Shown one piece after another: positions 1-64,000 of a stretch of DNA of 64,000 nt. Position 1 is the first letter of the stretch. Each line of letters opens with the position of its first letter. Below the pieces are notes generated by a model. That model was given only the letters and a program-made list of their open reading frames with translations. It was not told the origin of the DNA and did no database searches. Both the position numbers and the translations under genes were made by a program. The stretch covers positions 411 through 64,410 of the forward strand of contig JAJEBV010000050.1 of assembly GCA_022822365.1 (NCBI GenBank). Reading direction: 5' to 3'. This DNA is from Thermoanaerobaculia bacterium. Its GTDB lineage: Bacteria > Acidobacteriota > Thermoanaerobaculia > Multivoradales > Multivoraceae.

Positions 1-1410
1 GGCGCCCTCCAGCCTGACCTGCAGCCAGCGGCCGCCGCCGGCCTCGTTCTTCAAGACCGTCGGTGAGCCGTCGAGGTCGTTGATCACCAGGTCGACGCGG
101 CCGTCGTTGTCGAGATCGCCCATCGCCAGGCCGCGGCTGACCCGCTGTTCGAGGAAGGCCGGACCGCCCCGTTCGGCCACTTCCTCGAACGTGCCGTCGC
201 CCAGGTTCCGGTAGAGCAGTTTGCGCTGGCGGTAGCCGGCCGAAGCGCCGAGCCGGGCGCCGTCGAGCTGGGGGTACACATGGCCGTTCACCACCACCAG
301 GTCCTCCCAGCCATCGTTGTCGTAGTCGAAGAAAGCGGTCCCCCAGCCGACGTAGGGCAGGCTCGACGCACCCGTCCTGGACCGGAAGGAGGCGTCGCTT
401 GAGTAGTCGCCTTCATTGCGGTAGAGCGCGTTGTACTCCTCGGCGAAGTTGCTGACGAACAGGCTCAGCCGGCCGCTGCCGTCGTAGTCGCCGACCGCCA
501 CGCCCATGCCTCCCTGCTCGCCGCCGTCCTCGCTCACCGCGACGCCCATGAAGAAGCCCGACTCCTCGAAGGTGCCGTCCTTGCGGTTCATGTAGAGGTA
601 GTTAGGCGTCGAGTCGTTGGCGACGTAGAGGTCGAGCCAGCCGTCGTCGTCGACGTCGACCCAGGCGATGCCGAGGCCGAAGTAGCCGTCCGGGTCGCGA
701 ACTCCGGCCTCCTCGCCGACCTCGGTGAAGGCGCCGTCCTCTTCCTGGCGGAACAGGAGGTCGGAGGTGCCCGGCAGGCCGCGCGGGCCGCACTGGACGG
801 CGACGCCGCGGTACTCGCAGGTCTTGCCGCTGCCGAACTCCGGCAGGTTGTCGAGATCGAACTCCACGTAGCGGCTCACGAACAGGTCGAGATCGCCGTC
901 GCGGTCGTAGTCGGCGAAGCCGCAGCCCGCCGACCAGCCCGAGGCCGCGACGCCAAGTTCCGTCGCCACGTCGGTGAACGCGCCCTCGCCCGAGTTGCGG
1001 TAGAGCCGGTTCCGGCCGATGCCGGTCACGTAGAGGTCCTGCCAGCCGTCGCCGTCGACGTCGGCGATGCACAGGCCCATTCCCCAGCCGGGGTGGGCGA
1101 CGCCGGCCTCGGCGGCCACGTCCCTGAACGTGCCGTCGCCGAGGTTGCGGTAGAGCGCGCTGTCCGACGACTCCGGGTCGTTCGCGGTGTCGACCGTCAG
1201 GGAATTGACGAAGTAGATGTCGAGCAGGCCGTCGCGGTCGAAGTCGAAGAGCCCGACGCCGCCGCTCATCGACTCAACGATGTACTTCTTCTCGGGCGCG
1301 GAGTTGTGGCGGAAAGTGATGCCGGTGCTTTCGGTGATGTCGCGGAAGAGAGGCGCGTCGCCGGTGGGCTGGACGAGCGCCGACACGGGCCAGACGAAGA
1401 GCGCCGCCAT
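1..1410 (-). CDS. FG-GAP repeat / ASPIC-UnbV (CRTAC1-like) family exported protein, 3'-truncated by window edge
   Basis: Reverse-strand translation from ATG at 1410-1408 gives '[27 protein letters not shown]...' then repeated 'DxDxDGxxD...NxLYRN' FG-GAP blades ('[16 protein letters not shown]', '[15 protein letters not shown]', '[15 protein letters not shown]'). The frame is open to position 1 with no stop in the window. It is missing from the ORF track only because it is incomplete. Confidence 0.7.
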
Positions 1411-1427
1411 CGCTGTCGCTGCTCCGT

Positions 1428-2351
1428 TCAAGGCTCGGCCCTCGATCCCAGCGGCGGCTGGGCGCGCAGGCGCTCGATGTGCTGTTCGATCGCGGCCTGG
1501 GCCTCCCGGGAGAACTGCAAGTGGCGTTCCGCACCCTCGCGGTCGCCGAGGCGGGCGAGGGCGAGGCTGAGCTGGTAGTGCCCCTTGATCGACTGGGTCT
1601 CGACGGCGACCGCTCGCGTGAGCGCTTCCCGGGCCTCGTCGAAGCGACCTTCCTTCACGCGAGCCGTTCCGATCGTCACCAGCGCCGTCGGATGGTCGGG
1701 ATTGACCGCGAGAGCCCGGTCCGCCAGTCGGGTTGCTTCGTCCAGGTCGCCGAGTCCCTCGACGGCCTCGGACATGGTGGCCAGCGCCTCCACGTTGCCG
1801 GGCTCCAGCCGCAGCGCCACGGCCAGCGCTTCCCGGGCCTCCTCGAAGCGGTCCACGCGGTTGAGCGCCAGCCCGAGACCGATGTGGGTCAGGGCTCGAC
1901 GCGGGTCGAGGGCCGCCGCATCCTGGAGCACCTCGGCCGCCTGCGCCATCTCGCCCACCTGCATGCGGGCCACGCCGAGCAGGTAGGCGTACTCCGCCTC
2001 TCCGGGGTGCATCCGGGCCAGCGGCTCGAGCGCCAGGATCGCCTGGATCGGGTTGCTTCGGCCGAGGGAGAAGCGGGCGTAGGCGTTGAGGACGTCCTCG
2101 GAGTTGGGCGCCAAAGTGATGGCGCGGCCGAGCGCTTCGGCGGCGGCTTCGGGTTGGTTGCGGCCGGCGAGGGTGCGGGCCTGGTCGAGGAGTGAGCGGA
2201 CGGACTCGGTCGGCGCGGCTTCGGGCTGGGCGGTGAGGGTGGTTGGGGCGAGGAGGAGGGAGAAGAGGGCTGCGCGGAGGAGGGGAACCGGCCTGCGGCC
2301 GGCGCGTTTCCTGGCCGCCTTCGGCGGCAGCGGGTCAGAGGACCCGCGCAC
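1428..2351 (-). CDS. TPR-repeat exported protein (start taken as GTG inside repeat element)
   Basis: The ORF track frame 1428..2366 shows multiple TPR-like helices (AEAL..A, YAYLLG, GLALNR, ...). The hydrophobic signal core '[24 protein letters not shown]' has no in-frame ATG or GTG downstream until about residue 118. The only plausible start is GTG at 2351-2349 inside the repeat, 10 nt after the upstream gene's stop. Confidence 0.6.
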
Positions 2352-2358
2352 CCAGCGG
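2291..2358. repeat. REP/MITE-like repeat, half-element (internal segment + F-arm 'GGCGGCAGCGGGTCAGAGGACCCGCGCACCCAG')
   Basis: Matches the right half of the full elements at 57611-57796 and 58251-58436. The arm is a hairpin GCGGGTC-AGAG-GACCCGC followed by the GCGCACCCAG tail. It lies in-frame in the 5' end of the TPR gene. Confidence 0.8.
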
Positions 2359-2362
2359 AAGG

Positions 2363-4633
2363 TCACTGGTCGGACCTTCTCTTGAGTCGCCGGAAGATCT
2401 CGAACTGCTCGCGCGCCTTCTCGCGGTCGCCGAGCTTCTGGTAGGCTAGGCCGAGCTGGTTGCGGATGTTGGGATCTTCCGGCGCCAGTTCCGCGGCCGC
2501 GAGCAACTGCGCGGCCGCCTCGTCGACGCGGCCGTCCTCGAGCAGGATCTTGCCGCGGAGGTAGCGGGCATCGACGAAGTCGGGTTCCGCGTCGAGCACG
2601 AGTTCCACTTCGCGCAACGCGGCCTGGGGCTGGTTGTCGAGTTCGAGGACGGTGGCCAGGACGTAGCGCGACTGGTGGTCGGCGGGATGGGAGACCAGTT
2701 CGGCGCGCAGCGCGGCGCCGGCTTCCTCGAGGCGGCCCTGGCGGAGATAGATGTTGCCGAGCGTGGCCTGCGCCTCGGCGACGTCGGGCCGCAGTTCGAT
2801 CGCGCGCTCCAGGTGCTCCACCGCGGCCTCGAAGTCGCCTTCCTGGGCTGCCGCCTGGCCGAGCAGCACGTTGAGTTCAGGCCAGTCCGCGTGCTCGGCG
2901 AGCAGGCGGTTGAAGATCGGCTGCGCCTCGACGGTCCGTCCGCTCCGGACCAGGGCCAGGCCGTAGGCGTACTGGAGCGAACGGTCGGCGGCGCGGGCCG
3001 GATCGGTGGCCAGCAGCTCCGCCGCGCGGTCGTAGACCTCGGCGTTGAGCCAGGCCAGAGCGAGCATCCGCCGCAGCGCGAGGTCGTCTGGCTGCCGCTC
3101 CAGCGCCGTCGACAGGGGCGTCGTCGCCTGCCCGAACTGCCCGGCGTTGAACCGGGCGACGCCCAGCGAGTACTGGACCCTCGGGAAGCCCGGATCGACC
3201 GAGGCGGCCTGCTCGAAGTGACCCGCGGCCCGGGTGAAGCGCCGGGCCTGCGTCGCCATCACGCCGAGATTGAACGAGGCGCGGGCGAGAGTCGTTCGCG
3301 CCGTTCGCACGAGCTGTGCCCGAACCTCCGGCGAGAGGCCGGAGACCGGCGTCTCGCTGAAGACGGACAGGCCGACGACCCCGGCCGACGGTTCCTTGCC
3401 ATGGCCGTCCAGGTAGTTCGACATGCGATCGCGCGAGGTCTGGGCCAGGGCCACCGAGAAGCGCTCGGCGGCCTCGAAGTGAGGCAGCGCCCGCGCCTCG
3501 TCTCCGGTGCGGCGCAGCGCCAGGGCGAGCTGGTAGTGGAGGCTCTCCATCTGGTTGGCGTTGAACGAGCCGCCGTAGCCGCCCTCCGCCAGGGCGATCG
3601 CGCTCTCGAGCGCGGTCGCCGCTTCCCCCGGCCGGTCGAGGCCGAGGAGAGCCCGGCCCAGATGGTGCAGCGCGTTGGGACGCGTGGACGTCGACTCCAC
3701 CGCGATCTCCAGAGAGGCCAGCGCCTCCTCGAAGCGCCGGGCATCGACCAGCACCATTCCCAGGTAGAGGTGGTTCACCGGATCCTCGGGCGAGATGCGG
3801 CGCTCCTCCTTGAAGTGGTCGATGGCCTCCTCGACGGCGCCGCGGCCCCGGTCCAGGAGCTCCACGGTCCCCAGGTAGAAGCGGGCACGCGGCACCCGCG
3901 GTTCTTCCTCGATGGCGCGTTCGAGCGCCTCGCGGGCCTTCCCGTACTCGCCGTAGTCGCGGTAGGTCCTGCCGATCAGAATCCAGGTCTGCGGAATCGG
4001 ACGCTCCTCGGCCACGTCCCGGAAGAGCCTCTCTGCGGCCTCCGGACGCTCCAGGCGGAGGTAGCCGCTGGCGAGGGCGAATCGGGTTTCCACGTCTTCC
4101 GGCGTGGACTCGACGGCTCGCTCCAACTGCTGCACCGCCATCTCCGGCTGGCCGCTCGCGTTGAAGGCCCGGGCGAGGAGCCGCACGGCGCGACCGTCTC
4201 CCGAACTGCGCGCCAGCAGACGCCGGAGGTGGTCCGCCGCGCCATCGGGATCGCCGCGCTCAAGCGCGAGTTCGGCGAGGGCGAGCAAGGGGCGACGCGC
4301 TTCGAGGGCGGAGACGAGGGCGCGTTCGTAGGCGGTCTCGGCCTCGGCCGGGGCGCCGCCGGCGCGCTGCAGGTCGCCGAGCAGCAGCCAGCCTTCGAGC
4401 AGGGCCTCCCGGTACCAGCTCTCGGCCGCCTGCGGTTCGTCGCGGCGAAGCATGGTCTCGGCCTCCGACAGGGCGCGCTGCATGGCGGCGTCGGGCGGCT
4501 CTTCCTGGGCCGGCGTCGACGCCGGCGCCGCGACCGCAAGAACCAGGGTCAGACCGCCAAAGCGGAGCCGGCCTGACGGCCGGCGCGTCTTTCCCGCCGC
4601 CTCCGGCGGCAGCGGGTCAGAAGACCCGCGCAC
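2363..4633 (-). CDS. large TPR-repeat exported protein (about 756 aa)
   Basis: Same frame as track ORF 2363..6391 but only the C-terminal about 750 aa is protein-like, with many TPR repeats ('AEAQATLGNIYLRQGRLEEA', 'NIRNQLGLAYQKLGDREKAREQF'). The signal core 'GGLTLVLAVAAPASTPAQEE' is preceded only by repeat-derived codons. GTG at 4633-4631 inside the repeat arm is the nearest in-frame start. The upstream 5' part of the track ORF is Arg-rich junk overlapping the VWA gene. Confidence 0.65.
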   Translation of the reverse strand: MRGSSDPLPPEAAGKTRRPSGRLRFGGLTLVLAVAAPASTPAQEEPPDAAMQRALSEAETMLRRDEPQAAESWYREALLEGWLLLGDLQRAGGAPAEAETAYERALVSALEARRPLLALAELALERGDPDGAADHLRRLLARSSGDGRAVRLLARAFNASGQPEMAVQQLERAVESTPEDVETRFALASGYLRLERPEAAERLFRDVAEERPIPQTWILIGRTYRDYGEYGKAREALERAIEEEPRVPRARFYLGTVELLDRGRGAVEEAIDHFKEERRISPEDPVNHLYLGMVLVDARRFEEALASLEIAVESTSTRPNALHHLGRALLGLDRPGEAATALESAIALAEGGYGGSFNANQMESLHYQLALALRRTGDEARALPHFEAAERFSVALAQTSRDRMSNYLDGHGKEPSAGVVGLSVFSETPVSGLSPEVRAQLVRTARTTLARASFNLGVMATQARRFTRAAGHFEQAASVDPGFPRVQYSLGVARFNAGQFGQATTPLSTALERQPDDLALRRMLALAWLNAEVYDRAAELLATDPARAADRSLQYAYGLALVRSGRTVEAQPIFNRLLAEHADWPELNVLLGQAAAQEGDFEAAVEHLERAIELRPDVAEAQATLGNIYLRQGRLEEAGAALRAELVSHPADHQSRYVLATVLELDNQPQAALREVELVLDAEPDFVDARYLRGKILLEDGRVDEAAAQLLAAAELAPEDPNIRNQLGLAYQKLGDREKAREQFEIFRRLKRRSDQ

Positions 4634-4640
4634 CCAGCAG
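4563..4640. repeat. REP/MITE-like repeat, half-element (internal segment + F-arm)
   Basis: '...gccggcctgacggccggcgcgtctttcccgccgcctccGGCGGCAGCGGGTCAGAAGACCCGCGCACCCAGCAG'. Same family as the other copies. Confidence 0.8.
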
Positions 4641-4674
4641 ACGCAGCCAGTTCGGCGGTGCACCGAACTCAACG

Positions 4675-6486
4675 TCAGTTCCCGGCCCCCTCGCCCACGG
4701 CCAGGGTGGTCGAGACGAACGCGGTCTCGCGCGTGGCGTCGTCCCGCACGCCGACCGCGACCAGGTTCAGGCCGTCCGGAATGTCGATGTTGAAGACCAG
4801 GTCGAGAAGGCGCGTGTCGCGATCCGGGGGCGCTTCCACCAGAAAGGTCTTCTCGTCCCTGACCACCCTCGAGGTCTGGGCGTGGCGGCTGGCGACCTCC
4901 ACCCGGATCTGCGCCATCTCCTTGTCCTCGAACGGCAGGAAGGCGACTCCCGCGGCCGGCACCATGACGTGGAGGGGCAGCCGCCGCTTGCCGCCGCCGG
5001 CCGCGCGAACGCGGCCCGCGCCCAGCCGCACGCCCAGCGGGTTCTCGACCAGACCGAGATAGAGCGCGCCGTCGAGCTGCTCGCTCATTCGCTGGTCGGA
5101 ACTCTTGTCGCGGTAGCCGCGGCGGTGGCGGACCTGCACGTTCCGGCCCCGGACCCGCACGCGGATCTGGTGTTCGCCGCGGTCGCCGCCATGGGGCGGG
5201 CGGTAGGCGAGCGAGTAGTAGCTCGCCATCTCGTCGGCGATCTGCTCGAGTTCGTCCGCGAACTGGTTGCGGTTGAAGATGGCGCGGCCGCCGGTCTCGT
5301 CGGCGAGCACGGCCATGCCGTCGCGTTCGGCTTCGCGAACCGAGCTGTTGAAGGGGTTCGCCCCCTGGAAGTCGATCGAGGACTGCTCCGCCGCGCTCAG
5401 GAACGCCGGGCGGAGGCCGCTGGTCTGGAGCGAGTAGACCGTCACGCGGTTCGCGTTGGCGTGACGGGTGAGCTCGTGGAATCCGCCCGACAGTTCCGCC
5501 ACCGGCGACTGCGAGCGGAACCGGTCGCCGGCGGGACACAGGCCGGTGATGAAGTCCCGCAAGTCGCTGCCGGGAGTCCGTTCGAGGGAGTCGCTGATGT
5601 AGAGCAGCGTCTTGACGCCGGGCAGCGCGGCCAGAAAGCGGACGGTCGTCGTCAGGTGATCGAGCGTCGCGCCGATCCGGTCGCGGCCGATGTGGGCGGC
5701 GTTCTCGACCTCGGGCAGCGCCTGGCGCACGAACGTTCCGCAGGGCGCCGGCGCCGAGTTCCGGCGGCTGCTGCCCGCCGAAGCGAGCGTCCTCGCGTCC
5801 TGCCAGAGCTGGTTCAACCGCCGTATCGCGAGCCGCTTCGCCTGCTGCGACTGGCCGCCCATTCCCGGCGAGGCCGCGATGCGCTCGAGCGCCGCGTCCA
5901 GGTCCTCGCGGCTGGAACCGAAGTAGGCCTCGGTGACGAGGTCGCGATCCTGGCGGAAGATGAGCACGCGTTCCGCCGGGAACCTCTCCTCGTCGAGGAA
6001 AGCTCTCAGATCCTCGATCGCCTGCTTGCGGCTGGCCGGACCGAGATGGAGTTCGTCGAAGTAGAGGACGAGATGCGCGGGTTCGGCCGCGGCCCCGGCT
6101 CCGGTTGCTTCCCGTTCGGCCGCCGGCTCGCCAGGCTCTCCAACCGGACTGGCGGACACGGCATCCGTGACCTCGCTGAAGAAGTCGATCGTCACCGGTT
6201 CGCCGTCCTCGCGCACCTCGAAGTCTTCCGGACCCAGGCCCGTCACCGGACGGCCGCGCCTGTCGCTGACCCAGACTTCGACGTTCACGAGCTGAACGTC
6301 GACGACTTCGCTGAAAGAGGGTGGCTCGGACTCCTGCGCCTGGGCGTGGGCGAAAGCCGGCCCCAGCACCGAGAACGCCATCGCCGGCCACGCGGACCAG
6401 AAACCCGGGGGTCGGCGTCGCGTCCGCGCGGCACAGGCGCGCGGGGGGGCGGCAGGAGCGCGGCCTGAACTTCTCAACATCATCAC
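4675..6486 (-). CDS. von Willebrand factor type A (VWA) domain exported protein
   Basis: 603-aa ORF with a basic N-region plus hydrophobic 'FWSAWPAMAFSVLGPAFAHAQAQE' signal. A VWA-like fold region follows ('LVLYFDELHLGPASRKQAIEDLRAFLDE...'), with a metal-ion-dependent-adhesion-site-like 'ISDSLE'. It is adjacent to TPR genes, a Bat-like arrangement. An alternative start at ATG 6381 is possible. Confidence 0.65.
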   Translation of the reverse strand: MMMLRSSGRAPAAPPRACAARTRRRPPGFWSAWPAMAFSVLGPAFAHAQAQESEPPSFSEVVDVQLVNVEVWVSDRRGRPVTGLGPEDFEVREDGEPVTIDFFSEVTDAVSASPVGEPGEPAAEREATGAGAAAEPAHLVLYFDELHLGPASRKQAIEDLRAFLDEERFPAERVLIFRQDRDLVTEAYFGSSREDLDAALERIAASPGMGGQSQQAKRLAIRRLNQLWQDARTLASAGSSRRNSAPAPCGTFVRQALPEVENAAHIGRDRIGATLDHLTTTVRFLAALPGVKTLLYISDSLERTPGSDLRDFITGLCPAGDRFRSQSPVAELSGGFHELTRHANANRVTVYSLQTSGLRPAFLSAAEQSSIDFQGANPFNSSVREAERDGMAVLADETGGRAIFNRNQFADELEQIADEMASYYSLAYRPPHGGDRGEHQIRVRVRGRNVQVRHRRGYRDKSSDQRMSEQLDGALYLGLVENPLGVRLGAGRVRAAGGGKRRLPLHVMVPAAGVAFLPFEDKEMAQIRVEVASRHAQTSRVVRDEKTFLVEAPPDRDTRLLDLVFNIDIPDGLNLVAVGVRDDATRETAFVSTTLAVGEGAGN

Positions 6487-7697
6487 GTCAGTCTACTTTC
6501 GCTGTCAGGTGAGTAGTGGTTCGGCTGCGTGTCTTCGAAGCGGCGGAGCACGCCGAAGCAGAGAGCCAGAAGAACGAGGCCGCCGACCGGAGCGACGAAG
6601 CCGGCCGCCAGCCGGTCCGGGCCGCCGGCGAGCTGCGCCGTCAGCCAGGGCAGCACGGCGCCTCCGGTGCCGGCGAGGGCGAACACCCAGCCGGTGCCGC
6701 GGGAGCGTGTCGCGGCGGTGAGCTCGGCGAGGAACGACAGGGCCAGGGGAAAGAGAGGCGCCAGTCCGGCGCCGGTTGCGGCGGCGGAAACCGCGATCCC
6801 GGCAGCCGTCCGGGCCACCATGAGTCCGACCAGCCCGCCGGCCGCCAGGAGAATGCCGGCCCCGAACAGGGTGGTTTCGGTCATCCGGCGAAGCAGGAGC
6901 GGCGCCAGTGCCCGGCTGGCCAGCAGCGCCGCCCAGAACCCCGATCCGATCAAGAGGGACGAGGCGGCGGGCGAGTCCTGGATCTGATCGGCCAGGCTGA
7001 CCAGCCAGCCGCCGACCGAGGTCTCGATGCCGACGTAGAGGAACATGATCCCGGCGATCGCGAAGAGGGCGGCCAGCCGTCGCCGGCCGGCCGACCGCCG
7101 GGACCCGGGGGCCTCGGCAGAGGCGTCCCTGCCCGGCGCCTCGCCCCGCGTGGCCACGAGAGACAGCAGGATCACTCCGGCGAACACCGCCAGGACAACC
7201 AGCACCGCGTCGCTCGACATTCCCCGAGGCCGCGCGGCGAAGAGCAGGGGGCACGTGACCGCGCCGACGCCCCAGACCAGGTTGAGCGACGACAGCGCCG
7301 CGCCGCGCCGGGCCGGCTGGGCGTGGGCGACCCACAGGTTGGTGGACGGAATCGCCAGCCCCAGGCCCAGGCCCATCGCGGCCACCGGGACCAGGGCGAC
7401 CGGCCAGTCGGCAATCGCCAGCAGCGCCAGCCCGAGAGCGATCAACAGGTAGCCGACCAACAGGCTGAGGCCGAGCCGGTAGCTCGAGACGAGCGAGCCA
7501 ACGGCACTGGCCAGGAACTGGGCTACGAAGAGCGACCTGAGTTCCTCGACCGGCAGGCGCCACTCTCCGGCCAGTTCGGGCAGCAGCGGGCCCAGCAGCA
7601 CCGTGGCCACTCCGGTGGCGAAGAAGCCCACGTAGAGCGGCACGGTGCGCCCGGCAGCCACCCCCGGGCGGGGCGACCCGGCCCTGACTTCAGCCAC
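6483..7697 (-). CDS. MFS transporter (sugar/fucose-permease-like)
   Basis: 404 aa with 12 predicted hydrophobic helices and Gly/Ala-rich MFS-like loops. It overlaps the LacI stop by 8 nt. Confidence 0.75.
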
Positions 7698-8781
7698 CGC
7701 CCCGTGCCGGACCGGTCGAATCCCGAACGACCAGTTCCGGTTCGATCGTGATCGCGGGGGGCGACTCCTCGCCCGGAGCGGCCAGCTTGCGCAGCAGCTC
7801 GGCGGCCGCCCGCCGGCCCATCTCGTGCAGCGGCTGCCGCACAGTGGTCAGGCTGGGGTTCTGGAAGGCCGCGCTCAGGATGTCGTCGAAGCCGACGACC
7901 GAGGCGTCGTCGGGAATGCGCAGGCCGCTCTCGCTGAACGCGCGCATCGCGCCGATCGCCGAGACGTCGTTGAACGCGAACAGCGCCGTGAACGGCGTGC
8001 CCACCTCGAGCAGCTTGCGGCCGAAGACGTCGCCCTCGCGATAGCCCTCCTCGGGCGAGAATTCCTCGCCCGCCGGGTCGCCGGACAACTGGAGGGTCAG
8101 CCGCGGGTCGATTTCCAGCCCGAGATCCGCCGAGGCCGCGACGATCGCCCGCCACCGCGATTCGGTGTCCGCCGAGTGGGCGTGTCCCTTGAAGAAGGCA
8201 ATGCGGCGATGGCCCAGCTCGGCGAGGTGGGCCAACGCCAGCCGAGCCGCCATCTCGTGGTCGATCACGACGTTGGTCACGCCCCCGATCTCGCGGTGGC
8301 CCGCCACCGCGACCGCCGGCAGGGCCAGAGCGTCCTCGATCGGGGTGTTGACCAGAATCAACCCCTCGACGGAGCGCTCCGTGAGGAGCTGCAGGTAGTC
8401 GTCGAAGAGGTCGGGCTTCGAGTGGTGGCCCGCAACCAGGTAGAAGTAGCCCTCCTGCAAGAGCTGGTCCTCGATACCTCCGAGGACGCCGGCCGCGTAG
8501 CCCTCGCTGATCTCCGGCAGGAGGACGCCGACCGCGAACGTGCGCTGGCGCCGGAGCGAGCGCGCGATGAAGTTCGGGCGGTAGCCGAGTTCTTCCGCCG
8601 CCGCGCGAACTCTCTCCTGGGTTTCCGGAGGAATCCCCTTGGCGGCCGGCGACCGGTTCATTACCAGGGAAACGGTGGTCGGCGACAGGCCGAGATGGGC
8701 CGCCACGTCCTTGAGCCGGGTCGGCTTCCCGGTGTTCGGCTCGTCCCGTGGGGAGCTGGTTCCTCTGGCGGGGTTCATCTT
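7690..8781 (-). CDS. LacI-family transcriptional regulator
   Basis: N-terminal HTH '[23 protein letters not shown]' followed by a periplasmic-binding-fold sugar-binding domain ('[15 protein letters not shown]', 'VVGFDD'). Start chosen at 'MNPARG'. The track ORF begins 12 codons earlier at 8817. Confidence 0.8.
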
Positions 8782-8863
8782 CCTCACGGCCGGATCCAAA
8801 AAAGTGACGCCATTCACAGGATCTTGACAACCCTACGCGGCGTGTGCAGACTCAGGCTAGCAT

Positions 8864-8879
8864 GCTAAAACGATTTAGC
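8864..8879. promoter_or_regulatory. LacI-type operator-like palindrome 'GCTAAAACGATTTAGC' in divergent promoter region
   Basis: Near-perfect 16-bp palindrome with a central CG, the hallmark of LacI/GalR operators. It lies between the divergent LacI/MFS genes and the TonB receptor operon. Confidence 0.45.
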
Positions 8880-8931
8880 CCGACCCTTCCGTCTGCAGCG
8901 GCAGGAAGCTGGGCCCTTTTCACGGCTACCG

Positions 8932-8946
8932 GCTAAATCGGTTTAC
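8932..8946. promoter_or_regulatory. second LacI-type operator-like half-palindrome 'GCTAAATCGGTTTAC'
   Basis: Related to the first site (GCTAAA-CG-TTTA) and 16 nt upstream of the TonB receptor start. The SD 'AAGGAGG' at 8951-8957 precedes ATG 8962. Confidence 0.4.
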
Positions 8947-8961
8947 CCGTCAAGGAGGACC

Positions 8962-11900
8962 ATGTCCATGGCACGAAGACTCTCCCTCATCCTCATCCTC
9001 GCGCTGCTCGCGGCGCCCCTAGCGGCGCAGCGCTTCACGGCCAGCATCCGCGGCACCGTCACCGACCCGAACGGCGACGCCCTGCCCGGCGCCACGGTGA
9101 ACCTGGAGGGGACCGAAACCGGCCTCAACCGGACGACGTTCACCAACGCGGCCGGCATCTACACCTTCGGCGACCTGCCGGTCGGCGCCTACGAGATCAC
9201 GTTCACGCTCGACGGCTTCAAGTCCTCCGTGATCAGCGACATCGAACTGCACGTAGCTGACGTACGTGAAGTGAGCGCGGCGCTCGAGCTCGGCGACGTT
9301 TCGGACACGATCACGGTCGAAGCCGAGGCCATCCCCGTCGACACGCTGAGCGGCGAAGTCTCCCGCCTGATGACCGGCGAGCAGATCCGCGAGCTGCCCC
9401 TCAACGGACGCAACTTCGTCCAGTTGACCCTCCTGCAGCCGGGCGTCAGCGCTCCCGAAGGCTTCGACACGAAGAACAAGGGTCTGCTGGCCGGCGTCGA
9501 CCTGTCGATCAGCGGCAGCGGCACGACCGGCAACCTCTGGACGATCGACGGCGCGAACAACAACGACATCGGCTCGAACCGCACGATCCTCATCTACCCC
9601 TCGGTCGACGCCATCGAGGAGTTCAAGATCCACAGCAACAGCTACAGCGCCGAGTTCGGTGGCGCGGCCGGCGGCCAGATCAACATCGTGACGCGGGGCG
9701 GCACGAACGACTTCCGCGGCAGCGCCTACACGTTCATGCGGGACGACTCCTGGAACGAGACGAACTACTTCCTGGAGCAGGCCGGGCTGGACACCGAGCC
9801 GCTCGACCGCCAGGACTACGGCTTCACCCTCGGCGGCCCGATCCAGCAGGACAAGCTGCACTTCTTCCTCTCCGGCGAGTGGAACGTGGAAGAGCGCGGC
9901 ATCGCGCGCACGGGTTTCGTTCCCACCGCGGCCGAGCGCGCGGGCGACTTCAGCGGTCCGTCGATTCCCGGGTGCACCCCGGCGATTCCGACCGATCCGA
10001 CCACCGGCCAGCCCTTCCCGGGCAACGTGATTCCCTCGGACCGAATCAACGCCGGCGGTCAGGGCATGCTGAATCTCTACCCCCTTCCCAACGTGACGCC
10101 CACGGGCGGCAGTTGCAACAACTGGGTCGAGGCCGTGGTCACGCCGATCGACTGGGACCAGGCGAACCTGCGGCTCGACTACGACGCCACGGACCGCAGC
10201 CGGCTGATGCTTCGCTACACCCGTGACAACTGGGTGAACGGCGCTCCGAACGCCGGCGAAGCGAACGGCCTGTGGGGCGACGACCCCTACCCCGCCGTCG
10301 ACACGAACTGGGATCAGCCCGGCCATTCCCTCGTCGCCCAGCTCAGCCAGACGATCGGCGACGACAGCGTCAACACGGTCACCTTCTCCTACTCGGGCAA
10401 CGAGATCAGCCTCAACCGGGGCGGCTTCCAGCCCGAGCTGAACAGCCAGATCAACGCGGCGATCCCCGCGATCTTCGACGGCAAGACGGGGGGCGCGGAC
10501 CGTAGCCACCCCGTGTTCTGGGGCGCCGCCGGCTACGGGGCGCTGTGGAACATCGCGCCCTGGGAGAACAAGCAGGACCTGATGGTGCTCAAGGACGACT
10601 ACTCGCAGGTCTTCGGCAAACACTGGCTCAAGGTGGGCGCCCTGTACAGCGAGAACAAGAAGAAGGAGTACATCGGCGGCAGTTCGGCTTCCGAGACGCC
10701 TCAGTTCTGGGGTCCGAGCACCGGCCACAACGGCTGGGGCGCCAACACCGGCAACATCCTGGCCGACTTCCTGCTCCAGGACATGACGTTCGGCTACGCG
10801 GAGAACTCGCACCAGCCGACGCCGGAGCTGAACTGGGAGGACATCGAGTTCTACGTCGCCGACTCCTGGCAGGTGAACCCCCGCCTCAACCTCGACTACG
10901 GGGTCCGCTACTCGAACTACAAGTGGCCCTACGCCAGCGACGACCTGCTCACGGCATTCGATCCGAGGACGTTCGATCCCGCCCTGGGCGGCGACCCGTG
11001 CAACGGCCTGCTCCAGGTGCCGGGAACGGATCCCTGCGGCGACGCGGGCCTGATGGGCGGCTCCACCGGTCCTGGCCGCGGGCTGGTGGACGCGGACACG
11101 GACAACTTCGCGCCGCGCCTCGGCCTGGCCTACGACCTCTTCGGCAACGGCCGGAGCGTGGTCCGGGCCGGCTTCGGTCAGTTCTTCCAGCGCGACCGCG
11201 TGAACATCCAGCTCGAGTTCGCTGGCAATCCGCCCTTCCGCTCCAGCCTGAACGGCATCCGCAAGCTGGACGAAGCGCCGGAGCCGTGCCTCGATTGCGG
11301 CCTCGGAAGACCGCAGACGGGCATCGACCCGAACTTCCAGACGCCGTACAACCTGCAGTTCAACGTGGCCTGGGAGCAGCGCCTCGGCCGGAGCAGCACG
11401 ATCGAGATCGCCTACGTCGGCACCCGCGGGCGCCACATCACGCGACGCTCCGACATGAACCAGGTGCCCTCGGGCGACAACAACGGCAACGGCATTCCCG
11501 ACCGGCTCGAGTACGTCACCGCCCCGGAAGGTGACGGCGGCGCCGCCTTCCGCGGCACCCTGCGACCGTTCTCCGTCTTCGGCGACAGCGGCATCCTGTT
11601 CTGGGAATCGAACGGCATCTCCGAGTACGACGGTCTCCAGATGCAATACGTGCATCGCTACGGCACGGGCTCGCAGTTCCAGGCCTCGTACACCCTGTCG
11701 AGTTTCAAGGCGAACGATCCGCTGAACGACGCGGGCGCCGGCGTCTTCGCCGGTCAGATCACGGACCGTGAGAACCCGGATCTCGATTTCGGCTACGCGG
11801 GCCTGCATCGGGATCACGTGTTCAACGCGAACGTGCTCCACAACCTGCCCACGCTCGAGAACCAGGGCGGCTTCGTCCGCGCCCTGTTCGGGGCCTGGCA

Positions 11901-12408
11901 GTTCGGCGGCATCGTCCAGTACTCATCGGGTCAGGCCCTGACCGTGAGGACCGGCAACCTGACAGGGATCAACGGCGCCGGCGGCACCGGTTTCACCGAC
12001 AACATGCGGCCGCTCCTCACGGGCGCCTCCTGCGGCGGCAGCGGCCTCCAGGTGGTCAACCCGGACGCCTTCACGCTGGTCGGCTGGCAGCTCGGCACGC
12101 TCAGCGGTACCCGGCCGGGCGTGTGCGAGGGCGCGGACTTCTTCCAGGTCGACTTCTCGCTGACCAAGAACATCCGCATCACCGACCGCATGACGGGCCA
12201 GTTCCGGTTCGAGGTCTTCAACGTGACGAACCGCGACAACTTCGTCGGCATCAACTCGGTGATGAACCCGAGCAGCGTCACCTACGACAGCGACGTCGCC
12301 ACCGAGCGGCGGACGATCACCGGCTACACCCTGCCGAACAACTTCGGACAGGCCCAGGCCGCTCGCGATCCGAGGCAGATTCAGGTCGGCTTCAAGCTGT
12401 TGTTCTAG
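8962..12408 (+). CDS. TonB-dependent receptor with N-terminal carboxypeptidase-regulatory-like domain
   Basis: Signal peptide 'MSMARRLSLILILALLAAPLAAQ'. 'ASIRGTVTDPNGDALPGATVNLEGTETGLNRTTFTNAAGIYTFGDLPVGAYEITF' is a CarbopepD_reg motif. 'LMTGEQIRELPLNGRNFVQLTLLQPGV' is a TonB-plug region. C-terminal beta-barrel ends in '...GFKLLF'. Confidence 0.85.
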   Translation: MSMARRLSLILILALLAAPLAAQRFTASIRGTVTDPNGDALPGATVNLEGTETGLNRTTFTNAAGIYTFGDLPVGAYEITFTLDGFKSSVISDIELHVADVREVSAALELGDVSDTITVEAEAIPVDTLSGEVSRLMTGEQIRELPLNGRNFVQLTLLQPGVSAPEGFDTKNKGLLAGVDLSISGSGTTGNLWTIDGANNNDIGSNRTILIYPSVDAIEEFKIHSNSYSAEFGGAAGGQINIVTRGGTNDFRGSAYTFMRDDSWNETNYFLEQAGLDTEPLDRQDYGFTLGGPIQQDKLHFFLSGEWNVEERGIARTGFVPTAAERAGDFSGPSIPGCTPAIPTDPTTGQPFPGNVIPSDRINAGGQGMLNLYPLPNVTPTGGSCNNWVEAVVTPIDWDQANLRLDYDATDRSRLMLRYTRDNWVNGAPNAGEANGLWGDDPYPAVDTNWDQPGHSLVAQLSQTIGDDSVNTVTFSYSGNEISLNRGGFQPELNSQINAAIPAIFDGKTGGADRSHPVFWGAAGYGALWNIAPWENKQDLMVLKDDYSQVFGKHWLKVGALYSENKKKEYIGGSSASETPQFWGPSTGHNGWGANTGNILADFLLQDMTFGYAENSHQPTPELNWEDIEFYVADSWQVNPRLNLDYGVRYSNYKWPYASDDLLTAFDPRTFDPALGGDPCNGLLQVPGTDPCGDAGLMGGSTGPGRGLVDADTDNFAPRLGLAYDLFGNGRSVVRAGFGQFFQRDRVNIQLEFAGNPPFRSSLNGIRKLDEAPEPCLDCGLGRPQTGIDPNFQTPYNLQFNVAWEQRLGRSSTIEIAYVGTRGRHITRRSDMNQVPSGDNNGNGIPDRLEYVTAPEGDGGAAFRGTLRPFSVFGDSGILFWESNGISEYDGLQMQYVHRYGTGSQFQASYTLSSFKANDPLNDAGAGVFAGQITDRENPDLDFGYAGLHRDHVFNANVLHNLPTLENQGGFVRALFGAWQFGGIVQYSSGQALTVRTGNLTGINGAGGTGFTDNMRPLLTGASCGGSGLQVVNPDAFTLVGWQLGTLSGTRPGVCEGADFFQVDFSLTKNIRITDRMTGQFRFEVFNVTNRDNFVGINSVMNPSSVTYDSDVATERRTITGYTLPNNFGQAQAARDPRQIQVGFKLLF

Positions 12409-12442
12409 GAACAACTTCACCGCCAACGCAGAGCAGCCGAAC

Positions 12443-15010
12443 GTGGTCCGACGCCTACGCGCCGCGCCCGCTGCTCTGCTCGCGGTCTCCCTGGCGGCCT
12501 GCTGCGCCGTTCCCGGATCGGCGCAGCAGGTCCCGGATGTCCGCGCCGACCTCTGGCCCGAGCTGACTCCGCCGCTGCCGGCCGATCCGGAGCTCGAGGC
12601 GCGAGTCGACGATCTGCTCGAGCGGATGACCATCCGCGAGAAGGTCGGCCAGATCATCCAGGCGGAGATCCGCTCCGTCACGCCGCGGGACGTGCGGAGG
12701 TTCGACCTCGGCTCGGTCCTGAACGGCGGCGGCTCGTTCCCCGGCAACGACAAGCACGCCGCGCCGGCGGACTGGCTGGCGCTGGCCGACGCCTTCCACG
12801 AAGCCTCCACCGACACCTCGGACGGCGGAGTCGGTATTCCCGTCATCTGGGGCGTGGACGCGGTGCACGGCCACAACAACGTGATCGGCGCGACGATCTT
12901 CCCGCACAACATCGGGCTCGGCGCGGCCCGGAATCCGGACCTGATCCGCCGCATCGGCGAGGTCACGGCCCGCGAGGTGCGCGCCACCGGCCTGGACTGG
13001 AACTTCGGGCCGACCGTCGCCGTTGCCCGGGACGATCGCTGGGGCCGCACGTACGAGAGCTACTCCGAAGACCCCGAGATCGTCACCCTGTACGCCCGCG
13101 CGCTGGTCGAAGGCCTCCAGGGCGCGGTCGGCAGCCCGGACTTCCTGGGCGAGGAGCGGGTGATCGCAACGGCGAAGCACTTCCTCGGTGACGGCGGCAC
13201 CTTCGAGGGGATCGATCAGGGAGACACGCGGGCGGGCGAGGAGGAGCTCCGCGACACCCACAACCCGCCCTACGTCGCCGCGCTCGACGCCGGCGCACAG
13301 GCGGTCATGGCCTCGTTCAGCAGTTGGCACGGCCGGAAGATGCACGGCCACGCCGGCCTGCTGACGGACGTGCTGAAAGGCCGGATGGCGTTCGACGGCT
13401 TGGTCGTCGGCGACTGGAACGGCCACGGCCAGTTGCCCGGCTGCAGCAACGACGACTGCGCCGACACGATTCAGGCCGGCCTCGATCTGTTCATGGTCCC
13501 GGAAGACTGGAGGGCGCTCCACCGGAACACGCTCCGGCAGGTGCGTTCCGGCGCGATTTCCGAGGAGCGGCTCGACGACGCAGTGCGACGCATCCTGAGG
13601 GTGAAGATCCGCGCCGGCCTGCTCGACGGCGGCCCGCCGTCGGAACGGGCGCTCGGCGGACGGTTCGAGCTGCTGGGCGCTCCCGAGCATCGCGAAGTGG
13701 CCCGGCAGGCGGTGCGCGAGTCCCTCGTCCTGCTGAAGAACAACGACGGCCTCCTGCCGCTGCCTCCGACCTCACTCGTCCTGGTCGCGGGGCCCGCGGC
13801 CGACGACATCGGCCGGCAGAGCGGCGGCTGGACGCTGACCTGGCAGGGAACGGAGAACACGAACGCCGACTTCCCCGGCGCTACGTCCATCTGGACCGGC
13901 ATCGAGCGGGCCGTCGAGGCGGCGGGCGGCCGGGCCGTCCTCTGCCAGGGCTGCGCGTACAGCGGCGAGCTGCCCGACGCGGCGATCTACGTCACCGGCG
14001 AGACGCCCTATGCCGAGGGCCAGGGCGACATCACGAGCCTCGAGTTCAGCCCGGGCGACAAGTCGGACGTCGAGCTGATGGGTCGGCTCCGGGCCGCCGG
14101 CATCCCGGTCGTCACGATCTTCCTGTCCGGGCGTCCGCTGTGGACGAACCCGGAGATCAACGCATCGGACGCCTTCGTCGCCGCCTGGCTGCCGGGCTCC
14201 GAAGGCGGCGGGGTCGCCGACGTCATCTTCGGCGCGGCCGGCGGCGGAGTCGCCCACGACTTCAAGGGCAAGCTCTCCTTCTCCTGGCCGCGCTCGCTCG
14301 ACCAGACGGTCCTCAACGTCGGCGACCCGGACTACGACCCGCTCTTCCCCTACGGCTACGGCCTGACCTACGCCGACGAGGGCGACCTCCCCGAGCTGGA
14401 CGAGACGCGGCCGGCCGGATCGTCGCCGGTTCGTACGACGGACACAACGGCCAGCGGCACAACCGACCTCGTCCTCTTCGAGGGACGGACGGCGGAAGGG
14501 TGGCAGTTCTACCTGGGCGACGAAGCGGACTGGCGCGTCTCGGCGCCCGACGGCCGCGGCCAGACCCGCCGCCGGGTGTCCGGCGTCGTGCTCTCGGCCG
14601 TCGATCGCAACGTCCAGGAGGATGCGCGGAAAGCGGAGTGGAGAGGCCGCAACGAGGCCCAGATCTACCTCCAGTCGAGTCCGATCGACCTGGACGCCGA
14701 AACGGCTGCCGGCATGACTCTGGAGATCGACTTCCTGGTGGAGCAGGCGCCCGCCGGGAGAGTCCAGATGCGGATGGATTGCGGTTTCCCCTGTACCGGC
14801 GGTCTCCTCGTCACGCCCGTCTTCTCGGGCGTTCCCGAAGGAACATGGGACACTCTGCAGATTCCCCTCCGCTGCTTCGAGGCTTCCGGCGCCGAAATGG
14901 ACCGCATCGACACGCCCTTCCTGATCACGACGGACGGGCCGTTCACCCTTCGTTTCTCACGCATCGCGATCGCGCCCGCCGATCCCGCCGCGCTGACGGC
15001 GGGTTGCTGA
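12443..15010 (+). CDS. glycoside hydrolase family 3 beta-glucosidase / glucan 1,4-beta-glucosidase (exported, with C-terminal extra domain)
   Basis: GTG start and signal 'RRLRAAPAALLAVSLAACCAVPGSAQQ'. GH3 motifs 'GIPVIWGVDAVHGHNNV', 'KHFLGDGGT', 'SFSSWHG', 'GLVVGDWNG'. The 855-aa architecture matches ExoP/BglX-like periplasmic exo-glucanases. Confidence 0.9.
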   Translation: MVRRLRAAPAALLAVSLAACCAVPGSAQQVPDVRADLWPELTPPLPADPELEARVDDLLERMTIREKVGQIIQAEIRSVTPRDVRRFDLGSVLNGGGSFPGNDKHAAPADWLALADAFHEASTDTSDGGVGIPVIWGVDAVHGHNNVIGATIFPHNIGLGAARNPDLIRRIGEVTAREVRATGLDWNFGPTVAVARDDRWGRTYESYSEDPEIVTLYARALVEGLQGAVGSPDFLGEERVIATAKHFLGDGGTFEGIDQGDTRAGEEELRDTHNPPYVAALDAGAQAVMASFSSWHGRKMHGHAGLLTDVLKGRMAFDGLVVGDWNGHGQLPGCSNDDCADTIQAGLDLFMVPEDWRALHRNTLRQVRSGAISEERLDDAVRRILRVKIRAGLLDGGPPSERALGGRFELLGAPEHREVARQAVRESLVLLKNNDGLLPLPPTSLVLVAGPAADDIGRQSGGWTLTWQGTENTNADFPGATSIWTGIERAVEAAGGRAVLCQGCAYSGELPDAAIYVTGETPYAEGQGDITSLEFSPGDKSDVELMGRLRAAGIPVVTIFLSGRPLWTNPEINASDAFVAAWLPGSEGGGVADVIFGAAGGGVAHDFKGKLSFSWPRSLDQTVLNVGDPDYDPLFPYGYGLTYADEGDLPELDETRPAGSSPVRTTDTTASGTTDLVLFEGRTAEGWQFYLGDEADWRVSAPDGRGQTRRRVSGVVLSAVDRNVQEDARKAEWRGRNEAQIYLQSSPIDLDAETAAGMTLEIDFLVEQAPAGRVQMRMDCGFPCTGGLLVTPVFSGVPEGTWDTLQIPLRCFEASGAEMDRIDTPFLITTDGPFTLRFSRIAIAPADPAALTAGC

Positions 15011-15026
15011 GCGAGGAGAACACGCC

Positions 15027-16658
15027 ATGCTGACGGCGAAGATCACGACCCTCGACTGGACCGTCGTCGCCCTCTACTTCGCCGGCGTCTTCGCCATCGC
15101 GCTCTGGGCCATCCGGCGGGTCCGGCACGGCGAACGCACCTCGTCGAGCTACTTCCTCGCCGGCCGCAACGTCGGCTGGTTCGTCGTCGGCGCTTCCCTC
15201 TTCGCCTCGAACATCGGCTCGGAGCACCTCGTCGGACTGGCCGGCACCGGCGCCCAGAGCGGCCTCGTTCTCGGCCAGTTCGAGCTCCAGGCCTCGCTGA
15301 TCCTGCTCATTCTCGGCTGGCTCTTCGTGCCGTTCTACGTCAAGAGCGGCATCTTCACGATGCCCGAGTTCCTCGAGCGGCGCTACTCGCCCGCGGCCCG
15401 CTGGTACCTCTCGGTGATCTCGGTCATCGGCTACGTCCTGACCAAGATCTCGGTGACGATCTACGCGGGCGGCGTCGTCTTCGAGACCCTGATGGGCATC
15501 AACTTCTGGACGGGCGCCCTGGTGGTCGTCGTGATCACGGGGGTCTACACCGTCCTCGGCGGTCTCCGCGCCGTCGTCTACACGGACCTCCTGCAGGCGA
15601 TCGTCCTGATCGTCGGCGCTTCCACCGTGACGATCCTCGGCCTCGCCGAACTCGGCGGCTGGCGCGTCATGGTCGAGACCGCCGGTCCCGGCTTCTTCGA
15701 CATGTGGAAGCCGATGTCCGACCCGGACTTCCCGTGGACCGGCATCGCCTTCGGCGCGCCGATCATCGCGGTCTGGTACTGGTGCACCGACCAGTTCATC
15801 GTCCAGCGGGCGCTGTCGGCCCGCGGCATCGACGACGCCCGGCGCGGCACGATTCTGGCCGGCTTCCTCAAGCAGTTGCCGCTGTTCCTGTTCGTCGTGC
15901 CGGGCGTGATCGCCTACTGCCTGGCCCAGTCCGGGAAGCTCGAACTCGCCTCCTCCGACCAGGCGCTGCCGGCCCTGGTCGTGGCGCTCCTGCCGGCGGG
16001 CTTCAGGGGCCTCGTCGTCGCCGGCCTGCTGGCGGCCCTGATGAGCAGCCTCTCCTCCGTTTTCAACTCCTGCTCGACGCTGATCACGATCGACATCTAC
16101 AAGAAGCTCCACCCCGGCGTCTCGGAACGCCGCCTGGTCCTGGTCGGGCAGACGGCGACGATCGGCCTGGTCGGCCTGGGACTGCTCTGGATCCCGCTGA
16201 TGCAGAACATCTCGGGCACGCTCTACCAGTACCTCCAGAGCGTCCAGGGGTACATCTCGCCGCCGATTACCGCGGTGTTCCTGCTGGGGCTCTTCTGGAA
16301 GCGCCTCAACGCCCAGGGCGCGATCGCGTCACTCGCCGTCGGCTTCGTCCTGGGCATGGGCCGGCTCATCGCGGAGCTGAACAAGGACAGCCTGAGCGGC
16401 TTCCTCTACACCTTCGCCGACATCAACTTCATGCACGTCGCGATCTTCCTGTTCCTGATCTGCGCCGCCGTGCTGGTCGCGGTCAGCCTCTGGTTCCCGC
16501 CGCCCTCCGAGCAGCGCGTCGCCGGCCTGACCTGGAGCCGGGCCGGCAACGCCGACCTCCTGGCCGAATCCGACCCGGCCAAGCGCCGGCTGGACCGGAC
16601 GCTGTCGGTCGTTCTGGTGCTGATCGTCGCCGCGGTGATGGTCTACTTCTCGGGGTAG
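15027..16658 (+). CDS. sodium:solute symporter (SSS family, SGLT-like sugar transporter)
   Basis: SD 'GAGGAGAA' precedes ATG. 'YFLAGR' and 'GSEHLVGLAGTGAQSG' motifs typical of SGLT/SSF, with 13-14 TM helices. Confidence 0.9.
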   Translation: MLTAKITTLDWTVVALYFAGVFAIALWAIRRVRHGERTSSSYFLAGRNVGWFVVGASLFASNIGSEHLVGLAGTGAQSGLVLGQFELQASLILLILGWLFVPFYVKSGIFTMPEFLERRYSPAARWYLSVISVIGYVLTKISVTIYAGGVVFETLMGINFWTGALVVVVITGVYTVLGGLRAVVYTDLLQAIVLIVGASTVTILGLAELGGWRVMVETAGPGFFDMWKPMSDPDFPWTGIAFGAPIIAVWYWCTDQFIVQRALSARGIDDARRGTILAGFLKQLPLFLFVVPGVIAYCLAQSGKLELASSDQALPALVVALLPAGFRGLVVAGLLAALMSSLSSVFNSCSTLITIDIYKKLHPGVSERRLVLVGQTATIGLVGLGLLWIPLMQNISGTLYQYLQSVQGYISPPITAVFLLGLFWKRLNAQGAIASLAVGFVLGMGRLIAELNKDSLSGFLYTFADINFMHVAIFLFLICAAVLVAVSLWFPPPSEQRVAGLTWSRAGNADLLAESDPAKRRLDRTLSVVLVLIVAAVMVYFSG

Positions 16659-16671
16659 TAGCGCCGCTTCC

Positions 16672-16812
16672 CACTGGGTGCGCCGGCGTCCCCGCCGGCT
16701 GCTGAGGAAACGGGTCGGCCGGAGGCCGGCTCCGCCTCCGTTTCCGCTGGGTGCGCGGGTCTTCTGACCCGCCGCCGCCGAAGGCGGCTTTGAATCGCCG
16801 GCCGAAGGCCGC
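16672..16812. repeat. REP/MITE-like repeat (B-type head 'CACTGGGTGCGCCGGCGTCCCCGCCGGC' + R-arm + internal segment)
   Basis: 'CCGCTGGGTGCGCGGGTCTTCTGACCCGCCGCCGCCGAAGGCGGCTTTGAATCGCCGGCCGAAGGCCGCC' is the reverse complement of the F-arm/internal consensus. It lies between the symporter stop and vapB. Confidence 0.8.
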
Positions 16813-16873
16813 CAATTCTCCCGCAGCCGAACGTCATCTTGACAGCTCTGGTGAATAGCATCATGATGCCTCC

Positions 16874-17161
16874 ATGCGAACCACCGTCACGCTCGACGCC
16901 GACACGGAGTCCCTGCTGCGCGAAGCGATGCGGCAACGGGGACAGACCTTCAAGCAGGCCCTGAACGACGCGGTCCGACAGGGTCTGGCGGGAATTGCCG
17001 GCGATCCGGAGCGCCCGCCGTTCGTCCAGCGGACCTTTCCCATGGGCCTGCGGGCCGGCTATGACCTCGGAAAGCTGTCCGCCCTCGAAGCCGAAATGGA
17101 TGTCGAGGCGTTCCTCGAGGTGACCCGTCGCCTGACGGCTGAAGGCTCCGGGACGGAATGA
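16874..17161 (+). CDS. vapB: type II antitoxin, VapB-like (ribbon-helix-helix)
   Basis: 95 aa. Its stop overlaps the downstream PIN gene start in 'ATGA' (17158-17161). Confidence 0.65.
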   Translation: MRTTVTLDADTESLLREAMRQRGQTFKQALNDAVRQGLAGIAGDPERPPFVQRTFPMGLRAGYDLGKLSALEAEMDVEAFLEVTRRLTAEGSGTE

Positions 17162-17610
17162 TCGTTCCGGACGCGAACCTCCTTCTGTACTCGGTCGATT
17201 CAGCCAGCCCGTTCCACGCGCCCGCGGCGAAGTGGTGGAACGGCTGCCTGAGCGGCTCGATTCCGGTCGGACTCTGCCAGCCGGTTCTCTTCGCCTTCCT
17301 CCGGATCAGCACGAACCGGCGCGCCTTCAGGGAACCGCTCCCGCTCGAGACTGCGGGCGATCTCGTGGCCGAATGGACCGCCCATCCCGTCACGCGCCTC
17401 CTGTTGCCGGGTGAAGACCACGTGCGACACGTCGTGGAACTGCTCGCCGCAGCGGGATCCGCGGGCGGCGATCTCGTCACCGACGCGCAGATTGCCGCGC
17501 TGGCCCGCGCCCATCGAGGCGAAGTGCATACCGCGGATCACGACTTCCGGCGCTTTCCGGAAGTCGTCTGCCACTATCCGCTCGCCCCCACCGGAAAGCC
17601 CGCCGCCTGA
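17158..17610 (+). CDS. vapC: type II toxin, PIN-domain ribonuclease VapC
   Basis: 150 aa with 'MIVPDANLLLY' (first acidic residue of the PIN tetrad), 'TDAQIAALA' and 'HTADHDFRRF' motifs. Confidence 0.75.
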   Translation: MIVPDANLLLYSVDSASPFHAPAAKWWNGCLSGSIPVGLCQPVLFAFLRISTNRRAFREPLPLETAGDLVAEWTAHPVTRLLLPGEDHVRHVVELLAAAGSAGGDLVTDAQIAALARAHRGEVHTADHDFRRFPEVVCHYPLAPTGKPAA

Positions 17611-17639
17611 CCACGGCCGCTACCTGTCGTCCGGAGCGG

Positions 17640-18551
17640 TCAGGAGAGCGGGGCACCTAGCTGTTGGGACTGCTCCCACTCGGCGCGCATCGCTTCTTCG
17701 TCGAAGCGGAAGTAGGACCGCGGGGGCAGTTGGCCCCAGGTGTTCGAGGCGAAGGCGTCGTCGGGGAAGTGGCGGACCTGGTGGTTCGGGCCGAGGACTT
17801 CCATGTCGGCGAAGAACTCGATGAAGGTGTCCTCCTCGGGCATCCGCCAGTAGGCGAACAGGTTCTGGGCCATGCCGTGGCGGCCCGGACCCCAGACGAT
17901 CGGCCGCCGGTGGGCCGCGAGGTGGTCGAGGCCGACCCGCATCTCGCCCCAGTCGGCCAGCTCGAAGGCGACGTGGTGGATGTGGGAGTACCCCTTGTCG
18001 AGGAAGGCCAGCACGTGGTGGTCGCGGTCGGCGTGGAGCCAGCAGGCGTCGTCGCCGATCCAGTCGGTGATCTTGAGGCCGAGCGCCTCGACGTACCACT
18101 TGACGGCGCGCGGGGTGTCGGCGGTGAGGTAGTTCACGTGCTGGAGACGGCGCGGATGGAAGCCCGGCAGGGTGTCCGACTGCTTGCAGACGTCTGGCCG
18201 CGGGTCGTCGGGCGCTGTGTGCTCGACGACGACCACGCCGTTGCCGTCCGGGTCGGCGGTGCGCAGCCCGAACCGGCGGGACGGGAGTTCGATCGGTACG
18301 GCGAGCGTCCCGGCGTCGGACAGCCGGTCGCCGGCCTCGGCCAGCGTCACGCCGGGTTCGAGTTCGTAGGCGATGTAATCGACGCAACCGCGGTCGCCCT
18401 CGGAGAGGCGGACGCAGAAGTCCTCGTAGGCGCAGCGGAGCAGCGCGCCGTCATCCGTGGCCGGGCTGAGGCCCAACAGGCGCTGCCAGCGTGCGGAAGC
18501 CTCGGCGAGGTCGGTGACGGTGAGGCCTGCGTGGTGGATGCCGCCGATCAC
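17640..18551 (-). CDS. VOC-family extradiol ring-cleavage dioxygenase (catechol 2,3-dioxygenase-like, two glyoxalase domains)
   Basis: Only the C-terminal about 300 aa of the 610-aa track ORF is protein-like. GTG start at 18551 is preceded by 'AGGAGA'. 'IGGIHHAGLTV', 'HVNYL', 'HHVAFE' are typical metal-binding His/Glu elements of type I extradiol dioxygenases. Confidence 0.65.
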   Translation of the reverse strand: MIGGIHHAGLTVTDLAEASARWQRLLGLSPATDDGALLRCAYEDFCVRLSEGDRGCVDYIAYELEPGVTLAEAGDRLSDAGTLAVPIELPSRRFGLRTADPDGNGVVVVEHTAPDDPRPDVCKQSDTLPGFHPRRLQHVNYLTADTPRAVKWYVEALGLKITDWIGDDACWLHADRDHHVLAFLDKGYSHIHHVAFELADWGEMRVGLDHLAAHRRPIVWGPGRHGMAQNLFAYWRMPEEDTFIEFFADMEVLGPNHQVRHFPDDAFASNTWGQLPPRSYFRFDEEAMRAEWEQSQQLGAPLS

Positions 18552-20080
18552 GGGCTGTCTCCTGTCGCGGTGGCCGCGAACGCGGAGGTCCGTTCGCAGA
18601 CCGTCTTCACGTCGCAGTAGAAGTCGAACGAGTGGCGGCCGCCCTCGCGGCCGATGCCCGAGTGCTTCGTGCCGCCGAACGGCGTCTCCAGGTCGCGAAC
18701 GTAGAAGCAGTTGACCCAGATCGTGCCGGCGCTGATCCGCCGCGAGAGACGGTCGGCGCGGGCCTCGTCGCCGGTGAAGATCATCGCGGCGAGCCCGTAG
18801 TCCGTCGACTCGGCGAGCGCGATCGCTTCCTCGTCGCCCTCGAACGTCTGCAGGGTGAGCACCGGCCCGAACACCTCCTCGCGGAGGATGTCGGCACCGG
18901 GCGGCACGTCGGCGAACAGGGTCGGCGGATAGTAGAGCCCGCCGCTGCTCTTCCCGCCGAAACGGAGCGCCGCCCCCTGGGCGAGCGCCTTCTCGACGTG
19001 GCTTTCGACGCGCGCCAGCGCGCGAGGATGGATCAGCGGGCCGTAGGTCGTCGCGGCTTCCCGCGGGTCGCCGACGCGGATCGCCTCGACTTCCGCCAGG
19101 AACCGCTCCATGAAGGCCTCGAGGCAGCTCCGCTCGATCAGCAGCCTGGTTCCGGCCAGGCAGACCTGGCCCGAGTTGTCGTACTGGTAAGCAGCGGTTC
19201 GGGCAGCCGCCTCGAGGTCGGCGTCGGCGAAGACGAGGAACGGCGACTTGCCGCCGAGTTCGAAGGAGACGGGAGTGAGCTCCGCCGCCGCGGCGGCCCC
19301 CACCGAGCGGGCGGTCGCCGGCGAGCCGGTGAAGGCGATCCGGTCGACGCCGGGGTGGCCGGTCAGGAGAGCCCCCGTCTCCGGCCCGCCGTGGACGATG
19401 TTCAGCACTCCCGGCGGCAGCCCGGCCTCCTCGGCCAGGTCGCCGAGCAGCGAGCAGGTCAGCGGCGCCCACTCCGGCGGCTTGAGGACGACCGTGTCGC
19501 CGGCGGCGAGCGCCGGGCCGACCCGCCAGGTCGCCAGCATGAAGGGCGCGTTCCAGGGCGTCGACACGGCGACGACCCCGGCCGGATCGTGACGGACCGT
19601 GTTCCGCTCGCCGCCGTGCAGCGTGCGGGCCGGCTCGGCCAGGCGCGACACCGCGTACTCGGCGAAGAAACGGAAGTTCATCCCGCCGCGCGGGATCACC
19701 CGCTCCCGCATCGCCTCCAGCAGGGAACCGTTGTCGACGGTCTCGACCTGGGCGATCTCGGCGGCCCTCCGCTCGACCTCGGCAGCAAGGCGCAGCAGGT
19801 ACGGCGCCCGGCCCTCAGGACCCAGCGCCGCCCAGTCCGGGAACGCGTCGCTCGCCGCCGCGACGGCGGCGTCGACCTCCGACGCCCCCGCCTCGGGAAG
19901 CTCGGCCAGCTTCCAGTCCCAGTCGATCGGCGAACGGACCTCGAAAGCGGCGCCGGCACCGACCCGCCGGCCGCCGATCAGGTGGCCCGTCGGTACGGCG
20001 ACGCCTTCGACATCGACGCGCGCCGCCGGAACGCCAGATGCCGGCCGGAAGGCCGGCGCACCCAGTGGTTCGGCCGTCAC
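18548..20080 (-). CDS. NAD(P)-dependent aldehyde dehydrogenase (hydroxymuconic-semialdehyde dehydrogenase-like)
   Basis: 'HLIGG', 'FTGSPATARSV', 'ELGGKSP' and the catalytic 'GQVCLAG' motifs. Start taken as GTG overlapping the upstream stop in 'GTGA' (20080-20077). The upstream part of the track ORF is junk. Confidence 0.8.
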   Translation of the reverse strand: MTAEPLGAPAFRPASGVPAARVDVEGVAVPTGHLIGGRRVGAGAAFEVRSPIDWDWKLAELPEAGASEVDAAVAAASDAFPDWAALGPEGRAPYLLRLAAEVERRAAEIAQVETVDNGSLLEAMRERVIPRGGMNFRFFAEYAVSRLAEPARTLHGGERNTVRHDPAGVVAVSTPWNAPFMLATWRVGPALAAGDTVVLKPPEWAPLTCSLLGDLAEEAGLPPGVLNIVHGGPETGALLTGHPGVDRIAFTGSPATARSVGAAAAAELTPVSFELGGKSPFLVFADADLEAAARTAAYQYDNSGQVCLAGTRLLIERSCLEAFMERFLAEVEAIRVGDPREAATTYGPLIHPRALARVESHVEKALAQGAALRFGGKSSGGLYYPPTLFADVPPGADILREEVFGPVLTLQTFEGDEEAIALAESTDYGLAAMIFTGDEARADRLSRRISAGTIWVNCFYVRDLETPFGGTKHSGIGREGGRHSFDFYCDVKTVCERTSAFAATATGDSP

Positions 20081-20868
20081 GAACCCGCCGCCTCCGCCGC
20101 CGCCATCACCTCGGCCTCGTCCTCGGGCACGCAGAGCGCGACATGCAGCGTGTTGCCGGTCACCTCGGGCTGCTCGCCGACCGGCTGCAGGTCCCGGTCC
20201 AGCTCGACGATCGGGTTGCGCAGCGTGCCGATCTCGTCGCAATGCACCTCGACCACGTCGCCCGGCTCGACCGGTCGCGAGTTCGCCGGCGTGCCGGTCA
20301 TGATGACGTCGCCGGGTTCGAGCGTGATCAGCCGGCTCAGGTCGGCTACCTGGTAGGCGAACGAGAACAGGAGGTCTTCGCCGGTGTTCCCCTGCTGCAC
20401 CACCTCGCCGTTGACCAGCGTGCGCAGCGTCAGGTCGTTCGGGTCGACGTCGCCGGCATCGACCAGGGCCGGCCCCATCGGCCCGAAGCCGTCCTGGCCC
20501 TTGACCCGCAGCATCGAGCCGCGGTCGGCGTGCCGGAAGTCGTGGATGCCGAAATCGTTGACCAGCGTGTAGCCGCGAACGTAGTCGAGCGCCTCCTCGA
20601 TCGCCACGCCGGTCGCCCGCCGGCCGATGACGACCGCGATCTCCCCCTCGTAGTTCAGGAAGCGGCAGCCGCGCGGCCGCGCCACGGGCGCCTCGTGAGC
20701 GCTCAGCGAGGAAGTCGGCTTCATGAAGTAGGACGGCACCTCCGGGATGCGCTCCATCTCGTACTCCACGCAGCGCGAGCGGTAGCTCAGGTGGACGCCG
20801 ATGATCTTCGAGGGCGGATCGATCGGAGGCAGCCAGGCGCCGTCGCCGGCGCGGCGCTCGTGTTTCAT
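20077..20868 (-). CDS. fumarylacetoacetate hydrolase (FAH) family protein (HpaG/NagK-like hydrolase or decarboxylase-isomerase)
   Basis: 'KIIGVHLSYRS...YFMKPTSSL...GEIAVVIGR...DYVRGYTLVNDFGI...GTPANSRPVEPGDVVEV' is the classic FAH-fold signature. Start at ATG 20868 overlaps the ADC gene stop in 'ATGA'. Confidence 0.75.
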   Translation of the reverse strand: MKHERRAGDGAWLPPIDPPSKIIGVHLSYRSRCVEYEMERIPEVPSYFMKPTSSLSAHEAPVARPRGCRFLNYEGEIAVVIGRRATGVAIEEALDYVRGYTLVNDFGIHDFRHADRGSMLRVKGQDGFGPMGPALVDAGDVDPNDLTLRTLVNGEVVQQGNTGEDLLFSFAYQVADLSRLITLEPGDVIMTGTPANSRPVEPGDVVEVHCDEIGTLRNPIVELDRDLQPVGEQPEVTGNTLHVALCVPEDEAEVMAAAEAAGS

Positions 20869-21668
20869 CGCAGTTGCTCCCGGTCGTGCGGGCCGACGAC
20901 CTCCACGCCGTCGACGCTGTAAGCGAAGGAGAACCGGAAGCCGCGGTGCACCTCGCGCGGCGCGATCGCCTGCAGGTCCTCCAGCGTGTCGCCGCCGAAG
21001 GCGAGCCTGGCCGGCCCCTCCCAGACCTCGGTCGAGTCCCGGTCGTAGCCGCCGGCCCGGACCATCTCGAACACCGTGGGTTCGAGCCCGGCCGCGGCGG
21101 GGAAGTGGCGCGTGTTGAACATCGGCGGAGCGTTCACCGTCGGTCCGGTTTCGCTGATCCCCTCGAGTTCGACGACGGCGCGGACGATCTGGCGGTCGTT
21201 CGCGGTGCAGGTCGCCCCGAAGCGGGTGCCGGGAGCGAGCCTGCACGCCGCCTTGCCGACCTCGAAGCTGCGGGTCATGTGGATCGAGCCGAGCTTCTTC
21301 GGGAAGCCCTGCACCCAGCCGCGGAACATCGCGAAGTCCTTGTCGACCCAGATGTAGACGCAGCGCGACACCGGCTCGCCGCGCCACGTCGCGCCGACGA
21401 CGACAAAGCACTCCTTGTACTGGGACTGGATCGGGTCCTCCAGCTCGTGCAGGTCGTCGGAGCAGGACTGCCAGTCGGCGAAGATGACGCAGGCCATGTC
21501 CGGCCGCTCGGCCGGTTCGAGCTCCGCCGGCAGCAGGGCCGTGATGGCGTCCGGATCGGTGCTGTACTCGACGATCAGGAAGTCGCAGGAGTAGTGCCAG
21601 GGCGGCGCCGGCACGAGGCCGCCGCGTCCGCTGGCGGAGAGCGGGCCGCTGTAGCCCTTGAGTGGCAT
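20865..21668 (-). CDS. acetoacetate decarboxylase (ADC) superfamily protein
   Basis: 267-aa ORF: 'PPWHYSCDFLIVEYSTDPDAI...' with a Lys-containing ADC-like core. Assigned by fold-family resemblance only. Confidence 0.55.
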   Translation of the reverse strand: MPLKGYSGPLSASGRGGLVPAPPWHYSCDFLIVEYSTDPDAITALLPAELEPAERPDMACVIFADWQSCSDDLHELEDPIQSQYKECFVVVGATWRGEPVSRCVYIWVDKDFAMFRGWVQGFPKKLGSIHMTRSFEVGKAACRLAPGTRFGATCTANDRQIVRAVVELEGISETGPTVNAPPMFNTRHFPAAAGLEPTVFEMVRAGGYDRDSTEVWEGPARLAFGGDTLEDLQAIAPREVHRGFRFSFAYSVDGVEVVGPHDREQLR

Positions 21669-21681
21669 GTGCGTCGAACCC

Positions 21682-22467
21682 TCAGGCCGTTGATGGATGG
21701 GATGAGCAGAAGTCGACGAGGGCGCGGAAGAGCCGGCCGCCGTCCTCCGGCGCGGTGACCTCCGGGTGCCACTGCACGCCGAGACAGAACGGGAGCCGGG
21801 GATCCTCGAGCGCCTCGATCACGCCGTCCGGCGCGGTGGCGGCCACCCGCAGGCCCTCACCCAGCCGGCCGGCGCCCTGGTGATGGTGCGATGCGATCTC
21901 GACGTCACCCTCCTGCGCGAGCGGCCCGCCCGCCTCCATCGCCGCCGCCAGGTGCGTCCCCGGCTCGATCGTCACCGTGTGTCGCGTGAACTCGCCCAGC
22001 ACGTCGCGGTGCGGCTTCATGTCGAGCCGGTCGCCGAGGTGCTGTTCCAGGTCGCCGCCGTACAGGAGGTTCAGGAGCTGGAAGCCCCGGCAGATCCCCA
22101 GGATCGGCATCCGGCGCTCGAGCGCGGCGCGGCCGATCGCCAGCTCGACGCGGTCGCGCATCTCGTCGTGCTCGTCGTTCTCCGGGTGCGGCTCCGCGCC
22201 GTAGATCTTCGCATCGAAGTCCTTGCCGCCCATGAAGACGATGCCGTCGAGACCCGCGAGCGCCGCCTCGGGGTCCTCGTCGTACGGCTCGACGCTCGGG
22301 ATGATGACCGGCGCGCCGCCGGCGGCGGCAATCGCCGACACGTAATCGTGCGGGACCATCGAGACGACCTCGTCCCACGGACCGATGATCGCGTCCCGGA
22401 CGTCGCCGACGATGCCGATCCGCGGCCGCCGGCCCCGCCCCGAGTTGTCCGCAGCGCCTCCGCTCAC
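21682..22467 (-). CDS. class I glutamine-amidotransferase-like gamma-glutamyl hydrolase (PuuD / TdnT / IpuF family)
   Basis: 'GIVFMGGKD', catalytic 'GICRGFQ' and 'WHPE' motifs. GTG start overlaps the P450 stop in 'GTGA' (22467-22464). Confidence 0.75.
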   Translation of the reverse strand: MSGGAADNSGRGRRPRIGIVGDVRDAIIGPWDEVVSMVPHDYVSAIAAAGGAPVIIPSVEPYDEDPEAALAGLDGIVFMGGKDFDAKIYGAEPHPENDEHDEMRDRVELAIGRAALERRMPILGICRGFQLLNLLYGGDLEQHLGDRLDMKPHRDVLGEFTRHTVTIEPGTHLAAAMEAGGPLAQEGDVEIASHHHQGAGRLGEGLRVAATAPDGVIEALEDPRLPFCLGVQWHPEVTAPEDGGRLFRALVDFCSSHPSTA

Positions 22468-23714
22468 CGGTAGCGAACCCCCATGTGCTTGATGCCGTTG
22501 AAGAAGTTCGAGCGCAGGCGCTCCGGCTCGGAGACCAGCTCGAGCCGGCCCAGGTGGGGCCGCAGCTCTTCCAGCGCGATCCTGATCTCGAGCCTCGCCA
22601 GGTACGCGCCGAGGCAGAAGTGCGGCCCGATGCCGAAGGTCAGGTGCCGATTCGGCCTGCGGCCGACATCGAAACGGTGGGGATCCTCGAACACGTCCTC
22701 GTCCCGGTTGGCGCTCGTGTACCACATCGCGACCTTGTCGCCGGCGCGGATGACCTCGCCGCGCATCTCGATGTCCTCGGTCGCCGTGCGCCGGAAGTGG
22801 TGAACCGCCGTCACCATCCGCAGGATCTCGTCGGCGGCCGTCGTCGCCAGATCCTCGTCGCCGGCGACGACGCGCTCCGCCTGGTCGGGGTGGCCCAGCA
22901 GCTCGTGCATGCCGCCCGACAGCGAGTGGCGCGTCGTCTCGTTGCCGGCCGCCGCCAGCAGCAGGAAGTAGAGGTCGAACTCGTGCGGCGTCAGCGGCTC
23001 GCCGTCGACCTCGGCGAACACCAGGTCGGTCACGATGTCGTCGCGCGGTTCGGCGCGGCGCGCGGCCGCCAGCTTGCGGCCGTACTCGAACATCTCCAGG
23101 CTGGCCGGGCTGGAAAACGGCAGGTGCTTGTAGCGCTCGCGCTCCGTCTCGTAGTCGTCGACGTACTCCGGGTCGGTCGCGCCGAGGATCCGGTTGCCGA
23201 TGTCGACGATGAGGCGCCGGTCCTCCTGGGGCGCGCCCAGCATCTCGGCGAACACCCGCATCGGCAGCTCGACCGCCACGTCGTCGACGAAGTCGAAGTC
23301 GCCCCGGGCGATCGCCGACTCGAGGATGCCCCGGAACAGTTGCCGGATGTGGTCCGAGAAGGCCTTCAGCGCCCGCGGCAGGAAGCGCTTGTTGATCAGG
23401 GCGCGCAGCTTGTAGTGGCGCGGCGGATCCATGTCGATCATCGACTTGCGCGCCTCGACGTGCTCCGGCTCCAGGTCCTCGAGCGACGTGCCGCCGACCT
23501 CGGACGAGAACCGCTTCGGATCCTTCGAGACGCGGACGACGTCCTCGTGCCGCGTGATCGACCAGAAGCCCGGCCCCTTCGGCTCCGGCTGCCAGTACAC
23601 CGGCGCCTCCGCCCGCAGCCGGGCGAACCACTCGTGCGGCACGCCCCGCGCGAACCGGTCGTGATCGCAGAGGTCGATCCCGGCCACGGCCGGGAGGTTG
23701 GCTGCGTGCGCCAC
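22464..23714 (-). CDS. cytochrome P450 monooxygenase
   Basis: Heme-ligand loop 'FGIGPHFCLGAYLARLE', 'ETTRHS' (ExxR) and I-helix 'AAGNETT' (AGxxT). GTG start at 23714 lies 15 nt after the GS-like stop, preceded by 'AGGAG'. Product about 416 aa. Confidence 0.85.
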   Translation of the reverse strand: MAHAANLPAVAGIDLCDHDRFARGVPHEWFARLRAEAPVYWQPEPKGPGFWSITRHEDVVRVSKDPKRFSSEVGGTSLEDLEPEHVEARKSMIDMDPPRHYKLRALINKRFLPRALKAFSDHIRQLFRGILESAIARGDFDFVDDVAVELPMRVFAEMLGAPQEDRRLIVDIGNRILGATDPEYVDDYETERERYKHLPFSSPASLEMFEYGRKLAAARRAEPRDDIVTDLVFAEVDGEPLTPHEFDLYFLLLAAAGNETTRHSLSGGMHELLGHPDQAERVVAGDEDLATTAADEILRMVTAVHHFRRTATEDIEMRGEVIRAGDKVAMWYTSANRDEDVFEDPHRFDVGRRPNRHLTFGIGPHFCLGAYLARLEIRIALEELRPHLGRLELVSEPERLRSNFFNGIKHMGVRYR

Positions 23715-23728
23715 GGCCTCGCCGACTC

Positions 23729-25045
23729 CTACAGTTGGATCCTGTACTCGTTGCGCTCCCAGTCGGTCACCCAACCGTGGTAACGCTCGAGCTCGAAGCG
23801 CTTGAGGGTCAGAAAGGCGTCGACGATCTCGCGGCCGACGCCGTCGCACAGCAGTTCGTCGGCCTCCAGCGCGTCGAGGGCCTGGTCGAGGGAGCCCGGC
23901 AGCGGCGGAAGATCCTCCCGCCGGTAGGCGTCGCCCGCGGTCGGCTCGGGGGCTTCGAGCTGCCGGCGGACGCCGTCGAGGCCGGCCTGGAGCAGGGCGG
24001 CGATCGCCAGGTGGCAGTTCGCCGTGCCGTCGCCGACGCGGATCTCCAGCCGGGCGGCCATGCCGCGCTCGGGCGGCACGCGGACGAAGGTCGTCCGGTT
24101 GTCGAGCCCCCAGGACACGTTGATCGGCGCCAGCGAGTCGGGGGCGATCCGCTTGAACGCGTTGACCGTCGGATTGAGAAAAGCCATCAGCGCCCCGGCG
24201 TGCTCCAGCACTCCGGCGATGAAGGAGAGCGCGGCGGCGCTCAGGCCGTTCGGTCCCGCCGGATCGCCGATCCGGTTGGCGCCGTCGCCGTCCTGAAGCG
24301 ACACGTGGAGGTGGAGTCCCGAGCCGCCCTGGTCGTTGAAGGGCCGGCCCATGAAGGTGGCCCGCATCTCCTCCAGCACCGCCATCTCCTTGACCGTCGC
24401 CTTGAGGCGGAAGGCCCGATCGGCGGCGTCCAGGGCGGGGCCGTGGCGGAGGTTGATCTCGTACTGCGAGTTCATGAACTCGTGGTTCGCGGCATAGGCG
24501 CCCAGCCCCATCCCGGCGCAGGCGTGGAGCATCCGGCCCGAGATGCCGCCCGGATCGCTCTCGGCGCCGACGGTGTAGACCCGCGACAGCGTGTCGACGT
24601 AGCGGACGGCGCCTTCCGGCGCGCCGTCGTCCGGCTTGAACAGGAAGAACTCGAGCTCAGGGCCCACGATCGGCGCCAGGCCGAGTTCCGCGAGACCGTC
24701 CGCGGCCCGCCGCACCGCGCCGCGCGGGTCGAACGGATGGGGGTTGCCCTCCTCGTCGACCAGGTCGACCAGGCAGGCCGCGATGTCCGGCGCCCAGGGC
24801 AGCACCGCGGCGGTCGAGAGGTCGGGCCGGGCGAAGAAGTCCGGGTAGCCGATCTCGCCGCCCATCACCGGCGTGTGCGCGAGGTCCGTCGTCATGATCG
24901 CCGAGCAGAAGGCGACCCCGTCCTCGATCTCGTGGCCGGCGTCGGCAAGCACCAGGTCCTTGCCGCGGGCGATGCCGTGGAGATCGGGGTACATCACCCG
25001 CAGCGTCCTGGCGCCCTGCTCCGTCAGCCGTTCGATGTCGCTCAT
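23729..25045 (-). CDS. glutamine-synthetase-like gamma-glutamyl-amine ligase (PuuA / IpuC / TdnQ family)
   Basis: 438 aa with GS catalytic-domain motifs ('NHEFMNSQYEIN', 'KPFNDQGGSGLHLHVSL', 'RVPPERG...RLEIRVGDGTANCHLA'). Confidence 0.85.
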   Translation of the reverse strand: MSDIERLTEQGARTLRVMYPDLHGIARGKDLVLADAGHEIEDGVAFCSAIMTTDLAHTPVMGGEIGYPDFFARPDLSTAAVLPWAPDIAACLVDLVDEEGNPHPFDPRGAVRRAADGLAELGLAPIVGPELEFFLFKPDDGAPEGAVRYVDTLSRVYTVGAESDPGGISGRMLHACAGMGLGAYAANHEFMNSQYEINLRHGPALDAADRAFRLKATVKEMAVLEEMRATFMGRPFNDQGGSGLHLHVSLQDGDGANRIGDPAGPNGLSAAALSFIAGVLEHAGALMAFLNPTVNAFKRIAPDSLAPINVSWGLDNRTTFVRVPPERGMAARLEIRVGDGTANCHLAIAALLQAGLDGVRRQLEAPEPTAGDAYRREDLPPLPGSLDQALDALEADELLCDGVGREIVDAFLTLKRFELERYHGWVTDWERNEYRIQL

Positions 25046-25073
25046 GTTCGACCCCTGTTGACGTCGCGGCTCC

Positions 25074-26534
25074 CTACGCCGCGTCCGTTGATTCGTCGAT
25101 GAAATGGCCCAGGCGTTCGTAGGCCTCGGCGTCGCGCCGGCGGATGGCGGCAGCCCAGGCGGTGCCGCACACGAAGAACAACGGCACCGCGGCCCACAAC
25201 GAGCCGACCAGGCCGGTGCTCGCCCCGGTCAGCGCGTCCCAGTTGACGACGACGAACACCATCGCCGCCGCCAGGCCGAGCGCGCCCAGCCCCGGCGCCA
25301 CCTTCGTCTGCCACGCCCGCGCGTCCAGGCCCGTCCGCCGGAAGAACGCGATGACGGAGAGCGAGGTCAGGCACTGCAGGCCGATGATCCCCAGCGCCGC
25401 GATGCCGCTCAGCCAGGCGAACAGGCCGGCGTACGGATCGAGGCCCGCGAGCACGAACACCAGCGTGATGACGAAGGCGACCTCCGCCTGCAGGATGCCG
25501 GCGAGGTACGGCGAGCCGTAGCGCGGGTGAGTGCGGGCGATCGCGCGCGGCAGCAGTCCCTCGCGGGCCATCGCGAAGAAGTAGCGCGCGGCCGCGTTGT
25601 GGAAGGCGAGCAGGGCCGCGAAGATCGAGGTGAGGATCAGCCACTCCATCACGCTCGCCGACAGCGGATGGACGTAGCTCGCGCTCGCGTCCAGGAACAG
25701 CCCGTCCGGGTTCCCGGTCGCCGCGGCGACGACCTCGTCCTCGCCGTAGGCCTGGACGATCGACCAGGAGGTCAGAGCGTAGAAGACGGTGATGATCGCC
25801 ACCGCGACGTAGGTCGCCCGTGGCACGGTGCGCTTCGGATCCCGGGTCTCCTCCCCGTAGATCGCGGTCGCCTCGAAGCCGACGAAGGTGGCGAAAGCGA
25901 AGACGAAGGTCACCCCCGGCGCTCCCGAGAAGATCTCGGCGGGGTTGAAGGAGTTGAGCTGGAGGCCGCTCGCACCGCCGGTGAACACGACGGCGACGTC
26001 GAGCACGACGAGAACCAGCACTTCAAGGATCAGCAGCACGCCCAGGACCCTGGCCGAGAGCTCGATCCCGAAGTAGCCGAGCACCGCGGTGATCGCCATC
26101 AGCGCGAAGGACCACCAGTACCAGGAGATGTCGACGCCCAGCTTCGGGTTCAGGATGTTCACGGAGAAGAAGCCGAACAGCCCCCACAGAGCGCACTGGA
26201 TCGTGTTGTAGGAGAGGACGGCGACCAGCGCGCCGCCAAGGCCCGCCGGCCGCCCCAGACCGCGCGCGATGTAGGCGTAGAACGCGCCGGCGTTCGTCAC
26301 GAACCGGCTCATCGTCGCGTAGCCGACCGCGAACAGGGTCAGCACGAGACCGGTCAGCACCCAGGCGCCGGGCGCGCCGATGCCGTTGCCGATCGACAGC
26401 GGCGGCGGCACCGCGCCCATCATCGAGGTCAGCGGCGCCGCCGAGCCGACGACCAGGAACACGATGCCCCAGAGGCCGAGCGCGCCGGAGCGCAGAGTCC
26501 CCTGACCTGGCGATTCGGGCGTACCGGCGCTCAT
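25074..26534 (-). CDS. APC-family amino acid/amine permease
   Basis: 12-TM protein with 'FAFATFVGFEA' and 'GSPYLAG' motifs typical of APC transporters. ATG 26534 overlaps the upstream stop in 'ATGA'. Confidence 0.8.
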   Translation of the reverse strand: MSAGTPESPGQGTLRSGALGLWGIVFLVVGSAAPLTSMMGAVPPPLSIGNGIGAPGAWVLTGLVLTLFAVGYATMSRFVTNAGAFYAYIARGLGRPAGLGGALVAVLSYNTIQCALWGLFGFFSVNILNPKLGVDISWYWWSFALMAITAVLGYFGIELSARVLGVLLILEVLVLVVLDVAVVFTGGASGLQLNSFNPAEIFSGAPGVTFVFAFATFVGFEATAIYGEETRDPKRTVPRATYVAVAIITVFYALTSWSIVQAYGEDEVVAAATGNPDGLFLDASASYVHPLSASVMEWLILTSIFAALLAFHNAAARYFFAMAREGLLPRAIARTHPRYGSPYLAGILQAEVAFVITLVFVLAGLDPYAGLFAWLSGIAALGIIGLQCLTSLSVIAFFRRTGLDARAWQTKVAPGLGALGLAAAMVFVVVNWDALTGASTGLVGSLWAAVPLFFVCGTAWAAAIRRRDAEAYERLGHFIDESTDAA

Positions 26535-29293
26535 TGGGCGGGTCCGATCCCCAGTTCCCGCAGGCGCGCCTCGTCTTCCGCATACTCGCGCTGGATCGCC
26601 TCCAGCTCGGCGTCGATCGCCTGCTTCGACCACCACCTGTCGCGGAACATCAGGCCGCGAATCCTACGCGCGTTGGCGATGTCGTCGAGCGGGTTCGCGT
26701 CGAGGAGCAGCACGTCGCCGCGCGCGCCCACGGCAAGCACGCCGAACTCGCCTTCCCGGTTCATGTAGCGGGCGGCCTCCGAGGTCGCGGCCTCGAGCGT
26801 CTGGTACGGCGTGAGACCCGCCTCGACGAACAGGCCCATCTCCCGGTGGACGGTGTAGCCGGCGGCCGACACGTCGGTGCCGATGAGAAGGGGCGCCCCC
26901 GCGTCGTGGAGCGCCTTGACCAGGCCGAGCCGCGCGGAGCGCGTCCCGGTGATCCCAGCCCGCTCGCGCGGTCCGTAGAGGTTGTAGAGCCACGCGATGC
27001 CGCCGGGCGTCGTCGGGTGCTCGTACTTGCCGATCTCGCCCGCGTCGCGTTCCGGCCGGTCGAACTCGGTCACCGTGCTGTCCCACAGCGCGAGGGTCGG
27101 CACGTTCCAGACCTCGTACCTCGCGGTCAGCGCCGCCAGCTCGGCCACCTTGTCCGGCGAGCACCACGCCCAGCCCTGGTAGATGTCCCGCGGAACCGGT
27201 TTCATCCTCACGTGCGGCGCCGCGCAGGCGACGTCGTAGCCGGTCAGGTGCTCGATAGAGCGCAATCCCCGCTCCAGCGCGTGTTCCAGCGGCACCCGGA
27301 TCGGCACGTGGGCAGCGACCGTCAGGCCCACTTCCGCGGCGGCGGTCATCACCGCGTCGAACACCTCCGGGCTGAGCGCGGTGTAGACCTTGGCCAGGTC
27401 GTACCCCTCCGCCGCGCTCCGGCGAATGAACTCCGCTGCTTCCCCGGGCTCCGTGAACGTCCGCGGCACCGGGAAGAGCGGCGGGTCGCCGTCCATCAGC
27501 GGCGACGAGACGAAGATCCGCGGCCCGAACAGCTCGTCGCGTTCGATCGCGTCGCGCATCTCCAGGATCAGGCGGCCGCCGGACGGATCTCTCGTCGTGG
27601 CGACGCCGAACATGACGTACTGCCTCAGGTTCTGGTCGCGCATCCGGATCCGCGAGGCATCCGTGCCGTCCCAGGCGAAGCCGCCGAAGTGGTTGTGCAT
27701 GTCGGCGAGCGCCGGTATGACGAACCTGCCGGCGCCGTCGATGACCTGGGCGCCGGCGGGCGTGCAGCCGGGACTGCTGGGGCAGATGTCGGCGATCCGC
27801 TCGTCGCGGATGACCAGGGTGTGGTCCTCGAGGACGGAAGGCGTACGCGAGGTCATCGGGATGAGGGTCGCGTGCTCGATGGCGGTCGCGGCGGTCGCGG
27901 CAGTCGTCGGGGCGGCGGTGAGCCGCACGAGCGCGCCGGGGTTGTTGAGCAGCAGGTAGAGCGCGCCGTCCGGGCCGGTCTTGATGTCGCGGATGCGGCC
28001 GTGGCCCTTGAACAGGAGTTCCTGGCGGGTGACGCGGCCGCCGTCGATCTCCAGGCGGCGGAGTTCCTCGAAGGAGAGCGACCCGACCAGCAGGTCGCCC
28101 CGCCAGCGCTCGAAGCCGGGGCTCGACACGAACTCGATCGGGCCGACGGCGAGCCCCGGTGTCCACTCGACGACGGGCGGCACGATGCCGTCGGCGTGCG
28201 TCCGGTCGCTGATCACCGAGCCGTCGTAGTTGACGCCGAACGTGACGACCGGCCAACCGTAGTTCCCGCCCGGAGCGAGGAGGTTCAGCTCGTCGCCGCC
28301 ACGCGGGCCGTGCTCGGCGGCCCAGATCGCGCCGGTCTCCGGGTGCTGGGCCATGCCCTGGACGTTCCGGTTGCCGAGGGTGAACACCGCGCCGAGCGCT
28401 CCGTCCTCGCCGGCGAAGGGGTTGTCCTCCGGGATGCCGCCGTCCGGGCGGATGCGGAAGACCTTGCCCGAGGGCATGGCGGCGTCCTGCGAGTTCATCG
28501 CCGCGCTCATGTCGCCGATCGAGAAGTACAGGAGGCCTTCGCGGTCGAAGAGCAGGCGGCCGCCCCAGTGCTTGCTGTCGGGCAGGTGGTACTCCGGACC
28601 GAGCCGGAACAGGTACTCCGTGTCCAGCCAGCGGTTGCCGTCGACGCGGCCGCGGATGATCCGCGTCAGCCCCGGGGCGTAGCGGTCGTTCGGGTCTTCC
28701 GAGTGGCTGATCGCCGCGTAGACCCATCCGTTCTCCGCGTACTCCGGGTCGAGCGCGATGTCCATCAGCCCGCCGGTCGAGGTTGCAAGGTCGACCGGCG
28801 GCAGTCCGGTGATCCGATCCGGGTCGACCCTGCCATCCCGGTACCGCAGCAGGTAGCCCGCGTCCTCCGAGATCAGCCCCTCCGCCGGCCCGGTGAACTC
28901 GATGCCCCAGGGGTTCTCCAGTTCGTCGGTGGCCAGGTACTCGACCCGCAGGGTGTAGTGCTCCGTCTCCACCGTGGACGGCAGCGGCCTGGCGATCCAG
29001 GTCGGCTCCGTCTGCCGGCTGTAGATCAGCTCGACCAGGGCCGACATTTCCTCGTCCGAGAGCTCGCCGAGGTAGCCCGGCATGTCCGTGCCCGGGATGC
29101 CATGCCGGATGTTGCTCTCGACCGAGAAACCGTCCCGGCCGAAGCGCCAGTCCGACTTGATCAGCGGCTCCGCGAGTCCGCCCTCGAGCGCCTGCCCGTG
29201 GCAGCCGCCGCAGTGGAGGCGGTAGAGGGCACGCGCGTCCGGTTCGGCCGCCGCGACGGGGGCGGCAAGGAACAGAAGCAGGACGCTTCCCAC
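26531..29293 (-). CDS. tri-domain fusion: c-type cytochrome + SGDH-like (soluble PQQ glucose/sorbosone dehydrogenase) beta-propeller + metal-dependent amidohydrolase
   Basis: One continuous frame holds 'CGGCHG' (CxxCH heme site), then SGDH-like blades ('NPWGIEF', 'GGLMDIALDPEY', 'GNYGWP'), an Ala/Thr linker 'TAAPTTAATAATA', and an amidohydrolase 'ALADMHNHFGG...' domain. Start set at GTG 29293 (signal 'GSVLLLFLAAPVAAA'). It may instead start within the upstream repeat. Confidence 0.55.
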   Translation of the reverse strand: MGSVLLLFLAAPVAAAEPDARALYRLHCGGCHGQALEGGLAEPLIKSDWRFGRDGFSVESNIRHGIPGTDMPGYLGELSDEEMSALVELIYSRQTEPTWIARPLPSTVETEHYTLRVEYLATDELENPWGIEFTGPAEGLISEDAGYLLRYRDGRVDPDRITGLPPVDLATSTGGLMDIALDPEYAENGWVYAAISHSEDPNDRYAPGLTRIIRGRVDGNRWLDTEYLFRLGPEYHLPDSKHWGGRLLFDREGLLYFSIGDMSAAMNSQDAAMPSGKVFRIRPDGGIPEDNPFAGEDGALGAVFTLGNRNVQGMAQHPETGAIWAAEHGPRGGDELNLLAPGGNYGWPVVTFGVNYDGSVISDRTHADGIVPPVVEWTPGLAVGPIEFVSSPGFERWRGDLLVGSLSFEELRRLEIDGGRVTRQELLFKGHGRIRDIKTGPDGALYLLLNNPGALVRLTAAPTTAATAATAIEHATLIPMTSRTPSVLEDHTLVIRDERIADICPSSPGCTPAGAQVIDGAGRFVIPALADMHNHFGGFAWDGTDASRIRMRDQNLRQYVMFGVATTRDPSGGRLILEMRDAIERDELFGPRIFVSSPLMDGDPPLFPVPRTFTEPGEAAEFIRRSAAEGYDLAKVYTALSPEVFDAVMTAAAEVGLTVAAHVPIRVPLEHALERGLRSIEHLTGYDVACAAPHVRMKPVPRDIYQGWAWCSPDKVAELAALTARYEVWNVPTLALWDSTVTEFDRPERDAGEIGKYEHPTTPGGIAWLYNLYGPRERAGITGTRSARLGLVKALHDAGAPLLIGTDVSAAGYTVHREMGLFVEAGLTPYQTLEAATSEAARYMNREGEFGVLAVGARGDVLLLDANPLDDIANARRIRGLMFRDRWWSKQAIDAELEAIQREYAEDEARLRELGIGPAQ

Positions 29294-29441
29294 TGGGTGC
29301 GCGGGTCTTCTGACCCGCTTCCGCCGGAGGCGGACCAAGCGCCGGCCGAAGGCCGACAGTCTCCCCGGCCTGCGCCGCACCGCGGCGCCTGGACCGGGGG
29401 GCGGGTCATAAGACCCGCGCACCCAGCGTCTGCCGCCGGCG
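29289..29441. repeat. REP/MITE-like full element (R-arm ... spacer ... degenerate F-arm)
   Basis: 'CCCACTGGGTGCGCGGGTCTTCTGACCCGC...GGCGGGTCATAAGACCCGCGCACCCAGCG'. It fills the gap between the amidohydrolase stop (29448) and the cyt-c fusion gene. Confidence 0.8.
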
Positions 29442-29447
29442 TTGCTC

Positions 29448-31250
29448 CTAGTTGCCACCGGCGGTGTACACCCTCTCACCCGCGATGAACGTCATCTCCA
29501 CCTTCGTCCGGTGGACCGCCGTCGGCTCGACGTCGAACGGGTTCTGCGACGTGACGACGAGATCCGCCTCCTTGCCGACCTCGATCGTGCCGACCTTGTC
29601 GCCCTGGCCCATCAGGCGGGCGCCGTTCCAGGTCAGGATGCGCAGCGCGTCCTCCAGCGTCACCTGCTCCTGGAGGCCGAGGGTGTCCTCGCTGCCGCCG
29701 GGAACCTGGCGGGTCACCATCGTCTCGACGGCGAGCCACGGGTCGACCAGGGGCACGACCGGCCAGTCCGAGCCGGCCGCGACCAGGGCGCCGGTTTCGA
29801 GGGCGTCCCGGATCGGCACCCAGCGCTTCATCCGCTCGTCGCCGACCGCCTTGCGAATGTCGATCGCGGCCATCGGCGTGGGGAACCAGATGTAGGGCGA
29901 GAACTCCCACGCCATGCCGAGCTCGCGCGGCCTGGGAATGTCGGCCGGGTCGGCGAAGGTGCTGTGGGCGACGTCGTGCATCGGACCGCCGAAGCCGTTC
30001 CGTTCCCGGGCCGCCGCGACTGCGTCGATCGCGGCCCGCACCGCGCCGTCGCCGGCGGCGTGCATCTTCACATGCAGTCCCTGGCGGTCGAAGGCCGTCA
30101 CGGCATTGTTCAGCGCTTCCTGCGGAACCAGGAGCAGCCCGAGCTTCGGCCGCGGATCGTCCTCGCCGGTCGTGTCCTCGTAGGGCGCGAGCATCGACGC
30201 CGTGTGGCTCTCCGTCGGCACCCCGTCCAGCATGATCTTCACGCAGTCGACCTTCAGGCGTTCGCTCTCGTAGGTCGCCCGGATCGCTAGCTGGGACTCG
30301 GCGGCGTAGGCCTGGGCCGGGTCGTGCCCCCAGGCGACGCAGGCCCGCACCCGCTGCTTCAACGTGCCCTCGCGCGCCAGTCGGGCCAGCGCGCCGAGCT
30401 GCCAGGAGTTCGCGTAGGCCACCGTGAACGAGGTGATGCCGTGGGCCAGCATCTCGTCGGTCGCGATCTTCATGCCCTCCATCTTCCGCGCGTCCGAGGC
30501 GGGAGGGATCACGGACGCCACCATGGCGTTGGCCGTCTCGCGCAGCAGGCCGTTCGGCTTGCCGTCCGGGCCGCGCTCGATGATCCCGCCCTCCGGATCC
30601 GCCGTGTCGCGGTCGATGCCGGCGACTTCCAGGGCCTTCGTGTTGACCCAGACGCTGTGGTGGGACTCGTCGTAGAGGAACACCGGGTTGTCCGGCGCCA
30701 CCGCGTCGAGGAACTGCCTCGTCTGCTGGCCGGGCTCGAACACCGCCGCCACCCAGTTGCCGCCGTTGATCCACTCCCCCGGCTCGGCCCGGGAGGCGCA
30801 GTCGCCGACCGACTCCGCGATGATGTCCGGCGTCGCCCCCGGAGGCAGGCGGCAGGAGAACTCCTGCATGCCGGCGATCAGCGGATGGACGTGGACGTCG
30901 TGGAAGCCGGGGAAGACGGTCCGGCCCGCCAGGTCGATCACGTCGGTCGAGTCCGTGCGGAACGCGGCGACGGAGGCGCTGTCGCCGACCGCGACGATGA
31001 CGCCGTCGCGGACCGCGATCGACTCCGCCCAGCCGGCCGGCGTGTAGACCTGGCCGCCGTCGAGGATCGTGTCGGCCGGGTCGTTGCGCGACGGCGCCGG
31101 TTCGCCTGCCTGGAACTGGGCGAGGGCGGGTTGGGAGGCGATCGCAGCGAGGGTCAGGCTGAGGATGTGCGCGGCAAGACGGAGTCGGCCTGACGGCCGA
31201 CGCGCGTTTCCGGCCGCCTTCGGCGGCAGCGGGTCGGAAGACCCGCGCAC
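29448..31250 (-). CDS. amidohydrolase-3 family (YtcJ-like) exported metal-dependent hydrolase
   Basis: 'PGFHDVHVHP', 'VKMHAAGDGAV', 'GSDWPV' amidohydrolase signatures. The hydrophobic core 'LAAHILSLTLAAIASQPALAQ' has no downstream in-frame ATG or GTG. The only plausible start is GTG 31250-31248 inside the repeat arm, giving the leader '[24 protein letters not shown]'. Confidence 0.65.
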   Translation of the reverse strand: MRGSSDPLPPKAAGNARRPSGRLRLAAHILSLTLAAIASQPALAQFQAGEPAPSRNDPADTILDGGQVYTPAGWAESIAVRDGVIVAVGDSASVAAFRTDSTDVIDLAGRTVFPGFHDVHVHPLIAGMQEFSCRLPPGATPDIIAESVGDCASRAEPGEWINGGNWVAAVFEPGQQTRQFLDAVAPDNPVFLYDESHHSVWVNTKALEVAGIDRDTADPEGGIIERGPDGKPNGLLRETANAMVASVIPPASDARKMEGMKIATDEMLAHGITSFTVAYANSWQLGALARLAREGTLKQRVRACVAWGHDPAQAYAAESQLAIRATYESERLKVDCVKIMLDGVPTESHTASMLAPYEDTTGEDDPRPKLGLLLVPQEALNNAVTAFDRQGLHVKMHAAGDGAVRAAIDAVAAARERNGFGGPMHDVAHSTFADPADIPRPRELGMAWEFSPYIWFPTPMAAIDIRKAVGDERMKRWVPIRDALETGALVAAGSDWPVVPLVDPWLAVETMVTRQVPGGSEDTLGLQEQVTLEDALRILTWNGARLMGQGDKVGTIEVGKEADLVVTSQNPFDVEPTAVHRTKVEMTFIAGERVYTAGGN

Positions 31251-31450
31251 CCGGAGCACGCGCTTGGCCGGAAGGAGAGTGTCTGCTGTAAGCGCATCGA
31301 TCGCAGTGACGCCATGACGGTTGCAGAACAGAAGCGGGCTCCCGGCGAGATGGCTCTCTGGGTGCGCGGGTCTTCTGACCCGCCTCCGGGCGGAGCCGCG
31401 AAGCGGCGCAGCCCGGACAACAGGGCCGCCGGCCGAAGGTCGGCGACGAT
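31181..31450. repeat. composite REP/MITE-like repeat (F-arm + about 95-bp spacer-2 + R-arm)
   Basis: F-arm 'GGCGGCAGCGGGTCGGAAGACCCGCGCACCCGGAG' at about 31221-31255 and R-arm 'CTCTGGGTGCGCGGGTCTTCTGACCCGCC' at about 31355-31383. The spacer ('...agtgacgccatgacggttgcagaacagaagcgggc...') is homologous to the spacer of the composites at 47.1 kb and 50.4 kb. Confidence 0.8.
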
Positions 31451-31467
31451 TCTCGCGGCGAGGACTC

Positions 31468-33165
31468 CTACTTCTCATGGACGATCTCTCCTGCGTAGAG
31501 GGTCAACTCGACGGTCGTGTCGCTGACGTCCTCGACCGGCACCTCGAAGAGGTTGCGGTCGAGGACGATCAGGTCGGCGGACTTGCCGGCGGCGATCGTT
31601 CCGGCTCGCGACTCGACGCCCAGCAGGCGTGCACCGGCCAGCGTGTAGAGCTCGATCGCTTCTTCCAGGGTCACGGCCTGCTCCGGCGCCAGGGTGCCGG
31701 GATACCCGCCCCAGGGGTCGGCGCGGGTGACCAGCGCCTCCATGCCGGGCCAGGGGTTCATGTCCGGGATGACGGCGGGCCAGTCCGAGCCGACGATGAC
31801 GTGGGCGCCGGCGTCGAGCAGTTCCCGCACCGGCCAGGAGCGGTCGGCGCGGTCACCGATGGCGGCGCGGATGGAGTCGGAGATCAACGACGGGTACCAG
31901 ATCGCCGGCGACATGTCGGCGATGGCGCCGAGCTCGGCGAAGCGCGGCACGTCTTCGACCGCAACGAAGCCGGTATGGGCGAGCTGGTGCATCAGCCCGG
32001 AGTCGCCGTTCTGCTCGCGCGCGAACTCGACCGCGTCGAGCGCGACCCGGACCGACCGGTCGCCCGCGGTGTGGATGTTCACCGTAACGCCGAGCGCGTC
32101 GAGCTGCTGCAGCCAGACGTTCAGCGCTTCCGGCGGCACCAGCAGTTCGCCGTTGTGGCTCGGGCCTCCCGGCACTTCCGGCTCGTAGTCGTCGAGCATC
32201 GCCGCCGTCCGCGCGATGGACGGCACGCCGTCCAGGAAGATCTTCACGTGGTCGACGTCCAGGTTGGCGGCCCGGTTCTCCTCGCGCAGACGCTCCAGGG
32301 CGTCGACGTCCAGGTCGAGCGTGCCGGCGACCAGCGGAATCGCGATCGAGGCGGCCATGTGGACGGTCAGCGCGCCCTCGTCGGCCAGCGCCTTGTAGGC
32401 GGCGACGCCCGTGCCCTCGTCGCCCGCTTCCTTGAGGCCGACGATGCCGAAGCCGTTCGCCGTCCGGATCGACTCGCGGGCGGCGCGCAGGAACTGCTCC
32501 GCCGTCTTCTCGGGGATCGCCTGGAACACCGGGTACATCGCCGCCTCGAGCAGCAGGCCGTTCGGCTCGCCGGTGTGCTCGTCCAGCACGACATCGCCGC
32601 CTTCGACGGCCGTGCTGGCGTCGATACCGGCAAGCTCGAGCGCCCTGCTGTTCACCCAGCGGTTGTGGCCCGTGTCGTCCGCGAGGCTGATCGCCACGCC
32701 GCCCGAGAGCCGGTCCAGCCACTCGCGCGGCGAGCCGATCTCGTGGTCGACGAAGAAGTTGCTCGTCCAGCGTCCGCCCTCGATCCAGGCCGCGTCCGGA
32801 TCGGCGGCGACGCAGGCGGAGAGCGTCTCCTCGATCTCCGTTGGTCCGGCGGTCGGCGGGAACAGGCACTGGAGCAGCACCTCCGTGCCTCCCAGCACCG
32901 GATGGACGTGGACGTCGTAGATGCCCGGCATCGCCATTCGGCCTTCGAGATCGCGGACTTCGGTGTCCGGGCCGCGGTGCTCGAGTGCGCCGGCGGTCGA
33001 GCCGACGAACGTGAACTCGCCGCCCGCGATCGCGACCGCTTCCGCCCAGGGCCGGGCGTCGTCGAGGGTGTAGACGCGGCCGTTGGTCAGGATCAGGTCG
33101 ACGTCGCCGTCGCCCGAGGGAGCGCAGGCGAGGGCCAGGGCGATCAGCAGCAGGAGCGGCCGCAC
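31468..33165 (-). CDS. amidohydrolase-3 family lipoprotein (paralog of 29448..31250)
   Basis: GTG start at 33165 gives 'MRPLLLLIALALACAPSG' (lipobox LALAC). 'IYDVHVHP', 'VNIHTAGD', 'GSDWPA' motifs. The start codon abuts the tail of the B-type repeat. Confidence 0.75.
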   Translation of the reverse strand: MRPLLLLIALALACAPSGDGDVDLILTNGRVYTLDDARPWAEAVAIAGGEFTFVGSTAGALEHRGPDTEVRDLEGRMAMPGIYDVHVHPVLGGTEVLLQCLFPPTAGPTEIEETLSACVAADPDAAWIEGGRWTSNFFVDHEIGSPREWLDRLSGGVAISLADDTGHNRWVNSRALELAGIDASTAVEGGDVVLDEHTGEPNGLLLEAAMYPVFQAIPEKTAEQFLRAARESIRTANGFGIVGLKEAGDEGTGVAAYKALADEGALTVHMAASIAIPLVAGTLDLDVDALERLREENRAANLDVDHVKIFLDGVPSIARTAAMLDDYEPEVPGGPSHNGELLVPPEALNVWLQQLDALGVTVNIHTAGDRSVRVALDAVEFAREQNGDSGLMHQLAHTGFVAVEDVPRFAELGAIADMSPAIWYPSLISDSIRAAIGDRADRSWPVRELLDAGAHVIVGSDWPAVIPDMNPWPGMEALVTRADPWGGYPGTLAPEQAVTLEEAIELYTLAGARLLGVESRAGTIAAGKSADLIVLDRNLFEVPVEDVSDTTVELTLYAGEIVHEK

Positions 33166-33272
33166 ACTGGGTGCGCCGGCACCCTCGCCGGCTCTCGGGC
33201 GACGCCGCGGAGCGGTGGCGACCGAGGTCAACTCGCGAGGCCGCAGGCCTCTCCTTCGCACCCAGTGGCGCC
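33163..33272. repeat. B-type REP-like element ('CACTGGGTGCGCCGGCACCCTCGCCGGC ... GCACCCAGTGGCGCC')
   Basis: Shares the 'CTGGGTGCGC' head. It lies between the TonB receptor stop (33272) and the amidohydrolase start. Confidence 0.7.
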
Positions 33273-35635
33273 TAGAACTTGTAACCGACGGAAACGCCAT
33301 AGGTCGCCGGCATGCCGTTCAGCCGGATCGTCGTGCTGTTGCTGGACGAGGTGGAGTGCCAGTACTCCTCGTCCGTCACGTTGCGGCCCCAGACCTCCAC
33401 ATCCCAGCGGCCGAGCACGTCGCCGAAGCCGATCCTCAGGTTCATGATCGTGTAGTCCGGGATGTAGAACAGGCTGAGAGCCGTCGGCGCCGCGCCGCTG
33501 CCCTCGTTGTCGTCCTTGTAGCTCACGTCCGCGGCCAGGTTCATGAAGTGGCTGCTGCCGACGGACCAGGTGTAGCTCAGCGTGCTCGCGATCTGCCACT
33601 CCGGCGCGTTGTCGAGCCGGTTGCCCGAGGCGTCGAAGGTCAGCACGTTGCCGAAGGAACTCGGCGCCGGGCAGCCCACCGGCAGCGACTCGGGCGGCGG
33701 CGGGAAGAACAGCCCGGCCGGGCAGTTGCCGATGAACTCGAGGATCTCGCTGTCGAGGTAGGCGATGCCCAGATCCCAGCGCAGGCCCGTCGCGAGGTAC
33801 CACGCGGACTCGATCTCGATGCCGAAGACCTCGGACTCCGGCACGTTGTTGATGCCGACGACGTCGCCGACGGGCGAGATGAAGTTGAACAGCTCCTGCT
33901 TGTCCGTGTAGTCGTACATGAACGCGGCGGCGTTGAGCTGCAGCGCGCTTCCCAGCAACGTCGACTTGAGGCCCAGTTCGTAGGAGGTCAGCTCCTCCTT
34001 GTCGTAGGGCTGCAACTGGGAGTGGGTCAGAGCGCCGGCGCCGTTGAAGCCGCCCGACTTGAAGCCGCTCGAGATCGTCCCGTAGAGGAGCACGTCGTCG
34101 TTCGGGCTGTAGTTCAGCGAGACCTTCGTCATCAGGTCGTCCGTGCTGATCGAGTCGTCGAACGCGGCGAACTGCCCGTAGCCGGGCGTGCCCGCGAGGT
34201 CGTTGAACACGCCGCAGTCGCCCGGCGCCAGCGGCGACGGGTTGAAGCCCAGCGGATTGAAGAAGAAGGGCGTGACGAAGAAGTTGTAGAAGCCGGCGAT
34301 CAGGCCGTCGCCCGTGTCGTAGGTGCAGCCGCGGAAGCTGCGTTCCTCTTCGGTGAAGCGCGCCCCGAGCGTAAGCTGGAACCGGTCGGCGAGCGGCACC
34401 TCGACGTGCCCGAAGGCCGCGAGCGAATCGCTCTCCTGCACGTAGCGGTTGTCGAAGTGGAGACCCTGGAACGCCGTGAAGTCCATCTCGTAGCTCTCCG
34501 TGATCTCGTCCTCGGAGTAGAAGACGCCGGCTGTCCAGTAGGTGCCGCCGTCCGTCGTCGACTCGAGCCGCAGCTCCTGCGAGAAGACGTCGATCTCCGA
34601 GTCGTTCGTGATGTCGGCGTCGGACTCCGGCACCGCCGACGTGTCGTACAGCGCATCCCGCTCGAACTTGTCGAAGGCGGTGATGCTGGTGATGCTGACG
34701 TTGCCCGCGTTGGCCGAGAGGGTGGCCGAGGCGCCCTGAATCACGGCGTCGTTCGTCGGCCGGTGGTGAGGCGTCCAGTCGGCGTCCTCGTTGCCGTAGT
34801 CCGCCGCCACCGGCACGCCGAAGATGCTGGTCGGCGTCCCCGCGATGTTGTCCGACCTGTTCTGGTAGCTGTGGACGTTGAGCCGCAGCACGGCGCTCTC
34901 GCTCAGGTCGAAATCGAAGAGGGCGCGGGCGCCCAGTTCGTCGCGCTCGCCGAGTTCGTCGCCGGGGCGGGTGATGCTCTTCTGCCAGCCCTCGCCGGAC
35001 TGGGTCGACCTGACCGCGACCCGCGCCCGGGCCCGCTCGCCCAGGGAGCCGCCCGCGAACGCCTCGAGGTCGACGGTCTCGTAGGTGCCGTAGCCCAGCT
35101 TGACGCCGGCCTCGGTCGCCGCCGTCGGCTGGTTCGTGATCATGTTGATCTGGCCCGCCGTCGTGTTCCGGCCGTAGAGGTCGCCCTGGGGACCCTTCAG
35201 CACCTCGATCCGGTCGATGTCGAACAGCGCGCCGCGGCTCATCACCGGATAGAGGATGGAGACGCCGTCGTTGTAGATGCCGACCGTGCTCGACGACGAG
35301 GTCGAGAAGTCGTTGAAGCCGACGCCGCGGATCGTGTAGACGGGCGCGCCCGAAGGCTGGGAGTTCGTGACGGTGAGCCCCGGCACCAGCTTCTCCAGTT
35401 CCTCCGCGTTGTCGACGCCGTAGTTCTCGAGCTGCTCGGCCGAGAAGGCGTTCACCGTGATGCCGACATCGTTGATGCCCTGCTCGCGCTTCTGGGCGGT
35501 GACGACGACCTCCTCGATCACGGTGCCGACCGGCGACTCCGCCCCGGCCTGCGCGTCTTCGGTCGCGGTGTCCTGGGCGCTCAGGCCCGCGGCGGCCAGC
35601 GCCACGAGCAAGGCTATGAACAGGATTCGTCTCAT
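33272..35635 (-). CDS. TonB-dependent outer-membrane receptor
   Basis: Signal 'MRRILFIALLVALAAAGLSAQ'. TonB box/plug 'EEVVVTAQKREQGINDVG'. C-terminal '...TYGVSVGYKF' barrel terminus. Confidence 0.85.
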   Translation of the reverse strand: MRRILFIALLVALAAAGLSAQDTATEDAQAGAESPVGTVIEEVVVTAQKREQGINDVGITVNAFSAEQLENYGVDNAEELEKLVPGLTVTNSQPSGAPVYTIRGVGFNDFSTSSSSTVGIYNDGVSILYPVMSRGALFDIDRIEVLKGPQGDLYGRNTTAGQINMITNQPTAATEAGVKLGYGTYETVDLEAFAGGSLGERARARVAVRSTQSGEGWQKSITRPGDELGERDELGARALFDFDLSESAVLRLNVHSYQNRSDNIAGTPTSIFGVPVAADYGNEDADWTPHHRPTNDAVIQGASATLSANAGNVSITSITAFDKFERDALYDTSAVPESDADITNDSEIDVFSQELRLESTTDGGTYWTAGVFYSEDEITESYEMDFTAFQGLHFDNRYVQESDSLAAFGHVEVPLADRFQLTLGARFTEEERSFRGCTYDTGDGLIAGFYNFFVTPFFFNPLGFNPSPLAPGDCGVFNDLAGTPGYGQFAAFDDSISTDDLMTKVSLNYSPNDDVLLYGTISSGFKSGGFNGAGALTHSQLQPYDKEELTSYELGLKSTLLGSALQLNAAAFMYDYTDKQELFNFISPVGDVVGINNVPESEVFGIEIESAWYLATGLRWDLGIAYLDSEILEFIGNCPAGLFFPPPPESLPVGCPAPSSFGNVLTFDASGNRLDNAPEWQIASTLSYTWSVGSSHFMNLAADVSYKDDNEGSGAAPTALSLFYIPDYTIMNLRIGFGDVLGRWDVEVWGRNVTDEEYWHSTSSSNSTTIRLNGMPATYGVSVGYKF

Positions 35636-35675
35636 CGTCTGTCTCCCTCTGGTATTGAGTCGTTGAGTTGCACGA

Positions 35676-38246
35676 TCAGAAAACGGTCGCCGCCGGCTTG
35701 ACCTCGAAGGTCACGTCGCGCGGCGGCTCGACGCCGAGCAGGTGCTCGACGAAGTAGTCCCAGGTGCGGAGCAGGGCGTACGGCTCGGCGCCGCCGCCGT
35801 GGTTGCGGTTCGGAAGGTAGAGCAGGTCGTAGGGCTTGTTCGCCTTGATCAGCGCGTCGACCATCCGGAAGGCCTGGGCCGGGGGCACGTTCTCGTCCAT
35901 GTCGCCGTAGACGAGCAGCAGGCGCCCCTCGAGTTTCCCGGCCATTGCCGTGATGTCGAGCGGTTCCCAGCTCTTCGGGGCCTCGTCGGGCCGCGTCCGG
36001 GTCCTGCCGCCGTCTGAGTAGACGGCAGGTCCCGTGAACGCCTCGAATCCGGGGTAGATCGCCGCGTAGTCGTAGACGCCGGCGCCTGAGACGGCCACGT
36101 CGTAGAAGTCCGGCCGGCTGAGGATGGCCTGGGCGGTGAACGTCCCGCCCCAGGACCAGCCGTAGATGCCGACCCGCTCCGGGTCCATCTCGGGCTTGAG
36201 CTCCGCCCACTGGCGGATCGCGGCCACGTGGTCTTCAATGGCGACCTGCGTGAACTCCGGGTAGCCCGCGTCGCGGAAGGCGCTGGAGCGGCCCGGGGTG
36301 CCGCGGCCGTCCGTGACGACGACGGCGAAGCCCAGGCGCGCCAGCGCCGGCTCGGCCGACGGGTTGCGCGCTCCCACGGCCTGCACGAAGTTCCGCGGCG
36401 CCACGTACACCTGCGGGCCGCCGTAGACCGCGTCGATCACCGGGTGCCGGCCGCCCTCGACCTCGCGCTGCGGCGCGAAGTAGACCGAGTACACCTTCGT
36501 CTCCCCGTCGGCGGCGAGGAAGGCCCGGCGTTCCGGCGGCACGAATCCGGCCGCGAACAGCGCCGAGGCGTCCGTCTGCTCGACCTCGGCCAGCACCTTT
36601 CCGTCTTCCGTCGAGCGCAGTACCGTGATCGGCGGGCGATCCACGGTCGAGTGGGTGTCGAGGAAGACGCCGAGGTCGGGGCGGATCCGGGGCGGCGGCG
36701 GAGCGAGGCCGAAGAGGGCCTCCATCATCGGCACCGGCGCCGGCTCGAAGTGGTGGTCGGCATCGTTCGCGGTCAGCAGCACGACTTCGCCTGCCCGAGG
36801 CGATGCGGGATCGAACGACGCCCGGTAGAGATGGCGCAGGTACGGGTCGCGGCCGGGCTCGCGGCCGCCGCCCGTGAAGTAGACCTGCTGGCCGGCCTCG
36901 TCGACGTGGATGATGTCGAGCACCGTCCAGTCGCCGGACGTCACCTTGCCGACGAGATCGGCCGAGTCGTCGTCCGCCAGCTCGTAGACGTAGAGGTGCC
37001 CCCAACCGCTGCGGTCCGAGTACCAGAGCACCCGACGCTCGTCCTCCGGCCCACGCACCAGCCGGACGTTGGGACGGTTGTACATGTGGGTGTTCGACTC
37101 CACCCGCGTCTCGTTCGTCTCCCAGATCACGGGCGTCGCCTTGCCTGACTCGACGTCGATCGCGACCAGGGCGCCGCTCTTGCCGGCGTAGCCCCCGGCC
37201 CGGAGGTAGACCCGGTTCCGCTCCAGATCCCAGCCGATGACGGCGCCGAGCCCGGGCCTGTCGGTTTCGTCGGGCAGCGAAGCACCCTCGAAGTCGACCA
37301 GGACCCTCCCGCCCTTCTTCGTGTCGAAGAGGAACCAGTCCACGTTCATCTCGTCTTCGTCGCCCGCGATCGGTTCGCGCAACAGGTGCACGACCGGCCG
37401 GCGGCTGCCGTCGGTCGGCACCCATTCGACGAACGGCACGGCCTCGAGCAGCCGCTCGTCCATGCGCGGCGCGAGCAGGAAGCGGCCGTCCGGCGACCAG
37501 CTCGACAGGTAGGGCGGCTGGCGCAGGCCCGTCTTCCTGGCGGCGACCGTCAGCAGCGAGGAGTCGGGCCACTTGCCGTAGGAGAAGTAGGTCTTGCCGT
37601 CGTGGGTGAGGCGGGTTTCCTCGCCGGTCTCGAGATGGCGCACGAACAGGTTGTCGTCGCGGGTGAAGGCCGCGCGGGTTCCGTCCGGCGACGGCAGCAG
37701 GCCGGGCTCGGGCGGCTTGATCGCCTGCGCGGCGCAGTCGAAGTCGGCTACCGAGCAGGTGACCCGCTGGGCGCCTTGACGGGCGGTCAGCGTCGCCAGG
37801 TCGTCCGAGAGCGAGAGTCCCGGCAGCCCCTCCAGGGTCGGGGTGCTCTCCCCGCCTTCCTCGTCGCCCTCCGCCGCGCTCCCGCCGGCGGTCGCCAGGG
37901 CCTCGGCGATCGACGCCGCCATCCGCGCATGATCGAAGGCAGGCCGGCGCGACCGCGCCTCCAGGTCGAACACGACGAGTTCGGGGCCGGCTTCGCCGTC
38001 GCGGCCGTACCAGAAGCCGGTCGTCTCGAGGTCGGCGTCCAGCCAGTGCGGCGTGATCTCCGCGTTGCGGAGCAGGGCCAGCAGGTTGCCTTCGACCAGC
38101 GCCGCCGCGGCCCGGTAGTCCTCCGCGTCCGGGCCGGCCGTCTCCTGGGCGCCGGCGCTGCCAACCGCCAGACCGAGGACCAGAGCCGGCGCAAGCACTC
38201 CGCAGGCCCAACGGCTGCGGTACACTCGCGCGGATCCGGACTTCAT
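35676..38246 (-). CDS. S9-family serine peptidase (dipeptidyl-peptidase/prolyl oligopeptidase type with N-terminal beta-propeller)
   Basis: Signal peptide. Catalytic 'GWSWGG' nucleophile elbow, then '...DENVP...' and 'NRNHG' Asp/His region in the C-terminal alpha/beta-hydrolase domain. Confidence 0.85.
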   Translation of the reverse strand: MKSGSARVYRSRWACGVLAPALVLGLAVGSAGAQETAGPDAEDYRAAAALVEGNLLALLRNAEITPHWLDADLETTGFWYGRDGEAGPELVVFDLEARSRRPAFDHARMAASIAEALATAGGSAAEGDEEGGESTPTLEGLPGLSLSDDLATLTARQGAQRVTCSVADFDCAAQAIKPPEPGLLPSPDGTRAAFTRDDNLFVRHLETGEETRLTHDGKTYFSYGKWPDSSLLTVAARKTGLRQPPYLSSWSPDGRFLLAPRMDERLLEAVPFVEWVPTDGSRRPVVHLLREPIAGDEDEMNVDWFLFDTKKGGRVLVDFEGASLPDETDRPGLGAVIGWDLERNRVYLRAGGYAGKSGALVAIDVESGKATPVIWETNETRVESNTHMYNRPNVRLVRGPEDERRVLWYSDRSGWGHLYVYELADDDSADLVGKVTSGDWTVLDIIHVDEAGQQVYFTGGGREPGRDPYLRHLYRASFDPASPRAGEVVLLTANDADHHFEPAPVPMMEALFGLAPPPPRIRPDLGVFLDTHSTVDRPPITVLRSTEDGKVLAEVEQTDASALFAAGFVPPERRAFLAADGETKVYSVYFAPQREVEGGRHPVIDAVYGGPQVYVAPRNFVQAVGARNPSAEPALARLGFAVVVTDGRGTPGRSSAFRDAGYPEFTQVAIEDHVAAIRQWAELKPEMDPERVGIYGWSWGGTFTAQAILSRPDFYDVAVSGAGVYDYAAIYPGFEAFTGPAVYSDGGRTRTRPDEAPKSWEPLDITAMAGKLEGRLLLVYGDMDENVPPAQAFRMVDALIKANKPYDLLYLPNRNHGGGAEPYALLRTWDYFVEHLLGVEPPRDVTFEVKPAATVF

Positions 38247-38262
38247 CTGCGGGAGGGTAGCG

Positions 38263-39552
38263 ATGACGAGTCGACGCCTGGTTGGTTTTGCGTTCTGCCT
38301 GGTCTTTGCCGCGGCGGCCCACGGCGCTGCTGACGCGGAAGGGCCGACATTCTATGAGGATGTCCTGCCCATCCTGCAGCAGAACTGCCAGGAGTGTCAC
38401 CGGCCGTCGGGCAGCAAGATCTACCGGGGCGGCGTGCCCATGTCGCTCACGACGTACGAGGAGGCCCGGCCCTGGGCGCGCTCGATCGTCCGCATGACGG
38501 CGTCGAAGGAGATGCCGCCGTGGGACGCCTCCGAGCACTTCGACGGCGTGTTCCGGAACGAGCGCGGCCTGACCGACGGGGAGATCGCAACGCTGAAGCG
38601 CTGGGTCGAGGCGGGCGCGCAGTCCGGCCGTCCCGAGAACGGCCCCGCGCCCATCGAGTGGCCCGACGACGACGGCTGGGTGTTCACCGATCCCGACCTC
38701 GTGCTCAAGATGCCCGAGCCCTACTACGTCGAGGACGACATCAAGGACGTCTACACCAAGCACCGCCTGATCCTGACTCCGGACCTCCTGCCCGAGGACA
38801 AGTGGGTGCAGGAGATCGAGTTCCGCCGCGGCAGCGAGCTCGTCCACCACTTCAACATCTTCGTCAAGAGTCCGGACGACGAGGAGACCCGCGGCGACGG
38901 GAACTACCTCGGCGGCGCCACGTCAGGCTCGCCGCCGCACGTGTGGCCGGAGGGCTACGGCTCGCTGCTGCGGACCGGCGACACGCTGACCTTCGACCTG
39001 CACTACCACAAGGAGCCGGGCCCCGGCAGCGGCGGCTGGGACCAGTCGTCCATCGCGCTCAAGTTCGCGACGAAGCCGGTCGAGCACCCGATCCACTTCT
39101 TCCCGATCAGCAACTTCGAGTTCGAGATTCCGGCCAACCACGACTACTGGCACGACACGGCCGAACGGACGTTCGAACGCGACGTGACGATCCTCGGCAT
39201 GCTCCCCCACATGCACATGCGCGGCCGCGAGGCGAAGTACACCGTCCTCTACCCGGACGGCCGCGAGGAGCAGATCCTCCACGTGCCGGACTGGGACTTC
39301 GACTGGCAGGAGATCTACTGGTACGACGAGCCGAAGGTACTGCCCGCGGGCAGCACCCTGCGCATCGACATGTGGTTCGACAACTCGCCCGAGGAGGCGG
39401 AGCGCTGGGGCTTCAACCCGGACCGCGTCGTGACGTTCGGGCCGGAGTCGACCGACGAGATGCTGATGGGCTTCATCTCCTGCGTCTACAACGACGAGGA
39501 GCCGCCCAGGGCGCGCCTGCCCGGCGTGATCGAGACGACCGGCGGGGAGTAG
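38263..39552 (+). CDS. exported c-type cytochrome domain protein with C-terminal PHM/DBH-like (copper monooxygenase-like) domain, tentative
   Basis: SD 'GGGAGGG' precedes ATG and a signal peptide. Single 'CQECH' heme motif. C-terminal 'HFNIFV...HYHKEPG...HMHMRGR...DWDFDWQ' resembles the His-rich/Met copper sites of the peptidylglycine monooxygenase fold. This is fold-level inference only. Confidence 0.5.
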   Translation: MTSRRLVGFAFCLVFAAAAHGAADAEGPTFYEDVLPILQQNCQECHRPSGSKIYRGGVPMSLTTYEEARPWARSIVRMTASKEMPPWDASEHFDGVFRNERGLTDGEIATLKRWVEAGAQSGRPENGPAPIEWPDDDGWVFTDPDLVLKMPEPYYVEDDIKDVYTKHRLILTPDLLPEDKWVQEIEFRRGSELVHHFNIFVKSPDDEETRGDGNYLGGATSGSPPHVWPEGYGSLLRTGDTLTFDLHYHKEPGPGSGGWDQSSIALKFATKPVEHPIHFFPISNFEFEIPANHDYWHDTAERTFERDVTILGMLPHMHMRGREAKYTVLYPDGREEQILHVPDWDFDWQEIYWYDEPKVLPAGSTLRIDMWFDNSPEEAERWGFNPDRVVTFGPESTDEMLMGFISCVYNDEEPPRARLPGVIETTGGE

Positions 39553-39587
39553 GCGGAAGCGGGTCAGAGGACCCGCGCACCCAGCAG
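39552..39587. repeat. solo repeat arm (F-arm hairpin) between convergent genes, possible bidirectional terminator
   Basis: 'GGCGGAAGCGGGTCAGAGGACCCGCGCACCCAGCAG' starts at the stop codon of 38263..39552 and ends 8 nt before the stop of the minus-strand SBP gene. Confidence 0.6.
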
Positions 39588-39594
39588 GGCCGTG

Positions 39595-40773
39595 TCAGTA
39601 GGACAGGTTCTCGGTCACGCGGACCCACCGTCCGTCCTGCACCTGGGAGAGGAAGGACTCGTTCGTGCCGAGGTGTTTCTCCGGCCCGAAGCTCAGGACG
39701 GGGCCGCCGAAGATGTCCTGGTAGTCGTCTACCGACTCGATCGCGGCGACCAGCCCGTCGACCGTGAGGTCCGGCCCGGCGTCGCGCAGCGCACGGACCG
39801 TGAAGTCGGCCAGCACCCAGCCGAAGAGCGAGCCGGTGTTGGGCTCCTGGCCGTAGCGTTCGTCGTAAGCGGCGACGAAGTCTCGGACCTCCTGGCGGGG
39901 ATGATCGGGGTAGGGGAACTCGAACGAGGTCATCGCGTAGAAGCCGTTCGTCACACCGCCCTCCGCCTCCGCGACCTCGGACTCGAACGCCGCGATCGTG
40001 CCGACGAAGTCGACGTCCCAGTCGATCCCCCGTGCCGCCGAGATCGCCAGGATCGTGTCGCCGATGATCGTTCCGAGCAGGATCAGGTCGCAGTCGGCCT
40101 GCCGGAGCTTGAGGATCGCCGCGCTGAAATCGGTGTCGAGAGGCCTGTGGGCGGTCGAGTCGGTGACCTCCCGTCCCATCTCGCCGAGCTGATCGTTCGC
40201 CGCGTCGGTCAGCTCCGTTCCGAAGTCCGTGTCCTGGGCCATCGTGCAGATGCGCTCCTTGCCCCTCTCCTCGATGAAGTACTTCGTGGCGGCGCGTATC
40301 TGTTCGTAGTAGGTGGAGATACCGGCGAACTTCAGCGGATGCAGCGGTTCCGCCATCGAACGCGCGCCCGAGAGCGGGAAGATGTTGGGAACGCCCGCCT
40401 CGAACTGGCTGCTCATGACGGCGTTGTTCATCGGCGTCCCGAGGGCGCCCACCATGGCGAAGATGTTGTCGCGGTGGATCAGCTTGTTGGCCGCCTGGAC
40501 CGCGCGAGGCACCTGGTACTGACCGTCCTCGACGACGAAGCGGATCTGGCGGCCATGGATGCCGCCTTCCGCGTTCGCGCGATCGAAGATCATTCGCGCC
40601 GCGTTCACGCTGCCGACACCAATGGCCGCGGCCGGACCGGACAGGTCACTGTAGGTGCCGAGCACGATCTCCCCGGCGGCCTCCGAAGTCTCGGGATCGG
40701 AGCCCCCGCATCCCGCCAGGACGGCGCCGATCAACATGCAAGCGACGGTGAGGGAACGGTGTCTGTCGGTCAT
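39595..40773 (-). CDS. ABC transporter substrate-binding lipoprotein (Liv/branched-chain-amino-acid-type family)
   Basis: SD 'GGAGGA' precedes ATG 40773. Lipobox 'LAGCGG'. Type I periplasmic-binding-fold motifs. The upstream 99 codons of the track ORF are junk overlapping the acyl-CoA synthetase gene. Confidence 0.8.
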   Translation of the reverse strand: MTDRHRSLTVACMLIGAVLAGCGGSDPETSEAAGEIVLGTYSDLSGPAAAIGVGSVNAARMIFDRANAEGGIHGRQIRFVVEDGQYQVPRAVQAANKLIHRDNIFAMVGALGTPMNNAVMSSQFEAGVPNIFPLSGARSMAEPLHPLKFAGISTYYEQIRAATKYFIEERGKERICTMAQDTDFGTELTDAANDQLGEMGREVTDSTAHRPLDTDFSAAILKLRQADCDLILLGTIIGDTILAISAARGIDWDVDFVGTIAAFESEVAEAEGGVTNGFYAMTSFEFPYPDHPRQEVRDFVAAYDERYGQEPNTGSLFGWVLADFTVRALRDAGPDLTVDGLVAAIESVDDYQDIFGGPVLSFGPEKHLGTNESFLSQVQDGRWVRVTENLSY

Positions 40774-42665
40774 GCCTGCTGTCCTCCGTACATCGAATCG
40801 ATCAGGGGGCGGTACTTCTCGTTCACGAACTTGCGCTTGAGCTTCATCGTCGGCGTGAGCTCGTCGTCCTCGGGGGTCAGCTCCTGGTCGATGAGGCGGA
40901 ACTTCTTCACCTGTTCGACGCGCGCGAACTTCGCGTTGACGGCCTCCACCTGTCCGTGGATCAGCTCGACGATCTGCTCCGCGGCGCACAGACTCTGGTA
41001 GTTGGTGAAGGGCACATGATGATCCTGAGCGTACTTGACGACGTTGTCGTGGTCGATCATCACGAGACACGTCAGGAACTTGCGCTTGTCGCCGATCACC
41101 ACCGCGTCGGCGATGTAGGGCGAGAACTTGAGCTGGTTCTCGATCTCGCTCGGCGTGATGTTCTTGCCGCCGGCCGTGATGATGATGTCCTTCATGCGGT
41201 CGGTGATCCTGAGGAAGCCCTCGTCGTCGATCTCGCCGACGTCGCCGGTGTGGAGCCAGCCGTCACGAATCGTCTCGGCCGTCTTCTCCGGCTGGTTGAG
41301 GTAACCCATGAAGACGAACTCTCCGCGGATCAGGATCTCGCCCTCCTCGGAGATCTTCACTTCGCCGTAGGGAACGGAGCGGCCCACCGTGCCGGGCTTG
41401 ATGTCGTCCGGCCGAAGGATGGAGGCGATGCCGGTGTTCTCGGTCTGGCCGTAGCCCTCCACCATGTCGATGCCGAGCGCGAGATACCAGCGGATCAGAT
41501 CGGGTGAGATCGGCGCGGCCCCGGTGCCGATCCAGCGGCAGCGGTCGAGGCCCAGGAACCTGCGGATGTTGCGTAGCACGAGCGCGTCGCCGACGCGGTA
41601 GGCGAGCTCCAGGACCGCCCCGGGCTTCTTGCCCGCGAGGCGTCTGTCCGCCCGTTTGAAGCCGATCCCTATCGCCTTTCCATACGCCCATCGCTGCAGG
41701 AAGGTGGCGTCGGAGAGGGCGATGCTGATGGCCGAGTAGAACTTCTCCCACACGCGCGGAACCGAGAAGAACAGCGTCGGCTGGATCTCCTGGGCGTTCT
41801 CGGGCACCGTTTCCGGGTTCTCGACGAAGTTGAGTTTCGTGCCGGTGTAGAGGGAGCCGTAGACGAAGATCCGCTCGGCGATGTGGCACAGGGGCAGGAA
41901 GGCCATGCGCTCGTCGTCCTCGTCCTGCGAGAGGACGTGCGGGGCGTTGACGCACTGGAACACGAGGTTGTGGTGGCTGATCATCGCCCCCTTCGGAGGC
42001 CCGGTGGTGCCGGAGGTGTAGACGAGGATCGCGAGGTCCTCGGGCTTCGCCAGCTCCAGGCACTCGGCCCAGGCCCCGGGGTGGAGCTCGTCCTGTTCGC
42101 GTCCGAGAGCGAGCAGGTCGTCGTAGCTCATGGCCCGCGGATCCTCGAAGTCCCGCAGGCCCTCCATGTCGAAGATGACGATCTGCTCGAGCGTGGGGCA
42201 CTTCTCGCGCACCTCGAGCACCTTGTCGAGTTGCTCCTCGTCTTCGACGAACATCACCTTGCAGCCCGAGTCGTTGACCAGGTAGTCCACCTGCTCGGCC
42301 GCATCCGTCGGGTAGATCCCCGCGCACACGCCGCCGACGCCGAGCACCCCCATGTCGGCGAACATCCACTCGACGATCGTGTTGGAGAGGATGCAGGCGA
42401 CGTCGCCCTTGCCGAAGCCGAGCGACCGCAGCCCCAGCCCCGTGTGGCGCGCCTTCTCGCCGAAGGTGCGCCAGGAGACGTCCTGCCAGATGCCGAAGTC
42501 CTTCTCGCGCATCGCGATGCGGTCGCCGTACCTCTCGACGCGGCTCCAGAACATCGTCGGTACGGTGCCGGCGAAGCTCGTGTCGCGCCAGATCTCGAGC
42601 TCGCGGCCGTCGTCGGCCGTGCGCGTCTCACGCACGAGATCGGGGTTCGATTCGGGGCCGGCCAT
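40770..42665 (-). CDS. long-chain acyl-CoA synthetase (AMP-binding family)
   Basis: AMP-binding motif 'YTSGTTGPPKGAMISH', 'GYGQTENTG', 'TGDVGEIDDEGFLRITDRMKD'. Start at ATG 42665 with SD 'GGAGGTGA', 2 nt after the livF stop. Its stop overlaps the SBP start in 'ATGA'. Confidence 0.8.
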   Translation of the reverse strand: MAGPESNPDLVRETRTADDGRELEIWRDTSFAGTVPTMFWSRVERYGDRIAMREKDFGIWQDVSWRTFGEKARHTGLGLRSLGFGKGDVACILSNTIVEWMFADMGVLGVGGVCAGIYPTDAAEQVDYLVNDSGCKVMFVEDEEQLDKVLEVREKCPTLEQIVIFDMEGLRDFEDPRAMSYDDLLALGREQDELHPGAWAECLELAKPEDLAILVYTSGTTGPPKGAMISHHNLVFQCVNAPHVLSQDEDDERMAFLPLCHIAERIFVYGSLYTGTKLNFVENPETVPENAQEIQPTLFFSVPRVWEKFYSAISIALSDATFLQRWAYGKAIGIGFKRADRRLAGKKPGAVLELAYRVGDALVLRNIRRFLGLDRCRWIGTGAAPISPDLIRWYLALGIDMVEGYGQTENTGIASILRPDDIKPGTVGRSVPYGEVKISEEGEILIRGEFVFMGYLNQPEKTAETIRDGWLHTGDVGEIDDEGFLRITDRMKDIIITAGGKNITPSEIENQLKFSPYIADAVVIGDKRKFLTCLVMIDHDNVVKYAQDHHVPFTNYQSLCAAEQIVELIHGQVEAVNAKFARVEQVKKFRLIDQELTPEDDELTPTMKLKRKFVNEKYRPLIDSMYGGQQA

Positions 42666-42667
42666 GC

Positions 42668-43432
42668 TCACCTCCAGGTCTTGCGCTTCTTCCACCGGCG
42701 GACCCCCCTCGGCATCTGGTCCTTCATGCCGAGGTAGAACTCCTGGATGTCCGGCGAGCTCTCGAGCTTCTCGCAGGTGTCGTCCATGACCACCCTGCCG
42801 TTCTCGAGCACGTAGCCGTAGTGCGAGTGTCGCAGCGCGACGTGGGCGTTCTGCTCGACGACGAGGATCGTCATGCCCGCCTCCTCGTTGATGCGCCTGA
42901 TGATCTCGAAGATCTGGTGGACCAGGATCGGAGACAGGCCGAGCGACGGCTCGTCGAGCAGCAGCATCTTCGGATGCGCCATCAGGGCGCGTCCGATGGC
43001 GAGCATCTGCTGCTCGCCGCCGGATAGCTGGCTCGCCGGCTGCGAGCCCCGATCGGCGAGCGCCGGGAAGTAGTCGTAGACGCGGTCGAGATCGCCGGCG
43101 ATGCCGGCGCGGTCGCGGCGGCTGAAGGCGCCCATGCGCAGGTTCTCGTTCACCGAGAGGAAGGGAAAGACCTCCCGGCCCTCCGGCACGTGGCTCAGGC
43201 CGAGACGCATGACGGCGTCGGGATCGCGACGCGCGATGTCCTCGCCGGCGAAGAGGATCTCGCCCTTCTGGGGATCCATCACGCCGGAGATCGTCCGGAG
43301 GATGGTCGTCTTGCCCGCGCCGTTGGCGCCCAGCACGGCGACGATCCGGCCTTCGGGCACCGCGAGGCTGACGCCGCGGATCGCCATGATCGGACCGTAG
43401 TAGGTCTCGACGTTCTTGAGCTCGAGCAGCAC
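42668..43432 (-). CDS. livF: ABC transporter ATP-binding protein (LivF-like)
   Basis: Walker A 'GANGAGKTT', signature 'LSGGEQQML', Walker B 'LLLDEPS'. Confidence 0.85.
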   Translation of the reverse strand: MLLELKNVETYYGPIMAIRGVSLAVPEGRIVAVLGANGAGKTTILRTISGVMDPQKGEILFAGEDIARRDPDAVMRLGLSHVPEGREVFPFLSVNENLRMGAFSRRDRAGIAGDLDRVYDYFPALADRGSQPASQLSGGEQQMLAIGRALMAHPKMLLLDEPSLGLSPILVHQIFEIIRRINEEAGMTILVVEQNAHVALRHSHYGYVLENGRVVMDDTCEKLESSPDIQEFYLGMKDQMPRGVRRWKKRKTWR

Positions 43433-43433
43433 C

Positions 43434-44195
43434 TCAGTCCGCTCCCAGGTAGGCGTCGACGACGGCGGGATTCTTCTGCACCTCCGCGGGGCTGCCCTCC
43501 GCGATCACGCGACCCTCGTTGAGGGCGAGCACCCGCCCCGCCACCCGGCTCACGAGACCCATGTCGTGCGCCACCATGACGACCGTGACGCCGAGGTCGC
43601 GGTTGATGTCCTCGATCCAGAACCCCATGTCCTCGCTCTCCTCGGGGTTGAGCCCCGAGGTCGGCTCGTCGAGGAGCAGCAGCTTCGGCTCCAGGCAGAG
43701 CGCGCGGCCCACCTCGACGACCTTGCGCACCCCGTAGGGCAGGTTCGCGATCCTCTGCTCGCGGTAGTGGGCGAGCTCGAGGAGGTCGATGACGTCTTCC
43801 ACGCGGCGCCGGTGTTCGAGCTCCTCCCGCCTCACCGCGGGGAGAAACAGGAGATGGGACAGCGCCGTCGAGCGCCGGTGGACATGACGGCCGATCAGGA
43901 GGTTCTGCAGAACGGTGGCGTGCTCGAAGAGCTCGATGTTCTGGAACGTCCGCGCGAGGCCGAGCGGTGCGATGCGATGCGCCGGCAGCGAGGTGATGTC
44001 GCGGCCCGCGAAGCGAACGCTCCCGCCGTCGGGGAAGTAGATGCCGCTCACCAGGTTGAAGAGCGTCGTCTTGCCGGCTCCGTTCGGTCCGATGATGGCG
44101 AAGACCTCGCCCTCCTCGACCTCGAAGCTCACGTCGTCGACGGCACGAATGCCGCCGAAGCTGATCGACAGGTCCGTAACGGCGAGGTAGCTCAC
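43434..44195 (-). CDS. livG: ABC transporter ATP-binding protein (LivG-like)
   Basis: Walker A 'GPNGAGKTT' and 'LLLDEPTSGLNPEE'. GTG start overlaps the livM stop in 'GTGA'. The remainder of the 794-aa track ORF is out-of-context junk. Confidence 0.8.
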   Translation of the reverse strand: MSYLAVTDLSISFGGIRAVDDVSFEVEEGEVFAIIGPNGAGKTTLFNLVSGIYFPDGGSVRFAGRDITSLPAHRIAPLGLARTFQNIELFEHATVLQNLLIGRHVHRRSTALSHLLFLPAVRREELEHRRRVEDVIDLLELAHYREQRIANLPYGVRKVVEVGRALCLEPKLLLLDEPTSGLNPEESEDMGFWIEDINRDLGVTVVMVAHDMGLVSRVAGRVLALNEGRVIAEGSPAEVQKNPAVVDAYLGAD

Positions 44196-45268
44196 CGCAG
44201 TCGCTCCGTGCGCAGGTAGGTCTTCTGGCGGCGGTGCGTCGCCCGGCGGTAGAGCGGGAACAACTGGAAGTAGCTCTTGATCTTGAGCCAGCGGCCGAAG
44301 ATGCCCTGGGGCTCGAAGAGGATCACCAGCACGAGGATGAGGCCGAAGATCCCCGGCTCGAGGCCGGGCGCCTGAGCGATCTGCGGCGGCAGCGTGTCGC
44401 GGGCGATGGCGAGGAGCTGAGGCAGGAAGCCGATGAAGAGCGCGCCGTAGATGACGCCCCGCATCGAGCCGACCCCGCCGACCACCACCATCAGGAGGAG
44501 TTGCAGCGAGATGAGGAACGTGAAGGCGTCGGGCGAGAGGTAGCCGAGGCGATGCGCGAAGAGAGCACCGGCGAGGCCGGTGATGCCGGCGCTGAGAGCG
44601 AAAGCGAGGGTCTTGTAGACGGCCAGGTTGATGCCGACGCTCTCGGCCGAGATCTCCGAGTCGCGGATGGCGACCATGGCTCTTCCCGTCGAGGACCGCA
44701 GGATGTTGAGCGCCGCAAGGAGCGTCACGACGAGGAGCGCAAGCGTCAGGTAGTAGCGCTGCCAGCCTTCCGTGAGCGGCATCCCGAAGAGGCTCGGCTG
44801 CGGAACGGCGAGGCCGCGAAAGCCCCCGGTGAGCCACTCGGCGCGCGAAATCGTCTGCTCGGTGAGCATGGCGAAGGCCAGGGTGGCGATGGCGAGATAG
44901 ATGCCCGTCATCCGGAGGGCGATCCACCCCACGCCGGCGCCGACGAGCGCCGAGACCAGGACCGCCGCGACGAGCGAGAGGAGGAACGGGAGACCGGCGC
45001 CCAGAAGCAGCGAGTGGGTGTAGGCGCCGATCGCCAGAAACGCCGCGTGGCCCAGGCTCACCTGGCCGGTGTAGCCCACGAGCAGCATCAGGCCGACGCC
45101 GGCGATGGCGTAGATCATCACCAGGTTGAGCTCGCCCAGGTAGAAGGTGCCGAGCGCCGCCGGCGCCGCGGCGACCAGCAGGAGGAGCAGGCCGTACCAG
45201 AACCGGTCGCCACCGTGCTTCAGGTGGTCGATGTCCTGGTTGTAGTGGGTCTTGAAGAGGAACCGCAT
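44192..45268 (-). CDS. livM: branched-chain-amino-acid-type ABC permease (LivM-like)
   Basis: 358 aa with 8-10 TM segments and a LivM-like conserved 'GYTGQVSLGHAAF' region. Confidence 0.8.
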   Translation of the reverse strand: MRFLFKTHYNQDIDHLKHGGDRFWYGLLLLLVAAAPAALGTFYLGELNLVMIYAIAGVGLMLLVGYTGQVSLGHAAFLAIGAYTHSLLLGAGLPFLLSLVAAVLVSALVGAGVGWIALRMTGIYLAIATLAFAMLTEQTISRAEWLTGGFRGLAVPQPSLFGMPLTEGWQRYYLTLALLVVTLLAALNILRSSTGRAMVAIRDSEISAESVGINLAVYKTLAFALSAGITGLAGALFAHRLGYLSPDAFTFLISLQLLLMVVVGGVGSMRGVIYGALFIGFLPQLLAIARDTLPPQIAQAPGLEPGIFGLILVLVILFEPQGIFGRWLKIKSYFQLFPLYRRATHRRQKTYLRTERLR

Positions 45269-45283
45269 GATGCTCGCCGGCCG

Positions 45284-46156
45284 TCAGACTTTCTTGCGCT
45301 GAATCTGCGCGAACAGGCCTTCGGGCCGCAGGATCAGGGCCACGATGAGAATGCCGTAGGCGGCCATCTCCTGGAAGCCGGCGGGCAGGTAGACCCCCGC
45401 GAACTGCTCGGAGACGCCGATGATCCAGCCGCCGAGCAACGCGCCCGGGATCGACCCGAAGCCGCCGATCACCGCGGCCGCGAAGGCCTTGATCCCGATG
45501 AATCCCATCCCGGGCTGGACGAGCGAGACGGGCGCCAGGAGGATCCCGGCCACGGCGGCGACTCCGGCGGAGATCGCCCACACCAGGGAGAAGACCCGCT
45601 TGACCGGGATGCCGACGTAGTAGGCCGCGAGCTGGTTCTGCGACGTGGCCTGCATGCCGATGCCCAGCCGCGTGTGGCGGAAGAAGAGGAACAGCACGAC
45701 GCAGAGGACGAGGGTGCCCAGCAGGATCGCGAGGTTCTCGTAGCTCACGACGACTCCGCCGACCCGCAGCGACTCGCCGGTGTAGGGAGTGGGAAAGCTC
45801 CGCGGGTCGTAGCCCCACACGAGTCCCGCCACGGCGCGGAAGATGAAGCCCAGCCCGATCGTCAGCATCACGATGGCGAACTGCGGTTCACCCAGAACCC
45901 GGCGCAGCACGAAGGCGTCGAGCAGATAGCCGAAGACCGCCAGCGCCAGGACCGACAGGAACAGCCCCAGCACCCAGGGCATACCGACGTCGCCGATCAG
46001 GGTCACCGCCATGAAGGCGCCCAGCATCATCAGATCGCCCTGGGCGAAGTTCACCATCTCGGTCGCCTTGTAGACGAGGACGAAGCCGAGAGCGATCAGG
46101 CCGTAGATGCAGCCGACGGCCAGACCATTGACGAGAACCTGCAGGAGCTGACTCAG
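45284..46156 (-). CDS. livH: branched-chain-amino-acid-type ABC permease (LivH-like)
   Basis: 'LSQLLQVLVNGLAVGCIYGLIALGFVLVYKATEMVNFAQGD' aligns with LivH N-termini. No in-frame ATG or GTG is available. A CTG or other non-canonical start near 46156, overlapping the TauD 3' end, is assumed, so the start is uncertain. Confidence 0.65.
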   Translation of the reverse strand: MSQLLQVLVNGLAVGCIYGLIALGFVLVYKATEMVNFAQGDLMMLGAFMAVTLIGDVGMPWVLGLFLSVLALAVFGYLLDAFVLRRVLGEPQFAIVMLTIGLGFIFRAVAGLVWGYDPRSFPTPYTGESLRVGGVVVSYENLAILLGTLVLCVVLFLFFRHTRLGIGMQATSQNQLAAYYVGIPVKRVFSLVWAISAGVAAVAGILLAPVSLVQPGMGFIGIKAFAAAVIGGFGSIPGALLGGWIIGVSEQFAGVYLPAGFQEMAAYGILIVALILRPEGLFAQIQRKKV

Positions 46157-47010
46157 AGTGTCTCCTGGCCCTCGCGCGCCAGCACCTGGCAACGCTTCAT
46201 CAGCCGCCGCAGGTGGTCGGGGAACGCGTCCCGGCGATGAAGAACGCGACGGTTGTCCCAGATGAGCACGTCGCCGACCGTCCATTTCTGGGTCCAGACG
46301 TTCTCGGGTAGCGCCGCGTAGCTCCAGAGTTCGTCGAGCAGCGCCTCGCTCTCGTCGACTTCCATTCCCATCACGTAAGCCCACTCGCGCCGGCCGAGAT
46401 AGAGGCCCTCGCGGCCGGTCTCCGGGTGACGCAGGATCGCCGGATGGACCGCGCCGGGCGACTCTCTCGGGCTGTCCACTTCCTCGAAGCCGACGCGCAA
46501 CTGGCCGATGCTGGTGTGGGCGGCGTCGTGCTTGATCTCGATCGTCTCCGCCTGCTCGCGGAGCGCCGGCGGCAGGGACGCGAGCGCGGCCTGCTGGCAG
46601 GCGAACTGGGTGTCGCCGCCCTCCTCCGGCACCTCGATGCTGAGCAGGACGCTGGCCGGCGGCGGCGTCTCCTCGTACGTCATGTCCGAGTGCCATCTGG
46701 CCTCCGCGTTGCCGAGACCGCCGATCGGCTTGCCGTTCTTCCTGATGTTCGAGAGCGGCGTGACGTACAGGCTGTCGAACATCTTCCTCAGCTTCTCTTC
46801 CGGCAGCTTGACGGGGATCTTCTCGAGCGGCCCGAAGCGCGCGCTGAAGCGCTCCAGTTGCGGGTCGTCGAGGCTCTGGCCGCGGATGCGCAGGACGCCG
46901 TGGTCGAGCCACGCCTGGTAGATCGTCTCGAACTCCGCGTCGGAGATCGCGGCCAGGTCGACGCCGTCGATGTTGGCGCCGAGGGCGGGGGAGAGCGGCG
47001 TGATGTTCAT
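46153..47010 (-). CDS. TauD/TfdA-family Fe(II)/2-oxoglutarate-dependent dioxygenase
   Basis: 'MNITPLSPALGANIDGVDLAAISDAEFETIYQAWLDHGVLRIRGQ', 'WHSDMTYEETPP' (HxD facial triad), '...HRRDAF'. The 54 N-terminal codons of the track ORF are repeat read-through. Confidence 0.8.
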   Translation of the reverse strand: MNITPLSPALGANIDGVDLAAISDAEFETIYQAWLDHGVLRIRGQSLDDPQLERFSARFGPLEKIPVKLPEEKLRKMFDSLYVTPLSNIRKNGKPIGGLGNAEARWHSDMTYEETPPPASVLLSIEVPEEGGDTQFACQQAALASLPPALREQAETIEIKHDAAHTSIGQLRVGFEEVDSPRESPGAVHPAILRHPETGREGLYLGRREWAYVMGMEVDESEALLDELWSYAALPENVWTQKWTVGDVLIWDNRRVLHRRDAFPDHLRRLMKRCQVLAREGQETL

Positions 47011-47029
47011 GCGGCCGATGCTAGCGCTA

Positions 47030-47372
47030 GCGGGGCGGAGCCGGCCTTCGAAGCGGAGCCGGCCTGGCGGCCGGCGCGAGTAGATGGCGCACCCAACGGA
47101 GCGGAGCCGGCCTGACAGCCGGCGCGTGTTCCTGGCCGCCTGCGGCGGCAGCGGGTCAGAGGACCCGCGCACCCGGAGATAGGGCTGGGTGCGGGCGTGG
47201 TTCTGTTCTGGAACCGTCAGGGCGTCACTTCGAGCGGTGGGCTTGCAGTAGAGATGCTGGCTGCGGGAAGGGCCGTGCTCTGGGTGCGCGGGTCTTCTGA
47301 CCCGCTTCGGGCGCAGTCGCGGAGCGACGAAGCCCGAGACAAACAGCCACCGGCCGCAGGCCGGTGACCTTC
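47030..47372. repeat. composite REP/MITE-like repeat array (degenerate half + F-arm + about 100-bp spacer-2 + R-arm + tail), inverted partner of 50334..50600
   Basis: F-arm 'GGCGGCAGCGGGTCAGAGGACCCGCGCACCCGGAG' at about 47140-47175. R-arm 'CTCTGGGTGCGCGGGTCTTCTGACCCGC' at about 47278-47306. The spacer and tail are near-exact reverse complements of 50393-50550 and 50335-50395. Confidence 0.85.
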
Positions 47373-47388
47373 AAGGGGGCGCCTACCC

Positions 47389-48660
47389 TCAGATGTAGGG
47401 CTCGACGCCGGGCATCAACTGGTCCATGTAGACCCGGGGGACCATGGCGCGGCGGCCGAACATGCCGAGCGCCCGGTGTTCCGAGCCGGCGAGTCGCACG
47501 GCGGCGGCGCCGATCAGCCGTGCCAGCGCCGTCTCGCGCCAGAACCAGTCGCGGAGCTCGAGTGAGGTCGCACGGCCGGGCCGGCCCTGGGCCGCTTCCA
47601 TGTACCAGGTGCGCAGGTCGTCGCAGCCCAGGCGCACCCACTCGGGGAGCGGCAGGTTCGTGGCGACCGAGGGGTCGTTGGCGCCGCCGGCCAGTTCGCC
47701 CAGACCGCGCACGATCTGCTCGTGGCTGAGGCCGCTCGCCGCGGGCGCCGACCGGCCGCGGTGCGCCGCGTAGACCTCCTGCCACGGTGCGAGGCGGCGC
47801 AGTTCCGCGAGGACCTCGCCCACCAGCACCGAATCGTCGGCGGCAGCCCCGGCGAACGAGACCGGGCAGGACCAGCCGCCGGCGTCGTCATCGTGAACAA
47901 CGGGCGCGTCGTCCGGAAAGTCCTCAAGAATGACCGGGCCGTCCCGCCGCTCCAGCAAGCCGAGCGCGGCCCGCAGGACCCGGCGCTGGAAGTCCGGCTC
48001 ATGGGGCGCGCCGAACGGCCGCCCCAGCTCGAACGGCACCCACAGGAACCGGGGCAGTTCCATCCGCTCCGTGTTGATCCGCACCAGGCTGATGCCCGTC
48101 GTCGCGATGCCTTCGTCTTCGAGAAAGTGACTCACCGCGCCCACGGCGCGGGTGCAGTTCGGTCACACGGGACAGAGGCAGACCGCCTCCACCTCGTCCT
48201 CCCTGAGCCGCGCCGCGAGCTCGCGCACCGTGTCTTCGATCGCCTCTGGCGGCCAGCCGGCGCCCATCAGCGAGTAGTGGAAGTCGGCCACCGAGCCGAT
48301 CTCCCCCTCGCTCTCCAGTTCGCGCAGCCGATCCAGCGGGAAGACCACGTTCACGTCCTCGCGGAATCCGGTCCGGTCGAAGTGGACGGACGAGTGCGTC
48401 ATCGTCAGCTCGCGCGTCGAGATCGAGCCGGGAATCACGCGATAGCTCAGGTCGACCGTCGAGAACGCGCGATCGCCCACCCGGTGCAGGCCGGCCGAGG
48501 TCACCAGCGCGACCCGCCGCTCGGAAAGCGGCGGACCCTCGACCCAGGGCTTCGTCGCGAACGGCACGCACTCCTTCGCCACCACGTGGGCGGCTTCGAC
48601 TTCGGCCATGTCGGACAAACGGACCATCGCGTCTCCTCGTGCAGCCAGAGGCTGACACAA
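47389..48660 (-). CDS. GrdB/PrdB-family (glycine/betaine/D-proline reductase component B-like) protein with in-frame TGA, putative selenoprotein
   Basis: Track ORFs 48163..48660 and 47389..48144 are in the same frame (774 nt apart) and separated only by TGA at 48165-48163. The continuous translation is '...EVEAVCLCPV-U-PNCTRAVGAVSHFLEDEGIATTGISLVRINTERM...' with a Cys-rich redox-type motif around the TGA. A GC-rich hairpin 'CACCCGCGCC-GUG-GGCGCGGUG' begins 10 nt 3' of the UGA. Confidence 0.55.
48133..48154 (-). ncRNA. SECIS-like stem-loop immediately downstream of in-frame UGA (cis-acting mRNA element)
   Basis: mRNA 'UGA CCGAACUG CACCCGCGCC GUG GGCGCGGUG' forms a 9-bp stem with one bulge and a G/U-containing apical loop at the spacing typical of bacterial SECIS. 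Confidence 0.45.
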
Positions 48661-48712
48661 TCGAGCCGCCTTGCCACCCAGCGCGGGCGTCGCAGCTGCT
48701 CTATAGGATCAA

Positions 48713-48795
48713 ACTGGGTGCGCCGGCGCCCCCGCCGGCTGTGGCCGCGGGTCTTCTGACCCGCGGAGGACAACGCGCCGCGAAGCGGCGACCAT
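48713..48795. repeat. B-type REP-like element + hairpin ('AAACTGGGTGCGCCGGCGCCCCCGCCGGC...GCCGCGGGTCTTCTGACCCGCGG...')
   Basis: Shared head and TTCT-loop hairpin. Lies upstream of gabD. Confidence 0.7.
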
Positions 48796-48821
48796 TTCGG
48801 CCAACCGACAGGAAGTGACCC

Positions 48822-50324
48822 ATGAGCATCGCCGCCTCCGAACCCACCAGCGTCCCCACGTCCCCTCCCGACCTGGACGACCCCGATCTGCTCCGAGCCC
48901 AGGCCTACATCGACGGCCAGTGGGTCGACGCGGACTCCGGCGAGACCTTCGCCGTCGAGAACCCGGCCACGGGCGAAACCCTGGCCGAGGTCGCCTGCAG
49001 CGGCGCCGCCGAAACGAGGCGCGCCATCGAGGCCGCCGCCAGGGCCTTCGAGCAGTGGCGGCACACGACGGCCAAGGAGCGCGCCGCGTTGCTGCGGCGC
49101 TGGTTCGACCTGATGATGGAGAGCCAGGAAGACCTGGCGCAGATGATGACGGCCGAACAGGGCAAGCCCCTCTTCGAGGCCCGCGGGGAGATCGCCTACG
49201 GCGCCAGCTACGTCGAGTGGTTCGCCGAAGAGGCCAAGCGGGTGTACGGCGACACGATCCCCCAGCCTTCCAACGACAAGCGCGTCGTCTGCATCAAGCA
49301 GCCGGTGGGAGTGGTGGCCTGCATCACGCCCTGGAACTTCCCCAACGCCATGCTCGCGCGCAAGATCGCACCGGCCCTTGCCGCCGGCTGCACGGTGGTC
49401 TGCAAGCCGGCCAACGAGACGCCGCTGTCGGCCAATGCCCTGGCCGAGCTGGCGGAGAGGGCGGGCATCCCGGCTGGCGTGATCAACATCCTCTGCGGCC
49501 AGACCGAGGAGATCGGCAAGGAACTGACGTCCAACCCGACGGTTCGCAAGCTCACCTTCACCGGCTCGACCGCGGTGGGCAAGCTGCTCATGACCCAATG
49601 CGCGGGCACGATGAAGCGGATGTCGATGGAACTGGGCGGCAACGCGCCCTTCATCGTGTTCGACGACGCCGACCTGGATGCGGCGGTGGCCGGCGCGATG
49701 ATCTGCAAGTTCCGCAACGCCGGCCAGACCTGCGTCTGCGCCAACCGCATCCTGGTCCAGGAAGGCGTCTACGACGAGTTCGCCGAGAAGCTCGCTGCGG
49801 CGGTGGCCGGGATCAAGATGGGCGACGGCACCGAGGACGGCGTCACCGTGGGGCCGCTGATCAGCACCGAGGCCGTTGCGAACGTGACGAGTCGCGTCAC
49901 CGACGCGGTCGACCGCGGCGCCACGGTCGAGATCGGCGGCGGCCCGTCCGATCTCGGCGATTGCTTCGTCCAGCCCACGATCCTCACCGGCGTGACGGAC
50001 GACATGCGGGTCTTCCGTGAAGAGATCTTCGGCCCCATCGCGCCGCTCTTGAAGTTCAGCACGGAAGAGGAAGCGATCGCCATGGCCAACGACACCGAGT
50101 TCGGCCTGGCCAGCTACTTCTACGCCCGCGACGTCGGCCGCATCTGGCGCGTCAGCGAGGCGCTGGAGTACGGCATCGTCGGCATCAACGAAGGCATCAT
50201 CTCCAACGAAATGGCCCCCTTCGGCGGCATGAAGGAATCCGGCCACGGTCGCGAAGGGTCGAAGTACGGGCTGGATGACTATCTGGAGATCAAGTACATG
50301 TGTATTGGTGGGATTGAGGCGTAG
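48822..50324 (+). CDS. gabD: NAD(P)+-dependent succinate-semialdehyde dehydrogenase
   Basis: 500 aa with 'ACITPWNFP', 'FTGSTAVGK', 'ELGGNAPFIVF', catalytic 'GQTCVCANR', and 'EGIISNEMAPFGGMKESG'. Closest to the GabD/SSADH subfamily. Confidence 0.85.
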   Translation: MSIAASEPTSVPTSPPDLDDPDLLRAQAYIDGQWVDADSGETFAVENPATGETLAEVACSGAAETRRAIEAAARAFEQWRHTTAKERAALLRRWFDLMMESQEDLAQMMTAEQGKPLFEARGEIAYGASYVEWFAEEAKRVYGDTIPQPSNDKRVVCIKQPVGVVACITPWNFPNAMLARKIAPALAAGCTVVCKPANETPLSANALAELAERAGIPAGVINILCGQTEEIGKELTSNPTVRKLTFTGSTAVGKLLMTQCAGTMKRMSMELGGNAPFIVFDDADLDAAVAGAMICKFRNAGQTCVCANRILVQEGVYDEFAEKLAAAVAGIKMGDGTEDGVTVGPLISTEAVANVTSRVTDAVDRGATVEIGGGPSDLGDCFVQPTILTGVTDDMRVFREEIFGPIAPLLKFSTEEEAIAMANDTEFGLASYFYARDVGRIWRVSEALEYGIVGINEGIISNEMAPFGGMKESGHGREGSKYGLDDYLEIKYMCIGGIEA

Positions 50325-50333
50325 GGGAGGAAG

Positions 50334-50600
50334 GTCACCGGCCTGCGGCCGGTGGCTGTTTGCCTCGGGCTACGTCGCTTCGCGACTTCGCCCGAAGCGG
50401 GTCGGAAGACCCGCGCACCCAGAGCACAGCCTTCCCAAAGCCAGCATCTCTACTGCAAACACACCGCTCGAGGTGACGCCCTGACGGTTCCAGAACAGAA
50501 CCGCGCCCGCACCCACGCCCTATCTCTGGGTGCGCGGGTCTTCTGACCCGCTCGCCGCCGAAGGCGGCCAGAGAACACGCCGGCCGAAGGCCGACCCTCA
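50334..50600. repeat. composite REP/MITE-like repeat array, inverted copy of 47030..47372
   Basis: '...CGAAGCGGGTCGGAAGACCCGCGCACCCAGAGC...spacer...CTCTGGGTGCGCGGGTCTTCTGACCCGCTCGCCGCCGAAGGCGGCC...'. Begins 10 nt after the gabD stop and runs to the PrpD-family gene stop. Confidence 0.85.
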
Positions 50601-51956
50601 AGCCGCCTCGCGCGAACCGGCGATGAAGCCGGCGAGGTCGCGCACATCCCCCACCGACTCCAGCCGCAGCGAAACCTCCCGCAGCCGATCACTCGCCTCC
50701 GCGCCAAGCAATGGCGCCGTCAGCCCGGTCATCTTCGCCGCCAGCTTCGCCCCCTGCGCTTCCAGGTCCGTCGCCGGAATCCCCGTGTCATAGAACTCCT
50801 CAAGTGAATGTCCATTCGCCCGCAGCTCCACCCGCGCCTGCGTGTGCCCAAGCCCGCGATCCGTCCGCACCTCGATCCTGTCGATCATCCGCGCGACATC
50901 CGGGTTGTCGAGCGTCTCGTCAACGAAGGTCCTGGTATCCGTCGTGTCGATCCCCAGCATCGCCAGCGACGTCGTCGCAACCAGGCTGAACTTCGCCTCC
51001 AGCCCCGTCTTGGGCTCCGGAATGCCGCAGACATCCAGCAAGCCCGGATGCACCGTCACGATCGTCTTCTCGACGTCCCCCGCCGCGACGCCCGCGGCCG
51101 CCAACCGCGGCCGCAGACGCCCCACCGACTCGATCGCCGCATGCGTCAGGTAGCAGGCCGCGTGGTACTTGAACAGCGTGTCTTCGATAAGGAAGCGCCC
51201 GTCCTGCTCCTCCAGCCGCTCCCAGTTGACCTCCTCGTGGCCTGAAGCCGCCGCGTCGGCGTAGCCCTGCCGCCCGTCGACGGCCTCGGGGTTCGAGGTG
51301 AAGCCCCGCATCGCCAGCCGCGCCGACAGCAGACCGCGCTCGGCGGCGTGACCGGCATGGAACGGCTTTGTCATCGTGCCGAAGTTCGCCTTGAGACCGC
51401 TCGCCTGCGACGCCGCGAGCCCAAGCGCGTGCGCGAACTGCTCGTTGCTCGCTCCCATCAGATGGCATGCCGCGGCCGCGGCGCCGTGGACGCCGATCGT
51501 CGACGTCGAGTGCCAGCCCTTCTTGTAAGCCGACGGCCCGACCAGCGCACCGACCCGCGACTCCACCTCGATGCCGACGATGAACGCGACCAGCAACCGT
51601 TCGCCGCTCGCGCCCATCTCCTGAGCCTGCGCCAGCGCAGCCGGGAACACCGGCACCGTGGGATGGCCGCCCATCATGCTGTGCGTGTCGTCGAAGTCGA
51701 GCGCGTGGCCCGCCGCGCCGTTGACGAGCGCGGCGACGCCGGGTGCGCAGTGCAGATCCGTACCCACGATGGAGCACGGTCCGGCCTGGCCGCCCAGCTC
51801 ATCGCGCAGGATCTCCGAAAGCGGCTCGCGGCTACCGACCAGCGCGCAGCCGAACCAGTCGAGCACGCACTGGCCGGCCACGGTACGGGCCGACTCGGGA
51901 ATGTCGTCGAGCGTCAGGCGACCGAAACGGTCCCAGAGATGGTTGGCGAGTCTCAT
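50598..51956 (-). CDS. MmgE/PrpD-family protein (2-methylcitrate dehydratase / cis-aconitate decarboxylase family)
   Basis: 452 aa covering both MmgE/PrpD N- and C-domains ('GSREP', 'HALDFDDTH', 'GAAAAA..LMG'). Confidence 0.8.
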   Translation of the reverse strand: MRLANHLWDRFGRLTLDDIPESARTVAGQCVLDWFGCALVGSREPLSEILRDELGGQAGPCSIVGTDLHCAPGVAALVNGAAGHALDFDDTHSMMGGHPTVPVFPAALAQAQEMGASGERLLVAFIVGIEVESRVGALVGPSAYKKGWHSTSTIGVHGAAAAACHLMGASNEQFAHALGLAASQASGLKANFGTMTKPFHAGHAAERGLLSARLAMRGFTSNPEAVDGRQGYADAAASGHEEVNWERLEEQDGRFLIEDTLFKYHAACYLTHAAIESVGRLRPRLAAAGVAAGDVEKTIVTVHPGLLDVCGIPEPKTGLEAKFSLVATTSLAMLGIDTTDTRTFVDETLDNPDVARMIDRIEVRTDRGLGHTQARVELRANGHSLEEFYDTGIPATDLEAQGAKLAAKMTGLTAPLLGAEASDRLREVSLRLESVGDVRDLAGFIAGSREAA

Positions 51957-51974
51957 GGCAAGTCCTCTCTCACA

Positions 51975-52135
51975 GTCCGACTGTCGGTGCGCCGGCCTTC
52001 TGGCCGGCTGCCGCCGATGGCGGCCAGGTCTGAGCGCCGGCCGGAGGCCGGCACCGCTCCGACGGGTTCGGGCTCGTCGCTCCGCGACATCGCGCTCGAT
52101 GCCGGCCAGAAGGCCGGCGCACCGACAGTCGGCTC
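51975..52135. repeat. B-type palindromic element: 30-bp inverted termini 'GACTGTCGGTGCGCCGGCCTTCTGGCCGGC' ... 'GCCGGCCAGAAGGCCGGCGCACCGACAGTC' with about 100-bp spacer
   Basis: Perfect 30-bp terminal inverted repeats, each a GCCGGCC-TTCT-GGCCGGC hairpin plus a GGTGCGC head. Lies between the PrpD-family start and the ACAD stop. Confidence 0.85.
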
Positions 52136-52160
52136 CGCGAAGGTCCCGAAACGCAAGCGG

Positions 52161-53354
52161 CTAGCTCCTCCTCGACGGCTTCCCCAGCAACGCGTCCGAC
52201 ACGATCTTCAGCATGATCTCCGACGTCCCCTCGAAGATCTTCGTCAGCCGCGCGTCGCGCCAGTAGCGCTCCACCGGGTAGTCCGTCGTGTAGCCCGCGC
52301 CGGCGAGCACCTGCAGCGCGTCCGAGCACACCCGCTCCGACATCTCGGCGGCGTAGTACTTCACCATCGCCGCTTCCTTGGCGCAGGACACGCCGGTGTC
52401 GATCTTGGCGCACACCGAGTAGTTCAACTGCCGGGCCGCCTCGACCTCGGCCGCCATGTTCGCGATCTTGAAGCGGATCGCCTGGAAGTCGGCGATCGGC
52501 CGCCGGAACTGGATGCGTTCCTTGGAGTACGCGATCGCCTGCTCCAGCGCGCCCTGGGCGAGGCCGATCGACCGTGCCGCCGTGTGGGCCCGGGCCGACT
52601 GCAGGCCGCGCGTCATGCCGTAGAACGCCTGGCCCTTGGACTCTCGCTGCTGCTTCGTGACCGGCACCCGCACGTTCTCGAAGTGGAGCTCCCAGGTCTT
52701 CCAGCCGTGGTAGCCGATCTTCGGGATCGGCGAGCCCGTGACGCCCTCCGGCAGCTCGCCGGGCGGCTTCTCGATCCCGATGCCGGTCAGCGCCGCGTGG
52801 CGCTTCGACGGGTCGCCCTCCGTCCGCGCGATGACCTGGATGAAGTTCGCGCCGTCGGCGAACGTGCACCAGTACTTGTTGCCGGTGATCACCCAGTGGT
52901 CGTCCTCCATCCGCGCCCGGCAGGTGATCGACGAAATGTCCGACCCGACCTCCGGCTCCGACATCGCGAGCGCGCCGAGGTACTTGCCCTCCGCCATCAG
53001 CCGGATCCGCTTCAGGCGCTCCTCGCCTTCGAACGGAATCGAGCGGTAGAACCCGTTGCCGCGGGCAATGATGCTCGCCACGCTCATCCAGCCCCGCGCC
53101 AGCTCCTCGGCGACCAGGCAGTACTCGAAGGCGCCCAGCCCTGCACCGCCGTACTCCTCCGGGATCACGATGCCGAAGAAGCCCAACTCGCCCATCTTGT
53201 CGATCAGCGACTGCGGGATCGTCTCCTTCTTCGGGTCGAGCTCGTTGGCAACCGGGAGGACCTCCTTGTCCGTGAAGTCCCGGGCGATCCGGCGGAGCAT
53301 CTCGCGCTCCGGGGTCATGTAGCCGACGGTCTGGGTGGGTGTGACGTCGTTCAT
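52161..53354 (-). CDS. acyl-CoA dehydrogenase
   Basis: 397 aa with 'YWCTFADGAN'-type and C-terminal 'IFEGTSEI' ACAD signatures. Putative catalytic Glu in 'YPVERYWRDAR'. Confidence 0.85.
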   Translation of the reverse strand: MNDVTPTQTVGYMTPEREMLRRIARDFTDKEVLPVANELDPKKETIPQSLIDKMGELGFFGIVIPEEYGGAGLGAFEYCLVAEELARGWMSVASIIARGNGFYRSIPFEGEERLKRIRLMAEGKYLGALAMSEPEVGSDISSITCRARMEDDHWVITGNKYWCTFADGANFIQVIARTEGDPSKRHAALTGIGIEKPPGELPEGVTGSPIPKIGYHGWKTWELHFENVRVPVTKQQRESKGQAFYGMTRGLQSARAHTAARSIGLAQGALEQAIAYSKERIQFRRPIADFQAIRFKIANMAAEVEAARQLNYSVCAKIDTGVSCAKEAAMVKYYAAEMSERVCSDALQVLAGAGYTTDYPVERYWRDARLTKIFEGTSEIMLKIVSDALLGKPSRRS

Positions 53355-53431
53355 GCGGTGGTCAACTGGTGGCGAGCACTACGGCGACCCCTGCTAGCGT
53401 CGCGAGCCACGGGGCCTAGGGAGTGGAGTCA

Positions 53432-53608
53432 ATGGAAGACCTGAGTGTACGTCGCCTGGAGGTGCGTGAGGAGAGCGAACCTTCCTTCGCCTCCCGGTGG
53501 AGGGGCAAGTTCCGGGAGTCACGCCGGGACGATGTGCGGTACAAGGTGCTCGCCGGCAAGTACCTTGCCGGTGCCACACGCGGGCGCTCGGCAGAGAAGG
53601 CCGAATGA
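53432..53608 (+). CDS. small basic hypothetical protein (58 aa) translationally coupled to HicB-like gene, possible toxin partner
   Basis: SD 'GGAGTGGAG' then ATG 53432. Its stop overlaps the HicB-like start in 'ATGA'. No similarity to HicA recognised. Confidence 0.3.
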   Translation: MEDLSVRRLEVREESEPSFASRWRGKFRESRRDDVRYKVLAGKYLAGATRGRSAEKAE

Positions 53609-53835
53609 AGTACAAGGGCTACATCGCCGCCGTCGACTACGACGACTCGGAAGGTCGTCTACAAGGCTGGACGGCCAACACCAGCCCCTATCCCATCGCG
53701 ACCTTTGAAGCGAACGACGCCGACGCGATGCGAAGCGAGTTCGAGCGTTCCATCGACGAGTACCTGGTGTCGTGCGAGGAGGACGGCGTGGAACCTCGAG
53801 CACCGCTTCCGGCTGTCTCCGTCCTGCGACGCTGA
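53605..53835 (+). CDS. HicB-like (UPF0150 family) antitoxin-type protein
   Basis: 'MKYKGYIAAVDYDDSEGRLQGWTANTSPYPIATFEANDADAMRSEFERSIDEYLVSCEEDGVEP' matches the characteristic HicB_lk_antitox N-terminus (KGY..V.YD.E.G...G). Confidence 0.6.
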   Translation: MKYKGYIAAVDYDDSEGRLQGWTANTSPYPIATFEANDADAMRSEFERSIDEYLVSCEEDGVEPRAPLPAVSVLRR

Positions 53836-54005
53836 TTCATGTGACGGCCGACGCCCAGCACTCTCGCCTCATCGGTCACATCAGACCGAGCGGTTGGAGG
53901 CAGTTCTCACGGATACTGTGGCCTGGATGGGGAGGGTTGATCATCGTTCATGTTTCAGTCTCCATGCGACCCGAGAGGTTCTGTCCCCCTGAGCTGGGGT
54001 CCTTG

Positions 54006-54419
54006 CTACGCCGGAGGGATGATGACCCAGTTCGAGTGCTTCGCAAACCATCTCCGGCGGCTCCTCGTCTTCGGACCGCAGACCAAGGCGTGGGCGGTTT
54101 CGTCAGGAAGCGGATCGGGATGGACCGTCTGCTGTTTCTGGCGGAACCTCTTGGCAGTGGTCGACACTAGACCGAAGCCCGGATGCCCGGCCATCACCCG
54201 GTCCGGGCGGCCGCCTTCCGCCACGATGATGTCCTCGCGATAGACAGACATGGGATCCTCGCGACGGTCGTCGTAGAAGGCTGCCGAAGAAAGCCGACGA
54301 CGTCCGCTGTTCTTGTCGGGCACGAAGTGCCTTGGTGGAATCCGCCTCAGCAGGTTCACGTCGTCGTCGATCTCTGGATCGTCGGGAAACCGCGCCCGGC
54401 ACTCTTCGGGCGATGTCAC
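54006..54419 (-). CDS. hypothetical protein (lower-GC islet)
   Basis: Protein-like composition only from about 54419 downward ('VTSPEECRARFPDDPEIDDDVNLLRRIPPRHFVPDK...'). GTG start lies 4 nt after the upstream stop. The 5' part of the track ORF overlaps the previous gene out of frame. Confidence 0.3.
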   Translation of the reverse strand: MTSPEECRARFPDDPEIDDDVNLLRRIPPRHFVPDKNSGRRRLSSAAFYDDRREDPMSVYREDIIVAEGGRPDRVMAGHPGFGLVSTTAKRFRQKQQTVHPDPLPDETAHALVCGPKTRSRRRWFAKHSNWVIIPPA

Positions 54420-54423
54420 GAGG

Positions 54424-54960
54424 TCAGTCTGAAGCCCGAGCCAACCACACGCGAAGGGCGGCGTCATTGGGGGCAAGGACCTCGTCCGCTGTCTCGCCGC
54501 TTGCCACATCTTCGGCAAACCAAGACGGCGGGATGTCGGGGCAGAACTCAACTTCGATATCCACTCCGCCTTGGTGCCATTCGAGTTGGATTCCCCCCGG
54601 AGCCGTCGGTACGACGGCGGGTGACGCCAAGTTCGGGATCGTTGTTGCGGCCTCGAGGAGGAACGTGAGTGCCTCCCTAAGGGACTCCTGAGAGATGGGC
54701 GCGGCATCGTAGGAGTTCCAGCCCCGAGGGAGTTGCAGTAGCTCGGCTGCCCGACGGATCGCCTCAAGTACGGGCTTCGACGGGAGTTGAGCCGCGTCGA
54801 TCAAGACGCGATACGGTCCACTATCAACTCGGAACCGCACCCCGGGCAGAGCAGGATCGCTCGCAAGTTGGCTCGACGCGCTCCACGATGTCGTGTGCTC
54901 GTCCGGCGAACCAAGCGGTTCAGAGAGAATCATGTGGCCCGATTGGGCTGTGTCAAGCAT
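54424..54960 (-). CDS. hypothetical protein (lower-GC islet)
   Basis: 178 aa with balanced composition ('LPRGWNSYDAAPISQESLREALTFLLEAATTIPNL...'). Overlaps the upstream gene by 8 nt. Confidence 0.45.
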   Translation of the reverse strand: MLDTAQSGHMILSEPLGSPDEHTTSWSASSQLASDPALPGVRFRVDSGPYRVLIDAAQLPSKPVLEAIRRAAELLQLPRGWNSYDAAPISQESLREALTFLLEAATTIPNLASPAVVPTAPGGIQLEWHQGGVDIEVEFCPDIPPSWFAEDVASGETADEVLAPNDAALRVWLARASD

Positions 54961-55771
54961 CTGTTCGCTCCCATAGACGATGCATCAAGCCAGTCGTCAG
55001 ATCCGCGAATCCGCGGACGACCCACTCTCGGCCCACGTCGAGAAACCCAAAGGCGCCTTCCAGTCCCTCCCCGGTCGGACGACCCCGCGCCATGAGCCGG
55101 AATGCCCATAGGCGTTTTCCGCTGGAATCCCATGCTGGCTGGACGAAGACGTGTAAGCGGCCGGCTTCATCCGGCATTCGGAATCGCCAGCTCAACGACA
55201 GGTCCTCTGGGACGGGCAGGAAGGAGGACTTCCGAAGCGGCTGCCAGTTCGCGACCAGCTTCTCCACGCGACTGAACTCCGGCTCATCCAGATCGACGTG
55301 GTTCACGTAGGTGACCTCGCACTGGTTGATCGAAAGGCCGTCCAGGCGTTGCTCGTTGAGGAATCCGACAAGAGCACGGACTTCACGCTTGAACTGGTCC
55401 CGAATCGTCTCGTACCGCGGATAGTGGTCCTGTGCACCCGTCTTGCGCCAGTTGTGGACGAATCGGTCAGGCTGAATCTGGAGCAGCTCTGTCTTCTCCT
55501 CGTTCAGAAACCACACACGCGGTGCAGGCGGTTTGTTGCCGAAGGCGATCGAGACCCCCTGGGGAGCAGGCGGGCCGAAATCTTCTTTGGCCGACTCGAG
55601 CGGAGGATGTTCTTCGATAAGAGGAAGTTGCTGCCGGTAGTTGCTCTGCCAGAGGAGCCCGACGTGAGCCGTTGTCAGTCCGGGCAAGGGCTCGAACTGT
55701 ACCGATAGCGCGACCTCCACAAGCGGCGGCTTGCGGAAGTCAGGCAGTCCGGGAGGCCGGCCCTTGGTCAC
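54953..55771 (-). CDS. hypothetical protein, resembles sporadically distributed TIGR04255-type family
   Basis: 272 aa with N-terminal 'PPLVEVALSVQFEP'. The family call rests on memory of the motif only. Confidence 0.45.
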   Translation of the reverse strand: MTKGRPPGLPDFRKPPLVEVALSVQFEPLPGLTTAHVGLLWQSNYRQQLPLIEEHPPLESAKEDFGPPAPQGVSIAFGNKPPAPRVWFLNEEKTELLQIQPDRFVHNWRKTGAQDHYPRYETIRDQFKREVRALVGFLNEQRLDGLSINQCEVTYVNHVDLDEPEFSRVEKLVANWQPLRKSSFLPVPEDLSLSWRFRMPDEAGRLHVFVQPAWDSSGKRLWAFRLMARGRPTGEGLEGAFGFLDVGREWVVRGFADLTTGLMHRLWERTDA

Positions 55772-55906
55772 AGTTCAGATGACGAGCGTTGCGGGGGCAC
55801 GTGCCGAAGCCGAGTACAGCAGAGCTTGAACCCTACCGAGCGAATCAAGACGGTATCACTTGGGCGAAGAGGCGCTGCGCCAGCCCCAAAACGGTCCGTG
55901 CGCCCG

Positions 55907-56800
55907 TCATCGAGCACGCGGATGCCAGTCCGGCGAACCCAGCCGCGTCTGATCGCCGACAATCTCCGCCAGCACCGGCTCGATGTACCCGAAGAACCGC
56001 TCCGGGTCCTCCGACATCGGGAAGTGGCCTAGGCCCTCCATCGTCCGGTACGTCGCGCCCTTGATCTGGCTCGCGACTTCTTCGGACGCCTCCGGCGGCG
56101 TCGCAGCGTCATACTCGCCGGTCAGCAGGAACACCCGCGTCTGCGAGGTGTCGATCTCCGACGCCCGGTCGCCCAGATCGTGGTCGGTGCCCCAGTAGAA
56201 GAGGTCGCCCCGGAACACCCGCGGCGCGCCCTGGCTGTAGCACCAGCCGACCTCGCGGCGGAAGGCCTCCGGCGCCTTGGGCGAGGTGATCCCGATCATC
56301 AGGTCGCTCTTGTAGCCGTTGTTGATCTCGGGGTGGTCGAGCAGGTCGATGTTGCCGGGGTCCGACTTGATCGCTGCCTCCAGCCCGATGACGGCCTGGA
56401 ACAGGCCTGGCCGGTGCAGCGCCAGGTCGAGGGCCAGGTGGCCGCCGATCGAGCTGCCCATGTAGACCGGGTCTTCGAGCTGGAGTTCGCCAACGAAGCC
56501 GGCGACGAAGTCGAGCAGGAAGCTCTTCGTCAGCCTGTACTCCTGCTTCCACCACTCGACGCCCGTGGGCGGCACGGACTTGGCGTGGTAGGGCAGGTCG
56601 TAGGCCAGCAGGTGGTAGTGCCGGCCGATCCGCTCGTCCTCTAGCTGGTGGCGCCACTGGCGGCCGTCGGAACCGGCGGTGTGCTGCAGGACCAGCGGAA
56701 TACCGTCCGGGTTCCCGGCCGACTCGAAGTAGACCTCGTAGGAAACGCCCTGGACTTCGAGGTCCAGGTAGCGGCCGACCCGCTTCGCGAACGTGGGCAT
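55907..56800 (-). CDS. alpha/beta-fold hydrolase
   Basis: 'VLQHTAGSDGRQW' and nucleophile elbow 'GSSIGG'. Asp/His later ('GEYD', 'GHFPMSEDP'). Confidence 0.8.
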   Translation of the reverse strand: MPTFAKRVGRYLDLEVQGVSYEVYFESAGNPDGIPLVLQHTAGSDGRQWRHQLEDERIGRHYHLLAYDLPYHAKSVPPTGVEWWKQEYRLTKSFLLDFVAGFVGELQLEDPVYMGSSIGGHLALDLALHRPGLFQAVIGLEAAIKSDPGNIDLLDHPEINNGYKSDLMIGITSPKAPEAFRREVGWCYSQGAPRVFRGDLFYWGTDHDLGDRASEIDTSQTRVFLLTGEYDAATPPEASEEVASQIKGATYRTMEGLGHFPMSEDPERFFGYIEPVLAEIVGDQTRLGSPDWHPRAR

Positions 56801-56858
56801 CAGGCACGTCTCCCGGTTGTCGCGGCGGCGTACGCCCGGCGGCGCGCGAACGTAGGCA

Positions 56859-57203
56859 TCAGGCCGCCGCCCGTTGGTCGCCGAGCAGCATCCGCTTCAC
56901 GTCGCCGTCCGTCTTCTGGCTCAGGATGAAGAGGTAGAGCGTCAGGAACGGCACGCCGAAGAAGAGAGCGACGACGGCGAGCAGGAGGCCGCCCGGGGAG
57001 AAACCGTTGCGCCACGCGACCCACAGCCCCGACAGGGTGAGGAATCCCATGAAGTCGAGGTTGAACTGGCCGTTCCAGGTCATCGCGGCGATGTCGCCGA
57101 AGAAGATCTGGAGCAGGCCCAGGCCGTGCTCCATGGCGACGAACACCGTGTAGACGACGATCACGCCGAAGACGGCGCCGAGAAACAGGCGAAACGCGTT
57201 CAT
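56859..57203 (-). CDS. small integral membrane protein (3 TM)
   Basis: 'MNAFRLFLGAVFGVIVVYTVFVAMEHGLGLLQIFFGDIAAMTWNGQFNLDFMGFLTLSGLWVAW...'. ATG overlaps the upstream stop in 'ATGA'. Confidence 0.5.
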   Translation of the reverse strand: MNAFRLFLGAVFGVIVVYTVFVAMEHGLGLLQIFFGDIAAMTWNGQFNLDFMGFLTLSGLWVAWRNGFSPGGLLLAVVALFFGVPFLTLYLFILSQKTDGDVKRMLLGDQRAAA

Positions 57204-57586
57204 GCGGAAGCTCCCTCGGTTGGGTTGGACATCTCGCGCAGCACCCCGACCAGCCGGCGCAGCGCCGGGTAGTACGCGGCGTACGCGAGCTGATCGTGGT
57301 TCATCTCGATGCCGTGGTGCACGCTGGCGAAGAACGGGTCCTGGTAGAAGGGCCGCGGCACCTTGCGCAGCAGTTCGCGCCACTCCTCCTCCGGTCCGGC
57401 GAGGAACACGTCGGACGCCGTGTCCGCCTCGCACGGCTCGAGCGCGGCGACCGCGCCGTCCTCGAAGCGGATCGCGTGGTGCGTGTCGCCCACGCTGAGG
57501 CGCAGGCTCGCCGTCCAGTGCCGGATCGTGTACCGGAACTCGGCGTCCTGCTCCAGGGTCGATTTCAGGTTGTTCCAGGGAATCAT
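57200..57586 (-). CDS. hypothetical cytoplasmic protein (128 aa)
   Basis: Starts 'MIPWNNLKSTLEQDAEFRYTIRHW...'. The upstream 68 codons of the track ORF are read-through of the full repeat element. Confidence 0.45.
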   Translation of the reverse strand: MIPWNNLKSTLEQDAEFRYTIRHWTASLRLSVGDTHHAIRFEDGAVAALEPCEADTASDVFLAGPEEEWRELLRKVPRPFYQDPFFASVHHGIEMNHDQLAYAAYYPALRRLVGVLREMSNPTEGASA

Positions 57587-57610
57587 CCGGGAATCGTAGC
57601 GCGGCAACCT

Positions 57611-57796
57611 CCGCTGGGTACGCGGGTCTTCTGACCCGCCCCGGGTGAAGCCGCGGAGCGGCGGAGCCCGGAGCAAGGCGGCCGCCGGCGAAGCCGGCGA
57701 CGATACTGAAGCCGCCCGGAGGGAAGGTCGGCCCTCCGGCCGGCGTTTCAAAGCCGCCTTCGGCGGCAGCGGGTCAGAAGACCCGCGCACCCAGCA
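57611..57796. repeat. REP/MITE-like full element (R-arm + about 125-bp spacer-1 + F-arm), direct copy of 58251..58436
   Basis: 'CCGCTGGGTACGCGGGTCTTCTGACCCGCCCCGGGTGAAGCCGCGGAGCGGCGGAGCCCGGAG...GGCCGGCGTTTCAAAGCCGCCTTCGGCGGCAGCGGGTCAGAAGACCCGCGCACCCAGCAG', about 95% identical to the second copy. Confidence 0.9.
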
Positions 57797-57803
57797 GAAC
57801 TTC

Positions 57804-58166
57804 TCAGCCGGCGCGGGCGCCGTTCGGGACCGGGCGCTCGGGAGTCAGCAACGCTGGAAGAAGACCATCCTCATAGCCGACATCGAACAGCATGCCCTGC
57901 GAGGTGATCCCCATCATCTTCCTCGGCTCCAGGTTGACGATGAACAACGCCTGCCGACCTTCGATCTCGGTCGGGTCCTCGCGCTCCTGTTTCATCCCCG
58001 CGAGGATCGTCCGCTTGTGGTCGCCGAAATCGACCTCGAGTCGCACGAGCCTCGTCGATCCTTCGACCTCGCTGACGCTCTCGATCGTGCCGACGCGGGC
58101 GTCCACCTGATTGACGACACCGATGTCGATGGCGGGCTTCACCGGTGCGGGCTTCATCTCTTCCAA
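57804..58166 (-). CDS. tRNA-binding domain protein (CsaA / Myf-domain type)
   Basis: SD 'GGGAGA' precedes ATG. 'IDIGVVNQVD...LVRLEVDFGD...ILAGM' is typical of the OB-fold tRNA-binding (EMAP/CsaA) domain. Confidence 0.7.
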   Translation of the reverse strand: MEEMKPAPVKPAIDIGVVNQVDARVGTIESVSEVEGSTRLVRLEVDFGDHKRTILAGMKQEREDPTEIEGRQALFIVNLEPRKMMGITSQGMLFDVGYEDGLLPALLTPERPVPNGARAG

Positions 58167-58250
58167 GACCGATCCTCCCTTGTGGCCGTTCGAGCCGGCG
58201 AAGCGTACCGGGAGACCGAGGCATGAGTAGCTGGGCGTGCGGGGTCCACT

Positions 58251-58436
58251 TCCGCTGGGTGCGCGGGTCTTCTGACCCGCCCCGGGCGGAGCCGCGGAGC
58301 GGCGGAGCCCGGAGGAAACTGCCGCCGGCGAAGCCGGCGACGATACTGAAGCCGCCCGGAGGAAGGTCGGCCTTCGGCCGGCGTTTCAAGGCCGCCTTCG
58401 GCGGCAGCGGGTCAGAAGACCCGCGCACCCAGCAGA
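58251..58436. repeat. REP/MITE-like full element (direct repeat of 57611..57796)
   Basis: Same arms and spacer as the first copy. The two copies bracket the csaA-like gene. Confidence 0.9.
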
Positions 58437-58488
58437 GGCAGCCAGCGGAGGGGCGATCGCCACCCCTCGTGGTAGAAACTTCGCCGCA

Positions 58489-58983
58489 ATGCCAGACCCT
58501 GACTTCTCCACCTTCCCCCTCAAGAAGAAGGGCAACCGCTACCAGGACTTCGAGGAAGGCCGCACCTTCCAGCACCACTGGGGCCGCACCCTCACCGAGG
58601 CGGACAACGCGCTCTTCGCCACGTCGACGATGCGGTTCACGCCGCTCTACTTCAACGCCGAGTACGCGCGCGCCCATGGCCACGACTCGGTCGTCATCGA
58701 CCCGCTGCTCGTGCTTTGCACCGTGGTCGGCATGTCGGTCGAAGACCTCTCCGAGGGCGGCGGGCCGTTCCTCGGCGTCAACCAGGTGAAGTTCCACCGG
58801 CCGGTCTACCCGGGCGACACGATCACCGCCACGAGCCGCGTCGTCGGCCGCCGCGAGTCCGGCTCGCGCCCCGCCTTCGGCATCGTCACCTGGGAAACCG
58901 AGGCCCTCAACCAGCACGGCGACATCGTCGTCAGCTACCAGCGCACCAACCTCGTCGCCAAGCGCCGGGAGCCCGCGTCATGA
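58489..58983 (+). CDS. MaoC-like (R)-hydratase/dehydratase (enoyl-CoA hydratase, hot-dog fold)
   Basis: 164 aa with hot-dog hydratase signature around 'HGDIVVSYQRT'. Confidence 0.75.
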   Translation: MPDPDFSTFPLKKKGNRYQDFEEGRTFQHHWGRTLTEADNALFATSTMRFTPLYFNAEYARAHGHDSVVIDPLLVLCTVVGMSVEDLSEGGGPFLGVNQVKFHRPVYPGDTITATSRVVGRRESGSRPAFGIVTWETEALNQHGDIVVSYQRTNLVAKRREPAS

Positions 58984-59053
58984 CGGCCGCCACTGGGTGC
59001 GCCGGCCTTCTGGCCGGCTTTCCGGCCTCCGCACCGTGCGTGGAACCAACGCC

Positions 59054-59527
59054 ATGACCGCGACGCTCACCTCCGGCACGACCTACTTCGAAGACTTCAC
59101 CGCCGGCCAGAAGATGCGGCACGCCCGCAGCACCACCATCGAAGAAGTCGAAAGCCAGCTCCTCACCAAGCTCGTCATGAACACCGCCGACGGCCACTTC
59201 GACGAGCACAAGATGAAGGCGTCCCCCTTCGGCCAGCGCCTCGTCTTCGGCCTCGTCACCGGCTCCACCGTCATCGGCCTGGCCACCCAGGACACGGCCG
59301 AGAACGCGCTCGCCGAGCTCGGCCTCGACAGGATGCGCTTCCGCGCGCCGGTCTTCCTCGGCGACTCGCTGACTGCCTACACCGAGGTGCTCGAGGTCCG
59401 CGACGCCGACCGCGACGACGCCGGCGTCGTCCGCTTCAAGCACTGGGGCACGAAGCAGGACGGCACGATCGTCTTCGAAGGCGAGCGCGAGGTCCTGATC
59501 AAGCGCCGCTCGCACTGGGGGTCGTAG
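59054..59527 (+). CDS. MaoC-like hot-dog fold protein (second hydratase subunit)
   Basis: Start at ATG 59054 ('MTATLTSGTTYFEDFTAGQ'). Short B-type repeat 58991-59040 lies immediately upstream. The track ORF starts 19 codons earlier inside the repeat. Confidence 0.7.
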   Translation: MTATLTSGTTYFEDFTAGQKMRHARSTTIEEVESQLLTKLVMNTADGHFDEHKMKASPFGQRLVFGLVTGSTVIGLATQDTAENALAELGLDRMRFRAPVFLGDSLTAYTEVLEVRDADRDDAGVVRFKHWGTKQDGTIVFEGEREVLIKRRSHWGS

Positions 59528-60759
59528 TGGGCCCAGCCACAGGCCCCCTCTCCGACATCGTCATCATCGACTGCACGATGGCGCTCGCCGGGCCATTCGG
59601 CTCGGCCATCCTCGCCGACCTCGGGGCCGACGTGATCAAGGTCGAGCCGCCGACGGGCGACATGTCGCGGCCGTCCCCGCCGATCCCCGAGGACTTCATC
59701 CACCCCGCCCAGGGCAAGGCCGGGGTCGACGGGGGCTGCGACTTCGGCGGCTACTTCGGCAGCATCAACCGCAACAAGCGCAGCATCGCCCTCAACCTGA
59801 AGGACGAAGCCGACCGCGAGACCTTCCTCCGCCTGTGCGAGCAGGCCGACGCCGTGCTCGAGAACATGCGCGCCGGCGTGATGGACCGGCTCGGGCTGAG
59901 CTACGAGGTCATCCGCGAGCGCAACGCGCGAATCGTCTACGCGGCGCTCCGCGGCTTCGGCGACCCGCGGACCGGCGAGAGCCCCTACGCCGACTGGCCC
60001 GCCTTCGACATCGTGGCCCAGGCGATGGGCGGCTTCGCCCACGTCAACGGCCCCCGGGGCGACGGCGACCGTCCCGGCGGCGGCTACCCCGGCGGCGCCT
60101 CCGTCGGCGACCTGTTCCCCGGGGCGCTGATGGCGCTCGGCGTCGTCGCCGGGGTGCACCACGCGCGGCGGACCGGCAAGGGCCAGTTCATGGACGTCGC
60201 CATGATCGACGGCGTCAACCTCCTGTGCGAGTCCGTGTTCGCGAACTACGGCTCCGCCAGGCGCCACCAGCTCCCGCCGCGCGGCAAGCACCACCACAGC
60301 CTGAGCCCGTTCGGCATCTACGACGCGAAGGACGGCGGCGTGGCCATCGCCGCGCCCCTGCCGGCGCAGTGGGAGATCCTGTGCCGGGAGATGGGACGGC
60401 CCGACCTGGTCGACGACGAACGCACCAGCGACTTCGCCGCCCGCCGCGACAACCGGGACTACGTCGAAGGCGTCGTCGCCGGGTGGACCGGCTCGCTCAC
60501 CCGCGCCGAGGTCGTCGACGCGCTGGCCGGCCGGGTCCCCTGCGGCCCCGTGCAGACCGCGGCCGACATCTTCGAGAGCCCCCACACCGCGGTCCGCGAG
60601 ATGGTCGCCGAGATCGAGCTCCCGGGCGACAACGCGCCGGTCAAGATCGTCGGCAGCCCGATCAAGTACACCGAAACGAAGACCGGCGTGCGCCGGCGGG
60701 CGCCCCTGCTCGACGAGCACCACGACGAGATCCTCGCCCAGTTCGGGATCAAGGCCTGA
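59527..60759 (+). CDS. family III CoA-transferase (CaiB/BaiF)
   Basis: GTG start overlaps the upstream stop. 'IIDCTMALAGPFGSAILADLGADVIKVE' N-terminus and the conserved Asp region 'GRPDLVDDER' characteristic of family III. Confidence 0.85.
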   Translation: MGPATGPLSDIVIIDCTMALAGPFGSAILADLGADVIKVEPPTGDMSRPSPPIPEDFIHPAQGKAGVDGGCDFGGYFGSINRNKRSIALNLKDEADRETFLRLCEQADAVLENMRAGVMDRLGLSYEVIRERNARIVYAALRGFGDPRTGESPYADWPAFDIVAQAMGGFAHVNGPRGDGDRPGGGYPGGASVGDLFPGALMALGVVAGVHHARRTGKGQFMDVAMIDGVNLLCESVFANYGSARRHQLPPRGKHHHSLSPFGIYDAKDGGVAIAAPLPAQWEILCREMGRPDLVDDERTSDFAARRDNRDYVEGVVAGWTGSLTRAEVVDALAGRVPCGPVQTAADIFESPHTAVREMVAEIELPGDNAPVKIVGSPIKYTETKTGVRRRAPLLDEHHDEILAQFGIKA

Positions 60760-60778
60760 GATCAAGGAGTAAGGACAC

Positions 60779-61681
60779 ATGCGACTGAGACGCTCCGAAC
60801 TGGCCGTGCCCGCCAGCAACCCGCGGATGGTCGAGAAGTCGGCGCAGAGCGACGCCGACCTCGTCTTCCTCGACCTGGAAGACGCCGTCGCCCCCGACAG
60901 GAAGGAAGGCGCGCGCCAGATCGCCATCGACGGCCTGAACGACCTCGACTGGGGCAGCAAGGTGCGCTCCGTGCGCGTCAACGACCACACCACCCGCTGG
61001 GCCGTCGACGACATGATCAGCATGGTCGAAGGCGCGGGCGAGAACATCGACGTCATCATCCTGCCCAAGGTCAAGCAGCCCCGCGACGTCTGGTTCTTCG
61101 AGACGATGCTCGACGGCCTCGAACAGAAGCTCGGTCTTACGCGCCAAATCGGCCTAGAAGCGCTGATCGAAGAAGCCGAAGGCCTCGCCAACGTGGAGGC
61201 CATCGCCACCTGCTCACCCCGCCTCGAAGCCCTGATCCTCGGCTTCGGCGACCTCTCCGCCAGCATGGGCATGCGCTTCGGCCACGAGCTCGACAAGGAC
61301 TTCCGCTACCCCGGCGACATGTGGTCCGCCCACCGCGTCCGCATGATCGCCGCCTGCCGCGCCGCCGGCATCGACGCCATCGACGGCCCCTTCGGCGACT
61401 TCAGGAACGACAAGGCCTACCTCAAGCAGGCCACCTGGTCCGCCAGCCTAGGCGCCGTCGGCAAGTGGTGCATCCATCCCGACCAGATTCCGCTGGCCAA
61501 CGACGTCTTCGCCCCGTCGCCCAGGGAGATCGAGCAGGCGCAGAAGATGGTCGATCTCTACAACGAGTCCGTGGCGAAGGGGGCCGGGGCTGGAGGCAAG
61601 GGGGGGCAGTTGGTGGATGCGGCTACGTTGCGGATCTATGAGCCGGTGTTGGAGAGGGCGCGGGCTACTGGGCGGTTGTAG
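60779..61681 (+). CDS. HpcH/HpaI-CitE-family acyl-CoA lyase (malyl-/citramalyl-CoA lyase-like)
   Basis: 300 aa. 'LDLEDAVAPDRKEGAR' and 'LILGFGDLSASMG' CitE-like motifs. Confidence 0.8.
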   Translation: MRLRRSELAVPASNPRMVEKSAQSDADLVFLDLEDAVAPDRKEGARQIAIDGLNDLDWGSKVRSVRVNDHTTRWAVDDMISMVEGAGENIDVIILPKVKQPRDVWFFETMLDGLEQKLGLTRQIGLEALIEEAEGLANVEAIATCSPRLEALILGFGDLSASMGMRFGHELDKDFRYPGDMWSAHRVRMIAACRAAGIDAIDGPFGDFRNDKAYLKQATWSASLGAVGKWCIHPDQIPLANDVFAPSPREIEQAQKMVDLYNESVAKGAGAGGKGGQLVDAATLRIYEPVLERARATGRL

Positions 61682-61750
61682 GGCTGGCGCTTGGCGTCTC
61701 TGCGGCAACAACCAAGTGCGCCGGCACCCTCGTCGTCCCACGAAACGGCG

Positions 61751-62500
61751 TCACGCCCTCGCGGCTCGACTCACCAATTCGAACAGCTCTCTAGGGAGCG
61801 CCGTGTGACCGTCCCCCTGCCGCTCAAGCGTGTCCTTCTTCTCCTTCTCCGTAGAACTAGCAGTATAGATAATCAACGGCGTCTGATCCCCGTCCTTCCT
61901 CAACTTGCTGAGCAAGGCGTAGCCCGCCTGCTTGTCCTCCGGCCGGCCCATATCTGAGATGATCACGCCAGCACGTCGAAGCTTATGCTTCTCTAGAGCC
62001 TCCTGAGTCGAGCGGGCACAAGTGACGCTCCAGCCCAGGCTCTCAAACAACTCTCGCTCGAAAGCGTTATTGTCTGGTTTGTCATCAACCCACAGAATCT
62101 CCCGACGCGTCTCGTGGCCGCCCGTGAACCAAGGGGTCGAGAAGAGAATCGAACTCACTAGAGGCTCGATACTCTCCGGCCTGTTGGCGGCGCTTGTGCC
62201 CTTCGTCGTCGCGGCACCTAGAGAGACACTTGCTCTGATGAGATTCGCCAAGTCCTCGGGGCCATAGAGCTTCTCACTGTGCTTGGAGACCAACCACACA
62301 AATGTCGTAAGTACTGCCACCGGGAACGCCACCACGAAGTAAACGAGGGGAACGCGCTCCGGAACTGTGAGGAACTCACCCTGTATTATCGTCACTCCCG
62401 CCACGACCTCCACGAGACCAAGCGAGATCGCCACGATGGCGAGCGGGTTGAGAGGCAAACGGGAGCTGATGGCGCGGGAACGCTCTCTGATTGGATTCAC
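61751..62500 (-). CDS. membrane-anchored stand-alone receiver (REC) domain protein
   Basis: SD 'GGAGGAGG' then GTG. Two N-terminal TM helices, then 'ILWVDDKPDN...VIISDMGRP...PLIIYTAS' (acidic pair, phospho-acceptor Asp, conserved Thr) and no output domain. Lower-GC region. Confidence 0.5.
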   Translation of the reverse strand: MNPIRERSRAISSRLPLNPLAIVAISLGLVEVVAGVTIIQGEFLTVPERVPLVYFVVAFPVAVLTTFVWLVSKHSEKLYGPEDLANLIRASVSLGAATTKGTSAANRPESIEPLVSSILFSTPWFTGGHETRREILWVDDKPDNNAFERELFESLGWSVTCARSTQEALEKHKLRRAGVIISDMGRPEDKQAGYALLSKLRKDGDQTPLIIYTASSTEKEKKDTLERQGDGHTALPRELFELVSRAARA

Positions 62501-62707
62501 GGACCTCCTCCAGAGGACACAGGTATGGCGCTTCGAGCGAGCTCAGCACATCTGGGCACGACTCGTCATCGAGCGGGATAATCGCATCCCCTTAGGCAGT
62601 GACTATCGCCCCGTCGTCGGCAGCCTCTTGCTCATGTCATGGACTCTGCCATTCAAGCGCGGACTACGGAGAAGCTGAGGAGACGTAGCTGATCTCCGCC
62701 ACGGGCA

Positions 62708-63124
62708 TCACGCCGCCGTCAGACGCACCCGTTCCCCGTCCAGTTCGACCGTGGTCTTGGAGTAGGTCAGCTTCTGCACGATCTTGCCGTCCCTGAAGTG
62801 CAGAATATCGAGGCCGCGTCTGGCTTCGTGTTTGTCTCCCTGGCCCTTCTCGAACGAGGGTGAGTCGAGCTGCCAGCGGAAGAGCATCTTCTGTTCGACT
62901 TCGTCGATGAAGGTCTCTTCGGTCGTGAACTTGAAGTCTCCATGATTGGCGAACCATGGTGCCCATGCCGCACGGAGATTCTCCTTGCCGCGGACCGAGG
63001 CTCCGGTCCAGTTCTCGAAGTAGATCTCGTCGTCAAACAGGTCCATCACCCCGTCGAGGTCGTGCTCGTTCCAGGCGGCGCCCCATCTGGCGAACGCGCT
63101 GAACATTTCGTCTCGTGTCAGCAT
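62708..63124 (-). CDS. NTF2-like / SnoaL-like fold protein
   Basis: Strong SD 'AAGGAGGA' before ATG 63124. 'MLTRDEMFSAFARWGAAWNEHDLDGVMDLFDDEIYFENWTG...' is typical of the SnoaL_2/NTF2 fold. Confidence 0.6.
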   Translation of the reverse strand: MLTRDEMFSAFARWGAAWNEHDLDGVMDLFDDEIYFENWTGASVRGKENLRAAWAPWFANHGDFKFTTEETFIDEVEQKMLFRWQLDSPSFEKGQGDKHEARRGLDILHFRDGKIVQKLTYSKTTVELDGERVRLTAA

Positions 63125-63508
63125 GGTCTTCCTCCTTGGTGGCGGCACGGGCAACTCGCTGCGCCAGGAGTGTAGTCGACCGGCCCCACGGAGATCGGCT
63201 TGCAGCAGCGCGACGATGACGCCGACGCGATGCAGGGCGTCGCGTCGCGCGCACGCCGGGTTCGCCAGCGGCTCGGCCTGACCGGCGCGACGCGCGCTCT
63301 GCTCCGGCTACTCGGCAGATCGCCCTAGACCGCGCTGTGAGCGCCGTCCTGAAAGGCCGGAGTCCCGCGGCGGTGGCACGGCGGTAAAGGGAGCACTTCG
63401 TGGATGCGGGCACTTTCCGGGGCCATCAGCCGGTGTCGGATCCCCCGTGCGTTCCATCGTCCTCTTCCCTTCCAGTTCGCCGCGCGATACGGCGAGTTCC
63501 AAGAGGTC

Positions 63509-64000
63509 TCAATCTTCTCGGGCCGCTTGCCGAAGATAGTCCAGCAAGCTCTGCGGGAAGAGCACCGCGCCATTCGAGAAGCCGCTAGGCCCAACCGCCT
63601 TGTGCGCCACGCGAATGGCAGTACGGCAACAATCCGCAGCCTCTTCCTCTGTAACGCTCGGTGACCAATCGTGGAGGACCCTCCTTCGCCAGTCCTTCAA
63701 CTGGCGAAGATCACTGATTAGAGACTCGTCTACCCCGGCGCTCTCCATCTCATTGATGCGACCGGCAAACCACGGCGCATCTTTGCCATCCTTGCCGGGA
63801 TTCTCTACCGACCACCAGAGCATGGTAATCATCTCGGCCGCCATCCCACACATCGCAACAGCGGCAGTCTTGTCACCGAGTCCAAACGCCACCACCGCCG
63901 AACGGAGGGGCCAGACTATCCTGCTTATGATCCCCTCTTCGGCCGGCACGAACGCAAGCGTCGACCCGTCGGGAGCGACCTGGCGCCAGCGTTCGGCGAT
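63509..64000 (-). CDS. hypothetical protein, probably 5'-truncated by window end
   Basis: The frame stays open upstream of the annotated Met to the window end ('...RWRQVAPDGSTLAFVPAEEGIISRIVWP...'). Confidence 0.3.
   Translation of the reverse strand: MAERWRQVAPDGSTLAFVPAEEGIISRIVWPLRSAVVAFGLGDKTAAVAMCGMAAEMITMLWWSVENPGKDGKDAPWFAGRINEMESAGVDESLISDLRQLKDWRRRVLHDWSPSVTEEEAADCCRTAIRVAHKAVGPSGFSNGAVLFPQSLLDYLRQAARED

Follow-up and report, generated by a model that had tools for sequence, protein, structure and literature searches.

The question raised by this locus is whether a TGA triplet between two open reading frames ends a gene or encodes selenocysteine (Sec) within a longer one, and which kind of enzyme the longer gene would specify. 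The locus lies on the minus strand of the 64-kb stretch of DNA analysed here (the window), which comes from an uncultured member of the Acidobacteriota closely related to Candidatus Multivorans. The best explanation as a whole is very likely a 412-residue PrdB-like selenoprotein that is probably not a D-proline reductase.

One reading frame with a single internal TGA

The initial annotation had described ORFs 48163..48660 and 47389..48144 as lying in the same frame, separated by TGA, and both are listed as described. The segment 47389-48660 is one continuous frame on the minus strand with a single internal stop, TGA 48165-48163, and is translated across it as '...EAVCLCPV*PNCTRAVGAVSHF...'. 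The protein has 412 residues with Sec at 155, rather than the ~423 residues first given, because the likely start is ATG 48627-48625, which has GAGGAG ahead of it and coincides with the Met at which the homologues, all beginning MVRLSD or similar, also start. Coordinates of the gene and of the features around it are collected in Table 1.

Elsewhere in the window TGA is a normal stop. It also serves as the final stop of the PrdB-like gene itself, where no SECIS-like hairpin accompanies it. Only one further coding-like in-frame TGA is found in the 64 kb, and it is an ordinary gene boundary. On comparison with 13 Multivorans orthologues, dN/dS is 0.07-0.16 for the N-terminal half and 0.10-0.18 for the C-terminal half. 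Judged by these ratios (about 0.1-0.2), the halves on both sides of the TGA are under equal purifying selection, and the in-frame UGA is flanked on either side by conserved, selected coding sequence.

Table 1 Features of the PrdB-like locus, in window coordinates.
Feature	Position	Strand	Description and basis
TauD-family Fe(II)/2-oxoglutarate dioxygenase gene, downstream	46153..47010	-	PF02668 at 7e-62; recurrent neighbour in the subfamily
Terminator-like hairpin	47345..47369	-	11 bp, 8 of them GC, weak T tract, 20 nt past the stop codon; consensus scan
Complete gene, predicted selenoprotein	47389..48627	-	ATG 48627-48625, Sec-UGA at codon 155, stop TGA 47391-47389; 412 residues
C-terminal region absent from PrdB	47392..47934	-	Linker with conserved Cys254-Pro255 (Cys codon 47868-47866), then helical domain, helices 265-404
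PrdB-like alpha/beta domain, residues 1 to about 231	47935..48627	-	PF07355, TIGR04483, BLASTP match to PrdB spanning residues 11-231 of the window protein, AF2
Extended hairpin of the initial annotation	48133..48154	-	9 bp with C bulge; outer pairs lineage-specific
Conserved core of putative bacterial SECIS	48135..48151	-	6-bp stem and 5-nt loop N-G-U-N-R, 17 nt, from 11 nt after UGA
Cys158 codon, putative resolving Cys of UxxC	48154..48156	-	Invariant in alignments, common to PrdB
UGA predicted to be read as Sec, U155	48163..48165	-	First residue of U-P-N-C motif; orthologues, Cys homologues, PrdB alignment
Shine-Dalgarno-like GAGGAG	48633..48638	-	5 nt 5' of ATG; read from sequence, putative
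Succinate-semialdehyde dehydrogenase (SSADH) family gene, divergent	48822..50324	+	TIGR01780, 719 bits (cut-off 646); in 15 loci

A PrdB-like domain with an additional C-terminal region

PF07355 matches the protein at 8.9e-13 (48.7 bits against a gathering cut-off of 22), which agrees with the GrdB/PrdB assignment made at the outset and places the protein in this superfamily. Among NCBIfam models the best match is TIGR04483 (PrdB), at 1.2e-30 over residues 32-226, although its 106.7 bits fall well short of the 300 required for the equivalog. TIGR01918 scores 51.4 bits (cut-off 65.45), and the GrdB/F/H equivalogs score 45.6-60.8 against cut-offs of 602-800.

Peptoclostridium acidaminophilum PrdB is 37% identical over about 220 residues (E 2e-35). 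Its annotated Sec151 stands opposite U155, in UGTC instead of UPNC, so that UxxC is common to both proteins, as are the FPLDRL and PxR motifs of clostridial PrdB. The resemblance to GrdB, GrdF and GrdH is that of a shared superfamily, with Sec about one residue past where the Pfam model stops (residue 151 aligns with model position 344 of 347). On the other hand, the N-terminal ~220 residues of GrdB/F/H are missing here, the matches beginning at positions 222-226 of profiles that are about 431-435 long. The GrdB motif is UxxCxxC (review, PMC13188914), whereas the window protein has UxxC in U-P-N-C-T-R-A. No member of the GrdA, GrdE, GrdC or GrdD families was found among the window genes scanned with Pfam. 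The overall length, which had been taken to fit GrdB, is a coincidence: the PrdB-like domain is N-terminal here, while GrdB carries an extra N-terminal half. Nor does the Cys-rich motif once seen around the TGA hold up among homologues, where C149 and C151 are not conserved and only U155, C158 and C254 are.

The structure was modelled by AF2 with X at the Sec position. The model has a pLDDT of 92.6; the PrdB-like domain is mostly above 90 and the C-terminal region is confidently modelled. With a strand at 148-152 and a helix at 157-171 that starts two residues after U155, the model would place U155-P-N-C158 directly behind a beta-strand and leading into the next helix. The C-terminal region (residues 232-412) is conserved in both Sec and Cys forms. 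It matched nothing in Pfam or NCBIfam and has no PDB counterpart; a PDB sequence search returned a single match, an irrelevant lysozyme repeat, which was discarded.

Genomic company and the D-proline reductase label

In 33 of 71 loci (46%) the ORF immediately downstream, on the same strand, belongs to the TauD family; such an ORF also stands beside two Cys forms, but in only 1 of 80 loci of the sister subfamily. Many Multivorans loci are without it. Across phyla, TauD is nonetheless the only recurring neighbour. In the window a terminator-like hairpin stands between the PrdB-like and TauD genes, which is weak evidence because the scan gave 2 sites where 1.0 was expected. The SSADH gene adjoins the PrdB-like gene only in the Multivorans clade. 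SSADH, PrpD-like, acyl-CoA dehydrogenase, LIV-type ABC transporter and CoA ligase genes were rejected as family-wide partners because they are common only within that clade (10-15 loci).

The literature label implies a genuine D-proline reductase PrdB subunit acting in Stickland-type proline reduction. The best NCBIfam match and the alignment of Sec and UxxC with a real PrdB speak for it, and the nearby amino-acid-type ABC transporter, SSADH/glutarate-semialdehyde-type dehydrogenase, CoA ligase and acyl-CoA dehydrogenase could process 5-aminovalerate. However, clostridial PrdB keeps the company of prdACDEF, while the window protein has TauD, SSADH and ABC transport genes around it. In the Terrisporobacter operon prdA adjoins prdB, yet tblastn with Terrisporobacter PrdA, a pyruvoyl proprotein, gave no match in either the window or 85 related loci. 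Clostridial PrdB, at about 240 residues, consists of the PrdB domain only, whereas the 412-residue window protein has an added linker and helical domain, an extension of ~180 residues. The host lineages of the orthologues are mostly aerobic marine heterotrophs. We therefore consider the label unlikely to be right. With no PrdA nearby, scores that come nowhere near the PrdB and GrdB cut-offs, and an extra, unmatched C-terminal helical domain, the window protein is probably not a D-proline reductase.

The TGA codon across relatives

Of 80 orthologous loci, which represent at least nine phyla, 77 have TGA at the identical codon, and TAA or TAG never stands there. These loci come from Acidobacteriota, Hydrogenedentota, Myxococcota, Planctomycetota, Binatia, Acidimicrobiia, Alpha- and Gammaproteobacteria, Spirochaetes and Chloroflexota. 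Of 80 metagenome loci of a sister subfamily, 75 likewise have TGA at this position. Full-length homologues, about 25 of them, have Cys in the TGA column, with CPxC replacing UPxC. Thus the alignment check proposed with the initial annotation came out in favor of Sec, with Cys at the TGA column and the UGA opposite the Sec of real PrdB within a common UxxC.

Database entries reflect the same codon. N-terminal fragments end in '...PV', that is, at the TGA. Of the top 150 cluster representatives, about 125 cover the C-terminal part alone and begin just past it. Conservation of the encoded amino acids extends to the six codons, P-N-C-T-R-A, that separate the TGA from the GTG put forward as a restart.

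A hairpin that accompanies the TGA

The hairpin downstream of the TGA was compared over 136 distinct sequences, including 127 TGA forms and 8 Cys forms. In the window sequence the pairs run from C21-G37 through C27-G31 (alignment numbering), corresponding to 48151-48135; C27-G31 pairs here too, leaving a GUG loop. A19-U38 and C18-G39 can add two pairs with C20 bulged. Hence the 9-bp GC stem with its bulge and GUG loop, as originally drawn, can form, but not at the 10-nt spacing given: the drawn stem begins 8 nt and the conserved core 11 nt after the UGA. The spacing rule used in comparing the 11-nt offset reportedly goes back to Liu et al. 1998. Across relatives, pair 19-38 is found in 54 of 78 sequences and 18-39 in 32 of 78. 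A lower stem (columns 17-18 with 40-41) and a pair 20-38 were dropped for poor support (59% and 8%).

In the 6-bp core, 93.4% of cells are paired, compared with 20-58% in slid controls. Pair 21-37, which joins the third base of a Thr codon to the first base of the codon five residues on, occurs in four types (CG40/GC22/AU3/UA3) and is compensatory. At least five of the six core pairs are present in 125 of the 127 distinct TGA forms, as against 2 of the 8 Cys forms, which have 6, 5, 4, 4, 3, 2, 2 and 1. A G-U apical loop is found in 124 of the 127 TGA forms. One pair of relatives separates codon from peptide: L158 (TGA) has 6/6 pairs and L159 (TGC) has 2/6, with the identical peptide PLCPRTVCTLAHVFE. 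The hairpin is thus tied to the TGA and not to the peptide. One Cys form, L084, still has a perfect hairpin; therefore hairpin loss after Cys conversion is not immediate.

The folding energy is not unusual for DNA of 69% G+C (z = -0.57 against shuffles). Thermodynamics alone was accordingly dropped as evidence, and because the energy is no better than that of shuffles the significance of the hairpin comes only from the relatives. An Rfam scan of the window gave no family matching it. Like the E. coli fdhF-type SECIS, the hairpin lies within the coding region, directly 3' of the UGA, and has G-U in the apical loop; unlike it, it is of unrelated sequence and has no evident bulged U in the conserved core. 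Bacterial SECIS elements have a G in a small apical loop, according to the available text of PMC1088965, and a downstream stem-loop with such a G is conserved here. The resemblance to a SECIS in position and shape that was noticed at first is borne out by conservation among orthologues, by covariation and by the way the hairpin tracks the TGA.

The TGA could instead be a true stop, in which case a 154-residue N-terminal polypeptide would be followed by a second one of 251 residues, begun anew at GTG 48144, 18 nt past the TGA. Public annotation splits the gene in this way in nearly all genomes. But it would then be hard to see why all 77 orthologues have TGA and never another stop, why the six codons before the GTG, invariant Cys158 included, are conserved as amino acids, and why the hairpin follows the TGA rather than the peptide. 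In addition, GTG 48144 has no purine-rich ribosome-binding site ahead of it, and the homologues with Cys at this position are single chains. Termination followed by restart is very improbable.

Sec machinery beside orthologues

tRNA-Sec genes were found in three orthologue loci, 75-300 nt from the gene in L065 and L082 and about 7 kb upstream in L061. SelA or SelB genes are present in L036, L061, L065, L066, L074 and L082. In SAR116 and other genomes selC, selA and selB are parked beside the PrdB-like gene, as if it were their main client. Within the 64-kb window there is no selA, selB, selC or selD, and ARAGORN found nothing there; selD was not seen in any retrieved orthologous locus.

That lack of selD would suit a UGA read through without selenium, by a near-cognate Trp- or Cys-tRNA or by a tRNA(Sec) loaded with Cys. 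Such decoding is, however, at odds with a SelB-type hairpin that is under selection and tied to the TGA, with selC, selA and selB adjoining the orthologue across six genomes, and with the Sec annotated at the aligned PrdB residue; we give it even less credence than a true stop. A sequencing error or a pseudogene has next to no likelihood: the source is a metagenome assembly and three relatives carry lesions at the site (internal deletions in L039 and L051, CGA in L059), but the gene is found with the same TGA in contigs of three separate samples (L001-L003) and in 77 orthologues, and purifying selection past the TGA is strong (dN/dS 0.10-0.18).

The two ORFs are almost certainly one gene of the PrdB-like family with a genuine Sec codon and a SECIS, as the initial annotation had proposed and as the Cys homologues, the Sec of PrdB, the hairpin and the Sec machinery beside orthologues all indicate. 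The stem-loop 11 nt past UGA-155, with its G-U loop, would act as a bacterial SECIS and recruit SelB and Sec-tRNA(Sec), so that Sec would be inserted and termination avoided.

Relation to the marine PrdB family

The window protein is very probably a real selenoprotein, but its kind is not new. In the available text of the Sargasso Sea survey (Zhang, Fomenko & Gladyshev 2005, PMC1088965), 'proline reductase PrdB' is the third most abundant selenoprotein family, with 42 genes; in that of the GOS survey (Zhang & Gladyshev 2008, PMC2398784) the PrdB family has 235 members. Sec and Cys forms stand at 42 to 1 and 235 to 110 in the respective texts. As described there, the family is pfam07355-related, has UxxC and was called from a TGA/Cys pair and a SECIS with a loop G, and its Sec forms far outnumber Cys forms, as they appear to do here, where they account for about 125 among the 150 top-ranked cluster representatives. 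It is also present in marine Alphaproteobacteria including SAR116. From these descriptions, rather than from direct sequence comparison, we infer that the window protein belongs to the marine 'PrdB' UxxC family. The copy in the window differs in coming from an Acidobacteriota (Ca. Multivorans-like) genome. A Sec-dependent reductase of this kind outside clostridia, initially thought worthy of note, is already known because the family was catalogued in the 2005 and 2008 marine surveys. The available text of these surveys does no more than name and count the family, and mentions neither the C-terminal domain nor the missing PrdA nor the TauD neighbour. Our literature search returned nothing on Ca. 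Multivorans and no functional study of the PrdB-like family.

Possible function and implications

The PrdB-like family is among the sea's most abundant selenoproteins, and its name rests on homology alone. Absence of PrdA nearby, the extra C-terminal domain, the frequent pairing with TauD and the adjacent sel genes suggest that the name 'proline reductase PrdB' is wrong. It is conceivable, although we hold this with less than even confidence, that the protein so named is a self-contained selenoenzyme that needs no pyruvoyl partner and comprises a PrdB-like UxxC domain, a conserved third Cys and a helical domain of its own, and that in the subfamily of the window protein it works with the TauD-family dioxygenase in aerobic catabolism of a small N- or S-containing acid. 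The selenol would attack a substrate carbon or oxidised heteroatom; Cys158 would resolve the adduct to a selenenylsulfide, which an external thiol system may re-reduce. An aerobic catabolic route with a TauD-family dioxygenase is the likelier setting for the subfamily protein. This chemistry and the TauD partnership are, taken on their own, somewhat more doubtful again.

The Sec finding alone would be no surprise to a selenoprotein specialist. In almost every public genome the gene is annotated as two separate 'hypothetical' ORFs, and merging them gives a 412-residue enzyme and flags the host as a selenium user. If the enzyme is indeed a self-contained, non-proline selenoenzyme, it would add a new reaction class to the GrdB/PrdB superfamily and would explain what one of the most common selenoproteins in the ocean does.

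A single gene read through TGA

Translation of the minus strand gives a single open frame whose sole interruption is a TGA ('...DEVEAVCLCPV*PNCTRAVGAVSHFLE...'). GAGGAG lies 5 nt upstream of ATG 48627, which is the likely start codon, and the equivalent Met is the start in every full-length homologue. With this start, the product has 412 residues rather than the 423 of the initial annotation, and the recoded codon is 155. The main interpretation of that annotation, one gene read through TGA as Sec, was right.

The identical sequence including TGA is found on contigs of three independent samples. TGA is a normal stop in the window, as it terminates the selenoprotein gene itself and many other genes. 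Only one other TGA in the 64 kb has coding-like flanks both before and after it, at an ABC-permease gene boundary. There, the stop of one permease gene is followed by the next permease gene in the same frame, and the site was rejected for recoding as an ordinary gene boundary. Relative to 13 Multivorans orthologues (dS 0.16-0.48), the part before the TGA has a dN/dS of 0.07-0.16 and the part after it one of 0.10-0.18. Gene callers restart at a GTG six codons past the TGA, and the amino acids of these six codons (P-N-C-T-R-A), the invariant Cys158 among them, are conserved across phyla.

Codons at the Sec position in homologues

A word-indexed search gave some 60 close matches, all of ~250 residues and beginning just past the TGA, and a dozen homologues of 404-436 residues (~40-45% identity) with Cys at the TGA column (PV-C-PNCTR). 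Below 1e-30, an exhaustive profile search across 1.84 billion cluster representatives yielded 490 clusters. Among the best 150 of these, ~125 were C-terminal fragments whose first residue is right after the Sec column, 4 were N-terminal fragments with '...PV' as last residues, and ~20 were full-length Cys forms. Homologue alignment, proposed as a check with the initial annotation, therefore places Cys at the TGA column of full-length homologues.

When orthologous DNA was scanned in one genome per species, 80 loci were obtained from Acidobacteriota (Ca. Multivorans and relatives, up to 96% identity), Hydrogenedentota, Myxococcota, Planctomycetota, Binatia, Acidimicrobiia, Alpha- and Gammaproteobacteria (including SAR116 / Puniceispirillum), a spirochaete and Chloroflexota. 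TGA occupies the exact Sec codon in 77 of them, and TAA or TAG in none. The remaining three are one CGA (L059) and two internal deletions across the region. These two Multivorans-type loci (L039 and L051) have lost the Sec region by deletion and frame change (residues ~88-160 and 131-161), and represent pseudogenes or else errors of long-read assembly. Tandem paralogues, each copy with its own in-frame TGA, occur in 4/80 loci (L035, L038, L041 and L067) and also in L118 of the sister subfamily.

This sister subfamily (L092-L171) was found by a metagenome scan with the most distant Cys clade as query. It has the motif PV-U-PLC-TRTV, with 75 TGA and 5 Cys forms, and ~33-36% identity to the window protein. 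Separately, a plasmid of the cultured alphaproteobacterium Roseomonas haemaphysalidis encodes a shorter, 302-residue protein annotated as 'selenoprotein B family', its gene lying tail-to-tail with a SelO protein adenylyltransferase gene.

Coordinates of features in the window and in other loci carrying the gene or homologues (L handles)
Feature	Location	Strand
Open frame	48660..47389	-
Selenoprotein gene	48627..47389	-
In-frame TGA	48165-48163	-
Hairpin core	48151-48135	-
TGA between ABC permease genes	45284-45286	-
PF19315 ORF, N-terminal half	58489-58983	+
PF19315 ORF, C-terminal half	58997-59527	+
Long ORF, 572 residues	4675-6391	-
Long ORF, 429 residues	38263-39552	+
Orthologue and Sec genes, Puniceispirillum genome	L065:11504-15027	
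Orthologue and Sec genes, alphaproteobacterium	L082:7982-9926	
Orthologue and tRNA-Sec, SAR116 single-cell genome	L061:2636-9356	
Orthologue and SelA/SelB, Gammaproteobacteria	L066:1091-4853; L074:1705-5116	
Orthologue and SelA/SelB, Acidimicrobiales genome	L036:3266-5299	
Deletion loci	L039:10001-11024; L051:504-1657	
TGT (Cys) form	L084:6472	
CGA variant	L059:1264	
R. haemaphysalidis plasmid genes	L089:4863-7248	

A hairpin maintained with the UGA codon

When 78 distinct sequences were aligned without gaps, with TGA at columns 7-9, columns 21-26 were paired with 37-32 in 93.4% of cells. Pair 21-37 is C-G in 40, G-C in 22, A-U in 3 and U-A in 3, and pair 22-36 is C-G in 68, U-A in 4 and G-C in 1. 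With the partner slid by 1-3 columns, pairing is only 20-58%, and the observed covariation was reached by 0/500 shuffles. Column 21 holds a synonymous base, the third of a Thr codon, and its partner is the first base of the codon five residues on, so their coupling is without protein-level explanation.

The hairpin core is 17 nt long with its first base 11 nt after UGA, the geometry of the minimal E. coli fdhF element. Its loop reads N-G-U-N-R, the G and the U being invariant in the 78 sequences, but the loop sequence alone proves little because G-U is the first two bases of a conserved Val codon. The Sargasso Sea survey gives a G within a small apical loop as the distinguishing feature of bacterial SECIS (PMC1088965). 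The folding energy of the window hairpin is by itself unremarkable for G+C-rich DNA (z = -0.57). As drawn in the initial annotation, the hairpin had two further outer pairs and a loop-closing C-G; these are present here, but only 32-54 of the 78 relatives have them.

TGA and Cys forms were compared in 136 distinct sequences pooled from both subfamilies. Among TGA forms (n = 127), 6/6 pairs are formed in 107, 5/6 in 18 and 4/6 in 2, with G-U in the loop in 124. On the other hand, the TGC/TGT Cys forms (n = 8) have 6, 5, 4, 4, 3, 2, 2 and 1 of the six pairs, with G-U in 2. The difference in pair number gives a Mann-Whitney p of 9e-9, which should be taken only as an indication, given the relatedness of the sequences. 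Two sister-subfamily loci encode the identical peptide PLCPRTVCTLAHVFE, and the TGA form (L158) has 6/6 pairs versus 2/6 in the TGC form (L159), where synonymous sites have drifted. Thus, the stem is maintained for RNA, and only with the UGA codon. A perfect 6/6 hairpin with G-U loop is kept in one TGT form (L084, P0108) and in the CGA variant L059, both of which we read from their sequences as recent changes: L084 is a candidate very recent Sec-to-Cys conversion, and L059 (Arg) a candidate recent mutation or base-call error.

UGA-155 would be decoded by SelB- and SECIS-dependent Sec insertion, which is likely and strongly supported. No tRNA, SelA, SelB or SelD was found within the 64-kb window. 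In a Puniceispirillum genome, the orthologue has tRNA-Sec 300 nt downstream, with selA and selB after that tRNA gene; in an alphaproteobacterium, tRNA-Sec lies 75 nt upstream, preceded by selB; in a SAR116 single-cell genome, tRNA-Sec lies 7 kb upstream. SelA and SelB are encoded at most 7 kb from the orthologue in two Gammaproteobacteria and one Acidimicrobiales genome. Where tRNA-Sec, selA or selB adjoins its gene, the selenoprotein gives the impression of being the principal client of that genome's Sec machinery.

Family and architecture

Residues 34-151 match positions 223-344 of 347 of Pfam GRDB (48.7 bits versus a cut-off of 22). The NCBIfam PrdB equivalog covers residues 32-226 at 106.7 (cut-off 300), the GrdF, GrdH and GrdB profiles score 46-61 (cut-offs 600-800), and the umbrella subfamily TIGR01918 scores 51.4 (cut-off 65.45). 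Annotated prdB genes were located by tblastn against plasmids. PrdB of Peptoclostridium acidaminophilum is 37% identical over 227 residues (E 2e-35), with its TGA-encoded Sec exactly opposite U155 and the following x-x-C in common. The assignment to the GrdB/PrdB family made initially is borne out by this Sec-to-Sec alignment and the GRDB match. A GrdB-like architecture was rejected: GrdB has ~220 extra residues before the common domain whereas the window protein has ~180 after it, so the length match to GrdB is a coincidence.

An AlphaFold2 model from 56 sequences is confident (pLDDT 92.6, pTM 0.91). It predicts an alpha/beta domain with U155 two residues past strand 148-152 and with helix 157-171 holding C158 in its first turn, a linker with the nearly invariant Cys254-Pro255, and a helical domain (residues 265-404).

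No PrdA homologue was found in the window or 85 related loci, in contrast to the canonical prdA-prdB pair of a Terrisporobacter plasmid. GrdA, GrdE and GrdC/D families are absent among the window genes scanned.

Genomic neighbours

A divergent succinate-semialdehyde-dehydrogenase-family gene lies upstream; downstream lie a TauD-family dioxygenase, a LIV-type ABC transporter, an acyl-CoA ligase and a solute-binding protein. With the exception of the dioxygenase, these neighbours are mostly confined to the Multivorans clade. In 33 of 71 loci with enough sequence, from at least 7 phyla, the next ORF downstream on the same strand is of the TauD family and belongs to one of several sub-clades; a TauD-family ORF is also within 4 nt or overlapping in 2 of 3 Cys-form contigs examined. 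The sister subfamily is without this link (1/80), and a terminator-like hairpin separates the two genes in the window. The association is real but partial; its meaning we infer below.

In some Rhodospirillaceae (L048, L052 and L053), the gene has up to four TauD-family paralogues around it and is near an ORF pair read from sequence as hydantoinase A/B-sized, a thiamine-diphosphate enzyme and an FAD_binding_2 oxidoreductase. This neighbourhood may be a clue to the substrate.

Elsewhere in the window, the mesaconyl-CoA hydratase profile PF19315 is split over two neighbouring ORFs of different frame, one matching its N-terminal half (positions 18-169) and the other its C-terminal half (219-352). 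A family III CoA-transferase and then an HpcH/HpaI-type lyase lie on their 3′ side; the pair is either a two-subunit hydratase or a frameshift. Two long ORFs have a coding-like base pattern; the 572-residue one has no family match in a scan against Pfam, and the 429-residue one no precomputed Pfam and no NCBIfam match.

Place among known selenoproteins

In two marine surveys, 'proline reductase PrdB' (UxxC) is the third most abundant selenoprotein family of the Sargasso Sea, with 42 genes of the Sec form and 1 Cys homologue (PMC1088965), and has 235 members with Sec and 110 homologues with Cys in Global Ocean Sampling (PMC2398784). The family is recorded for Anaeromyxobacter and Geobacter as well (PMC1794560). 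Therefore, a Sec-containing PrdB-like protein outside clostridia, initially thought notable, is already textbook for the field. Our literature search found no paper testing the family's function or discussing its TauD neighbour, its C-terminal domain or the absence of PrdA.

The finding is genuine, and the gene, which comes from an Acidobacteriota symbiont-type genome, adds a new member to an abundant selenoprotein family known before. Our best guess for its enzymatic role is a UxxC selenol/thiol reductase, other than D-proline reductase, that would cooperate in this subfamily with a TauD-type dioxygenase.

Follow-up and report, generated by a model that had tools for sequence, protein, structure and literature searches.

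A compositionally foreign islet in a Thermoanaerobaculia genome carries a probable three-gene conflict cassette beside two antitoxin fragments

The islet at positions 53400-55800 of the analysed window (the whole stretch of 64,000 nt) carries a conserved operon under purifying selection, E-D-C, which is kept as a unit across phyla and is probably a conflict-type cassette, of either the toxin-antitoxin or the defence kind. Next to it lie the genes A and B, which are two antitoxin fragments without an accompanying toxin, and a dead remnant of a higA gene. The five ORFs were all present as listed in the preliminary description of this DNA. They are real genes because they have conserved homologs and dN/dS values <1, and they occupy a variable hotspot; the concern that they might be spurious, or vertically inherited at a conserved position, was therefore not borne out.

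The islet is compositionally foreign. Its GC content was 0.625, whereas 2.4-kb windows averaged 0.689 (sd 0.023); this ranks 7th lowest among 616 such windows, and only one further comparable dip was seen, at 60.5-64 kb. The lower GC noticed earlier was thus real, but the figures given for it (58-60% against 70%) were overstated, as values of 0.58-0.60 were reached only by 300-nt windows at about 55200-55650. The contrast between the islet and its flanks was clearer in GC3, which was 0.67-0.77 in the five islet genes and 0.87-0.97 in the genes for acyl-CoA dehydrogenase (ACAD), alpha/beta hydrolase (ABH) and PrpD. Pfam tags on an identical metagenome scaffold confirmed the earlier placement of the islet between ACAD (52161-53354, minus strand) and ABH (55907-56800, minus strand).

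Comparison with close relatives showed how variable this location is. The ACAD of locus L006 was 96.7% identical to that of the window (dS 0.20); E, D and C were 67%, 42% and 69% identical to their L006 alleles (dS 1.2-1.9), and these alleles were located at the opposite end of the island and in reverse orientation relative to the window. The same hotspot in relatives encodes type I restriction-modification (RM) genes (HsdM/S/R), AbiEi/AbiEii, HicAB, Fic and a protein of 2141 aa with weakly scoring Pfam tags (NACHT and AAA_16/AAA_22), and E-D-C directly adjoins the type I RM, AbiE and NACHT-tagged genes there. These neighbourhoods are in line with the suggestion of a horizontally acquired defence or addiction island, as are the foreign GC and GC3 and the copies on phage, plasmid and viral contigs; the part of that suggestion which did not hold was a single insertion. 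An origin by one insertion was rejected, given that L076 has A-B at this hotspot but no E-D-C and that the two parts are separated by the remnant of higA. The islet is very likely a horizontally acquired mosaic within a variable hotspot.

E, D and C encode proteins of 272, 178 and 137 aa on the minus strand, at 54953-55771, 54424-54960 and 54006-54419, respectively, and the operon begins with E. An overlap of 8 nt (ATGCTTGA) joins the stop codon of E to the start of D. Between D and C there is a 4-nt spacer, given a C protein of 137 aa with a GTG start, a length that rests on 69 aligned homologs; because of this spacer, the overlapping junctions reported previously were right for one of the two. 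The three genes were contiguous in 45 of 54 genome loci, mainly of Acidobacteriota, and D and C were adjacent in 49 (the same 45 with E included). D-C alone, without an upstream gene, was present in L036 and L044, and a different 220-aa protein was encoded upstream of D-C in L055, L057 and L070. Hence D-C is the core and the upstream gene is exchangeable. As small, co-oriented and nearly abutting genes that are conserved as a pair, D and C have the generic layout of a type II toxin-antitoxin operon.

The hosts of E-D-C included Acidobacteriota, Acidimicrobiia, Planctomycetota, Gemmatimonadales, Myxococcota and others, and the cassette was also found on mobile elements: a conjugative-type Mycobacterium plasmid, where it adjoins a MobF relaxase; the end of the Ralstonia P2-like phage YO139_2; and two IMG/VR contigs, in one of which it adjoins an integrase and in the other lies among tail genes. 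The relaxase neighbour and the copies at prophage ends or by integrases would be expected if E-D-C were purely an addiction or stabilisation module acting by post-segregational killing, with no role against phages, and if its location in a defence island reflected just the "junkyard" character of such hotspots. The antitoxin remnants A, B and higA around E-D-C in the window point the same way, as does the observation that only 8 of the 54 genome loci had defence or mobility homologs within 6 kb, a count for which few such genes were used as queries. We nevertheless consider this explanation unlikely. Many chromosomal copies lie between housekeeping genes (e.g., L008-L010 and L083), where there is no element to stabilise, the cassette lies directly beside defence genes in close relatives, and the cassette to which D and C are related was selected for its embedding inside RM, BREX and DISARM operons (see below). 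Addiction and anti-phage roles are, moreover, not mutually exclusive.

Protein E belongs to the family TIGR04255. The NCBIfam HMM matched its residues 12-268 over profile positions 2-252 of 252 (E 3.2e-18, 66.4 bits, cut-off 30), as the preliminary description had supposed, and the homolog in the Ralstonia phage scored 151 bits. No relative of E was found in Pfam, PADLOC or PDB, profile searches included, and a literature search returned no papers for TIGR04255 or for DUF6364, a family that is discussed with gene A. The dN/dS of E was 0.15-0.17. Plasmid-borne TIGR04255 genes adjoin other partners as well, and one such pair ends in a zeta toxin: on a Vibrio plasmid, the TIGR04255 gene is followed by a hypothetical protein and then by the zeta toxin, with a gap of 108 nt, in a single case. 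E thus behaves as an exchangeable upstream component.

Protein D is the putative neutraliser or adaptor. Its AF2 model had a pLDDT of 86.7, with a low-confidence prediction for the N-terminal ~40 residues and a conserved C-terminal alpha/beta domain that contains the motifs LP.GWNSY.A.PI and VVPT.RGG.QLEWH..G.D.E.E. The family is large, with 6436 cluster representatives at E<=1e-3. Pfam and PDB sequence searches gave no match for D, and the structure search gave no convincing PDB fold match. Since D has neither a DNA-binding domain nor a recognisable fold, it differs from a typical type II antitoxin. It was the fastest-evolving of the three proteins (42% identity to the L006 allele, as against 67-69% for E and C), and antitoxins are often fast-evolving. 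In one phage-like contig, the D domain was fused to an Acb5 anti-CBASS nuclease domain, and the domain is therefore also used on the phage side.

Protein C, the putative effector or toxin, had 77 homologs, mostly of ~137 aa. In the alignments, R25, A47, S58, R93 and H110 were invariant in the family and S45 nearly so, no Glu or Asp was invariant, and remote homologs had N or D in place of E107. At the sequence level, C had no match in Pfam or PDB, sequence profiles included. Its AF2 model (pLDDT 92.9) is a small alpha/beta protein, and the top matches with alignable TM-scores (~0.3-0.4) in the Foldseek search of PDB were almost all KptA/Tpt1 chains and AvrPphF ORF2, with DarTG lower in the list. 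The best PDB match had an E of 0.06, a probability of 0.82 and a TM of 0.41, and Tpt1-like matches were again obtained in BFVD. As judged from the models, the fold of C appears to resemble weakly that of Tpt1/KptA-type ADP-ribosyltransferases.

The best structural neighbours of the C model (PDB, BFVD) were thus Tpt1/KptA, DarT and HopF/AvrPphF, and the first core strand of C bears an Arg while a Ser-rich motif precedes the next helix, an arrangement that recalls ADP-ribosyltransferases of the R-S-E type. However, the scores were below significance (E >= 0.014-0.06, TM ~0.4), C has just 137 aa, and neither an invariant catalytic Glu nor the Arg-His-Arg-Arg tetrad was apparent in it; at the expected place of the catalytic acidic residue there seems to be the invariant His110. 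The canonical H-Y-E, R-S-E or Tpt1 R-H-R-R residues were not seen among the invariant residues in the alignment, a comparison made without structural superposition. An ART/Tpt1-type, NAD+-using activity of C can therefore be suggested only tentatively, and we regard it as somewhat doubtful.

The same fold relatives bear on another explanation, namely that the three proteins make up a benign accessory complex borne by mobile elements, with a function, for example, in nucleic-acid repair or modification, in regulation or in anti-defence, in which C would be a non-toxic Tpt1-like enzyme modifying RNA or DNA ends. Tpt1/KptA enzymes, which come nearest to C in fold, serve in repair and processing and are not toxins, and none of the three proteins matched a known toxin family in the Pfam, NCBIfam and PADLOC searches. 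The Acb5 fusion of the D domain and the absence of an antitoxin-type DNA-binding domain in D would also be consistent with a benign complex. On the other hand, the cassette has the hallmarks of conflict systems, that is, three small and tightly packed genes with an exchangeable upstream gene, sporadic spread across phyla and allele swaps at one hotspot. Furthermore, two unrelated genomes have transposases (IS66-like and IS4-like) inserted precisely at the D-C junction, and on the Vibrio plasmid a zeta toxin takes the corresponding third place behind TIGR04255. A benign complex is therefore quite unlikely in our opinion, and a conflict-type cassette is the reading we prefer. The Vibrio zeta toxin, the IS insertions between D and C and the faster evolution of D than of C were counted toward a toxin-like third position.

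Among known systems, the closest likeness of D and C is to PDC-M32, a two-gene phage defence candidate of PADLOC (Payne et al., bioRxiv 10.1101/2024.01.29.577857). It was predicted from its "guilt-by-embedding" within RM type I, BREX and DISARM, and its authors present all 145 PDC systems as predicted candidates. In the PADLOC HMM screen, which had been suggested earlier, two of the three proteins matched PDC-M32 models. Residues 68-151 of D aligned with profile positions 262-345 of 375 of PDC-M32A (E 2.2e-10), so that the D domain corresponds to the C-terminal part of PDC-M32A. C itself scored only E 0.051 against PDC-M32B; 27 of 69 members of its family matched the PDC-M32B model PDLC04579 (best E 2e-5), and remote members of the triad scored 6e-4 to 0.015. 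From these sequence matches, C would be distantly PDC-M32B-like. The gene order, D-like and then C-like, is also the same, and in close relatives of the window the cassette adjoins type I RM genes. The differences lie upstream: PDC-M32A is a protein of 375 aa (the match of D covers no more than the positions given above), its N-terminal 260 residues are unmatched here, and E did not match it, either singly or as a 32-member family. Instead, the D domain occurs by itself in a protein of 178 aa, with a TIGR04255 gene in front of it.

Three-gene toxin-antitoxin operons offer a second comparison. They include omega-epsilon-zeta and toxin-antitoxin-chaperone systems such as CmdTAC, whose CmdT is an ADP-ribosyltransferase, as proposed for C. 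Like these operons, E-D-C consists of small, co-oriented and closely packed genes borne on plasmids and phages, in which the putative effector is conserved, the middle gene evolves faster and the remaining protein would be an accessory, and the order of the Vibrio plasmid genes, TIGR04255 before a hypothetical protein and zeta toxin, is reminiscent of it too. However, no relation in sequence or fold was found between E, D or C and omega, epsilon, zeta, SecB-like chaperones or CmdT/A/C, and E, with 272 aa, is neither a small repressor nor a chaperone.

On the plus strand, A (58 aa, 53432-53608) and B (76 aa, 53605-53835) are joined by an ATGA in which the stop of A overlaps the start of B, as had been described. 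A had no Pfam match even at E<=10, and so no match to HicA (PF07927); its homolog P0086 likewise had none. In the alignment of A with its homologs P0084-P0087, the 73-aa P0087 is a full DUF6364 protein (PF19891, E 6e-12, 46 bits) with weak CcdA and RHH_1 matches at its N-terminus. A retains the C-terminal tail of this family (EPSFASRWRGKFR..DDVRY..LAGKYL; family motif EPSFASRWRG[KR]F..DD.RY..LA.KYL) and is 68% identical to P0087 there. In contrast to a full-length DUF6364 protein, A lacks the ribbon-helix-helix (RHH) core of ~20-30 aa (alignment A9), falls below the Pfam threshold and has a C-terminal extension, and the gene downstream of it is a HicB N-domain and not a toxin. The L017 homolog still shows the DUF6364 N-terminal strand. 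On this sequence evidence, A is best regarded as a DUF6364 antitoxin minus its RHH core.

B corresponds to the N-terminal, toxin-binding domain of HicB only. It matched phrog_9151, "HicB-like antitoxin", at E 6.9e-14 over profile positions 5-71 of 119, and shared 68% identity with the first 75 aa of the 110-aa HicB of L007. The latter has PF05534 at residues 54-103 and an upstream HicA_toxin gene (E 3e-10), and the DNA similarity between B and this hicB ends at the domain boundary. B itself had no Pfam match, no C-terminal DNA-binding domain (PF05534/RHH) and no HicA upstream. Thus, the HicB likeness noted previously applies to the N-terminal half and does not extend to a HicAB system, even though B is ATGA-coupled behind a small ORF, and several relatives have kept its length of 76 aa (L075 and L076, dN/dS 0.36-0.49).

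The preliminary description also raised the possibility that A is a different toxin or the antitoxin of a swapped module. As a toxin, A would be a new small basic protein replacing HicA and neutralised by B in an active, swapped pair. A is indeed mildly basic and lies at the exact hicA position with the same coupling to B, the lengths of both genes are conserved in L075, L076, L017 and L018, and dN/dS is <1. Yet A is antitoxin-derived and not toxin-like, because it is homologous to the C-terminal tail of an RHH protein of DUF6364, and B lacks a DNA-binding domain for autoregulation. In L015, moreover, B has been lost except for its tail, which is fused to A, a situation that should be lethal if A were toxic. 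The pair is also rare, with no match in plasmids, viral contigs or JGI metagenomes. A toxic A is accordingly very unlikely, and the antitoxin of a swapped module was the closer of the two earlier suggestions.

Between B and C, at 53840-53944 on the minus strand, lies a pseudogene remnant of higA, which encodes an XRE-type antitoxin. It consists of MINPPHPGHSIRENCLQPLGL, a 1-nt frameshift near 53881 and then VTDEARVLGVGRH, and the remaining ~50 codons are deleted. Along ~108 nt it was ~80% identical in nucleotides to the higA of L017, which is intact and encodes 87 aa, and intact higA genes occupy the same relative place in L017, L015 and L075. This fragment is dead, and A and B might be decaying, functionless remnants as well, with E-D-C alone active: the DNA-binding parts of both are gone, higA is frameshifted and truncated, B has decayed further in L015, and A compared with its closest relative, L076, had a dN/dS of 0.98, though at very low divergence. 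However, the length and frame of both A and B are kept at dS 0.55-0.94 with dN/dS 0.33-0.45 (for A against L075, dN/dS 0.33 at dS 0.94), and L075, L076 and L017 still have the ATGA junction. Complete loss of function is thus a possibility that we take seriously, although we doubt it. The L015 fusion and the relaxed constraint on A-B (dN/dS 0.33-0.49) are compatible with slow decay. A few close relatives keep A and B as small ORFs, and the two may be orphan toxin-binding proteins.

Based on these results, a model can be proposed in which an acidobacterium near Candidatus Multivorans would have acquired the islet horizontally at the hotspot between the ACAD and hydrolase genes. C, small and best conserved, would be a growth-arresting effector, possibly an NAD+-using one with a Tpt1/ADP-ribosyltransferase fold and with nucleic acid or protein as its target. 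D, fast-evolving and translated just ahead of C, would bind and neutralise C or reverse its action, and the exchangeable E could be a trigger sensor, or a regulator or stabiliser of the D-C pair. Points that weigh against this model are the small number of loci with defence or mobility homologs nearby, the copies located between housekeeping genes, the atypical D, the weak fold likeness of C and the single instance of the zeta toxin neighbour. For the cassette as a whole, a tripartite toxin-antitoxin or abortive-infection module has about an even chance of being the correct description, and the arguments for C as toxic effector and D as its neutraliser are likewise evenly poised. The identity of the toxic partner, its neutralisation, the enzymatic chemistry and any anti-phage role are what we infer here. 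E-D-C is a three-gene unit shared by chromosomes, phage, plasmid and viral contigs and present in defence islands, with a function that we propose from its context.

The region from 53400 to 55800 has a GC content of 62.5%, compared with 68.9% ± 2.3% in windows of the same size, and is the seventh lowest of 616. GC3 is 0.67-0.77 in its genes and 0.87-0.97 in the flanking genes for acyl-CoA dehydrogenase (ACAD; 52161-53354, minus strand), alpha/beta hydrolase (55907-56800, minus strand) and PrpD. The GC dip noticed in the preliminary description is real, although the value of 58-60% given there is true for only a few 300-nt windows. The five ORFs lie where they were first placed, i.e., A (58 aa, 53432-53608) and B (76 aa, 53605-53835) on the plus strand, and the operon of E (272 aa, 54953-55771), D (178 aa, 54424-54960) and C (137 aa, 54006-54419) on the minus strand; all five have homologs and a dN/dS below 1. 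A and B are coupled by ATGA and E overlaps D by 8 nt. Overlapping junctions had been described for the whole three-gene set, which is correct for E/D but not for D/C, since 4 nt separate D from C. The window corresponds to an identical metagenome scaffold with gene calls (KELL22-1, soil or groundwater type), and the length of 137 aa for C, for which gene callers picked an 81-aa form, is backed by 69 aligned homologs. Integration-site marks (flanking direct repeats, tRNA or Rfam element) were not found.

Outside the islet, a second low-GC stretch (0.617-0.634) extends from 60500 to 64000. Going by the genes annotated on KELL22-1, this stretch encodes an HpcH/HpaI-type lyase, a response regulator, a SnoaL-like protein and a 203-aa protein of no assigned family, and a Gp49/HTH_37 toxin-antitoxin-like pair lies just past the window end. 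An element of about 200 bp occurs in two copies (57603-57800 and 58248-58440; 93-100% identical in blocks), each with a 44-nt inverted repeat, MITE- or REP-like, and the copies flank a small tRNA-binding-domain gene (57804-58166).

The ACAD of the window is 93-97% identical to the ACADs of MAGs labelled Candidatus Multivorans and Thermoanaerobaculia (Acidobacteriota). The ACAD-to-hydrolase site is common to these close relatives, and its gene content varies (handles such as L007 denote loci in other genomes, plasmids or contigs). The order is ACAD, E, D, C, HsdM, AbiEi, AbiEii, HsdS, HicB, HicA in L007; hydrolase, E, D, C, HsdR, HicB, HsdS, AbiEii, AbiEi, HsdM in L011; and the same with Fic in place of HicB in L012. 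In L006, HsdM precedes a 2141-aa product whose Pfam tags, NACHT and AAA_16/AAA_22, are weak. L076 has nothing there but A-B and a gene for PNPOx. Between the window and L006, dS is 0.20 for ACAD but 1.2-1.9 for E, D and C, and the cassette of L006 stands at the opposite end of the island in reversed orientation. Because of this dS contrast and the changed place and orientation, the two cassettes are different alleles, swapped at one site. Comparison of these loci indicates that the site is a hotspot and that its content was not vertically inherited. The islet had been proposed to be a horizontally acquired insertion of toxin-antitoxin or defence type, and this is supported in part. It is a horizontally acquired islet of that type, and the RM, Abi and HicAB genes in the hotspot of the relatives agree with this; its proteins have homologs and are not of housekeeping type, and synteny is not conserved. 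A single insertion, on the other hand, is not what was found, as the islet is a mosaic in which A-B can stand without E-D-C, as in L076.

A remnant of higA, encoding an XRE-type antitoxin, was overlooked in the preliminary description. It lies between B and C (53944 to about 53840, minus strand), has a 1-nt frameshift and a 3' truncation, and shares about 80% nucleotide identity with the intact higA of L017; an intact higA is present at the same position in L017, L015 and L075. The sites of L017 and L015 read E, D, C, a 270-aa gene, HigA and then A-B in opposite orientation. The 270-aa gene between C and HigA (6579-7391 in L017, 6580-7392 in L015), which is missing from the window, encodes the motif RTHTGSAHGRG, presumably similar to the Abi_C/HEPN-type abortive-infection motif. 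Compared with L017 and L015, the window has lost most of higA together with the 270-aa gene.

B shares 68% identity with the N-terminal domain of the genuine 110-aa HicB of L007, whose C-terminal half bears PF05534 and whose upstream neighbour is a true HicA. B could be imagined as a recent frameshifted hicB with the ribbon-helix-helix kept in another frame, but this was rejected, as DNA similarity to hicB simply ends at the domain boundary, where B stops at 76 aa, and relatives share this conserved length of 76 aa. In alignment, A matches the tail of a DUF6364 protein of 73 aa (PF19891; weak CcdA and RHH_1 signals N-terminally) and is without the ribbon-helix-helix core, of which the first strand is still visible in the L017 copy. 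Since B corresponds to a HicB N-domain and A to a DUF6364 tail, the pair consists of two toxin-binding antitoxin fragments with neither toxin nor DNA-binding domain. A HicB-like gene with a non-HicA partner had been described here; A is indeed not HicA, but it is antitoxin-derived and unlikely to be a new toxin. The gene lengths and ATGA coupling of A-B are kept in the related loci L075, L076, L017 and L018, with a dN/dS of 0.33-0.45 at a dS of 0.55-0.94. The fragments may be orphan neutralisers, or they may be in slow decay. In L015 (7728-7937, minus strand), A runs straight into the last residues of B (…KYVDGGERLEPLPAPSDLRL), an A-B' fusion with the body of B deleted. Plasmids, viral contigs and JGI metagenomes were searched for proteins resembling A or DUF6364, with no match.

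E, D and C were contiguous and in the same order in 45 of the 54 loci obtained by C-family recovery from one-genome-per-species contigs. Most hosts belong to Vicinamibacterales, Bryobacterales and Thermoanaerobaculia, and a few to Acidimicrobiia, Planctomycetota, Gemmatimonadales, Dormibacterota, Myxococcota and proteobacteria. In a crude test for enrichment in defence islands, which relied on homologs of a small set of annotated defence genes, such genes were near only 8 of the 54 loci, a count that speaks neither for nor against enrichment. The triad, much diverged, adjoins a MobF relaxase on a Mycobacterium paragordonae plasmid. The P2-like Ralstonia phage YO139_2 also has it, at its end, with 151 bits for TIGR04255 and, against HMMs built here, E 1e-8 for the D-like and E 2e-9 for the C-like protein. 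Two IMG/VR contigs also carry the triad, one adjoining an integrase and the other among tail genes; a search with C-family sequence patterns had no match in viral contigs. E-D-C is a conserved, compact cassette moving between phages, plasmids and defence islands. In L045 (752-2637), two E-D-C cassettes about 3 kb apart adjoin an integrase fragment. A transposase gene sits exactly between D and C of an otherwise intact cassette in each of two unrelated genomes, IS66-like in L048 (4439-5962, minus strand) and IS4-like in L060 (2167-3429, plus strand), labels that were assigned by reading the sequences and not by HMM. A long ORF in L065 (5698-9093) was considered as a D-C fusion and rejected; it is a deletion remnant, read from stop to stop, in which the C-terminal part of D is joined to the middle of C.

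Across these loci, D-C is the conserved two-gene core, with an exchangeable upstream partner. D-C stands alone in L036 and L044, and an unrelated 220-aa protein takes the place of E in L055, L057 and L070. E passes the TIGR04255 cut-off and matched no other family in Pfam, NCBIfam, PHROGs or PADLOC, as a single protein or as a family alignment. On plasmids, TIGR04255 genes are followed by other small genes, none resembling D or C. In Thermus the product is 147 aa long, in Crinalium there are proteins of 182 and 171 aa, and in Vibrio parahaemolyticus (L078, 158-2105) a hypothetical protein of 179 aa comes before a gene annotated as zeta toxin.

With the same databases, again as single proteins and family alignments, C and D gave nothing beyond PDC-M32, a PADLOC phage defence candidate. 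D matched positions 262-345 of 375, the C-terminal part, of PDC-M32A (E 2e-10), and 27 of 69 C-family members matched PDC-M32B (best E 2e-5; C of the window itself, E 0.051). PDC systems are candidates, picked for their embedding in RM type I, BREX or DISARM operons (10.1101/2024.01.29.577857). E could have been the missing N-terminal part of PDC-M32A in a split fusion, but no E-family member matches PDC-M32A, and E-D-C is therefore not simply a split PDC-M32. E-D-C is an uncharacterised, widespread candidate system and only distant kin of PDC-M32. For C, 77 homologs were found, with lengths of about 137 aa. Close homologs of D are few; a profile search gave 6436 cluster representatives (E<=1e-3) with its C-terminal domain. 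By sequence, C, D and E have no Pfam family and no solved relative, and sequence and profile searches (broadened profiles included) gave no meaningful PDB match for B, C, D or E.

Several variants of the two families were also observed. The Myxococcota homologs of C (L064, 2038-2601; L066, 5956-6648) have a long low-complexity C-terminal extension ending in a hydrophobic, transmembrane-like segment (protein alignment A8 of the C family). On a short phage-like metagenome contig (L081, 1057-1779), a 240-aa protein has a D-family domain at residues 15-137 and the tag PF26761 (Acb5), presumably within its C-terminal 100 residues; a gene for a 284-aa CxxC-rich protein lies upstream. Phages use the enzyme Acb5 to counter CBASS by cleaving cGAMP. 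On an Acetobacter persici plasmid (L069, 4938-6243), two D-type domains stand in tandem in a protein of 297 aa, and the next gene is annotated as ClpXP specificity-enhancing factor (SspB-like); a second SspB-like gene lies 3 kb upstream.

The structure of C was predicted confidently (pLDDT 92.9). When the model was compared with PDB by Foldseek, the hits that had alignable TM-scores (about 0.3-0.4) were almost all KptA/Tpt1 RNA 2'-phosphotransferases, with AvrPphF ORF2 and, lower down, DarTG also present, all of the ADP-ribosyltransferase (ART) fold. Statistically these matches are weak (best E 0.06, probability 0.82, TM 0.41). Tpt1-like viral proteins were again among the matches in BFVD. R25, A47, S58, R93 and H110 are invariant even when remote homologs are included, S45 is nearly so, and no acidic residue is invariant across them. 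If C is an ART-type enzyme at all, it would be a non-canonical one. The model of D (pLDDT 86.7) has a poorly predicted N-terminus of about 40 residues, followed by a two-helix, five-strand domain for which no convincing structural neighbour was found.

Toxicity, binding, chemistry and any anti-phage role of E-D-C are what we infer, and we read the cassette as a three-part module for toxin-antitoxin action or abortive infection. In this reading, C would be the effector, D its neutraliser, translated just before C, and E an exchangeable sensor or regulator; D is the fastest evolving (42% identity between the window and L006, versus 67-69% for E and C). This is suggested indirectly because zeta toxin holds the equivalent third position behind TIGR04255, because two independent transposases landed exactly between D and C, and because the cassette is carried on a phage, a plasmid and viral contigs and placed beside defence genes. 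A bolder proposal, rather improbable as a whole, is that TIGR04255-D-C is a new widespread tripartite anti-phage (abortive-infection) system. In that case, the effector C, 137 aa long, would be a minimal enzyme that depends on NAD+, has the Tpt1/ADP-ribosyltransferase fold and a non-canonical Arg-Ser-His active site, and modifies nucleic acid; D would be a partner domain of a new type, one that neutralises or reverses, also used by phages and there fused to the anti-CBASS nuclease Acb5; and TIGR04255 would be an exchangeable infection sensor, connectable to unrelated toxins such as zeta.

TIGR04255 is curated and routinely named by annotation pipelines, yet no paper on it, nor any on DUF6364, was found in the literature searched, and the D domain, with about 6400 cluster representatives, has no Pfam entry. 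Both TIGR04255 and the D domain now have a testable context in a shared mobile cassette. Moreover, the locus shows that hotspots gather domain-stripped antitoxin fragments that remain under selection. Should the cassette turn out to be a toxin-antitoxin or anti-phage system, the immune repertoire of bacteria would gain a new family of effectors, possibly minimal enzymes of ART/Tpt1-like type, together with a new family of accessory 'sensors'.
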